Below, one piece after another: positions 1 through 64,000 of a stretch of DNA of 64,000 nucleotides. How positions within the stretch are numbered: the first letter of the stretch is position 1; each line of letters starts with the position of its first letter. The stretch lies in the sequence record MH791411.1; one strand, given 5' to 3'. This stretch comes from Escherichia phage Ecwhy_1. The position numbers and the translations under genes were made by a program. Under the pieces are notes generated by a model. The model saw only the letters and a program-made list of their open reading frames with translations, was not told where the DNA came from and did not search any database.

Positions 1-1473
1 AATGGAAATGAAGTTCTTGTTATGATTAACATCAAATATACTGCTGAAACCTGGGAATTTGATGCGAATGGCGTTGAATATGTGTTCGTTGGTGGTGATA
101 AAGTTCGTTTTTACTTCGTTTCTTCTAAAAAGATAACTGATATTAGTACTGGTAGTGTTCAAAGTGACAAAATTGAAATTTTATCATCAAATACCACAAG
201 CAATAGTAATGCTGGGTTGACAAGTAACATAGATTTCCAAATTTATGACACAATTCAACAAGAAAACGGGTATCTTGATGGTTCTCGTGTGGTTATCACC
301 TCTGAAAACGTTGATAGTAATGGAATCCCACTAGAACCTAATCAATTCAGAGAAATTGTACCAAATTGGACTGGTGAAGATTCAGTTAAATATGGTGGTA
401 TATTGGTTTTCCAAGAAAACGATGATTTCACTATATCAGTACTGTCATTACCGAATGATACTTTCACTATTCTTGATTCTTCATGGGCTTATACAATGGA
501 TCAAGCACTTGCAGAAACTAATGCGTATAAGAGAAGTGAATTTGTTCGCAACAATGCTATTCGATCAACAACATTGAGTGGTATCTATAGTAAAGGTTCA
601 GGCTTTATAGTTGGCTTTAACTATGATGGTAAATATTACTTCATTGAACAAACTGTTGGTAATAATAATGACCGTTTAAACCAATTAATTGAGAACTTGA
701 CCTATTCTGATGATACAACTGCTGCAACTCCTGAACTTGCGTTTTATCGTGCTATTGTTAATATCGGTACTAATGCTGATGTTAACCAAAAGTTAGATTA
801 TTATGGTTATAAAGATGTAACTTCACAATATACCGTAAAAACGAATGCAAGAACTGGTATTGATTTCCACTGGAAACATTATGCACCAGATGATAATCGC
901 ATTGACCCAAGTAGAACAAACTTGATTGACATGTATGTATTAACCAATTCATACAAAACTGAAGTTGATGTATGGTTGAAGAATGGAACACAAGGTAATA
1001 TGCCTAAACCGCCAACATCTGTTGAATTGAAAGACATTTTTAAAGAAGTTGAACAAAAAATAGTCATCAGTGACAGTATTATTTGGCATAGTGCAGAATA
1101 TCTACCATTATTTGGTGCGAGTGCTGCTGAAGATTATAAAGCAGATTTTAAAGTCGTCAAATTGCCTAACAGTACAATGAGTGATGATGAAATTCGTCAA
1201 AATGTCGTAGCACTAACTAACGAGTATTTTAATGTTGACAACTGGGATTTTGGTGAAAGTTTCTATTACACAGACTTGTGTACATACATTCATTCCCAAT
1301 TAGGACGACATATTAGTACTATTGTTATCGTAGCTCAAAACCCTAACTCTAAATTTGGCTCACTATTTGAAATCCCTTCACGTTCTGACCAGATTTTCTT
1401 AAGTACTGCATCAGTTGATAACGTACAGATAGTCAATTCCTTGGCTAAGAGTAACATTAACATTGGTTCATAA
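1..1473 (+). CDS. Virion structural protein, C-terminal part (5' end lies outside window)
   Basis: Reading frame is open from nt 1 (no stop before the first Met at 22); heads the plus-strand structural block; followed by a UUCG-loop terminator. No recognisable catalytic motif. Confidence 0.5.
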   Translation, partial: NGNEVLVMINIKYTAETWEFDANGVEYVFVGGDKVRFYFVSSKKITDISTGSVQSDKIEILSSNTTSNSNAGLTSNIDFQIYDTIQQENGYLDGSRVVITSENVDSNGIPLEPNQFREIVPNWTGEDSVKYGGILVFQENDDFTISVLSLPNDTFTILDSSWAYTMDQALAETNAYKRSEFVRNNAIRSTTLSGIYSKGSGFIVGFNYDGKYYFIEQTVGNNNDRLNQLIENLTYSDDTTAATPELAFYRAIVNIGTNADVNQKLDYYGYKDVTSQYTVKTNARTGIDFHWKHYAPDDNRIDPSRTNLIDMYVLTNSYKTEVDVWLKNGTQGNMPKPPTSVELKDIFKEVEQKIVISDSIIWHSAEYLPLFGASAAEDYKADFKVVKLPNSTMSDDEIRQNVVALTNEYFNVDNWDFGESFYYTDLCTYIHSQLGRHISTIVIVAQNPNSKFGSLFEIPSRSDQIFLSTASVDNVQIVNSLAKSNINIGS

Positions 1474-1481
1474 CACATTAA

Positions 1482-1506
1482 GGCGTTCTTCGGAACGTCT
1501 TTTTTA
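1482..1506 (+). terminator. Rho-independent terminator
   Basis: GGCGTTC-UUCG-GAACGTC hairpin (7 bp incl. one G-U, UUCG tetraloop) followed by TTTTTT, directly after the stop at 1473. Confidence 0.6.
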
Positions 1507-1510
1507 TATC

Positions 1511-1517
1511 ATAAATA
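1511..1517 (+). promoter_or_regulatory. Late-promoter-like ATAAATA motif upstream of giant ORF
   Basis: cATAAATAaat lies 36 nt upstream of the ATG at 1554; same motif at similar spacing before several other structural genes. Confidence 0.4.
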
Positions 1518-1553
1518 AATCAAATGAATGAACGAATTATATGGAGTCCAAAA

Positions 1554-4500
1554 ATGACTAATAATTTTAAGTTTCAACCTACACAGATGGCTGAAGCAGT
1601 ACAGAAGAAGCTTTTCATAAAAAGATTGCCTGAGTGGATGCAAGGCTTAGAAGATATTCAGAAAGTCAGTGATGATGTTATCCAACAATGGTTTAATCCG
1701 GCTGAAAACGAATTAGTTGACGGCTACATTGGTGACATGGGTTCTCCGGCAGCAGCAGGGAACATCTTCTTACACGAGTCAACAGTCGCACGTCAACTAT
1801 ATCAGTTGTCCACTGCGTATGTCTCAAGAAATGATGACTCCAGCATTCGTTCAATTCAATTTTATGATGATCTAGTTGGCTATATGAATCATTACGGTGC
1901 ACTAACCGAAAATGAAAGCCGTTTGTTTAATGGTAAGTTCTATTCATGGACCCCACCAATTAACCCAAATAAAATGAACAACTACAGTTCATACCTATGG
2001 GATTCCAAGAATAGCTATAATATCACAACTCCAGATTATATTGTAATGGAACGTGGTGCAGAAAATGGTAACACTTGGTCACTACAAAACTTCTGGTACA
2101 CATTAGGTGAAACTTTAGAAGATGGTACTATCCTAACTGAAGAACTAATGCAAGATTCCCGTTTTGTTCGTGCTCGTGCACCAATTATCGAATACAATAA
2201 AAATATCGAACTAATGAACTACGGTACTAAATTCCGTGGGACAGTTGATTTGTTCTCTGATATTATTAAACCTGAAGATATCGTACAAAAAGATATTAAC
2301 AGCGGTATACGTATTGATGGTATTATTCCACAAGATGGTATGCGTATTCTTTTCACCAGTATTGGTAACAATGGTGAAAACAACCGAATTTATAAAGTAT
2401 ATGTTAAACGTATGCAAGATGGAACACGTGTGTATGGTCTAGCATTAGATCCAGACGAAGAATCTGAAAGCCGTCCGAGTGGTGAACCACAAGATGGTGA
2501 CGTAGTTCTTATTATCAAAGGTAATGAATTTGGTAACAGTTCCATGTATTGGGACGGTTCTCATTGGATTCAAGCACAGTCTAAAACTTCTGTGAACGTA
2601 TTTCCACAATTCCAATTGTATGACCGTAATGGTGTTAAACTAAACAACACTACTACCTATCCATCAAGTACTTTTACTGGTTCTTCACTATTTGGTTTTA
2701 AAATTAACTATAATTATGCAACTGATAGCGTTTATGGTTATAATATTGAACTAGGTGATTACAATTATTACACATATGAGAATTTCCTACAATCAACTCG
2801 TTATACTTACGAGCATTTGGGTGTGGAAGTTGAAATTGATGGACTATATTACTATAACGTAATTGGTGAAGGTAATACAATGAACCTAGAAACTGATTGG
2901 GTTCGTAGTACTGAATACTCCAAACAATATGTTAAACAAACTCCACAGGTTGAACGTACAGTAATGTTCCGCGTGTTCAGTACTGTTTATGACATGGAAA
3001 GTTTCAAAGACCCAGTTGAAGGAATGTATGCTTATGTAATTGAAGTTGACAGAACTTATCAATATTACAAAGCAGAACGTGAAACATATCTTGATTGGCA
3101 TGTTATCGTTGGTGATGGGGTACAAAGCGTTAAGTACAATCATACATTTGAATTGGCACAAAAAGTACTAGATAATTCTGATGATATTATCGAACTAGTT
3201 GTTGATGGTGTGGAAATAAAAGAATACACCAAAACTGTAGTTAATAATCAAGTACAAAGTATTACAATTGATAGCTCTGTTGATTTGGATGAAGATTCTG
3301 TTGTACAAATCAGAACTTATAGTAGCACTATCACTCCTAATAAAGAGTTGGGTGCATATGAAGTTCCAATTAACCTACAAAATAACCCATATAATTCAAA
3401 CATTGAATACATCAACCAAGGTGATTACACCCTGCACTTCCAAGATATTATTCAAAAGAATATTACATCTGGTTCTGCTGATGACTTTAACAATTACGAA
3501 GAACGTTTGGCTGCTGGTTTGGTTAATAATGGTGTAGGCACTAAAATTATTCAAAACGAAGCGTCCATGTTACCACTAATGGCACATACCGCTAATGAAG
3601 ATATTGATTTGTTTGAATCAATCATGTTTATGCAAGCAGAATACTTCCGCTTCATTAACAAGTTCAACACTCAAATGCTTCGTTTGTATGAAGAAGACCC
3701 AAGTGCTTTTCTTGGTAATAGTGCATCAAACATCGTAGATGCGATTCTAACAGCTATTAATATGGGACGTGATAGTACATTCCCATTCTACTATGACAAC
3801 GTTGCAAGCACTGCTGGGTTTATTCGTGCATTTGTCCCACCAACTCCACAGTTCTTGGGTATTTTGCAAGCTTATACACCACAAAAAGCAACATTCTTAA
3901 CTGCTGGTAGTAAATCTAGCTGTTATAATATCAGTCATACTGGTATTATTTCAAAAGCATACCGTGTTATCAATGGTGTTGATAAAATGGATGACGTAGT
4001 TTTTGAATTGGAAAATCGTATCTTTAATAGTATTGATCTTACTTTCAAGGATATTGATTATAAACCAGTACTAAACAGTGAAGACCTATTCCCAACTCCA
4101 TATTTCACTGGTACTGATTATAGTGCAGAAGAAAAGAAAACTCTATTACTACGTGGTTACATTAACTTCACAGCAACCAATGGCATTAGTAACAGTACTC
4201 ATGATTATGATGCAAATAACTGGAGAACTTGGAACTATACTGGTAGTTATTATGTTGTTGATGGTCAACGTACTGAAATTCCTGCTCGTGGTTCATGGCG
4301 TGCAATCTATACTGACCAATATGGCACATATCGTCCAGCAACCCATCCGTGGGAAATGATGGGCTTCTCTCAACGTCCTACTTGGTGGAACCAAGAATAC
4401 GAACCAACCGCAGTTCAAGTTGGTGAACGTGAGGGTGATGTTGTTTATGTGTATGAAGCACTAGTAATGAATGAAAATGGTGATTTGGTCCCAAGTGGAT

Positions 4501-7500
4501 TGTGGGATATTGATGGTACTATCGGTGATAGCAGTACTGGTACTATTTTGTCAGGTGAACGCCGTGGTCAATATGACAAATACAAGCGTTTCGGTGTACA
4601 GCCATTTAAAATCACTAAGACTGGCGAGAAAACCAGTACTGGTATTGATATTTGTGAAGTTGAGTATATTGCACCTGAAGTTTTAGGTCTTGTTAGTGGT
4701 AATTTAGATCATCGTGCAGAACCGTGGTCTTATGGTGACATGGGTGACATGGAATTCACTTACATGAACACTGCGATGTTTGCTTATGACCAAATGCTTC
4801 TTCTATACAAAGCAAAACCAGCACAGTTTGCAAACTATTACTGGGATACCCGTAATGATAACCTTAAACCAGTTTATACTGATGGTTCACAGTTCCTTTA
4901 TGGTGAAACTCGTAAGCGTCTAAACTTTGACAGTACTACATTAGTACATGGTGAGAAAAACACCCGTACTATCGGTTATCAAATGTTTGTTAGTGACTAT
5001 TTGATGTATCAGAATAAGAACATTACCACCAAATACGGTGACGTTGTTCGTTCTTCTTATGTCAATGTCGCTCACAAAATTGGTGGCTTTACTAAAGCAG
5101 ACCAATTGACATTCACTGCTAAATCTTTCGGTTTGATTTCACAAGAAAACCAAACTATCGGTCTAGTTCGTTCCAATAACATTCGCGATGAGCAAATGAG
5201 TGCAGTAAAAATTACTTGGAATGGTAGTGCATATCAAATTGATGGTTATGATTTAGTTGGTGCTAAATTTAAATATAAAATTCCAGTTAAAAATGGAAGA
5301 AAAGTAACTCTTAAATTGGAAGACAGAACTGTTGTTCATTACAATGAATGGAAATCTGAAGGTACATTAGAATATGGTAAAATATTCAATACATACCAAG
5401 AAGTTTATACTTTCATTTGTGGATATGGTGAATATCTAAAAGAACATGGCTGGATTTTTGAAGATGTAAATGATAGTGGTACTCAACAAGACTGGACAAC
5501 TATTGCTAAAGACTTTGTTATTTGGAGTCAGAATAATTTAAGTACTGGTGAGTTCATCTCCTGCACTCCAAGTGCAGCTAATGCTAAATTTGGTGCGGAT
5601 TTTGGTTCAGTTCAATCTGTTACACAGAATAGTGGTGGTGTTTGGTCACTACTCGATGATGAAAACCAAGGTATCCGTCAATATGAAATCGAAACTTCGC
5701 GTATCGGTAACGTATTCACAGTGAGAACTACATCTGAATCACAAAAACGTATGGCGTTGATTCGTTTGAGCCTAAGTTCATATGAACACGCAGTTGTTTT
5801 TGATGATAAAACTATCTTTGGTGATTACATTTACCAACCAACTTATGGTGCTATTCAAGAATTGATTAAAATGTATGGTTACATTACTGGGTCATGGACT
5901 GGTCGCCTACAAGCACCTGGTTTCATTATCCTAGAAGCAGGAACTTTACCATCATTTGAAAAATTAGTAACTGATTTTGAATTATATTATAATAGTGAAA
6001 CTCCTGTGAGTGATGTTCAGCTTCAAGAGTTATCAAATCACTTGATTGGCTATCAAACTCGTGATTATCTACAACGTATGATTAGTAGTGATGTTAGTCG
6101 TGTTGATTTCTATAAAGGATTCATTCATGACAAAGGTACTAACCAAGTAATGGAAAAAGTACTACGCGTTTCTAAATCTTACGACACTGATGAATATAAA
6201 GCACTTCAGGAATGGGCATTTAAGATTGGTACTTATGGTAATATCAATGGTAAGAAAAATCTACAATTTAAACTAATCAATGACCAATTTAAACAACAAC
6301 CACAGATGGTTTCGTTTGATGTTAATGCTACATCAAATGGTACTGGTAATGGTATTGTTTATTACGGTGAACAAGGGGTTGACTCACGCTGGATTACTCG
6401 TCCAAATGGTAAGTTTTCATTCCCAATGCGTAGTGGAAGAAGTGAGAATATCCAACTTCCAGACATTGGTCCTGTAACACTAGATGAAATTTCATACGTT
6501 ACTAAAGATTTCAGTACTGCATATAATGATCGTATCAATTATATGAATAACAGTGGTGAAATCCCAGATTCTGTATGGATGTTTAAAGATGGTAATGATT
6601 TGTGGAATATTTTCGAACTAGTAGACACTGAAGTTGAGATGCTCTCTATCGTTCCAATTGAAAATACCGATGTATATGCAGAACAATTCTGTAAAGTAAC
6701 TCTAAGTGATGATATCCCACTAAATGATGGTGATTATTATTACTTTGTTGATGAAACTAACTTTATGCCAGATACATTGACTATAGAAAGTCAATATTAT
6801 ACTGCGGGTAATGACCCTAGAGTTATGGTAGTTCCGTTTGACACTTCAATCACTATTGACTTCACTGATCCTGATACTCGCCCACGCTTGTATCGTTATG
6901 TTTCACGATTCAGTACTGAAGAGATGCGTCAGGAATACATTGACAGAAAATATAGTTTTAAAGCTCCACAAAGTACTTTGTTTGACCGCCCAACCACATA
7001 TGATGAGCGTACTAACATTACTGCGTTGTACCTAAACGTGTTTGACCCAATCAACGGTGTTATTCCTGGTGCAGCGATGCAGAACGTTACCTACACATCT
7101 CCAGTTGACCCAGCACAATACAACAGCAATGGTGAATTGATTCAAGCATGGGGTGCTGATAAAGTTGGTCAGGTTTGGTGGAACACCAGCACTGCTTTCT
7201 ACTTAGATTACACTCGTGCAATCTATGATGCTGATGGTAATGTGGATGTTGATGCAACAAATGAATATAAACGTTATAACTGGGGCAGATTGCTACCGCA
7301 CAGTACTGTTGATGTTCTTGAATGGGTATGTTCACCAGTTGAACCATATAACTGGGACAAATACTGCAAAGACGTTGCTAACAAAAATAAAAACAACACT
7401 ATGTACCTACCAAGCGGAACCGCATTGGAAGATAATTATAGTACGTTCTTAGAATATGATAGCACAACTGATACTTATGTTACAAAATACTATTTCTGGG

Positions 7501-10500
7501 TTCGTGATACAATCTATGTACCACCATTGCATTCCAGAACTAAATCTTGTACTGATATTGCTCGTATTATTAAAGAACCAGCACAGCTTAACATTCCTTG
7601 GTTTGCACCAATCAATGAAAGCTCGTTCATTCTAAGTAATATGCAATTTGAAGTCAACGATGACACAAGTATTTTAACTGTTTCTTATTACATGGATAAT
7701 ACTGAAGTTATTAAACATGACCAGTATCAATTATGTAAAGAAGGTGATAGCTATAACTTCAATCCATCAATCTGGACTTCTATGTGGAATTCTATGATTG
7801 GTCAAGAAACTACTGAATCAGGAACTGTTATTGATTTACTATATCCTTTAGTACCAAACGGTTTAGGTTCTAATAAGACTTGGTTCCAAGATGTAATTGA
7901 AGCTCGTAGAAACTTTGTAGAAAGTGCAAATAACTATTATCGCTCACAGAATATAACAACTAACACTGTTCTAATGGACGAAGTGTTTAATGTTAAAACT
8001 ACTGAAGTTAACCCGAATGAAGTATCATATCGTGTACTAACTTACAATAGTGAATTAGTCATTGCACCTGAAAGTGACAAGTTCAAAGAAAACGACGCAG
8101 TACTAGTAAGTACTAGTGGTGTATTACCTAACCCACTATCAACTAGCTCTGTATATTTTGTGCATATTGATGCTAATGGTTATATTCATCTAATGAATAG
8201 TCCATCAAGTGCTGGTAGTGTGGTTACCATTACATTGGAAAACCGTGGTGAAGGTCAACAGAAAATGATTAAACAATCAGACTATGTTGAAGCACTAGGA
8301 ACTTCATTGGACATGACCCAGTACTGGTCACTAGCAGATTGGTATGATATTGGCTACGATAAAAATACTGCATATACACAAGAATCCAGCCTAGAAGATG
8401 CAAACACTAAGAACTATCAAGTTGGTGACATTATCAGAATTACAGATGTTGATGGCATCTGGACATTGTACATTAAAGCACAATCACGTGATTCAGTTTA
8501 CTGGAAAGCAATTGGTCGTGAAAATAGTACAGTTGAATTGAATGATATGTTATACGCTGACTATACAGTTCGTGATGCTAATGGTTCGTTGAGTAATCGT
8601 GAGATTAACGTTCGTAAAGCACTAGCTTTATTGAAGAACTCATTCGACTTACATCAGAGTGAAATTGTGTTTGATATGGTTAAGTATGTTCACGTAGAAC
8701 AAAGCGTTGTTGATTGGGTATTCAAAACATCTTACATTTATATTGTAGGTTTAGAACAATCATTAGTACAGAACTATTCCAACGACAACTTGATTAATCA
8801 AATCGTTGAGTACTTTGAAGAAGTTAAACCATATAGAACTAAGATTCGTTCCCAGATTGAACAGAAAACTTCAGATGATGATTTAATTAAAGGTTTGTGT
8901 AATGATTTAGATCCTAATGGCTATATATTTGCAGATGGGACTTGGGTTAAAACGGAAAAAGACATTTGGGATTATGAATATGCTCAATTCAATGAGGTAA
9001 CTCAACGTTGGGAGCAAGTTGGTGAATTGCCAAGTGATTTCGTAACACCTAATCGCCGTTTCCAAGAAATTGATGTTATCATGCACTACGACAACACTCA
9101 ATGTAAACCAAATGATAATTTGGCAAGTGTTGATGTATTGGAAGAAGTGAATAAGAAATATCAATCTAATGCACAAGATGTTGTTAGTAATTTTGAATTA
9201 CAACGTTACAAATATACATTCCCAGAATACAGTGATGAAGATTTCGACCTATTGGTTGCTTATCAGATGCAATTGTATTACCCAGAATTGAACGTAACTC
9301 TAGGGATTGCTTACGGTGTTAACCAATGGTATGCAGACCATGCAGATGATTTGGTAGCAACCGCAGAATTCACAGAAACGTTGAATCGTGTATATAAAGA
9401 ATCAACACAAAATGAAATGTTTAATGACGTAAATCATTATGTTCAGTATAACACACTCTCTAACCGTTTGAAATTGTACACAGGTGCAGATGATGAAGTA
9501 ATTCATGATGAGGTTGGATGTGGATTTAGTGGGTTAACCTATGATGATAATCCAAGCACCAGACTACCGTTTGGTTATGCATCCAGTACTGATTATAACT
9601 TTGGTTACTTTGAAGTTAGTAGTGAGTTGTATAAAAAGTATGTTTCTTTAATTAAAGAAAACAATACTACTGCAACTGATGATGAAGTTAGAATTATACT
9701 TGAAGTTGAATATGGTGTTTATTCATATCGCCATGTAGATGAAGATGGAAATCAACGATTCTACAATGACGCAATTCATGTATTGTCTGGTATGCGTGGT
9801 TTGTATGACAAAGATGCTACCGACCATTATGAAAAGGCTGAAGAAATACTAAGTAGAATGCCTATTGATATTCATGCATTTACTATGATGCCACGAAAAT
9901 ATGTTTATGTTAATGTTAATGGTGTATACGAGAGTATCCCAGATGACCAAAGCATTGATGATTTCATGGAAGACAAATTCATAACTGACGGTCAACTAGT
10001 TCAATTGGCAGAAATAAATCTTGATGACTTACCTCTTGATAGAAATAACCCAATGTACAGTGATTATCAGCACATCCTAGATAGCATCACCGATGCTAAG
10101 TACTACGATGATATGAATGCATTTGATAACCTAGCACTTGAATCACAAACTTCCGAGTTAAAATGGGAAGTTGAAGGTGACGAAGTAGATCCGTACATAA
10201 TCGACATTTCTGATATTAACCCATCAGGAAGAAAGATTGGTCAGATTCGCTTCACAGTTGATGGTTATGGATTCAATAGTGTTTCACTAGTTCAATTGAG
10301 AGACAATAGTAGATATAAAACTGAAGGTATGGTTATCATCAACCCTTATAAAACAACAGAAGCAATTGTTAGTATTCCTTCTTACGCTAAGATTGAAAAT
10401 GATATTAGTAAATCATACAGTAAGTATGATGAAAAATACTTCTATAAAATTAAATCAATTGTTAGTGATACAGAAGCTGAAGTAATTGACAATACCCTAT

Positions 10501-11525
10501 CTGATGGTGATAAGGTTATGATATTCACAACTGATGGTGAAGATTATGTGAGATACCAAAACAATGCATGGGAAACCATCTTGAGTGTATCAAAAATCAA
10601 AACTGACACCACACCAACCTTGTACACAGTAAGAAACACTGCGAACGGAACTGTAGAACTACTAGATAGTACTGGAGTTGTACTTCGTTATGATAACATC
10701 ACTAAACAACAACAGAATGAACCAGCAATACCTCTAGCATTGAACATCGTTCGTATTAGAACCTTTGCTGATCCAGAATTCTTGGTTGATGGTGTTAAGT
10801 TGTATGAAACAAATAGAAACTATGCTATCGACGCAATGAACTATGAAGTATTCTACGACACAACACTATACGGTGGTTCTTATAATGATGGAATTACACC
10901 AGATGACGTTGATGTTTGGGTAGTGTCTAACGAGATATTTGAAGTTGATGGTGTTACCATTGATAACGGATATAACTTACCAATTACTGGTGCAGGTGTT
11001 CTTAGTGAGTTAGTGAGAACCAAAATGACTGATAGTGTGGAAATTAACGTGTTCGAGTATGATGTTGGTATTATTCAACCAGTACTGAATACTGAAGGGG
11101 TATGGGAATATGCATATCCACTAGTTAGTGATACATATATTGGTGTAGTTGGTGGAACCGTAACTAACATTACTGCTATCAGTGAAGAAAATACTACTTA
11201 TGTTTCACAACCAGATTCAGTTAGTCCATATAGTGTTACTAATAATGTTCTATCTGGTGCTGGTGCAAGTATGAATGATATTATTTCTCTTGGTTTTGAA
11301 AAAGTTGAAGTACGTTTTGCAAATAACTTACTCCGTGGGGTAATGTATAGTGCAGAACACGACTTTAAAGAGAATGTGACATATTCATTTAATGGCTTGA
11401 ACTTAGGTAAAGTTAATTTACTAAAACGTTATAGTGTTAACAGTTATCCAATCGAACTATCTGTTTACTCCGATAGTTTGCAAATAAGTGGTACTGACAT
11501 TAAAAATCTATTAGAAGTTAAATAA
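1554..11525 (+). CDS. Giant virion-associated protein (~3,323 aa), function unknown; putative tail/baseplate structural protein
   Basis: Uninterrupted 10 kb ORF. ATG at 1554 has GGAG 7 nt upstream; the track's upstream ATG at 1524 lacks an RBS. Sits in the late structural block and ends at a strong bidirectional terminator. Confidence 0.7.
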   Translation: MTNNFKFQPTQMAEAVQKKLFIKRLPEWMQGLEDIQKVSDDVIQQWFNPAENELVDGYIGDMGSPAAAGNIFLHESTVARQLYQLSTAYVSRNDDSSIRSIQFYDDLVGYMNHYGALTENESRLFNGKFYSWTPPINPNKMNNYSSYLWDSKNSYNITTPDYIVMERGAENGNTWSLQNFWYTLGETLEDGTILTEELMQDSRFVRARAPIIEYNKNIELMNYGTKFRGTVDLFSDIIKPEDIVQKDINSGIRIDGIIPQDGMRILFTSIGNNGENNRIYKVYVKRMQDGTRVYGLALDPDEESESRPSGEPQDGDVVLIIKGNEFGNSSMYWDGSHWIQAQSKTSVNVFPQFQLYDRNGVKLNNTTTYPSSTFTGSSLFGFKINYNYATDSVYGYNIELGDYNYYTYENFLQSTRYTYEHLGVEVEIDGLYYYNVIGEGNTMNLETDWVRSTEYSKQYVKQTPQVERTVMFRVFSTVYDMESFKDPVEGMYAYVIEVDRTYQYYKAERETYLDWHVIVGDGVQSVKYNHTFELAQKVLDNSDDIIELVVDGVEIKEYTKTVVNNQVQSITIDSSVDLDEDSVVQIRTYSSTITPNKELGAYEVPINLQNNPYNSNIEYINQGDYTLHFQDIIQKNITSGSADDFNNYEERLAAGLVNNGVGTKIIQNEASMLPLMAHTANEDIDLFESIMFMQAEYFRFINKFNTQMLRLYEEDPSAFLGNSASNIVDAILTAINMGRDSTFPFYYDNVASTAGFIRAFVPPTPQFLGILQAYTPQKATFLTAGSKSSCYNISHTGIISKAYRVINGVDKMDDVVFELENRIFNSIDLTFKDIDYKPVLNSEDLFPTPYFTGTDYSAEEKKTLLLRGYINFTATNGISNSTHDYDANNWRTWNYTGSYYVVDGQRTEIPARGSWRAIYTDQYGTYRPATHPWEMMGFSQRPTWWNQEYEPTAVQVGEREGDVVYVYEALVMNENGDLVPSGLWDIDGTIGDSSTGTILSGERRGQYDKYKRFGVQPFKITKTGEKTSTGIDICEVEYIAPEVLGLVSGNLDHRAEPWSYGDMGDMEFTYMNTAMFAYDQMLLLYKAKPAQFANYYWDTRNDNLKPVYTDGSQFLYGETRKRLNFDSTTLVHGEKNTRTIGYQMFVSDYLMYQNKNITTKYGDVVRSSYVNVAHKIGGFTKADQLTFTAKSFGLISQENQTIGLVRSNNIRDEQMSAVKITWNGSAYQIDGYDLVGAKFKYKIPVKNGRKVTLKLEDRTVVHYNEWKSEGTLEYGKIFNTYQEVYTFICGYGEYLKEHGWIFEDVNDSGTQQDWTTIAKDFVIWSQNNLSTGEFISCTPSAANAKFGADFGSVQSVTQNSGGVWSLLDDENQGIRQYEIETSRIGNVFTVRTTSESQKRMALIRLSLSSYEHAVVFDDKTIFGDYIYQPTYGAIQELIKMYGYITGSWTGRLQAPGFIILEAGTLPSFEKLVTDFELYYNSETPVSDVQLQELSNHLIGYQTRDYLQRMISSDVSRVDFYKGFIHDKGTNQVMEKVLRVSKSYDTDEYKALQEWAFKIGTYGNINGKKNLQFKLINDQFKQQPQMVSFDVNATSNGTGNGIVYYGEQGVDSRWITRPNGKFSFPMRSGRSENIQLPDIGPVTLDEISYVTKDFSTAYNDRINYMNNSGEIPDSVWMFKDGNDLWNIFELVDTEVEMLSIVPIENTDVYAEQFCKVTLSDDIPLNDGDYYYFVDETNFMPDTLTIESQYYTAGNDPRVMVVPFDTSITIDFTDPDTRPRLYRYVSRFSTEEMRQEYIDRKYSFKAPQSTLFDRPTTYDERTNITALYLNVFDPINGVIPGAAMQNVTYTSPVDPAQYNSNGELIQAWGADKVGQVWWNTSTAFYLDYTRAIYDADGNVDVDATNEYKRYNWGRLLPHSTVDVLEWVCSPVEPYNWDKYCKDVANKNKNNTMYLPSGTALEDNYSTFLEYDSTTDTYVTKYYFWVRDTIYVPPLHSRTKSCTDIARIIKEPAQLNIPWFAPINESSFILSNMQFEVNDDTSILTVSYYMDNTEVIKHDQYQLCKEGDSYNFNPSIWTSMWNSMIGQETTESGTVIDLLYPLVPNGLGSNKTWFQDVIEARRNFVESANNYYRSQNITTNTVLMDEVFNVKTTEVNPNEVSYRVLTYNSELVIAPESDKFKENDAVLVSTSGVLPNPLSTSSVYFVHIDANGYIHLMNSPSSAGSVVTITLENRGEGQQKMIKQSDYVEALGTSLDMTQYWSLADWYDIGYDKNTAYTQESSLEDANTKNYQVGDIIRITDVDGIWTLYIKAQSRDSVYWKAIGRENSTVELNDMLYADYTVRDANGSLSNREINVRKALALLKNSFDLHQSEIVFDMVKYVHVEQSVVDWVFKTSYIYIVGLEQSLVQNYSNDNLINQIVEYFEEVKPYRTKIRSQIEQKTSDDDLIKGLCNDLDPNGYIFADGTWVKTEKDIWDYEYAQFNEVTQRWEQVGELPSDFVTPNRRFQEIDVIMHYDNTQCKPNDNLASVDVLEEVNKKYQSNAQDVVSNFELQRYKYTFPEYSDEDFDLLVAYQMQLYYPELNVTLGIAYGVNQWYADHADDLVATAEFTETLNRVYKESTQNEMFNDVNHYVQYNTLSNRLKLYTGADDEVIHDEVGCGFSGLTYDDNPSTRLPFGYASSTDYNFGYFEVSSELYKKYVSLIKENNTTATDDEVRIILEVEYGVYSYRHVDEDGNQRFYNDAIHVLSGMRGLYDKDATDHYEKAEEILSRMPIDIHAFTMMPRKYVYVNVNGVYESIPDDQSIDDFMEDKFITDGQLVQLAEINLDDLPLDRNNPMYSDYQHILDSITDAKYYDDMNAFDNLALESQTSELKWEVEGDEVDPYIIDISDINPSGRKIGQIRFTVDGYGFNSVSLVQLRDNSRYKTEGMVIINPYKTTEAIVSIPSYAKIENDISKSYSKYDEKYFYKIKSIVSDTEAEVIDNTLSDGDKVMIFTTDGEDYVRYQNNAWETILSVSKIKTDTTPTLYTVRNTANGTVELLDSTGVVLRYDNITKQQQNEPAIPLALNIVRIRTFADPEFLVDGVKLYETNRNYAIDAMNYEVFYDTTLYGGSYNDGITPDDVDVWVVSNEIFEVDGVTIDNGYNLPITGAGVLSELVRTKMTDSVEINVFEYDVGIIQPVLNTEGVWEYAYPLVSDTYIGVVGGTVTNITAISEENTTYVSQPDSVSPYSVTNNVLSGAGASMNDIISLGFEKVEVRFANNLLRGVMYSAEHDFKENVTYSFNGLNLGKVNLLKRYSVNSYPIELSVYSDSLQISGTDIKNLLEVK

Positions 11526-11526
11526 C

Positions 11527-11560
11527 AAAAAGGAGAGCAAATGCTCTCCTTTTCTTTTTT
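11527..11560. terminator. Bidirectional rho-independent terminator
   Basis: AAAAAGGAGAGC-AAAT-GCTCTCCTTTTCTTTTTT: perfect 8-bp GC-rich stem flanked by an A-tract and a T-tract; closes the giant ORF (+) and the ClpA-like gene (-). Confidence 0.75.
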
Positions 11561-20783: not shown

Positions 20784-22925
20784 ATGGCAGTTTTTTCCAA
20801 TTTAGAAGGGACCATGATGCCAACATTCAAGTTGGGTAAACGTGGTGCTTCTATTAATTTTGTAAACGATTCTGTCGCAATCAAAGACTTTTTAGGCGAA
20901 ACGTTCCTACCTGTTAAGGTGGGAACTCCTAATGACGATGATTCCGCAGTAAACGTTAGGTATCTTGAAGATAACCCAAATGCTTTATTTGGCGTACTTC
21001 CACCAACAAATGACATTGGTAAAAATAACAACACTTATTTTCAAGTTGATTCTGAGGGTATTGTTGATATCTTTGCAAAAACAAATGATGTTTGGGTAAA
21101 ATCATTATACATTAATAAAAATGTCCTTTCCAGTGTTAACGGTGCTGATTATATCGGACTTATTACTGGAGGAACACTTCAACAGGCACAGTTTTACATA
21201 ACTCCAGAAGAGTTTGGTGCAAAAGGTGATGGCATCACTGATGACACGGCGGCGGTTAACGCATGTGCAGTTTATGCTAAAGAACACAAAATCCAAATTC
21301 AAGCTGGTGGTAATTATCGTATCAGAACTGCTGTTTATTTGAATGATATTCAATGGTTTGGTGGTACAATCACTGGTAACGGTGGCACAATGGTATCGGT
21401 ACTGAATAGTACAATCCAACAAGCAACATTAACAGGATGTTATTTAAAATTCTTTGGTGGTAATGGTAAATTTTATTTTAATAAATTTATTAATATTACA
21501 AGTACTGCTGCATTTCTAATGCAAGGTATGACTGAATCAGGTACTATCGACTTCTGCTTTAATGAAATGACACAATGTAAGTACGGTGTTCTTCAGCAAG
21601 GCACTGGTGAGAAAATGACCGTTGGGCGTTATTCATACAACCACATCCATGATATATATGGTGATGCAATTGAATTGAACGTAGTCAACTCACATTACCC
21701 AGACGGATTTGTAATAGAAGGTAACTTGATTGAAAACGTAGATGGTACAAATGCACCAATTCCTCTTTCAAACTGGGGTATTGGTATCGGTGTTGCAGGT
21801 TCTGGTCCTTATGATGTGAATGCTGATGATTCACAATATGTAAAAAAATTCGTTATAAAAAATAACCGCTTGTACAATGTCCGTCAATGTATTCACGTTG
21901 AGTTGGGTAAAGACTTTAAAATTCTCAATAATGAAGTTTATCCATCAACGTTGGTATCAATTGGTACTGGTTTGACAACCGCTGGTGTAATTACTTATGG
22001 TTCTGTTGATTTTATTATTGATGGCCTATCTGGGCATCTATTAAATGATCCATCAGTAACTAACCGTATGGTTTCTATTAACTGGGGCGTAACATCTGGT
22101 AAATTTGCTGGTCCTCCACGAAACTTTAAATTATGTAATCTCCACATTCCTGAGTCGTCTATTATTGTGTATACTTCAGGCTCTGATAATTGGCTAAATA
22201 CTACTGAACTTTCTAATATTACATGTAGTAGAATTCAATGGCGTGGATTGCCGTCATCTTCCAAGTTTAATAATATCAGTACTAAAGAACTTGATGTTAT
22301 TGGACAACACCTTGCAACTGAAGGTGAAGGAGGGGGCTTATATACTCGCTCTAAATATACATATACCAACTGGACTAATTGTGTTGTTCAAGATGATTGT
22401 AACATATCAAAATATAGTTTCTCAAGAATGTATGTTGACCGTATTGACCAATCATCTAATAACTTTAAAGTAACCACTGCAATTGATGGAACGGGTCATC
22501 GTGGACCTGTAGTAATACCTGTAGTTGAACAGTATTACGTGCCTTATGATGTTTTTCCTGGTGGGAGATATTTCCCAGCAGGAACAATTATCCATAAACA
22601 ATCAGGTGGAAAATTTATTGTTACAGTAGGTGGTTCTTTCTTTGGTCGATATGACACAATTAGACAAACAGTTGCAGGACAAACTTATATCGAAGCATTG
22701 GGTGTATCATGGGGTGATAATCAATATGCTAAAGCTGCTGGAACCGAAATCCTAATCACAGGAGCAGGGGAAAATGGCGAAGATTTAAAAACATATATCA
22801 CTAGAGCAGTTTATGTTGTTAATAATGCGTATCGTATCGATATTGCCGATCCGATTGTTACTGCTACCGCAGCAGGGGCATTATTGAAAGCTGCTCAACC
22901 AATAACATATATCACCCTATCTTAA
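20784..22925 (+). CDS. Tailspike/depolymerase with pectate-lyase-like beta-helix domain
   Basis: Motif FGAKGDGITDDTAAVNACAVYA typical of the pectate-lyase/polygalacturonase-fold superfamily used by phage capsule depolymerases; the N-terminal ~40 aa are shared with the next gene. Confidence 0.7.
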   Translation: MAVFSNLEGTMMPTFKLGKRGASINFVNDSVAIKDFLGETFLPVKVGTPNDDDSAVNVRYLEDNPNALFGVLPPTNDIGKNNNTYFQVDSEGIVDIFAKTNDVWVKSLYINKNVLSSVNGADYIGLITGGTLQQAQFYITPEEFGAKGDGITDDTAAVNACAVYAKEHKIQIQAGGNYRIRTAVYLNDIQWFGGTITGNGGTMVSVLNSTIQQATLTGCYLKFFGGNGKFYFNKFINITSTAAFLMQGMTESGTIDFCFNEMTQCKYGVLQQGTGEKMTVGRYSYNHIHDIYGDAIELNVVNSHYPDGFVIEGNLIENVDGTNAPIPLSNWGIGIGVAGSGPYDVNADDSQYVKKFVIKNNRLYNVRQCIHVELGKDFKILNNEVYPSTLVSIGTGLTTAGVITYGSVDFIIDGLSGHLLNDPSVTNRMVSINWGVTSGKFAGPPRNFKLCNLHIPESSIIVYTSGSDNWLNTTELSNITCSRIQWRGLPSSSKFNNISTKELDVIGQHLATEGEGGGLYTRSKYTYTNWTNCVVQDDCNISKYSFSRMYVDRIDQSSNNFKVTTAIDGTGHRGPVVIPVVEQYYVPYDVFPGGRYFPAGTIIHKQSGGKFIVTVGGSFFGRYDTIRQTVAGQTYIEALGVSWGDNQYAKAAGTEILITGAGENGEDLKTYITRAVYVVNNAYRIDIADPIVTATAAGALLKAAQPITYITLS

Positions 22926-22939
22926 AGGAGATTATAAAA

Positions 22940-23839
22940 ATGGCAGTTTTTTCTAATTTAGAAGGAACCATGAAGAAGACCTTCATACTTGGTAAAAATG
23001 GTGCACAAATTGCCACTAATGGTAATGTTGTTCAAATCCAGAACTACACGGGTACACAACTTCTTCCTGTTTCAGCAGGTGACCCAACCGCAAATACACA
23101 CTTGGTTACATTGGGTTATTTGAATACACATAGCGGTGGTGGTGGTGGTTCCGGTATTTTACGTGGAACTATTGCACCATCTGAATCAATCGGTGTAGAT
23201 GGTGACGCTTACTTCTTAGTTGACAGTACTAATATTATTCAGATCTATATTAAAGACCTTGGTGTTTGGAAGCCTCTCCAAAGCACAACTCCAGGTACTG
23301 ATAGTTCTTACGTTACTACTGAAATCGTTCCTGTATCGGCATTTACATTAGTTCCTGGAACAACAGATCAATATACTTATTCTTTGCCTGAATCAGTACA
23401 TGGTCGTGGTCCAGATATTATGGTTCAGCTACAGGGTGATCCTGGTAACATCCCACTTGACACTGTATTCCAAACTAACGTCACTGTGAGTGGTATTGGT
23501 GACATTACGATTGATGTTATTGGTCAAATCACTGAATACACAAGTGTCAAAGTCAACATCATAGGAGCAACAACAATGACAGTACCTTATAGTAAATTAA
23601 TTAATATAGCAGATTGGGTAGCATCTGGTGATGATTACACCATTACTGTTCCAGCGTCAGAACATAACCAAACACCTGACAATTTGTATATTTCTATATA
23701 TTCAAATAAAACACCAGGCAGTACAGCAGCATCACCATTTGAACTGGTAATAACCGAAACTCAAATTGATGCAAGTGGTAATGTTACATTCACTTCTGAC
23801 GAAGCGTTTAGTGGTAAAATAGTAATTTCCGGTAAATAA
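22940..23839 (+). CDS. Receptor-binding (tail fibre/spike) protein sharing an N-terminal adaptor with the depolymerase
   Basis: N-terminus MAVFSNLEGTMKKTFILGKNGAQ nearly matches the 713-aa protein's MAVFSNLEGTMMPTFKLGKRGAS; strong RBS AAGGAG. Confidence 0.6.
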   Translation: MAVFSNLEGTMKKTFILGKNGAQIATNGNVVQIQNYTGTQLLPVSAGDPTANTHLVTLGYLNTHSGGGGGSGILRGTIAPSESIGVDGDAYFLVDSTNIIQIYIKDLGVWKPLQSTTPGTDSSYVTTEIVPVSAFTLVPGTTDQYTYSLPESVHGRGPDIMVQLQGDPGNIPLDTVFQTNVTVSGIGDITIDVIGQITEYTSVKVNIIGATTMTVPYSKLINIADWVASGDDYTITVPASEHNQTPDNLYISIYSNKTPGSTAASPFELVITETQIDASGNVTFTSDEAFSGKIVISGK

Positions 23840-23848
23840 AAAAAATAG

Positions 23849-23886
23849 TCCAGACTATGATTCATCTAGTCTGGATTTTTTATATC
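23849..23886 (+). terminator. Rho-independent terminator
   Basis: TCCAGACT-loop-AGTCTGGA hairpin (8-bp stem) followed by TTTTTT, after the stop at 23839. Confidence 0.6.
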
Positions 23887-23957
23887 AATAACTAAATATA
23901 TGTATATTAACAAGGTCAAATGTATTTTATGCTTTTTGCCTATTTGGAGGGAACTAA

Positions 23958-26900
23958 ATGTACTCGATTAAAACAGATCTCGATATAACTGGTGGTGCAA
24001 CGGTTGCTAAAGATCTTCTTGTGAAAGGCGATGCAGTATTCAATAAAAATCTAACAGTTAATGGAACTGTAACTTTTGCTGACGCTGTATTCACTGCAAT
24101 TGAAGCAGAAACTGTAGACATTTCATCTACACTAGATGTTGCTGGTAAAGCATCATTGAATGGTGGAATTGAAGTTCATGGTAATTCCGTAATTGGTAAT
24201 TTGCCTGTTGGTTCTGATACTGCAACGATTAATTCTAATGCACAATTCCAAAGCCCAGTATCAATGGCAGGTAATCTAACACAAACCGCTGGCACTGCTG
24301 TACTAAAAGATACCCAAGTGGCATCAATGGATGTTCTTGGGACTTCTTCATTTAAAGGTAATATTACTGCTGAAACTGGCACTACCGCAGCATTTGACAA
24401 AATAACTGCAACTGATGCAACATTCACAAACACTGCAACTACTGATATCACATCAACTGGAACTGCAAACTTTAAAGATGTGAATATTTCCGGTACACTA
24501 GGTGGAACATTTAGTCTATCTGATGTTAATGCAACAACTCTAACTGTTTCTGGTTTAACCAGTCTACAAGGTGGTGTTACATTAGGTTCCAACATTACTG
24601 GTGTGAATAGTAGTGCAAACTTCCGTGATATTAAAATTGGTTCCAATGCTGCAAACACTAACTACCGTTTGAGCTTTAACTATTCTGCTCCAAGTCTTCG
24701 TCCAACTGTAATTCTACAGAACGAAATCCAATCAGAATTGATGTCTCCAGCTACCCTAAGTGTATTGAAAACTGCATCTTTTGGTGATTCGTCACTATCC
24801 ACTTTTGGTATTACTGGTAATGGTCTAAACAAACTAGATTACCTAACAGTATCTGGTAACTCTGTTCAAGATCCAACAACTCCACTATTACAAGTAACTT
24901 CAGGTAAAACTAAAGTTCATGATTTCGAAGTAACAGGAACTGCAACTATTCCTAACATTGAAAGTACTGGTACTGCTAATTTTAATAACATCAACGTATC
25001 TGGTACACTCGGTGGTACTTTCAGTCTTGATGATATTGAAGCAAACACACTAACTGTATCCGGTTTAACTAGCCTTGTTGGTGGTGTAACTTTAGGTGCT
25101 GATATTTCCGGTGCTAATAGTACTGCTAATTTTAAAGCAGTAAGTTTAGGACAAAACGCCGCCGATGCTAACGTTAAGTATGGTTTTGCTTATTCTGCCC
25201 CTGGTGCTCGCCCAACTGTAATTCTACAAAATGAAATTCAGTCTGAGCTAGTATCTCCAGCAGTACTTAATGTACAAAAAACTGCAACCTTTGGTGATGC
25301 ATCTCTTGCAACCTATGGTATCACAGGTAACGGTCTAAACAAACTAGATTATCTATCTATTACTGGTAATGGTACACAAAGTCCAGCTACCCCACAACTA
25401 CAAGTTGCTGGTAAATCAGTACTAAATGATGTTGAATTCACTGGTACTGTAACTGGTCTAACTGTTGATGTGAGTGGACAAGATCTAACTCCTAAATCAG
25501 TAGATGCTGCTGAAGCAATCAAAGGTCAAACCCTTGAATCAGTTGGTCAAACCACAGTAGGAACTAACCTACAAGTTGGTGGAACTGCTAATGTTGTTGG
25601 TGCACTAACTGGTACTGCTGCTACCTTCACTGGTGATGTAAGTGCTGCTAAAGGTACTTTCAGTGGTGATGTTAGCGTTACTGGTCAAACTGTAACTGTA
25701 CGTGATTTAGTAGTAACTGGTACAACTACTGGTGTAACTGCCCAAGCTGATGTTGATGGTCTTGATATCGCCCCAAATAAAGTTGATGTTACAACAACAC
25801 TATCTGTTGCTGGGGACACTACTTTAGCTGGCCTAACTGCTAGTTCAGTAACCAGTACTGGTGATGTTACTGGTGCGTCTGTATCTGGTAATACAGTAAC
25901 TGCGGCTGGGGCACTATCTGGTGGTTCTCTTGCAGTAACTGGTGCTGGTTCTATGGCTTCACTAACTGTTCCAAGTATTACTGGTGACACTACTTTTGCT
26001 AATAACGTAACTATTACTGGAACACTAACTCCGAGTAGTATAGATTTAAGCACTACTGATGTAAGTGCTGCTTCTTTAACAACTACTGGTAACGTAACTG
26101 TTGGTGGTTCTCTTGCAGTAACTGGTGCTATTGATTTGTCTGCTGCTGATGTAGTAACAAAATCAGTTAGTGCAACTAACCCAAGTACATTTGGTGTAAT
26201 TAATGCATCTTCTGTTGCCGCAACTGGTGACGTTTCAGGTGGCACACTAACTACTACTGGTGCAGCGAAAGTAGGAACACTAACTAGTACTGGTGTAGTA
26301 TCTGGTTCGCGTTTGTCTTCTGGTACTGCAACAATCACAACTTCTGTAACAGTTCCAACTTTACAAGCTGAAGCTGCTGGTGCTGGTACACTAAATCTAG
26401 CAAGTAATGTTGTCGCGGCAAAAGATCTAACTGTCACTGGTGTATTCAAACCTGAAGGTGGTCTTGATCTAACAACTGTTGATATTACTGCAAACTCACT
26501 AACTACTACTGCTGATGTTAATGTTGGTGGAAACTTAGTAGTTGATGGTACTTTTGACCTAAGTGCTGCTGATGTGTCTGTGAAATCTCTTGCAAGTGCA
26601 GAGACAATTACAAGTGCTGGTGTTATTACCGTTACCGATTCAACCAATACTAGTTCGTTACCTAAAATTACTTCAACTGATGCAACACTCTTTACAGTAA
26701 ATGCAGGTACTATTAATGCAACTGGTAACAGTGTACTACAAAGTGTATCAGCTACTCAAGTAACTGCTAATAGTGCTGAATTTTCTGGTGGTGGCCTTGG
26801 TCTTCAAGTTGATAATGATGCAAACGTTGGTGGTGCATTATCTGTTGGTGGCATTGCAACTGTTGGTTCTTTAACAACAACTGCTGCTTCTCTTAATATT

Positions 26901-28892
26901 GCAAAAAATACTGCAATCACTGGTGATTTAGCTGTATCTGGCACACTAACTGCTGGTTCAATCGACCTAAGCAATACTGATGTAACCGTTAAATCTCTTG
27001 ATTCACTAGGTAACGCACACATTGCTGGTAACCTAACTGTAGATGGTGCATTCGACTTAAGTGCAACTAACCTTGTAGCTGCAAGTCTAGCAAGTACTGG
27101 TTCTACTACTGTTGGAACTGATCTAGTACTAACAACTGGTGTTGTGACTGGTAGCCCAGCTATCTCTGGTAATACAACAATCGGTGGAACTCTTGGTGTA
27201 ACTGGTGCTGTTAACCTAACTGATATTGTTAATATCGGTAAGAAAGTAACAGTGAGTACTGGTGGTATTCAGGTAGTTGATGGTGGTATCAATACTAACA
27301 CAATTAACGTTTCTGGTGCTTCTACTCTAGCAGGAACTTCCATTACTGGAACTTTAGGTGTAACTGGTGCTTCTACTCTAGCAGGTGTATCTGCGACATC
27401 ACTAACAGTTTCTGGTGACAGTACTGTTCAGAAACTAACTGTCCAAGGTGAATTGATCCCACAAGGTGGTCTTGACCTAAGCGGTGCAGACATTACTGCT
27501 AATAGTCTAACTACTGCGACAACTATCAATGCAACTGGCCTAAGTACTCTAAGTGGTGGTGTTAGTACTTCTACTGTGACTGCATCTGGTCTAGCAACTG
27601 TTGGAAGTTTAACTTCTACTGCAAACGCATCAGTTGGTGGTAATTTGGGTGTAACTGGAACTCTAGGTGTTACTGGTGCAACTACTGTATCTTCACTAAC
27701 AGCTACTGGTGCAGTGAAAACTGGTACAACCCTAACTGTTGGTACTCCAGTTGGTGAACAACCTGAAACTGTACAGATCATTCCAGATACTTATATTGCT
27801 GGTAAATTGCGTGTAATCGGTGGTATTAACGCTGAAATCGACGTAAGTGGTCAAACACTAGAACCATATGCAATTGAAGCTGCTGCAACACTATCTGCTG
27901 TTGGTAACATTACTTCTGGTGCAACCATCGTTTCTAAAGCTGCAACAATTGGTGATGTTGGTTCACAAAACAACAACCTAACTGTTAATGGTAACGTAGT
28001 AACTAATGGTGACTTCACCGTTACTGGTGTACTAAATGCACAATTGAACCAAGCAGATTCCGATGTAGCTGTTAAGTCTTTGACTGCAACTAATAACGTT
28101 GCGGCTGGTACTTCAATCACTGCTGGAACATCCATCACTGCATCAGGCTTACTAAAAGGTAATTCGTTAGAAGTCACCACTACTGGTTCATTTGGTGGTG
28201 CAGTAACTATGTCAAGTGGTGCAAACATCACTGGTACTGTTGGTATCACTGCTGGTGACCTAACAGTAGGTGGTAATATCTCTGCAACTGGTACTGCTGG
28301 ATTCGGTGCAACAACCGTTTCTACCATTACAACATCAGGTTTAGCTACCCTTGCAAGTGCATCTGTAACTGGTGCTCTAACTGTAGGTGGTACATTAACT
28401 GCAAATGGTAACACTGTGATTGGTGATGCTGCTGCTGATACTTTAACTGTAAATGCAACATCTACATTTAAAGAGAACGCAACATTTGATAAGAACCTAA
28501 CAGTGACTGGTTCTATTAACACCACCACTGCAAACTTCACTACAAACAACATGGTAACTAAGAAATATTCTGTTATCCCTGCTAGTGTTACTGCTTCTAC
28601 TGCTGCTGTAGGTGGCACTTGGACACCAGATGGTACTACTAACGTATATCGCTTAACTCTTGACCAAAGTGTTACAATGGATTCCATCGCGGGTCTAATT
28701 GGTAGTGGTCAAGCATGTTCAGTGTATATCTATGTAACTCCATCTGTTGCTGATACTACTTTCACCTTCGGTGGTGCATACTCTGTAGTTTCTGGTACAG
28801 TAAGTGCTGTAGTTGGTCAAACAAGTATTATCCAAGTAATCTATGATGGTTTCAGTACTGTGTTTGATACCTTCGTTGCACAACGTGTATAA
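23958..28892 (+). CDS. Large repeat-rich fibrous protein (1,644 aa), paralog 1
   Basis: Thr/Gly/Val/Ser-rich with repeated modules (e.g. TxGxIDLSxxDV...KSL). N- and C-termini are conserved with the 1,899-aa paralog; RBS GGAGGG. Confidence 0.7.
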   Translation: MYSIKTDLDITGGATVAKDLLVKGDAVFNKNLTVNGTVTFADAVFTAIEAETVDISSTLDVAGKASLNGGIEVHGNSVIGNLPVGSDTATINSNAQFQSPVSMAGNLTQTAGTAVLKDTQVASMDVLGTSSFKGNITAETGTTAAFDKITATDATFTNTATTDITSTGTANFKDVNISGTLGGTFSLSDVNATTLTVSGLTSLQGGVTLGSNITGVNSSANFRDIKIGSNAANTNYRLSFNYSAPSLRPTVILQNEIQSELMSPATLSVLKTASFGDSSLSTFGITGNGLNKLDYLTVSGNSVQDPTTPLLQVTSGKTKVHDFEVTGTATIPNIESTGTANFNNINVSGTLGGTFSLDDIEANTLTVSGLTSLVGGVTLGADISGANSTANFKAVSLGQNAADANVKYGFAYSAPGARPTVILQNEIQSELVSPAVLNVQKTATFGDASLATYGITGNGLNKLDYLSITGNGTQSPATPQLQVAGKSVLNDVEFTGTVTGLTVDVSGQDLTPKSVDAAEAIKGQTLESVGQTTVGTNLQVGGTANVVGALTGTAATFTGDVSAAKGTFSGDVSVTGQTVTVRDLVVTGTTTGVTAQADVDGLDIAPNKVDVTTTLSVAGDTTLAGLTASSVTSTGDVTGASVSGNTVTAAGALSGGSLAVTGAGSMASLTVPSITGDTTFANNVTITGTLTPSSIDLSTTDVSAASLTTTGNVTVGGSLAVTGAIDLSAADVVTKSVSATNPSTFGVINASSVAATGDVSGGTLTTTGAAKVGTLTSTGVVSGSRLSSGTATITTSVTVPTLQAEAAGAGTLNLASNVVAAKDLTVTGVFKPEGGLDLTTVDITANSLTTTADVNVGGNLVVDGTFDLSAADVSVKSLASAETITSAGVITVTDSTNTSSLPKITSTDATLFTVNAGTINATGNSVLQSVSATQVTANSAEFSGGGLGLQVDNDANVGGALSVGGIATVGSLTTTAASLNIAKNTAITGDLAVSGTLTAGSIDLSNTDVTVKSLDSLGNAHIAGNLTVDGAFDLSATNLVAASLASTGSTTVGTDLVLTTGVVTGSPAISGNTTIGGTLGVTGAVNLTDIVNIGKKVTVSTGGIQVVDGGINTNTINVSGASTLAGTSITGTLGVTGASTLAGVSATSLTVSGDSTVQKLTVQGELIPQGGLDLSGADITANSLTTATTINATGLSTLSGGVSTSTVTASGLATVGSLTSTANASVGGNLGVTGTLGVTGATTVSSLTATGAVKTGTTLTVGTPVGEQPETVQIIPDTYIAGKLRVIGGINAEIDVSGQTLEPYAIEAAATLSAVGNITSGATIVSKAATIGDVGSQNNNLTVNGNVVTNGDFTVTGVLNAQLNQADSDVAVKSLTATNNVAAGTSITAGTSITASGLLKGNSLEVTTTGSFGGAVTMSSGANITGTVGITAGDLTVGGNISATGTAGFGATTVSTITTSGLATLASASVTGALTVGGTLTANGNTVIGDAAADTLTVNATSTFKENATFDKNLTVTGSINTTTANFTTNNMVTKKYSVIPASVTASTAAVGGTWTPDGTTNVYRLTLDQSVTMDSIAGLIGSGQACSVYIYVTPSVADTTFTFGGAYSVVSGTVSAVVGQTSIIQVIYDGFSTVFDTFVAQRV

Positions 28893-28910
28893 CATTTTAA
28901 ATTAATAATT

Positions 28911-28940
28911 AAAGCCAACTTTTTTAGTTGGCTTTTTCTT
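28911..28940 (+). terminator. Rho-independent terminator
   Basis: AAAGCCAACT-TTTT-TAGTTGGCTTTTTCTTTT after the stop at 28892. Confidence 0.65.
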
Positions 28941-29041
28941 TTGTATTAGATAATAGTGTTTTTGTGAATTAAACTAAATATAAGTATATTAACAAAAGAT
29001 GGGTTATGAATATATAGTTCATCGTTATAGGAGGGGACTCT

Positions 29042-32000
29042 ATGTACTCGATTAAAACGGATCTTGATGTATCTGGTAATTCCACGGTAGGTAAGGATCT
29101 TTTGGTCAAAGGTAATGCAGTATTCAGTAATGACCTAACGGTTAATGGGGAAGTGTCTTTTGCTAACGCAGTATTCACTGCAATTACCGCTGGTTCTGTG
29201 AATGTCACAGGTGCATTGGATGTTGCTGGTAAGGCAACCTTATCCGGTGGTGCTGATGTTTCAGGTGCTGCGACATTTGCAGGAAACATTACTGCTGCTG
29301 GCGGCACAACTGCAAAATTTGATAACTTAGAAGCTAATTCAGGATCATTTGATTCTGTTGAATCAACTGATATTACTTCAACTGGCACAGCAACTTTTAA
29401 AGATGTAAACATTTCTGGTACACTTGGTGGTACTTTTAATCTTTCTGATATTAATGCTACAACACTTAATGTGTCTGGTGCTTCAGCACTAACTGGTTCA
29501 GTCACATTGGGTGCAAATATCACTGGTCTTGCAAGTACTGCAAACTTCCGTGATATTCGTATCGGGCCTAATGAAGCAGGTCAAGCATATAGACTAAACT
29601 TTGGTTACACCGTTCCAGGACAACGACCAACCGTTCTTCTACAGAACGAAGTTCAATCCGAACTAATGTCACCAGCTAAGTTGAATGTTCTACAAACTGC
29701 AACATTTGGTGATTCTTCACTTTCAACTTACGGTATTACAGGTAATGGTTTAAACAAATTAGATTATGTAACTATTTCTGGTAACGCAATTCAATCACCA
29801 ACCACTCCTTTACTTGAAGTAACTAAAGGTAAAACTAAAGTTGTTGATTTAGAAGTAACTGGTGTAGCAACTATTCCTAATATCGAAAGTTCTGGTACTG
29901 CAAACTTTAACAACATCAACGTATCTGGTACTATTGGTGGTAGTTTTGATTTAGATGATATCCAAGCAACAACATTATCAGTATCCGGTGCTTCAGCACT
30001 AACTGGTGCAGTTACATTGGGTGCAAACATCACTGGTCTAGCAAGTACTGCAACATTCAAAGCAATCAATTTGGGTCAAAATACCGCTGATGCTAACGTT
30101 AAGCTAGGTTTTGCATATACTGCACCTAGTGCACGTCCAACAGTCTTGTTAGCAAACGAAGTTCAATCTGAACTAATGTCTCCTGCTAAGTTGAACGTTC
30201 TACAAACTGCAACCTTCGGTTCTGCTGCACTATCTACCTATGGTATTACTGGTAATGGTCTAAACAAATTAGATTATCTAACAATTACTGGTAACGCAAC
30301 ACAAAACCCTGCTACTCCACAACTTCAAGTTGGTGGTAAAGCAATTCTTAATGATGTTGAATTTACAGGTACTGTAACTGGCCTAACTGTTGATGTGAGT
30401 GGACAAGATCTAACTCCTAAATCAGTAGTTGCTGCTGAAGCAATCAAAGGTCAAACTCTTGAATCAGTTGGTCAAACAACTGTAGGTTCATCTCTACAAG
30501 TTGGCGGTACTGCAACTGTTACTGGTGCATTATCTGCTGCCTCTGGTACTTTCAGTGGTGATGTTAGTGGTTCTAAAGGTATCTTCAGTGGTAGCGTATC
30601 CGGTACAAGTGCAACCTTTACTGGGGATGTTAGCGGTGATAACGCAACCTTTAGTGGCGATTTATCTGCTGTAGCTGGCACTTTCAGTGGTGATGTAACC
30701 GTAACTGGTCAAACAATCACTGTTAAAGACTTGGTAGTAACTGGAACTTCAACTGGTGTAACTGCAATCGCTGACGTTGACGGTCTTGATATTGCTCCAA
30801 ACAAAGTTGATGTTACAACAACTCTATCTGTTGCTGGTGAATCAACTCTTGCTGGTATTACAGCAACTTCAATCAATAGTACTGGTGCAATTGCAGGTAC
30901 TGCAATTTCTGGCTCTACTATTACAGCAACTGGTGAAATTTCTGGTGCATCATCTGTAGTAACTGGTCTTTCTAAATCTGGTAGCGTTGAAACTGGTGCT
31001 CTAAAGGCATCTTCTGTTGAAACTGCAATCATTAGCAACACTGCTGGTGTGTCAATAACAAACAACACTTCCATTGCAGGTAATCTATCTGTGACTGGAA
31101 CTGTTACCCCTGGTGCAATTGACCTAAGCACTACTGATATTGATGCTAAGTCCCTAACTACAACTGAAGGTGCTAACATTGGTGGTAACCTAGTTGTTGC
31201 AGGTACAGTTGATCTAAGTGCTGCTGACGTTGCTGTTAAATCTCTAACCAGTACTGGTGCAGTTATTAGTTCTGAAGGTACTGTAAGTAGTGTTCTACCT
31301 AAACTTTCCAGTACTGAAGCTAATATTACCACAGTAACTGCAACCACTGCAAATGCTACCACACTAAATGTAACTGGTACATCAACTCTAGCTGGTGTTA
31401 ACGCTTCTGGTGCTATTACTTCTGCAACTAACATTACCGCTACTGGTGTATTAAAAGGTGCATCTGTTGAAACTGCGTCAATCAGCAATGCTGATGGTGT
31501 AGCAATTAACAATAACACTACAATCACTGGTAATTTGGACGTATCTGGGACATTGACCCCTGGTGCAATTGACCTAAGCACTACTGATATTAGTTCTAAG
31601 TCTCTAACCACAACTGAAGGTGCTACAATTGGTGGCGATCTTGTGGTAGCAGGTACTGTTGACCTAAGTGCTGCTGATGTGTCTGTGAAATCTCTTGCAA
31701 GTGCAGAGACAATTACAAGTGCTGGTGTTATTACAGTTTCGGATACAGTGAATTCTAGCACTCTACCAAAACTAATTACTACTGATGCAACTATTGGTGC
31801 TGTCCATGCAGCTACTATTGAAACAACTGGTTCAAGTACACTAAAACAAGTATCTGCTACTGAAGTAACAGCTACAAGTATTGTACTAAATTCAGTTGGT
31901 GAAGGTTTACGTGTTGACAATAATGCAAACATTAATGGTATATTAAGTGTTAATAATATTACTTCTACCAATGATACTATTGCAATTGCGAAAAGTGCTG

Positions 32001-34741
32001 CTATTACTGGTGATCTGACCGTATCTGGAACTGTTACCCCTGGTGCAATTGACCTAAGTACTACCGATATTAGTTCTAAATCCCTAAGTACTACTGAAGG
32101 TGCTACAATTGGTGGTGACCTAGTTGTTAATGGTTCAATTGATTTAAGTTCTTCCAATGTTTCAGCAATTACCCTTGCTAGTTCTGGTAATACTACCGTT
32201 GGTGGTAACCTAGTACTAACAACTGGTGTTGTAACTGGCAGCCCATCTGTATCTGGCAACCTTTCAGTTGCAGGTACTGCGGCAGTAACTGGTGCAACTA
32301 CCCTAACTGATATCGTAAATATCGGTAAGAAAGTAACTGTAAGCACTGGTGGTATTCAAGTAGTTGCAGGTGGTATTAATACCGACGCTATATTAGTATC
32401 CGGTGATACAACTTTAAACAACACTACTGTAAACACTACCTTAAATGTAACTGGTCAAAGTACAGTAGCTGCACTAAGTGCTGCATCTTTGAATGTATCT
32501 GGTGATAGTACTGTTCAAAAACTAACAGTTGAAGGTGAATTGGTTCCACAAGGTGGTATCGACCTAACTGGTGCAGATATTTCTGCTAATAGTCTTGCAA
32601 CTGCTTCAACAATCACTGCAACTGGACTAAGCACACTAAGTGGTGGTGTAAGTACTACTAATGTTACTGCATCTGGTACAGTGAATGCTGGTAGTTTGGA
32701 TGTTACTAACAACGCAACCGTTGGTGGTAATTTGGGTGTAACTGGTTCATTAACTTCTGGTCCATTGAGTGTAACAGGTATTGCGAATATTACTGGTGTA
32801 ACAACTGTTGGTTCATTGGTTTCCGGTGCAGTATCTGGTAGTACTGGTACATTTAGTTCAACATTAGGTGTAACTGGTGCAGCTACATTTGACAATGACG
32901 TAACTGTTGAAGGTGTATTCACCCCAGCAGGTGGTTTAGACCTAACAACTTCTGATATTACGGCTAAGAGTTTGTCAGTATCTGAAACTATTCACTCTGA
33001 TGGTGCAGCTTCCTTTGGTGGTAACACAACAGTAGGTGGTACATTGGGTGTAACTGGTGCAGTAACTGCTCCATCGGCAACCCTAAGTGGTACTGGTACT
33101 GCACTAGCAGTAACTAATAATGCAACTATTGGTGGTACATTAGGTGTAACTGGTCAAGCATCACTTGGTTCTATAGTAACTTCTGGCGTTTCTGCAACAA
33201 GTGGCTCTTTCAGTACTACTCTTGGCGTTACTGGTGCTGCGACATTTGGTAACGATGTAACTGTAGTTGGAACACTAACTCCTGGTAGCTTAGATCTAAC
33301 TGGTGCAGATATCTCTGCTAAAACACTAACTCTATCTGAAACATTAAATGCAACAGGTAATACTACCCTTGGTGGAACATTAGGTGTAACTGGTTTAGCA
33401 ACAATTGGTGGAACACTAACGTCTGGTGCAGTAACTGCTCCATCTGCAACCTTGAATGGTTCAGGTACTGGTCTAGCAGTAACTAACAACGCAACCGTTG
33501 GTGGAACATTAGGTGTAGTTGGTCAAACAACACTAGGTTCTGTTAAAACTGGTGCAACTCTAACAGTTGGTACACCATTAGGTGAGCAGCCTGAAACTGT
33601 ACAGATTATGCCAGACACTTATATTGCTGGTAAACTACGTGTTGAAGGTGGTATTAACGCAGATATCGATGTTGGTGGACAAACACTAGAACCGTTTGCA
33701 GTAATAGCATCTGATTCTTTATCTTCTGCTGGTAATATTACTGCTGGTGCAGCAATTATTTCAAGTTCTGCAACAATTGGTGAAGTCGGTTCACAAAACA
33801 ACAACCTAATCGTTAATGGTAACGTTGTAAACAACGGTAACTTCACTGTTACTGGTGTACTAAATGCACAATTGAACCAAGCAGATTCCGATGTAGCTGT
33901 TAAGTCTTTGACTGCAACTAACAACGTATCTGCTGGAACCACATTAAGTGCAGGTACTGCAATTACTGCTGGTACTTCCATCACTGCAACTGGATTACTT
34001 AAAGGTAATACTTTAGAAGTTACTACTACTGGTTCATTTGGTGGTTTAGTAACTATGTCAAGTGGTGCAAATATCACTGGTGCAATGACCACTGCGGGTA
34101 ACATAACAGTGGGTGGCAATATCACTGCAACTGGTACTGCTGGATTCGCTGCAACAACCGTTTCTACAATTACAACAACAGGTTTGGCTACAATTGCAAG
34201 TGCATCCATTACTGGTAACGCAACAGTAGGTGGAACACTAACTGCGAATGGTAACGTAACATTAGGTGACGCAGCGGCAGACGTTCTAACCGTTAATGCA
34301 ACTTCATCATTTAAAGAAAATGCTGTGTTTGATAAGGCAGTAACAGTAACTGGTGCACTAACCACTACTAATGCTAACTTAACTACTACAACAGTAACTA
34401 CCAAAAAGTATGATGTAATCCCAACTCAAGTTACATCATCAGTAATTGCTCCAACCGGAACATGGACTCCAGATGGTACAAGTAACGTATACTTCATCAC
34501 TCTAGACCAAGATACCACGTTGGCTCCAATTACTGGCCTAATTGGTGGTGGTAAAGCTGCATCAGTATACATCTATGTTAAACAAGATACAACTGGTAAC
34601 AGAAACTTTACAACTGATGGTACTTATGCTGTTGTTGATGGTGAACTAAACAAAACTGCTGGTAGTGTGACCATTTACCAAGTAATTTATGATGGTGTAA
34701 GTCCAGTTACTGATTTGTTCATTGCACAACGTACTGCTTAA
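29042..34741 (+). CDS. Large repeat-rich fibrous protein (1,899 aa), paralog 2
   Basis: Same N-terminus (MYSIKTDLD...) and C-terminal domain as paralog 1; contains three tandem ~450-480-bp repeats (TPGAIDLSTTDI modules) at about 31.1, 31.55 and 32.03 kb; RBS AGGAGGGG. Confidence 0.7.
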   Translation: MYSIKTDLDVSGNSTVGKDLLVKGNAVFSNDLTVNGEVSFANAVFTAITAGSVNVTGALDVAGKATLSGGADVSGAATFAGNITAAGGTTAKFDNLEANSGSFDSVESTDITSTGTATFKDVNISGTLGGTFNLSDINATTLNVSGASALTGSVTLGANITGLASTANFRDIRIGPNEAGQAYRLNFGYTVPGQRPTVLLQNEVQSELMSPAKLNVLQTATFGDSSLSTYGITGNGLNKLDYVTISGNAIQSPTTPLLEVTKGKTKVVDLEVTGVATIPNIESSGTANFNNINVSGTIGGSFDLDDIQATTLSVSGASALTGAVTLGANITGLASTATFKAINLGQNTADANVKLGFAYTAPSARPTVLLANEVQSELMSPAKLNVLQTATFGSAALSTYGITGNGLNKLDYLTITGNATQNPATPQLQVGGKAILNDVEFTGTVTGLTVDVSGQDLTPKSVVAAEAIKGQTLESVGQTTVGSSLQVGGTATVTGALSAASGTFSGDVSGSKGIFSGSVSGTSATFTGDVSGDNATFSGDLSAVAGTFSGDVTVTGQTITVKDLVVTGTSTGVTAIADVDGLDIAPNKVDVTTTLSVAGESTLAGITATSINSTGAIAGTAISGSTITATGEISGASSVVTGLSKSGSVETGALKASSVETAIISNTAGVSITNNTSIAGNLSVTGTVTPGAIDLSTTDIDAKSLTTTEGANIGGNLVVAGTVDLSAADVAVKSLTSTGAVISSEGTVSSVLPKLSSTEANITTVTATTANATTLNVTGTSTLAGVNASGAITSATNITATGVLKGASVETASISNADGVAINNNTTITGNLDVSGTLTPGAIDLSTTDISSKSLTTTEGATIGGDLVVAGTVDLSAADVSVKSLASAETITSAGVITVSDTVNSSTLPKLITTDATIGAVHAATIETTGSSTLKQVSATEVTATSIVLNSVGEGLRVDNNANINGILSVNNITSTNDTIAIAKSAAITGDLTVSGTVTPGAIDLSTTDISSKSLSTTEGATIGGDLVVNGSIDLSSSNVSAITLASSGNTTVGGNLVLTTGVVTGSPSVSGNLSVAGTAAVTGATTLTDIVNIGKKVTVSTGGIQVVAGGINTDAILVSGDTTLNNTTVNTTLNVTGQSTVAALSAASLNVSGDSTVQKLTVEGELVPQGGIDLTGADISANSLATASTITATGLSTLSGGVSTTNVTASGTVNAGSLDVTNNATVGGNLGVTGSLTSGPLSVTGIANITGVTTVGSLVSGAVSGSTGTFSSTLGVTGAATFDNDVTVEGVFTPAGGLDLTTSDITAKSLSVSETIHSDGAASFGGNTTVGGTLGVTGAVTAPSATLSGTGTALAVTNNATIGGTLGVTGQASLGSIVTSGVSATSGSFSTTLGVTGAATFGNDVTVVGTLTPGSLDLTGADISAKTLTLSETLNATGNTTLGGTLGVTGLATIGGTLTSGAVTAPSATLNGSGTGLAVTNNATVGGTLGVVGQTTLGSVKTGATLTVGTPLGEQPETVQIMPDTYIAGKLRVEGGINADIDVGGQTLEPFAVIASDSLSSAGNITAGAAIISSSATIGEVGSQNNNLIVNGNVVNNGNFTVTGVLNAQLNQADSDVAVKSLTATNNVSAGTTLSAGTAITAGTSITATGLLKGNTLEVTTTGSFGGLVTMSSGANITGAMTTAGNITVGGNITATGTAGFAATTVSTITTTGLATIASASITGNATVGGTLTANGNVTLGDAAADVLTVNATSSFKENAVFDKAVTVTGALTTTNANLTTTTVTTKKYDVIPTQVTSSVIAPTGTWTPDGTSNVYFITLDQDTTLAPITGLIGGGKAASVYIYVKQDTTGNRNFTTDGTYAVVDGELNKTAGSVTIYQVIYDGVSPVTDLFIAQRTA

Positions 34742-34807
34742 TAATTATAATAAAAAAAACGGTGTCATCAATTATGGTGACACCATCTTAACAAGTGAGG
34801 TAGATAT

Positions 34808-35587
34808 ATGTTTACATATGTAAAAGGTAGTTCTAAAGAAAATTATGAATTGGGTAACATCATCTCCAACCCAGTTGGTGTTAAGGGTTTAAAAGAACGC
34901 CCTGGGGCAACTCCAGATGATGAACAAACATATCGTTATTTGTACAGTGATATCCGTGCACTTTATGGTATTTCAAGTAAAGATGGTTCTGAAATTGAAC
35001 CTAATAACGCTGTTCGCAAAGAAGAGGGTTTCTGGTGGTTGGAATATAAGAATGTTGGTAATGTGAACGCAATTAATGAGAATTTGGAATATATTAAACT
35101 ACAAGATAGTAATCAACCAGTCATCACATTCTTAGAAGAAGCAGAAGGTGAATATAAAGAGTTAACAGTACTGAAAACTTATAATTATGTTGATATGGAC
35201 ATTGCAGCAGTTAAATCTGATCTGAAAGCACGCACAGTATCATCTCGTAGTGATCGTATTAATGCTGGTTATATGTTTAACGGTCATCGTTATAGTACTG
35301 ATCTAGCTGGTCGTCAAATGCTTCTTAATTATTATACACAAGTAACTTCCGGTTCTGATAGCGTTTCGATTTTCCTTGATGACGCAATTGTAAAACTATC
35401 TGCTGCTGAAATGACTCAACTATACACTGAAGCATTTGCTATGGTTGAATCCCTATTTGCAGAGTGTAATAAGCAATGTGCTGACATTGATGCAGTTCCT
35501 GATGCTGATGAAGATGCAATTTATAAAGCACAACAGGCGGCTGTATGGGTATATGAAGGTATTGATATTCCTGAGCGTATTCGTTAA
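34808..35587 (+). CDS. Hypothetical protein, possibly fibre-associated (assembly/chaperone role is speculative)
   Basis: 259-aa ORF between the giant fibre genes and the 654-aa tail fibre gene; RBS GAGG; no motif recognised. Confidence 0.45.
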   Translation: MFTYVKGSSKENYELGNIISNPVGVKGLKERPGATPDDEQTYRYLYSDIRALYGISSKDGSEIEPNNAVRKEEGFWWLEYKNVGNVNAINENLEYIKLQDSNQPVITFLEEAEGEYKELTVLKTYNYVDMDIAAVKSDLKARTVSSRSDRINAGYMFNGHRYSTDLAGRQMLLNYYTQVTSGSDSVSIFLDDAIVKLSAAEMTQLYTEAFAMVESLFAECNKQCADIDAVPDADEDAIYKAQQAAVWVYEGIDIPERIR

Positions 35588-35600
35588 TTTATATTTTTTT

Positions 35601-35630
35601 AAAGGTCAACTATGGTTGGCCTTTTCTTTT
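35601..35630 (+). terminator. Rho-independent terminator
   Basis: AAAGGTCAAC-TATG-GTTGGCCTTTTCTTTT (stem with one G-U pair) after the stop at 35587. Confidence 0.55.
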
Positions 35631-35637
35631 ATCTAAA

Positions 35638-35644
35638 ATAAATA
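35638..35644 (+). promoter_or_regulatory. Late-promoter-like ATAAATA motif
   Basis: aATAAATAct 35 nt upstream of the ATG at 35679. Confidence 0.4.
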
Positions 35645-35678
35645 CTTAATATATAATCTATTCTGAGGAAATATTTAA

Positions 35679-37643
35679 ATGAGTATAAATCGAATTAGAG
35701 GTGATGGTGGTGTAATTATAGATAGTCAGGCATTTCTAGAATTACCTAAAGCACCGACTAAAGAAACCGCTGATGTGGTTAGATCAGGGATGATTAGATA
35801 CAATAAAGGATGGAAAGCATTTGAAGGTGTACTAGACTTTGAAGATGGTTCAATGGCATATCGACGTTTTGCAAACCTAGATGCAAACGGTAAACTTCTT
35901 ACTTCCCAATTACCAGATTCAGTAACTAGTGGTTTACAATTTGTTGGTACATATAATCCCATCCCAGATGATATCGATCCACCTTTAGCACAAACTCCAC
36001 TACCAGCACCATCACCATCGCTTAATGGTGATTATTATGTCGTTCGTGGTATAATGGATGCCGCACAAGCACATTATGAAGCAAATAATCCACAAACAAG
36101 TCCTGTTACATTTACACCTACAAATCCAACTGGACAAGGTAATTGGATTGAAATTTTATATTATGTTGACTCTAATCCAAATATATCTGGTGCTAAACTA
36201 GTAACATACGCTTTTGCTAGAATTATTACTGCATCTATTCCCAGTACTGGACATGATGGCCTTGAAAATTTAGCAACAGATACTGACTTGACCAAACCAT
36301 TTGCATCTGGTGTTCCAATGAACCAAACTGCACTTTCAGATGGTGATTGGATTATTATAACTGAAGATAAGAATATACGTCTTCGTCAGTCAAGAACAAG
36401 CATTTCCGCTGCTTCAGTATTATATGACAATACTGTAATGATTGCAAATCATCGCCAATTTAGAACAAACGCAGGGACCGTTCAAACATCCATAGATAAC
36501 GTTGTGATTGAGTGTTTACGTAGAACTGGCGATTCCATGTATAATGATGGAACAGACGGCTCTGGGCGTTTTGGGGTGGTGTATGGCAGTGCAGCAGCAC
36601 CAGCATTGACATTTAATAATAATCCGTTTGACCCAACGAACAACCCAGGTAATGACCCAACTAAGTGGTCCGATGCTAATACTGGTATATTCCATCCAGC
36701 AGATGATGCAATTGGTTTTACAACAGCCGGAACTGAGCGTGTTAGAATTAATAATGGAACATTAACATTATTCCAAACTACCGCTACACCAGCAGCTACG
36801 CCAGTAATACGTTTTGATAATGCATCAAACACAAACGTAGGGATAAGTGCAAGTAGTAATATTATTTCTTTAAGTTCAATGAATAAAGTTCAAGTTGAAT
36901 TTAAAAATGGTGAATCACATTTTCATGGAAATATTATTGTAGATGGATCAACATCACTAACTGGTGATTTAAACGCAGGTAACATCACTGCCAGCGGGAA
37001 TTTAGTTGTTAAAGGTAATACAACACTAGGCGACACTACTGGTGACACTATTACAGTTAATGGTGTTAGTACTTATAATGCAAATACTAATTTCAATGGA
37101 ACTAATAACAAATTCAAAAACATAAACTTACTAGAGAATGGTGTATTCACATTAGAAAGTACTACAAACCAAAGTGATATAAAACTACTTGGTGCAGACT
37201 TACGTTTCACTATGGGAAGTTATGCTGATGTAAGTATATATGATAACGGTGTTATTCGTACTCGTTTCAACCGATATGGTATTCAATTACCAGTACTGGC
37301 TACAATTGATAACTCAGTTGGTGTTGATGGTATGATTGCATACTCAAATACCGAACGTACATCGATGCAGAAGGTCCAAGGACAATGGGTTCCAATTGGT
37401 TCTGGTTCTGTACGTACTGACCCGTTTACTGCGTCAGCGTGGGTTTTAAACGGCTCATATTACACATTAACAGTAACTGCTAGTAACATAGTAACTGCTG
37501 AAATTCAAGAACTCGTAAGTACTGGTGTTTACACTCGTGTTGAAGTTGATAGTGTTACATTCAATGGAACAAGCGTAGTGTTCAGTATTCCTGCAACTCC
37601 TGATGTGAGATTTGCCGGACGTACACTGGTTACATTAAGATAA
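35679..37643 (+). CDS. Tail fibre protein
   Basis: N-terminal region (GMIRYNKGWKAFEGV) resembles the conserved tail-fibre N-terminal attachment motif as recalled; Gly/Thr/Asn-rich remainder; RBS GAGGAA. Confidence 0.6.
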   Translation: MSINRIRGDGGVIIDSQAFLELPKAPTKETADVVRSGMIRYNKGWKAFEGVLDFEDGSMAYRRFANLDANGKLLTSQLPDSVTSGLQFVGTYNPIPDDIDPPLAQTPLPAPSPSLNGDYYVVRGIMDAAQAHYEANNPQTSPVTFTPTNPTGQGNWIEILYYVDSNPNISGAKLVTYAFARIITASIPSTGHDGLENLATDTDLTKPFASGVPMNQTALSDGDWIIITEDKNIRLRQSRTSISAASVLYDNTVMIANHRQFRTNAGTVQTSIDNVVIECLRRTGDSMYNDGTDGSGRFGVVYGSAAAPALTFNNNPFDPTNNPGNDPTKWSDANTGIFHPADDAIGFTTAGTERVRINNGTLTLFQTTATPAATPVIRFDNASNTNVGISASSNIISLSSMNKVQVEFKNGESHFHGNIIVDGSTSLTGDLNAGNITASGNLVVKGNTTLGDTTGDTITVNGVSTYNANTNFNGTNNKFKNINLLENGVFTLESTTNQSDIKLLGADLRFTMGSYADVSIYDNGVIRTRFNRYGIQLPVLATIDNSVGVDGMIAYSNTERTSMQKVQGQWVPIGSGSVRTDPFTASAWVLNGSYYTLTVTASNIVTAEIQELVSTGVYTRVEVDSVTFNGTSVVFSIPATPDVRFAGRTLVTLR

Positions 37644-37644
37644 T

Positions 37645-37676
37645 AAAAAAGGGAGACATAAGTCTCCCTTTTCTTT
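37645..37676. terminator. Bidirectional terminator at the strand-switch point
   Basis: AAAAAAGGGAGAC-ATAA-GTCTCCCTTTTCTTTT between the convergent tail fibre (+) and thymidylate synthase (-) genes. Confidence 0.75.
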
Positions 37677-38605
37677 TATACAGCCATTGGTGCTTTGATT
37701 GTTGGCATTGGATCGTAATTAACTAATTTGAAAGAATCCATAGTGAAATCTTCAATATCAGTAATAGTAGGATCTAGCCATAATTCTGGTAATGTACGTG
37801 GTTCACGTTGGAGTTGCTCTTTTACTTGTTCAATATGGTTTTGATAGATATGGCAGTCGCCACCATTCCAAATAAATTCACCAACATCTAACCCTGTAAT
37901 TTGTGCAATCATATGAGTTAGTAGTGAGTAACTACTAATATTAAATGGCACACCAAGGAATAGATCAGCACTACGTTGATGAAGAATACAACTTAGTTTA
38001 CCCTGTACAACACAAAACTGCACAAAGCTATGACAGGGTGGCAAAGTCATAGCATCAAGCTCACCAACGTTCCATGCACTTAGAATGTGACGACGACCGT
38101 ATGGATCAGTATTGATACCTTCAATAACTTGTTTTAGCTGGTCAGTTACACGACGCATAATAACACCATGTGAACCAGTATAATCAATAACTTTATACCC
38201 TTTATCTTTTAGTTCTTGAATTTCTTCAGTACTGGAACTGAATTTATAATCTTCCCATTCACGCCATTGTTTACCATAAACTGGGCCAAGCTCACCATCA
38301 GAATACCCAAGGCTTACACCTTGATTAAGGTAGTTGTCTGTCCAAATTGTTTTCTTTTCTACATCACGTGTCCCGTGTAAAATTTCACACAGACGACGCT
38401 CATCGTGAGAACCTTCAATAAACCATAACAATTCTGAAGTCATTGCTTTCCAAGCCAAACGTTTAGTAGTTACTGCTGGGAAACCTTCTTTTAGGTCAAA
38501 ACGCATTTGTTGTCCGATTAGCTTGATAGTGCCAACACCAGTACGATCAACGCTTTCGACACCTTGATCCAGAATTCTTTGATATAGTTCTTGTAGTTGT
38601 TTCAT
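37676..38605 (-). CDS. thyA: Thymidylate synthase (ThyA/Td type)
   Basis: Active-site LPPCH, GVPFN (Asn indicates dUMP specificity), DRTGVGT, HIYQNH and QLQREPR motifs; carries an insertion relative to E. coli ThyA as in T4/eukaryote-type enzymes. Confidence 0.9.
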   Translation of the reverse strand: MKQLQELYQRILDQGVESVDRTGVGTIKLIGQQMRFDLKEGFPAVTTKRLAWKAMTSELLWFIEGSHDERRLCEILHGTRDVEKKTIWTDNYLNQGVSLGYSDGELGPVYGKQWREWEDYKFSSSTEEIQELKDKGYKVIDYTGSHGVIMRRVTDQLKQVIEGINTDPYGRRHILSAWNVGELDAMTLPPCHSFVQFCVVQGKLSCILHQRSADLFLGVPFNISSYSLLTHMIAQITGLDVGEFIWNGGDCHIYQNHIEQVKEQLQREPRTLPELWLDPTITDIEDFTMDSFKLVNYDPMPTIKAPMAV

Positions 38606-39198
38606 TTTACGTCCTTGAAAAATGTAATAAAGTGTTCCATGTGTTTTTGTGTAGCATTACGTGAACCAATCCCAGTCCAATTACCGTGTGGTGCTGGTAT
38701 TGAGAATGTTTCAGTAAACTCTTTCAGTACTGTATCATAATAAAATACAGAGCGAGTGTTCATATCATAACAATATATTTCTGGATTGTCAACTGAATCC
38801 ATATACATCTGTACGGCCCATGCAGTTCCACCTGAAACTTGCGTAGGTGATGTAATATTTGCAATACAATATACTCTTTTTGTATTAAGTATCTGGTAAC
38901 TATTCCTTGCAAGTAAGTTATATACATACGAACCAGGCTTAGGAACTTTACGGCGTAAAGAGTAACATGCAATGTTTAATTGTTTTAATATTGAACTATC
39001 ACAAAGGATATTGGGTGGAATTTCTAATATAGTATTTTCATCTACGCTGCTTTGGTGACCCTTGAATGAAAAATTTATTACTTCAAATCCATTGTCTTTT
39101 GCATAGATAGAAAAAAGGCGGTCAGCACCTGCTGCCCCGCCACTGAAACATACATTAGATAAACCATTGATTGCTTCATCTAATTCTATTTTATTCAT
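38602..39198 (-). CDS. Rossmann-fold SLOG/DprA-like nucleotide-binding protein (tentative)
   Basis: FSGGAAGADR glycine-rich motif resembles the DprA/SLOG signature; stop overlaps the thyA start (ATGA), so the two are translationally coupled. Confidence 0.45.
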   Translation of the reverse strand: MNKIELDEAINGLSNVCFSGGAAGADRLFSIYAKDNGFEVINFSFKGHQSSVDENTILEIPPNILCDSSILKQLNIACYSLRRKVPKPGSYVYNLLARNSYQILNTKRVYCIANITSPTQVSGGTAWAVQMYMDSVDNPEIYCYDMNTRSVFYYDTVLKEFTETFSIPAPHGNWTGIGSRNATQKHMEHFITFFKDVK

Positions 39199-39203
39199 TT
39201 ATA

Positions 39204-39857
39204 TTATTTTGCTTTACGTTCAGCAAATGCCTGTTTAACTTTCTCAATTGCTTTGGTTTGTGAAATTCCTTCTGGGATTTCAATATAGAAAGTTTTGCTA
39301 TCAGGTGCTACAGGTGTTGCTTGAACTTGTGGACGTAGAGATGGTTCTAAGTTGTAAGCACGTTCAAAGTGCTCTTTAGCCAACTGCTCATAACGTTGTG
39401 CATCTTTAAGTAGTTGCTCAACAATGGTAGCTTCTTCAACAGAAGTATCGACTTCTTGTGGCTTGAATGGGTTGTATTCTTTAACTTTACCATCTTCATG
39501 TTTTTTAGCATCATTATCATTGATTGCGTTGTTTAGAACATCAAGAGAAATCTTACTGTTTCCACCAACATGCATATCAATATCACAAGTACGTGCACGA
39601 CGCAAATGTTGTAGATTATGAAGAACATCTAGCATTTTGCGACCGTCTAGATGACCAATCTTATGCATAACTTCCCACAAATCTACATTCGATTGACCTT
39701 GATTCATTACTAAATCTGCAACAGATTGAGCATATGCTTCAGGAAGTGAGTCGCGATAAACAATGAGACAATGTTCTGGATCATCAGGGAGTGAACGCCA
39801 TACCACAAATACTCGTGAACCCGTATTACGTACTACACCAACGTGACGAATAGCCAT
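39204..39857 (-). CDS. Hypothetical protein
   Basis: 217-aa ORF in the operon small acidic gene - 217 aa - SLOG-like - thyA. Confidence 0.55.
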   Translation of the reverse strand: MAIRHVGVVRNTGSRVFVVWRSLPDDPEHCLIVYRDSLPEAYAQSVADLVMNQGQSNVDLWEVMHKIGHLDGRKMLDVLHNLQHLRRARTCDIDMHVGGNSKISLDVLNNAINDNDAKKHEDGKVKEYNPFKPQEVDTSVEEATIVEQLLKDAQRYEQLAKEHFERAYNLEPSLRPQVQATPVAPDSKTFYIEIPEGISQTKAIEKVKQAFAERKAK

Positions 39858-39859
39858 TA

Positions 39860-40090
39860 TTATTCTCCTTTATTTTGTTCAGCAGCAGCTTGTGCAGCAT
39901 CAGCTTCTTCTTGTGCTTTGATATCTTCGAGTGCAGAGTTAGCAAACTCAACAAACTTAGATACGACTGGAGCAACATCAACAAGTTCTTCGACTTTAAA
40001 TGAATTACGAGCCACAGCAGCTTCCATGATTTTAGCAGCGTTGATTAGGTCGATTAGGGTTAGTTGAATTTTTTCTGGTTCTTGTTCCAT
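39860..40090 (-). CDS. Small acidic protein (first gene of the thyA operon)
   Basis: ATG at 40090 has GGAGAG 7 nt upstream; the track's longer ORF (to 40189) runs through the promoter/terminator and is rejected. The product is strongly acidic. Confidence 0.5.
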   Translation of the reverse strand: MEQEPEKIQLTLIDLINAAKIMEAAVARNSFKVEELVDVAPVVSKFVEFANSALEDIKAQEEADAAQAAAEQNKGE

Positions 40091-40124
40091 TTTAATACTC
40101 TCCATGTATGTTGTTACAAATATA

Positions 40125-40152
40125 ATTATATCACCTTTTTCCAAGCTGTCCC
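40125..40152 (-). promoter_or_regulatory. Sigma70-type promoter with extended -10
   Basis: Minus strand reads GGGACA-N16-(TGa)TATAAT: -10 at 40125-40130, -35 at 40147-40152. Confidence 0.5.
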
Positions 40153-40153
40153 G

Positions 40154-40187
40154 CTGAAAAAAGTAGAGAACGGAATTTTCCGTTCTC
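40154..40187 (-). terminator. Rho-independent terminator after VWA gene
   Basis: GAGAACGG-loop-CCGTTCTC hairpin followed on the minus strand by a U-tract (plus-strand A-run 40157-40162). Confidence 0.55.
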
Positions 40188-40199
40188 ATTATTTAGTAC

Positions 40200-41609
40200 T
40201 TAGCTACGTTGACGCTTTTTGTCAGCTTCATATTCGTAGTGTACAGTTTCGCCAAATGGTGCTTGTTTGTTAGGATTACTGTGGATAACAAACAGTGTCT
40301 TACAGTAATCAGGATCACCCCATGACTGCCACGGCTCACCATCTGTAAACATAATAAGCTGTTTAGGCTTATAGTTGTCATGCTTCATATGAACCCATAC
40401 TGCTTCAAAGTCAGTACCACCACCACCTTTCACTGGATATTCGAGAATCTTACTCTCTTCACCAGTTTTGTAATCTTTCACAGTATAAACTTCAGTATCG
40501 AACGTCATGATACGGATTTTAAATTGTTTAAACTGCTTAGTGATACCCAGTACTTCACTGATGAAATCACGGAGCATATCTTCAGAGATAGAACCGGATG
40601 CATCTAGTGCAATTGCAATATCAATATCATCATCTGGTTTCATACCAGGGAAGATTGGATTCCCGTAGAATGAACCAGAACTACCAAAACCAGCACCCCA
40701 TGAACGACGATTAGGATTTTGATAAGTTGCATCAGACTTCAACCAGCTACGCAGTGTGCGGTGAAGTTTGGAACGCCAGTCAATCTTAGGTTCTTTGAAG
40801 TTGTTAATCATACGTGCGATTTCAGCAGGAGTACCACCTGCACGAGCAGCATTCATCATTGCTGTTTTGAAATCATCCATATAATCACGTTTTTGTTTAT
40901 CACTTGAACCACCTTCTTGACCTTCTTGTGGAACGTCATGCTGGTCGATTGTTGTACCTTTGCCTTTACCATCTTTGATATCACCAAAAGTACCGCGTGA
41001 TTTACCTTCACCCTCACCACTACCAGCCTGTGGATTTCCTTCACCTTCTCCGTCTTGATCCTGCTTATCTTCTTCTTCGAGAATGTTATAAATCTCTTCA
41101 GCAGTCATACCATCGTACTTTTTATCGTACAGCCATTGGCTTTGGATTTTACCAATTTTATCACGAACAAGAATCTGGTTAATTGCATAGTCAGCAGCAC
41201 GGTTATAACGCTGCGGGTCACGCATACCACGACGCAAGAAGTGGTCATATGCACAGTGAAGAATCTCATGACAGATAACTGCAATCAGGTTTTCATCGGT
41301 CAAACCTTCTGTCATTTCTTTAAGTTGTTCTTCAGTTACTTCAGGATGTTTCTCACGAATTGCTTCTTCGTATGCTGACTTTTTGGATTGGTCCTGAATA
41401 CCCATGATGAATTCTACGTTGTAGAATAAATGCTTACCATCTACAGCCAAAGTACGACACCATGTGTTGTTTGCAACTGGACGCAGACGAGAAGCCAGTA
41501 CACCAAAGAATGGGAATGTTAGCATTAAAGATGTGCGAGCTAAGATCAGACGATCTTGACATTCTTTCTGGAGAGCCGGAGTAACATCACTGAAACGTTT
41601 ATCTGACAT
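40200..41609 (-). CDS. VWA-domain protein with N-terminal HExxH metallopeptidase-like domain (MoxR partner, DUF2201-like)
   Basis: HEILHCAYDH motif in the N-terminal half and MIDAS motif DASGS in the C-terminal half; directly downstream of the MoxR-like ATPase. Confidence 0.75.
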   Translation of the reverse strand: MSDKRFSDVTPALQKECQDRLILARTSLMLTFPFFGVLASRLRPVANNTWCRTLAVDGKHLFYNVEFIMGIQDQSKKSAYEEAIREKHPEVTEEQLKEMTEGLTDENLIAVICHEILHCAYDHFLRRGMRDPQRYNRAADYAINQILVRDKIGKIQSQWLYDKKYDGMTAEEIYNILEEEDKQDQDGEGEGNPQAGSGEGEGKSRGTFGDIKDGKGKGTTIDQHDVPQEGQEGGSSDKQKRDYMDDFKTAMMNAARAGGTPAEIARMINNFKEPKIDWRSKLHRTLRSWLKSDATYQNPNRRSWGAGFGSSGSFYGNPIFPGMKPDDDIDIAIALDASGSISEDMLRDFISEVLGITKQFKQFKIRIMTFDTEVYTVKDYKTGEESKILEYPVKGGGGTDFEAVWVHMKHDNYKPKQLIMFTDGEPWQSWGDPDYCKTLFVIHSNPNKQAPFGETVHYEYEADKKRQRS

Positions 41610-41635
41610 TTGTATTTCCTCGTTTAGTTAAGATA

Positions 41636-41661
41636 AAAGAAGGATACCATGTGGTATCCTC
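41636..41661 (-). terminator. Hairpin/terminator between the MoxR and VWA genes
   Basis: GGATACCA-CA-TGGTATCC near-perfect palindrome followed on the minus strand by UUCUUUUAU; may act as an attenuator within the operon. Confidence 0.45.
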
Positions 41662-41684
41662 CTTGTCAACACTCTTTTTAATTA

Positions 41685-43013
41685 TTAACCAAGAGAGCGT
41701 GCTTTACGTACTAGGTCAGAGTACTTCATAACGAAGTCTTTAAACGCTGGTACATCTTTAATCGTAATCGCTACTTTATGAAGCGTGATGGTACGAATCG
41801 CCAGTACTGCCAGTTCTGCTTGAGTTGCAGAGAAGTTATGGTCTAGGAAGGTGATGAAGTTGTTGCACAGCTTACCCCAATCTTCCACTGGTAGACGTTG
41901 TTCTTGCTTCTCATTGTAGAGGTCGATAATTTTGTAAACCAGATTCAGAGTGATGAAGTAGTTCGCGGAAATATCAAGCGAAGCATCAATCTCTTTAATC
42001 TCACCCTGTAGGATGGACATGGTATCTGGTAGTTTAGCTACGTTATCAACATACTCGATGTATTCAGTTGCTACGCCTTCACCAACACGACCTGCAATCA
42101 TCGCACGGAACACTTCTTTATCAATGTTCTTAACTTTCTTCAGATCTTCGTAGCGTGCTACTGCTTCCCATGAACGTGGAGAAGTACCACCACAGTGAGA
42201 AGGATCTTGTGGGCTAAGGGTGTTGAAGTGTTTAGCACCAGTGTTGTTGATGAACGCTACAGTTGCTGGGTTCAAACGCTTACCAATCGCATAATCGTTA
42301 ATCCAATCTTGATGATAAGGAATCATTTCGATGTGGGTCATACGGTCACGCAGTGGTGTAGCTAGAGAGAACGTTACACCGCCATCAGTTTCACGGTTAC
42401 CTGCTGCGAGAATCAGTGCAGTCTTAGGTAGCTTCATCTCACCAACACAACGGTCGAGGATTAGCTGATAAGACGCTGCCTGTACAATCGGCATTGCAGA
42501 GTTGATTTCGTCAAACAGAATAACACCTTTCCAATCTGGAGACAGTTTCAGTACTTTAGGTGCTGCCCACACAACTGCTGTTTCAGCGATGTAATCTTGT
42601 GCACTAGCCAGTTCAGATTCAATCAGTTGCTTACCATCCATATCAAGGAACACTTTCTCTGGAACTGGGATACCGCGAAGGTCACTTGGTTCAATCTGAG
42701 ACAAACGGAAATCGATAAAGTTAGTGTCTTGGTCGATTAGTTTGGCTTCAAACGCTGCCAGTTCACGGCGAAGTTGATCAGCATTTTCAGTATCAGCTTC
42801 GATTTGTTGTTTCATGAACTCAATTTTTGCCACGTTATCTTTACGCAGTGGGTAGTTCTCATCAGCGTATTGACGTGCGATAGCAGATTTACCGATACCA
42901 GGGCTACCCCAAATCATCAGGCTATCTTGAATCATGTCAGCCAGTGCCATTGCTTCTTTAGCTTTCTTAGGAGTCAGTTTTACGTTCAGGATATCGTTGT
43001 TTTGAGTAGACAT
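41685..43013 (-). CDS. MoxR/CbbQ-type AAA+ ATPase
   Basis: Walker A GSPGIGKS, Walker B ILFDEINSA, sensor AAGNRE; RBS AAGGAAA upstream of the ATG. Confidence 0.8.
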   Translation of the reverse strand: MSTQNNDILNVKLTPKKAKEAMALADMIQDSLMIWGSPGIGKSAIARQYADENYPLRKDNVAKIEFMKQQIEADTENADQLRRELAAFEAKLIDQDTNFIDFRLSQIEPSDLRGIPVPEKVFLDMDGKQLIESELASAQDYIAETAVVWAAPKVLKLSPDWKGVILFDEINSAMPIVQAASYQLILDRCVGEMKLPKTALILAAGNRETDGGVTFSLATPLRDRMTHIEMIPYHQDWINDYAIGKRLNPATVAFINNTGAKHFNTLSPQDPSHCGGTSPRSWEAVARYEDLKKVKNIDKEVFRAMIAGRVGEGVATEYIEYVDNVAKLPDTMSILQGEIKEIDASLDISANYFITLNLVYKIIDLYNEKQEQRLPVEDWGKLCNNFITFLDHNFSATQAELAVLAIRTITLHKVAITIKDVPAFKDFVMKYSDLVRKARSLG

Positions 43014-43053
43014 GTATATTTTCCTTTTGTTGGATAAAATCGTTTAGGTTTCT

Positions 43054-43082
43054 ATTATAGCCAATCCGTGGGCAAAAGTAAA
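43054..43082 (-). promoter_or_regulatory. Candidate proximal promoter of MoxR operon
   Basis: Minus strand reads CTTTAC-N17-TATAAT; -10 at 43054-43059. The -35 is weak. Confidence 0.35.
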
Positions 43083-43123
43083 GGAACTGTGTTAAAAGAA
43101 TTTTTAACTTATCAGTTCCTTTG
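43080..43123 (-). promoter_or_regulatory. Long inverted repeat in the MoxR 5' leader
   Basis: Perfect 10-bp arms AAAGGAACTG / CAGTTCCTTT separated by a 24-nt AT-rich, itself partly palindromic, loop. Confidence 0.4.
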
Positions 43124-43184
43124 TTACTTCATGAATCATCCGTGTATTTAAAAAGGCATTTCTCTTTGCCGTCTTGATGTGGTC

Positions 43185-43212
43185 ATTATATCACATCGTT
43201 CAGGCTTGTCAA
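43185..43212 (-). promoter_or_regulatory. Sigma70-type promoter (tandem copy 1)
   Basis: Minus strand reads TTGACA-N16-(TGTGa)TATAATGACCAC; -10 at 43185-43190, -35 at 43207-43212. Confidence 0.6.
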
Positions 43213-43276
43213 CAACTTTTTTATTTCTTTTTCAATCTCACATCTTGTGATTTTGAAAACTTGCTTCGTGGTGGTC

Positions 43277-43304
43277 ATTATAACACATCATTCGGCGTTG
43301 TCAA
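43277..43304 (-). promoter_or_regulatory. Sigma70-type promoter (tandem copy 2)
   Basis: Minus strand reads TTGACA-N16-(TGTGt)TATAATGACCAC; about 45 bp is a direct repeat of copy 1, 90 bp away. Confidence 0.6.
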
Positions 43305-43329
43305 CATCTTTTTTTCTTTATTTTCGAAG

Positions 43330-43707
43330 CTACATGTGCATCGAAAATAACATTCTAAAATCATCACCACACAATGTTAACTCTGTAACTATCATTGCGT
43401 CCGAGAGGTATATGTACTGCCCTTCTACATAGTAGGGTGAAGTACATATCCTATCAAGCGATGTAAAGATTATAGAACTTTTGAACTCTCTTTGCAAGGG
43501 GATTTTTGTAAATTCGTAAAGAATGTTTTCTTTACAAATTGTATATCCAAACTTGCTAAGTCTTAAACCACCGCCAGTTCTGAAATTTTCAAAAATTGAC
43601 ATCAGAAGCATACGGTCTGTTAATTCAGCGTCTGATCCATGTACTTCTCTAACTTTTAAAAGTACATCGTTTTGAAATTCAGTACTGTTGTGTGGTTCAG
43701 GAATCAT
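43330..43707 (-). CDS. Hypothetical protein
   Basis: 125-aa ORF; no motif recognised. Confidence 0.5.
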   Translation of the reverse strand: MIPEPHNSTEFQNDVLLKVREVHGSDAELTDRMLLMSIFENFRTGGGLRLSKFGYTICKENILYEFTKIPLQREFKSSIIFTSLDRICTSPYYVEGQYIYLSDAMIVTELTLCGDDFRMLFSMHM

Positions 43708-43710
43708 AAA

Positions 43711-44103
43711 TTACATCCCCACGAAACCCTGTCTTGCTGCATATGAAGGAGCATCTTTAACTTTATAGTCTTGGACACCATCTTTACCAATTTTCGGACC
43801 CATATCTTTGGTTCCGAAGCAGCAATCAGTGGATTCATCAACTTCTTCAGTACTTTCATCATTATATCGAACATCCGATAAAATGTCACACGCTTTTTGA
43901 AGCTTTTCTACGATTTCTTTTTGATCTTCACCTGATTTAACCTTATCCACAATGTGGATAAGGCATTCGGTGATATCTTTAAGTAAATCGGTGGCAACAG
44001 CATCAGAAGGAGTCTCAACTGCAAAACTTTCTTCTTCAGTAGATTCTTCACTAGAAGTGATTTCATCTAATGCTTCAACCAATTCACGATAATTATATCC
44101 CAT
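43711..44103 (-). CDS. Acidic hypothetical protein
   Basis: 130-aa ORF rich in Glu/Asp/Ser (STEEESF, ESTEEVDEST). Confidence 0.55.
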   Translation of the reverse strand: MGYNYRELVEALDEITSSEESTEEESFAVETPSDAVATDLLKDITECLIHIVDKVKSGEDQKEIVEKLQKACDILSDVRYNDESTEEVDESTDCCFGTKDMGPKIGKDGVQDYKVKDAPSYAARQGFVGM

Positions 44104-44104
44104 C

Positions 44105-45097
44105 TTATTTGTCCCCTAGAAATTGTTGATATTTCTTCTGGAGACTTTCGAAAATGTCTTCGACTTCTTCATCGCTTTCATCTTCTAGTTCTTCGTTACC
44201 TTCCACTGACTCATCACTCTCATTAACATTGAGTGGGTTGTCACCTAGAGCAGTACCTGGAAACTTAGGTTCAAATTTGTGAACACGGTTCTCGTTACCG
44301 TCATTGTCATAGTACTCTGGTTCAGGACGATTGTCAACATCTTCATCAACGACACGTCTCCAGTAGAACTTGTTACCCTTGGTAATAACAACAAAGTGGT
44401 CACCTTCTACACCATTAGTTTTAGCTTGACCGTCACGAACAGCATCAGCTTCAGTGTTGTAAGGACCAAAATCAGTACTGTCACCTTGTTCTTCATCTTC
44501 AGAGATGGTTAGGTCTGGTAGGAAAGTGTTTTCTTCAACTTTAACTTCAGTATCTGGGTTACCTTCTACTGAATATTCATCTTCTGGTTCGTCTTGAAGA
44601 CCAGCTAGAGATAGCATACGACTGAAATCGAATTCTTCTTCGATGATTTCTTCTTCTTCTTCCTCTTCTTCAACTGATTCTAGTTGAGGTTGACCGGAAA
44701 GATCTAAAGAAAACTCTTCTTCATCTGCAACACCAGGCTCTTCGAACTCTGCATCCATACTTACTTCTTCAGAATCACCACCAAAATCACCAGCTTCAGC
44801 AGATAGTGAGTCAGCAGCTACTTCCAATGGGTCTTCAACTGGTGCATCAATCGCACCATCCATTGTACCACCAACTTCTTCTTCAGCACCCGCACCAATG
44901 GAATCCATGTCGAGTGGAGCGATTGGTGGTAGAGAAGGGGTCATAGACCCCATAGAAGGAACTGGAGCAGCAACAGGAGAAGCTTGACGCTCTGCTTGAC
45001 CAGCTAATGCAAGCATACGAGATAGTGTTTCTAGATCTTCAGATTCTAGACCTGCGATATCGATTTTAACTTGTGCTTCATTAATTTTTTTAGCCAT
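44105..45097 (-). CDS. Highly acidic protein with poly-Glu tract
   Basis: Contains EEEEEEEEIIEEEFDF and long Asp/Glu-rich segments; RBS AAGGA. Confidence 0.6.
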   Translation of the reverse strand: MAKKINEAQVKIDIAGLESEDLETLSRMLALAGQAERQASPVAAPVPSMGSMTPSLPPIAPLDMDSIGAGAEEEVGGTMDGAIDAPVEDPLEVAADSLSAEAGDFGGDSEEVSMDAEFEEPGVADEEEFSLDLSGQPQLESVEEEEEEEEIIEEEFDFSRMLSLAGLQDEPEDEYSVEGNPDTEVKVEENTFLPDLTISEDEEQGDSTDFGPYNTEADAVRDGQAKTNGVEGDHFVVITKGNKFYWRRVVDEDVDNRPEPEYYDNDGNENRVHKFEPKFPGTALGDNPLNVNESDESVEGNEELEDESDEEVEDIFESLQKKYQQFLGDK

Positions 45098-45119
45098 TTT
45101 AAATAAATCCTTTTAGTTA

Positions 45120-46673
45120 TCAATCATTCTTATTTAATGATTTTAAAATTTGCACTGTTTCATCCTTTTTACCAGATAGTAAAATGTCAGCAGCAATTAG
45201 AGAAACCTCATCACCACGCGTTAAGAGTACTGTAATTTTCTTAGCGTAAGGTGATTCTTTAATTCGTGAAGCCAATGATTGAACTTCATCACCAGGAGCA
45301 GGAACTTCAGGTTCTGGCTCTGATACAGGTTCTGGTTCTTTAGTAGGTTCAGCTTTTGGTTCAACTACATCAGTACTTGATACTTCAGCATCTACTTTCT
45401 CTTCAGGTTCTTCTTCTTTCTTATCAGCATGTTCTGCATCATAACGAGCAAGAATGTCATCAGCAGTTGATTTTGGAATCAATTTACCTTCTGCACTGAT
45501 AAAGCGGTTACCACCGATATAAGAATACTCTGTGCCTTTCTTAGATTTTACTTTAGTTCCGATTTTCATTGCACCAGAACTGTTATGGCGAATTATATCA
45601 CGTTGAGCAGCACGTTCAACACTTTTTGCAGCACTAGAATTTAGTTGTTTTTTAGTTTCTACATCAAACCATGCATTTTTTTGTTTAATGTATGTTTTAC
45701 CTTTATTTGAAGTAATGCGGTAACCATGTGGAACCACAACAGATTCAGTTTCTTCAATCTCTTCATCTGCTTCATTAATGGATTCTTTTGTTGCGAATAC
45801 TGGCTGTTTTACTGGTTGTTTAGGTTGTTCTGGCTTTTCACCTGAACCAAAACGTTGTTCACCTGATTCATGATCACCAGTTAGTGAAGGAAAATCACCA
45901 GGGTTAGCCTTAACAAATTGCTGATATGCATTAAAGATTACATGTGCATTTTGTTCTGGAATTACAACATTACCATCATTATCACAAAATTCTTTACCAT
46001 TCCATTCTGAACGAGTATTACCTTGTACTAATGTAGATTTAATTGGAATTAGTTTGTTTTTTGGTGCTAATTGGCGAGCAATACGCATACCTTCATCGGA
46101 AAGTTTACGTGTCATTGCTGGGTCAACTGGACGTCCAGATTTTGCATCAACAAAACGGTGATTTTTAGGGATGAATTTAAATCCACTAACTTCCATACCT
46201 GCTGGAATAGAAATATCATCAGCATATGGTGGAAGGATATAGAATTTTAGGGAGTTCCATTCTTTTTGTAGAGTTTCTTTTGAAACATTATATACACGGT
46301 GGTCATCTGCCATTAGTTCAGTGATAATTTCACTTTCAGTTAGTAGAATTCCATCTTTAGAATTGAAACGATTTTCACCAAGAAATGTACACTCTTTACC
46401 TTCAAGAATATATTTTTTACCAATTTTATATTCACTAGAAGATAGATTGTGCTCAACAATCTGTTGTCGAGCACTTGCGTACATGGATGGGTATTTTTTA
46501 GGGTCTACCATTAACATATTATTGTCGTTAAACCAGAAACCTTCTAGAAATACATATTTGCCACCAGTGTGAGAAGTATATACATATCCATTAGGTACTG
46601 TGGTAGTTTCAGTACTGAAAAAATTATCCATGTGTTGATTCTCCTTAAGAAAGCATACGCAAAAGTTGTTCAC
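45120..46673 (-). CDS. Hypothetical protein with internal sequence repeats
   Basis: Repeated modules (PNGYVYTSHTGGKYVFLEG / PHGYRITSNKGKTYIKQK; KIGKKYILEGKECTFLGENRF / KIGTKVKSKKGTEYSYIGGNRF) and a Pro/Glu-rich linker. Confidence 0.55.
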   Translation of the reverse strand: MNNFCVCFLKENQHMDNFFSTETTTVPNGYVYTSHTGGKYVFLEGFWFNDNNMLMVDPKKYPSMYASARQQIVEHNLSSSEYKIGKKYILEGKECTFLGENRFNSKDGILLTESEIITELMADDHRVYNVSKETLQKEWNSLKFYILPPYADDISIPAGMEVSGFKFIPKNHRFVDAKSGRPVDPAMTRKLSDEGMRIARQLAPKNKLIPIKSTLVQGNTRSEWNGKEFCDNDGNVVIPEQNAHVIFNAYQQFVKANPGDFPSLTGDHESGEQRFGSGEKPEQPKQPVKQPVFATKESINEADEEIEETESVVVPHGYRITSNKGKTYIKQKNAWFDVETKKQLNSSAAKSVERAAQRDIIRHNSSGAMKIGTKVKSKKGTEYSYIGGNRFISAEGKLIPKSTADDILARYDAEHADKKEEEPEEKVDAEVSSTDVVEPKAEPTKEPEPVSEPEPEVPAPGDEVQSLASRIKESPYAKKITVLLTRGDEVSLIAADILLSGKKDETVQILKSLNKND

Positions 46674-47190
46674 GCTGCTCTGGACTTAATTTTTGTAGAG
46701 CATCAGGGATACTAGAACCTTGTGCTTTTGGCTGTTCCTGTGGTGCTGGTTGTGGAGCATTGTCAGGTTGAGCTTGTGGTGCAGGACGTTGTTGTTCTTC
46801 ACCTTTATCATCATCACGATAATCATTCATCAAGTCACGTGCTGCTGCCAATAGAGCAGAACCAACATCTTTAGGAGTAAAAGTACGACGACTGTTATTT
46901 CCCAGGTGTTTTATATCAAGGTTATTTCCTTTGAAGAATTGTGCAACATCAGCATATGGTACTGATGGCTGTGCTTTACCGTATTTGCGACCAACATAGC
47001 GTTTAAATTCAGCCCAAAGACGGTTTGCTTCTGCACCAACTTCTTGTGCACCTTGTTCTACTTGACCACTACCGAAAAAGCCTTTTACTTTTCCTTTTGC
47101 ACTATCTACTGCACTTTGTGAACGACTATATGGACGAGCTTCATTTAGCTCTTCATCATTATAGTCTAACATTTCATTAAGTATACTCAT
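46645..47190 (-). CDS. Hypothetical protein
   Basis: 181-aa ORF with a Gln/Pro-rich C-terminal region; overlaps the downstream gene by 29 nt. Confidence 0.5.
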   Translation of the reverse strand: MSILNEMLDYNDEELNEARPYSRSQSAVDSAKGKVKGFFGSGQVEQGAQEVGAEANRLWAEFKRYVGRKYGKAQPSVPYADVAQFFKGNNLDIKHLGNNSRRTFTPKDVGSALLAAARDLMNDYRDDDKGEEQQRPAPQAQPDNAPQPAPQEQPKAQGSSIPDALQKLSPEQREQLLRMLS

Positions 47191-47193
47191 GTC

Positions 47194-47727
47194 TCAATCC
47201 TTTTTACCAAAACCAGCACTCATATATTGAGAGTATTTATTGTCACTTTTAACTGCTTCAATCGCATCTTTAACTGCGGTTACAGCACGTTCTTCACCAG
47301 CTAAATCATGGCTGTCTTCTGGTTTGCCAAAATCAACACCAATTACTGGTTCGTAATCGTCAAAGTCAATATCATCTTCGAGTTCGGTCATTTCTTGTTG
47401 ACGTGGTTCATCTTTACTACGTACACGGATTAGAGCTTCAGTCATACTTAGTAGGTTGCCAATTTCATACATTAGTACGTTTGATTGAACACCACGGTGG
47501 CATTTGAAATCAAACATCCAAATTTCACCACAATCTAATTCATAAAAATCTAGTGGTCTTTCCATGAAAATAGTTTTCTTTAGTGCACCAATATCAAATG
47601 CATCATAACGATCCATTAGGCGTTGTGATACTTTACTTAGTTGCTCATTGGTAGGTTCAACTGCAAACTTGACTCGGTATTCAAAAACTGGTTTTTTATC
47701 CGTTAGGATTTGTTGTAATCTATTCAT
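47194..47727 (-). CDS. Hypothetical protein
   Basis: 177-aa ORF; no motif recognised. Confidence 0.5.
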   Translation of the reverse strand: MNRLQQILTDKKPVFEYRVKFAVEPTNEQLSKVSQRLMDRYDAFDIGALKKTIFMERPLDFYELDCGEIWMFDFKCHRGVQSNVLMYEIGNLLSMTEALIRVRSKDEPRQQEMTELEDDIDFDDYEPVIGVDFGKPEDSHDLAGEERAVTAVKDAIEAVKSDNKYSQYMSAGFGKKD

Positions 47728-47754
47728 TTTAATAACTCCATAAGGTCGTTTAAG

Positions 47755-48771
<1,017 letters not shown>

Positions 48772-49866
48772 TTAAAAATCTCCTAATATGTTACCTAATC
48801 CGAATTTTGAGCTTGCAGAAGAAACGATGCTTCCTAAACCAATAGCATTTGCACCTCTTGTCACTGCGGAACCTATGTTTCGGATGGTATCAGGAGTAAT
48901 GTCACCACGAAGGATATCACCAGCACTACTGATTATATCACTAACTGATGTTCCTGCTCGGATAATTTTACCAACTGTCGAAATTCCTTTAGTTTTGTCA
49001 TCAAGTTCACCAAAGTACTTAAAGAATCCACTCACACCAAGACCTTCAGTATCGGTGATGAGTTGTGCAATTTCCATTGTAGGGACACCAATACTCAAGT
49101 ACCCTTCAGGACCAAAGTTGTTACACGCTTCATAACGCATAGTCAAAGATAATAGTGCTGGGTCACCTTCACTTTCCATAGATTTAGTTTCTAATTGTAT
49201 ATCTTCGATGAATACATTTATCATGTTATGAACTGTATAGGTTTCATTATCAATTTCATAGATATTAATTGATTTGAAAAAGTACTGGTTGTCGTAGTTA
49301 CCATTGTTCATTACAGAACGACCCCAGTTTCCACCTAAACCATTGAAATTTTCGGGTGTACTGAGTACGTCATTTCGGTAAGATTGTGGGTTCTTGTCAA
49401 AGAAGTCACCATAGTAGAACTTACGATATGCGTCCATTAGGAGATATCCAGCACCATCAACAGTATCGTAGAAGACAACATTACTTGGTTTATAAACAAT
49501 ATCACCAGTAACTAAACGTTTTTTGTTGTATTGGTTTACGGTTTCAACACTAAAAGAAAAACTAGGAAGTGTTACATCTTTTACAAAGCACGATACATTA
49601 TTAACATCAAAATCAGTATGTGTATCTGGGAGTTGGGTTTTAATAAAGTTCTTTGCGAACGGGGTTAGTACAAATTCGATAATAAAACTGTTCTTAAATT
49701 TTGGTAAATTATAGAATGAAAAACCCATTTCACCTGCTGTACCAAACACACGTTGTGCAGCGTTATAATTCTCAAAAGCTGGTTCTCTAATGATGTTGAT
49801 ATTGTCAATAACACCATTAACTATACTAGTTCCAGTACTGACAAATGAATCAAAAAAATCACTCAT
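48772..49866 (-). CDS. Putative tail-tube-associated baseplate protein (gp48/gp54-like, tentative)
   Basis: 364-aa ORF immediately downstream of the two tube paralogs; Ser/Gly-rich C-terminus; inferred from position and size only. Confidence 0.4.
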   Translation of the reverse strand: MSDFFDSFVSTGTSIVNGVIDNINIIREPAFENYNAAQRVFGTAGEMGFSFYNLPKFKNSFIIEFVLTPFAKNFIKTQLPDTHTDFDVNNVSCFVKDVTLPSFSFSVETVNQYNKKRLVTGDIVYKPSNVVFYDTVDGAGYLLMDAYRKFYYGDFFDKNPQSYRNDVLSTPENFNGLGGNWGRSVMNNGNYDNQYFFKSINIYEIDNETYTVHNMINVFIEDIQLETKSMESEGDPALLSLTMRYEACNNFGPEGYLSIGVPTMEIAQLITDTEGLGVSGFFKYFGELDDKTKGISTVGKIIRAGTSVSDIISSAGDILRGDITPDTIRNIGSAVTRGANAIGLGSIVSSASSKFGLGNILGDF

Positions 49867-49877
49867 GGGTTATCTCC

Positions 49878-50654
49878 TTATAATCCAATGCTACCGAAAA
49901 CACGGTCAATGATATCTAATCCTTGGTTTACGTTTTCAGGTAAAAGTGAATTTATTCTAGTACTGTACATTTCTTCGATATTATCGAATTGGATACAATT
50001 ATCAGGTTTTATTGTAATAACCATTTCAACAGGAGAACTTGAACTATAGTCAAGTGAATCATATGATATATTTTGTATAACACATCCTGTTAGTACAAAG
50101 TACTCCATAACGCCAGCACTATTGTATGATGAACCACCAATGAACTGATCAACAGCGTTGACTAATCCAGTATTGTTGGTAGCGGCAGTTGTTGCATTAA
50201 CTAATGTGTTTCTTCCCAAGTCTTCTAGTGTATCATCAGAGTTGCGACCATTCAACATCTGAATGACAATTCCGAACTTATATGAACCATAATCATGGTC
50301 AGTTCTGGAAGTAATTCTTCGTTGAAAATCTAATTGTTTCTGTAATTGTCTTGACAAGGCTTTTGCTGATGCATTACCAACTGAATCACGGATAGTTAAA
50401 GTAATTGGGTCCCAATCGTGACTACCAATGTAAGATGTATTTGTTGTAAATTGATATAGTTTATGAGTACTGAAAGTAACAGTAGGTCTATCAACTTTAT
50501 CAACATCTAATGCAATGTGATCACGCTCATCTATATCAGTACCGAAATTATATACAATAACACGAAATTTGTATTTTGCTTTCGGTTGTAACATTGAACG
50601 GTTACGTCCTGATGGTAGAGGAACGCCATATTTATTAATCATGTTATTTGCCAT
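49878..50654 (-). CDS. Tail tube protein paralog 2
   Basis: N-terminus YGVPLPSGRNRSMLQPKAKYKFRV matches tube paralog 1 (YGVPLAGGGRISMKQPKAKYKFRV); RBS AAAGAGG. Confidence 0.55.
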   Translation of the reverse strand: MANNMINKYGVPLPSGRNRSMLQPKAKYKFRVIVYNFGTDIDERDHIALDVDKVDRPTVTFSTHKLYQFTTNTSYIGSHDWDPITLTIRDSVGNASAKALSRQLQKQLDFQRRITSRTDHDYGSYKFGIVIQMLNGRNSDDTLEDLGRNTLVNATTAATNNTGLVNAVDQFIGGSSYNSAGVMEYFVLTGCVIQNISYDSLDYSSSSPVEMVITIKPDNCIQFDNIEEMYSTRINSLLPENVNQGLDIIDRVFGSIGL

Positions 50655-50688
50655 AGCAACCTCTTTTATTTTATAAGGTATTATACTT

Positions 50689-50694
50689 TATTTA
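50689..50694 (-). promoter_or_regulatory. Late-promoter-like TAAATA motif for tube paralog 2
   Basis: Minus strand reads gcTAAATAaa 34 nt upstream of the ATG at 50654. Confidence 0.35.
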
Positions 50695-50697
50695 GCA

Positions 50698-50727
50698 TAA
50701 AAAAAGCCCCGAACTAGTTCGAGGCTT
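50698..50727 (-). terminator. Rho-independent terminator after tube paralog 1
   Basis: AGCCTCGAAC-TA-GTTCGGGGCT hairpin followed by TTTTTTT on the minus strand. Confidence 0.55.
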
Positions 50728-50743
50728 ACGTTTAAAAGAAAAA

Positions 50744-64000: not shown

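What the first reader, a model, noticed from the sequence alone, without database searches (positions are those of the whole stretch)
43014..43329. Complex control region: tandem duplicated consensus promoters plus a long leader hairpin upstream of the MoxR operon
Two ~45-bp direct repeats (43181-43225 and 43271-43315) each carry a minus-strand TTGACA-N16-TGTGnTATAATGACCAC promoter, and a third -10 (TATAAT at 43054-43059) lies closer to the gene. The leader contains a perfect 10-bp inverted repeat with a 24-nt loop (43080-43123). A short palindrome TCACA-N3-TGTGA lies between the repeats. The 316-bp region has no ORF of 60 aa or more and could also encode a small RNA.
Basis: seen in the sequence. 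Interest (0 to 1): 0.6.

Follow-up and report, generated by a model that had tools for sequence, protein, structure and literature searches.

The report
Tandem promoters feeding a conserved leader terminator
In a giant (Rak2-like) E. coli phage, the gap before a MoxR-type ATPase gene holds two duplicated near-perfect host-type promoters that fire into a terminator hairpin and a small GGA-loop hairpin; both hairpins are conserved across the whole phage clade, so this is a real but fairly conventional gene-control region, with one possibly new RNA motif in it.

Summary
The window is a Rak2-like jumbo coliphage, 99.8-100% identical to fEgEco12 and EC.P1. The 316-bp gap separates a virion-protein gene block from an AAA+ ATPase/VWA (MoxR-type) gene pair.

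P1 and P2 are exact TTGACA-N16-TATAAT promoters with TGn and A-rich upstream tracts. The window holds 3 such sites, against 0 in 100 shuffles. They resemble the phage's early-promoter cassettes. The "palindrome" between them is P1's 5' stem-loop.

The "leader hairpin" is the local form of an intrinsic-terminator-like hairpin found at this position in all 18 relatives examined. It is always downstream of an extended -10 promoter and 60-82 nt before the ATG, except in EJP2. A second small hairpin follows it, with an invariant YGGA loop. Both helices covary: 7 of 15 pairs change on both sides, and 0 of 500 shuffles reach the observed score. A covariance model finds one copy per genome, and Rfam has no match.

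Best reading: strong σ70 promoters feed a leaky terminator (attenuator) that also ends the upstream operon. This would give short leader RNAs plus read-through mRNA, and a lineage-specific third promoter bypasses the terminator. A trans-acting sRNA or a CsrA-type role is not excluded. No transcript data exist.

The parts
43277..43329 (-). P1 cassette. A-rich UP-like tract 43305-43329, -35 TTGACA 43299-43304, 16-nt spacer, TGT 43283-43285, -10 TATAAT 43277-43282. Predicted start about 43270.
   Evidence: 12/12 match with TG. The exact pattern is absent from 100 shuffles. Orthologous copies are kept in JNE01 (84% identical) and G17.
43229..43259 (-). Inverted repeat containing TCACA-N3-TGTGA. 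It would form a 5' stem-loop at about +12 to +42 of the P1 transcript and lies just upstream of P2's UP tract.
   Evidence: 14-nt arms, 86% complementary. Folds at -9.8 kcal/mol in the first 45 nt of the P1 RNA. This is analogous to the 5' hairpins (-13 to -14.5 kcal/mol) after 7 of 12 early promoters of the same phage. Outer and inner arms are kept in G17 and JNE01.
43185..43233 (-). P2 cassette. A-rich tract 43213-43233, -35 TTGACA 43207-43212, TGA 43191-43193, -10 TATAAT 43185-43190. Predicted start about 43178, with initial transcribed sequence AUCAAGACGG.
   Evidence: 12/12 match with TG. The start region ACATCAAGACGG is identical to that of an early-region promoter of fEgEco12 (L028:5918) and fits the early consensus TATAAT-agtttACATCAAG.
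43123..43178 (-). 5' part of the P2 leader. Contains a weak hairpin (GGCA...UGCC) and 'site 1', ACACGGAUGA (43136-43147, GGA at 43139-43141).
   Evidence: An A-Y-GGA-U/A motif lies upstream of the terminator in 16 of 18 relatives. The 10/12 match to the CsrA SELEX consensus is at chance level.
43073..43122 (-). Terminator-like hairpin. Arms 43113-43122 and 43080-43089, upper 7-bp stem in the 'loop', U-rich tail UUUACUUUUG.
   Evidence: -14.6 kcal/mol, z = -3.5. Orthologous hairpins of -12 to -18 kcal/mol with 4-7 U in the 10 nt after the stem occur in all 18 relatives. Covarying pairs: GC9/AU7 and CG13/AU2/GC1. Annotated as a terminator in G17 and in the CBB supplement. 94-98% identical to G17 and JNE01, the best-conserved part of the gap together with 43014-43073.
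43060..43073 (-). Small hairpin GCCCA-CGGA-UUGGC directly after the U-tract, with an invariant YGGA loop ('site 2'). In this lineage the stem is weak: 4 pairs plus one mismatch.
   Evidence: Present in 18 of 18 relatives. The stem covaries (pair types GC/UA/CG/AU/GU; AU/UA/CG; AU/GC/UA) while the loop GGA is invariant. In EJP2 it stays next to the ATPase although the terminator has been separated from it.
43054..43082 (-). P3. TTTACT (43077-43082), 17-nt spacer, TATAAT (43054-43059). Predicted start about 43047, which is downstream of both hairpins.
   Evidence: 10/12 match. It is a full extended -10 (TGGTATAAT) in JNE01 and Hallingskeid and is absent from the CBB-, BF- and Munch-type relatives.
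43011..43030 (-). Ribosome-binding region (AAAAGGAAAA, GGA at 43022-43024) and the ATG (43011-43013) of the ATPase.
   Evidence: Read from the sequence. The ORF is 41685-43013.
40200..43013 (-). The controlled genes: AAA+ (MoxR/N4 gp24-like) ATPase 41685-43013 and DUF2201_N/VWA-like protein 40200-41609. A terminator-like hairpin lies between them at 41637-41664.
   Evidence: Pfam and PHROG hits, terminator scan, synteny in all relatives.
43047..43151 (-). Extent of the clade-wide conserved leader RNA motif: site 1, terminator and YGGA hairpin.
   Evidence: Covariance model R1 scores 63.4 bits, E 1.6e-10. The next best hits in the window score 25 bits or less. There is one strong hit per genome (EJP2 only a weak partial hit, 26 bits) and none in fEgEco12 1-50 kb. 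No Rfam family matches, even at E up to 10.

Best explanation
The gap is the transcriptional boundary between a virion-protein gene block and the ATPase/VWA (MoxR-type) gene block. It works as a promoter-attenuator unit.

Two tandem, nearly ideal host σ70 promoters (P1 and P2) start transcription at about 43270 and 43178. Each has an A-rich upstream tract, TTGACA, a 16-nt spacer, TGn and TATAAT. Each also has the start region and 5' stem-loop typical of this phage's early-promoter cassettes.

Both transcripts, and any read-through from the upstream operon, then meet a conserved factor-independent terminator hairpin (43122-43080 plus a U-rich tail), about 60 nt before the ATPase start codon. 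A fraction of polymerases would stop there, giving short RNAs of roughly 105 nt (P2) and 197 nt (P1). The rest would read through into ATPase-VWA mRNA. That mRNA's 5' UTR carries a small hairpin presenting YGGA.

In this lineage a third promoter (P3) directly after the terminator would give unattenuated transcripts that lack both hairpins.

Shown here: the motifs, their non-random occurrence, the duplication and its age, the clade-wide conservation and covariation of both hairpins, and the conserved order promoter -> terminator -> gene.

Inferred, not shown: promoter activity, the fraction terminated, the timing (early or middle), and any regulated read-through.
For: Promoters: 12/12 matches with TG; 3 exact matches in 64 kb against 0 in 100 shuffles.

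Age of the duplication: orthologous copies are more alike (84%, 79%) than the two copies within the genome (70%), so the duplication predates the split from JNE01 and 121Q/G17. The hexamers and the 16-nt spacer are kept in all copies.

Early-promoter kinship: the first 20 kb of fEgEco12 hold 12 TTGACA-N16-TAnAAT promoters with the start region ACATCAAG, and 7 of them have stable 5' hairpins. P2 shares ACATCAAGACGG with one of them, and P1 has its own 5' hairpin.

Terminator: all 18 relatives have an extended -10 promoter abutting the stop codon of the upstream 125-aa gene. It is followed after about 15-140 nt by a hairpin of -12 to -18 kcal/mol with a U-rich tail.

Covariation: 86.7% of cells are paired against 75.9% in shuffles. 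Seven of 15 pairs change on both sides. The covariation score is 0.301 against 0.108 (0/500 shuffles). Slid controls give 23-50% paired.

Independent predictions: the hairpin was called a terminator by ARNold in G17 and CBB.

Contrast within the window: the other intergenic extended -10 promoters have 30-45 nt leaders with no hairpin. Where a terminator is present, the order is terminator -> promoter.

Secondary promoters: lineages independently added a promoter downstream of the terminator, P3 in Asteriusvirus and Hallingskeid and an early cassette in EJP2. This fits a real transcriptional barrier.

Conservation: the gap is as conserved as the flanking genes (85-88% against 81-90%). Terminator 94-98% identical; 43014-43073 97% (G17) and 84% (JNE01).
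Against: There are no transcript data for any enterobacterial Rak2-like phage. Start sites, termination efficiency and timing are therefore all predictions.

The window's hairpin is an atypical terminator. The stem is only 40% G+C, the 23-nt 'loop' forms a second helix, and the U-tract is interrupted (UUUACUUUU). The tool's own terminator scan did not list it.

In this lineage an upstream GAAGUAA can pair with the U-tract.

No alternative anti-terminator structure and no conserved leader peptide were found, so there is no evidence that read-through is regulated rather than constitutive.

The covariation alignment was condensed and registered by hand using the structure, which biases it towards that structure.
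Confidence: 0.6

Rival explanations
1. The promoter-plus-terminator unit is a small-RNA gene. Its product is about 105 nt from P2 here and about 55-65 nt in CBB-type relatives. It acts in trans on host or phage targets, for example through Hfq or as a decoy. The ATPase is then served by read-through or by P3.
For: A strong promoter is followed by a canonical terminator with no conserved ORF between them. The order and spacing are conserved clade-wide. A conserved A-Y-GGA motif and an A/U-rich stretch precede the terminator, and a U tail follows it. EJP2 keeps the promoter-terminator pair even though a new promoter downstream serves the ATPase.
Against: The 5' part is purine-rich and looks like an mRNA leader, not like the pyrimidine-rich seeds of most RBS-targeting sRNAs. 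It is poorly conserved apart from two short motifs, one of which (TTAAGA/TCAAGA near +1) is shared with unrelated promoters. EJP2's version has lost almost the whole 5' part. No Rfam family matches.
Confidence: 0.2
2. The GGA motifs are binding sites for host CsrA or another GGA-specific RNA-binding protein. The motifs are site 1, the YGGA hairpin loop and, in this lineage, the Shine-Dalgarno GGA. The protein would control translation or stability of the ATPase mRNA, or be titrated by the short leader RNA.
For: GGA sits in the loop of a short 3-6 bp hairpin in 18 of 18 genomes, with a covarying stem. Sixteen of 18 fit the ANGGAN hexaloop, and short stems are typical of CsrA/RsmE sites (PMC7652899). 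A second A-Y-GGA site lies 48-74 nt upstream. In the window the SD GGA lies 43 nt downstream. All hosts are Enterobacterales, which have conserved CsrA (established knowledge).
Against: The match to the SELEX consensus RUACARGGAUGU is at chance level: 23 hits with up to 2 mismatches against 23.4 expected. GGA counts in the leaders are not significantly enriched in most genomes. The SD lacks GGA in CBB-type relatives. No CsrB/RsmZ-type Rfam hit. No phage CsrA homologue in this clade. Binding was not tested.
Confidence: 0.12
3. The hairpin is only the terminator of the upstream virion-protein operon. P1 and P2 simply drive the ATPase through it with little loss. The conserved promoter-before-terminator order would then be an accident of a compact ancestral gap.
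For: There is no other terminator between the 125-aa gene and the ATPase. CBB's authors assigned the hairpin to ORF215. In EJP2 the hairpin stays with the upstream gene. The window's version has a weakened U-tract.
Against: A terminator cannot tell where a transcript started, so any efficiency against upstream transcripts also applies to P1 and P2 transcripts. Elsewhere in the window the phage places terminators before promoters. The reversed order here is kept in all relatives examined over deep divergence (ATPase down to 54-60% identity).
Confidence: 0.2
4. The long irregular helix of this lineage is an RNase III processing site, like those between phage T7 early genes. It has about 22-24 bp counting the lower GAAGUAA/UUACUUU extension.
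For: The fold gives 7 + 8 + 7 pairs with internal loops, long enough for RNase III (established knowledge of T7 R1.1-type sites).
Against: The extension and the upper stem are lineage-specific. In most relatives the hairpin is 9-11 bp, which is too short, so this cannot be the conserved function.
Confidence: 0.05
5. The repeats are a neutral duplication remnant. Alternatively, the tandem promoters prime a replication origin, like T7 phi1.1A/B.
For: There is a direct repeat. Tandem promoters followed by A+T-rich DNA recall the T7 primary origin (own knowledge).
Against: Both copies keep perfect hexamers, spacing and TGn since before the lineages split, while the flanks diverged. There is no GC-skew feature at 43 kb; the only turn is at the strand switch near 37-38 kb. 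Most relatives have a single promoter.
Confidence: 0.05

Closest known systems
Tandem strong σ70 early promoters of lytic coliphages (T7 A1/A2/A3; T5 early promoters such as PN25). Own knowledge.
   Same: Several near-consensus host-type promoters in a row, with A-rich upstream tracts, at the head of a non-structural gene block of a virulent phage.
   Different: Here the promoters sit in the middle of the genome at a boundary with virion-protein genes. They are a true duplicate pair with an extended -10. They fire into a terminator within 100-200 nt.
PeSL cassettes (promoter-early stem-loops) of T4-like phages (PMC2839356, PMC4122927).
   Same: Repeated composite units of a consensus σ70 promoter, an AT-rich upstream region and a stem-loop that can attenuate transcription. 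They are proposed to move or duplicate by recombination. This phage has such promoter-plus-hairpin units in its early region. P1, P2 and the EJP2 insertion look like members.
   Different: Rak2-like phages are not T4-type phages. The hairpin lies downstream of the start site, as a 5' stem-loop, and not beside or over the promoter. P1 and P2 are not detectably similar by BLAST to other cassettes in the genome. No recombination product was shown.
Lambda PR'-tR' unit (6S RNA) with Q antitermination, and T4 early-promoter/terminator/middle-promoter arrangements. Own knowledge.
   Same: A strong constitutive promoter followed within about 200 nt by an intrinsic terminator, so that downstream genes depend on read-through or on a second promoter placed after the terminator.
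   Different: No Q-like factor, qut-like site or MotA-box was identified. Read-through may simply be constitutive.
CsrA/RsmA-controlled leaders such as glgC (PMC7652899).
   Same: A GGA in the loop of a short hairpin upstream of the ribosome-binding site, plus further GGA sites within bridging distance.
   Different: No above-chance match to the SELEX consensus. The hairpin follows a terminator. No binding data exist. The SD site is absent in half of the clade.
ARNold-predicted terminators already annotated at this position in G17 (MK327931) and CBB ('Torf215').
   Same: The same orthologous hairpin.
   Different: Those annotations treat it as a plain gene-end terminator. They do not note the promoter upstream of it, the covariation, the YGGA hairpin or the clade-wide conservation.

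Membership tests
σ70 consensus promoter with extended -10 and UP element | -35 TTGACA and -10 TATAAT separated by 16-18 nt | tested here: met
   Both P1 and P2 score 12/12 with a 16-nt spacer. There are 0 exact matches in 100 shuffles.
σ70 consensus promoter with extended -10 and UP element | TGn immediately upstream of the -10, and an A/T-rich tract at -40 to -60 | tested here: met
   TGT and TGA precede TATAAT. The tracts AAAATAAAGAAAAAAAG and AAAAAGAAATAAAAAAG lie upstream of the -35.
σ70 consensus promoter with extended -10 and UP element | Mapped transcription start or promoter activity | not testable with these tools
   No transcriptome of a related enterobacterial phage was found.
Intrinsic (Rho-independent) terminator | Stable G+C-containing stem with a short loop | tested here: inconclusive
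   In the window the stem is 10 bp with 4 G-C pairs, and the 23-nt 'loop' forms a second 7-bp stem (-14.6 kcal/mol). The tool's scan did not list it. In CBB-, BF-, L016-L027-type relatives the stem is 10-11 bp with a 4-6 nt loop, which is canonical.
Intrinsic (Rho-independent) terminator | U-rich tract directly after the stem | tested here: met
   UUUACUUUUG in the window. The relatives have 5-7 U in the 10 nt after the stem, and CUUUUUUG in several.
Intrinsic (Rho-independent) terminator | Structure kept by compensatory change | tested here: met
   In helix 1, 4 of 10 pairs change on both sides and 89% of cells are paired.
Intrinsic (Rho-independent) terminator | Measured termination | not testable with these tools
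   Needs in vitro transcription or Term-seq.
PeSL (promoter-early stem-loop) cassette | Repeated composite of a consensus early promoter, an AT-rich upstream tract and a stem-loop | tested here: met
   Twelve promoters lie in fEgEco12 1-20 kb, 7 of them with stable 5' hairpins. P1 has a hairpin; P2 has only a weak one.
PeSL (promoter-early stem-loop) cassette | Found in T4-type phages, flanking ORFans in hyperplastic regions, and mediating recombination | tested here: not met
   The host genome is Rak2-like. The locus flanks conserved core genes. The only hint of mobility is the differently placed cassette in EJP2. So it works like a PeSL but is not filed as one.
CsrA/RsmA binding site | GGA in the loop of a short hairpin (ANGGAN) | tested here: met
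   18 of 18 genomes have YGGA in a 3-6 bp hairpin, and 16 of 18 have A before the Y.
CsrA/RsmA binding site | Similarity to the SELEX consensus RUACARGGAUGU beyond chance | tested here: not met
   The 10/12 match at 43136-43147 is one of 23 hits in the window, against 23.4 expected.
CsrA/RsmA binding site | Protein binding and CsrA-dependent expression | not testable with these tools
   Needs a gel shift and csrA genetics.
Any Rfam RNA family | Covariance-model match | tested here: not met
   Only noise hits (17 bits or less, E above 3) lie in 43014-43329.
Lambda-type promoter-terminator unit with antitermination | Strong promoter followed by a terminator before the genes | tested here: met
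Lambda-type promoter-terminator unit with antitermination | Dedicated antiterminator protein and its loading site | not tested
   No search for Q/N-like proteins was made, and no recognisable site was seen.
RNase III processing hairpin | About 20 bp or more of helix, conserved | tested here: not met
   About 22 bp in this lineage only. Most relatives have 9-11 bp.

The most novel reading that the evidence does not exclude
The clade-wide leader element (site 1, terminator, invariant YGGA-loop hairpin) may be a previously undescribed cis-regulatory RNA. It would tie expression of the phage's MoxR-type ATPase/VWA pair to a host GGA-binding regulator such as CsrA. The abundant short terminated RNA would then double as a phage-encoded decoy for that regulator.
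Probability: 0.12. Interest if true: 0.7.

Novelty: new variant of a known kind. Interest (0 to 1): 0.4.

Why it matters
Transcription of Rak2-like jumbo phages has not been studied experimentally, although these phages are candidates for therapy.

This locus offers a compact test bed of four parts:
- two of the strongest-looking σ70 promoters in the window;
- a conserved attenuator placed, unusually, after the promoter;
- a covarying GGA-loop hairpin that is not in Rfam;
- natural variants that rearrange these parts (one promoter, two promoters, or a promoter moved past the terminator).

If read-through proves to be regulated, or the GGA hairpin binds a host protein, it would show how these phages time or tune a conserved MoxR-type chaperone pair. 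If not, the region is still a well-documented example of promoter duplication and a promoter-terminator boundary element. The promoters themselves may be useful as strong portable parts.

Tried and rejected
- Rfam scan of 41000-45500 at E up to 10 gave only noise.
- Leader peptide or attenuation by translation. Small ORFs overlapping the hairpin exist in some genomes (11 codons in the window, 28 in CBB). They are absent or differ in frame and length in the others, and Y in AYGGA is C in many, so there is no conserved ATG (sequences).
- CsrA consensus significance test was negative. A phage-encoded CsrA was also sought by tblastn: 88 phage records hit, none of those listed is Rak2-like (one Erwinia record among the unlisted hits was not checked).
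- PA5oct, the only relative with RNA-seq. The region around its ncRNA003 is not syntenic with this locus, so the thread was dropped.
- Papers on fEgEco12 and Sharanji say nothing on promoters or terminators.
- MAFFT and cmalign alignments put the window-group left arm out of register. I therefore used a hand-registered, condensed, ungapped alignment. One-nucleotide indels in RaK2, Hallingskeid, EJP2 and L013 were left unpaired, which is the conservative choice.
- CRP site idea for TCACA-N3-TGTGA. The half-sites are in the wrong order and spacing for TGTGA-N6-TCACA.
- Origin of replication. There is no skew signal at the locus.
- T4-type late promoter TATAAATA in front of the ATPase. There is none anywhere in the window.
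- A second copy of the leader element was sought in the window and in fEgEco12 1-50 kb. None was found.
Full report
**What the window is.** The 2.5 kb around the finding is 99.8% identical to Escherichia phages EC.P1, fEgEco12, WPEC3/5 and BF17. It is about 85% identical to Asteriusvirus phages (121Q, PBECO4, G17). The 651 bp around the gap are 100% identical to EC.P1, fEgEco12 and WPEC3/5 and 69% identical to Klebsiella phage RaK2. It is therefore a Rak2-like jumbo myovirus.

All genes from about 37.7 to 63.7 kb are on the minus strand. Read on that strand, the gap 43014-43329 follows a run of virion-protein genes that ends with a 125-aa protein of unknown function (43330-43707). The gap precedes three things:
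- a 442-aa AAA+ ATPase (41685-43013; PHROG 1297, weak Pfam AAA/AAA_3 hits, 'N4 gp24-like');
- a 469-aa DUF2201_N plus VWA-like protein (40200-41609);
- further downstream, small genes, a DUF2493 protein and thymidylate synthase.

'MoxR operon' is thus a fair label, because an ATPase with a VWA partner is the classical MoxR pairing.

**Checking the observation.** Every listed feature is there.
- Direct repeat: 55 nt (43179-43233 and 43271-43325), 82% identical, 92 nt apart.
- Promoters: each copy holds a 12/12 TTGACA/TATAAT match with a 16-nt spacer and TG before the -10 (43304-43277 and 43212-43185).
- Chance: the exact pattern TTGACA-N13-TGnTATAAT occurs three times in 64 kb (the third at 13886-13913) and never in 100 shuffles.
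- Third -10: TATAAT at 43059-43054 has TTTACT 17 nt upstream.
- Inverted repeat: arms 43080-43089 and 43113-43122 are perfect, with 23 nt between them.
- Palindrome: TCACA-N3-TGTGA is the core of an inverted repeat with 14-nt arms at 43229-43259.

**The hairpin is a clade-wide, covarying, terminator-like element.** I took the gap from 9 annotated relatives and 9 further distinct IMG/VR contigs found with an ATPase alignment. ATPase identity to the window goes down to 54-60%. All have the same gene order. All have the same layout, in this order:
1. An extended -10 promoter (TGTGATATAAT or TGTGGTATAAT) abuts the stop codon of the 125-aa gene. In CBB-type phages the TGA stop codon is part of the motif TGAAACG-N11-TGTGGTATAAT. 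That is the 'divergent RpoD-like' promoter class described for CBB (supplement).
2. About 15-65 nt after the start (about 140 nt in RaK2) comes a hairpin, AAAGCACUG-loop-CAGUGCUUU or a variant. Its energy is -12 to -18 kcal/mol.
3. A U-rich tail follows, for example CUUUUUUG.
4. The ATPase ATG lies 60-82 nt further on, apart from EJP2 (240 nt).

Distant relatives have one promoter and a gap of 137-184 nt. The Asteriusvirus group and the window lineage have two promoters and a gap of about 315 nt.

The window's stem GGAACUG/CAGUUCC differs from GGCACUG/CAGUGCC and AGCACUG/CAGUGCU by compensatory changes.

**The second hairpin.** Directly after the U-tract every genome has a second, small hairpin. 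Its stem varies: GCUUA/UAAGC, ACAAA/UUUGU, UCAGA/UCUGA, CCAAA/UUUGG, and GCC(C)A/U(U)GGC in the window. Its loop, YGGA, is invariant.

**Covariation test.** I used a hand-registered, condensed, ungapped alignment of 16 distinct sequences. On it the two helices give:
- 86.7% of cells paired, against 75.9% in column shuffles (0/500 reach the observed value);
- 7 of 15 pairs with changes on both sides, in 28 cells;
- a covariation score of 0.301 against 0.108 (0/500);
- 23-50% paired when partners are slid by 1-3 columns.

Two caveats apply. The sequences are related, and I set the register using the structure.

**Uniqueness.** A covariance model of the element finds one strong hit per genome, always in this leader. 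In the window the hit is 43047-43151 at 63 bits, and the next best scores 25 bits or less. There is no hit in the first 50 kb of fEgEco12. Rfam has nothing here.

**Prior annotation.** The hairpin has been called a Rho-independent terminator before. It is annotated in the G17 record and listed as 'Torf215' in the CBB supplement. Neither source mentions a promoter upstream of it.

**The promoters.** P1 and P2 are old paralogues.
- Orthologous copies are more alike (window P1 to JNE01 P1 84%; window P2 to G17 P2 79%) than P1 and P2 within the genome (70% over 70 nt).
- All copies keep TTGACA, the 16-nt spacer and GAUGUGn. Only G17's P1 has TACAAT.
- RaK2 has only the P1-like copy.

The first 20 kb of fEgEco12 are packed with small genes. 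Twelve TTGACA-N16-TAnAAT promoters lie among them. They share the start region agtttACATCAAG, and 7 of 12 have a stable hairpin from about +7 (-13 to -14.5 kcal/mol).
- P2's start region ACATCAAGACGG is identical to one of these.

P1 and P2 therefore look like members of the phage's early-promoter cassette family, but with the TGTGnTATAAT -10 region of the ancestral ATPase promoter. This recalls the PeSL cassettes of T4-like phages.

EJP2 supports a modular view. There the ancestral promoter and terminator stay next to the 125-aa gene. An early-type cassette with the start region CACATCAAGACG has been placed after the terminator. The YGGA hairpin stays about 55 nt before the ATPase ATG. The terminator thus travels with the end of the upstream operon, and the YGGA hairpin travels with the ATPase leader.

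**Why the order matters.** Elsewhere in the window, intergenic extended -10 promoters (59144, 55535, 40133, 13894) have 30-45 nt leaders with no hairpin. Where a terminator is present (before 55535, and at 40187-40166), it comes before the promoter.

Only here is the order promoter -> terminator -> gene, and that order is kept across the clade. A terminator cannot distinguish transcripts by origin. Whatever it does to read-through from the virion-gene block it also does to P1 and P2 transcripts.

Three lineages have independently put a promoter after it. P3 is TATAAT here and a full TGGTATAAT in JNE01 and Hallingskeid. EJP2 has the early cassette. This fits a real barrier.

The gap is as conserved as the flanking genes. 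It is 84.7% identical to G17 and 87.8% to JNE01, against 89-90% for the ATPase and 81-86% for the 125-aa gene. The terminator (94-98%) is among the best-conserved parts, as is the sequence after it in G17 (97%; 84% in JNE01), and the P1 upstream tract is the least conserved.

**Most likely mechanism (confidence about 0.6).** Two tandem strong σ70 promoters feed a leaky intrinsic terminator. The same terminator ends the upstream operon. The products would be:
- short leader RNAs of about 105 nt and about 197 nt (folds, z = -2.9 and -3.6);
- a read-through ATPase-VWA mRNA that carries the YGGA hairpin;
- P3 transcripts that bypass both hairpins.

Motifs, conservation, covariation and architecture are shown. 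Activity, termination efficiency, timing and any regulation are inferred. No transcript data exist for this phage group.

**Rivals.**
- A trans-acting small RNA is plausible (0.2). However, the 5' part is purine-rich, weakly conserved and nearly absent in EJP2.
- A CsrA-type protein site is attractive. GGA in the loop of a short hairpin, ANGGAN, is the textbook CsrA/RsmE target. A second A-Y-GGA lies upstream in 16 of 18 genomes, and the SD carries GGA in this lineage. Against this, the 10/12 match to the SELEX consensus at 43136-43147 is at chance level (23 hits against 23.4 expected). GGA is not enriched overall. No phage CsrA turned up in this clade. I give it about 0.12.
- 'Only a gene-end terminator' (0.2) does not explain the conserved reversed order.
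- RNase III processing fits only the lineage-specific long form of the helix.
- An origin of replication or a dead duplication is unlikely.

**Novelty and score.** All the parts are of known kinds: consensus promoters, a promoter duplication, an intrinsic terminator or attenuator, and a protein-site-like hairpin. The hairpin had already been auto-annotated as a terminator in two relatives.

What is new:
- the demonstration that promoter -> terminator -> GGA-loop hairpin is a conserved, covarying leader unit across the Rak2-like clade, absent from Rfam;
- the natural rearrangements of this unit;
- the identification of P1 and P2 as duplicated early-type cassettes.

It is a solid, testable regulatory locus, not a surprise. 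Interest is 0.4, and the novelty class is a new variant of a known kind.

Noticed in passing
window, whole (both strands): The T4-type late-promoter octamer TATAAATA does not occur at all in 64 kb, although about 7 copies are expected from shuffles. CBB-type relatives were reported to use ATAAATA before structural genes. This could be avoidance, or this lineage may use a different late motif.
   Followed up: no
window 40125-40187 (-): A perfect 9-bp bidirectional terminator-like hairpin (40166-40187) is followed at once by GGGACA-N16-TGATATAAT (40152-40125). The same GGGACA plus extended -10 form recurs at 59163-59136 and in the Munch-type ATPase promoters. It is probably this lineage's counterpart of CBB's TGAAACG promoter class.
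   Followed up: partly
window 41637-41664 (-): A 12-bp hairpin with a U-rich tail lies between the ATPase and the VWA gene. The equivalent position is annotated as a terminator in Munch and listed as 'Torf216' in CBB. The ATPase gene is therefore bracketed by hairpins on both sides.
   Followed up: partly
window 13886-13913 (-): This is the third exact TTGACA-N13-TGnTATAAT promoter of the window. It sits in a divergent gap (13872-13943) and has a short hairpin-free leader.
   Followed up: no
L028 (fEgEco12 1-21000): The early region has dozens of genes under 100 aa. Many are preceded by a near-identical cassette: TTGACA-N16-TATAAT-agtttACATCAAG plus a GGGGAGAA...UUCUCCCC 5' hairpin. This is a PeSL-like repeated unit that has not been described for Rak2-like phages.
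   Followed up: partly
L008 (EJP2) 1962-2279: The gap is rearranged: ancestral promoter -> terminator -> extra hairpin -> inserted early-type promoter cassette -> YGGA hairpin -> ATPase. It is a natural 'promoter moved past the terminator' variant.
   Followed up: partly
window 43318-43350: A 13-nt inverted repeat (92% complementary, 7-nt gap) spans the stop codon of the 125-aa gene. No U-tract follows it on either strand. It is not kept in G17.
   Followed up: no
window 40200-41609 and 43330-43707; L004 (RaK2): Several public annotations look wrong. The DUF2201_N/VWA protein is labelled 'HNH endonuclease' (PHROG 1314 and fEgEco12). The 125-aa protein is labelled 'transcriptional regulator HdfR' without any Pfam support. 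The RaK2 ATPase start is annotated 60 nt downstream of the conserved ATG.
   Followed up: partly
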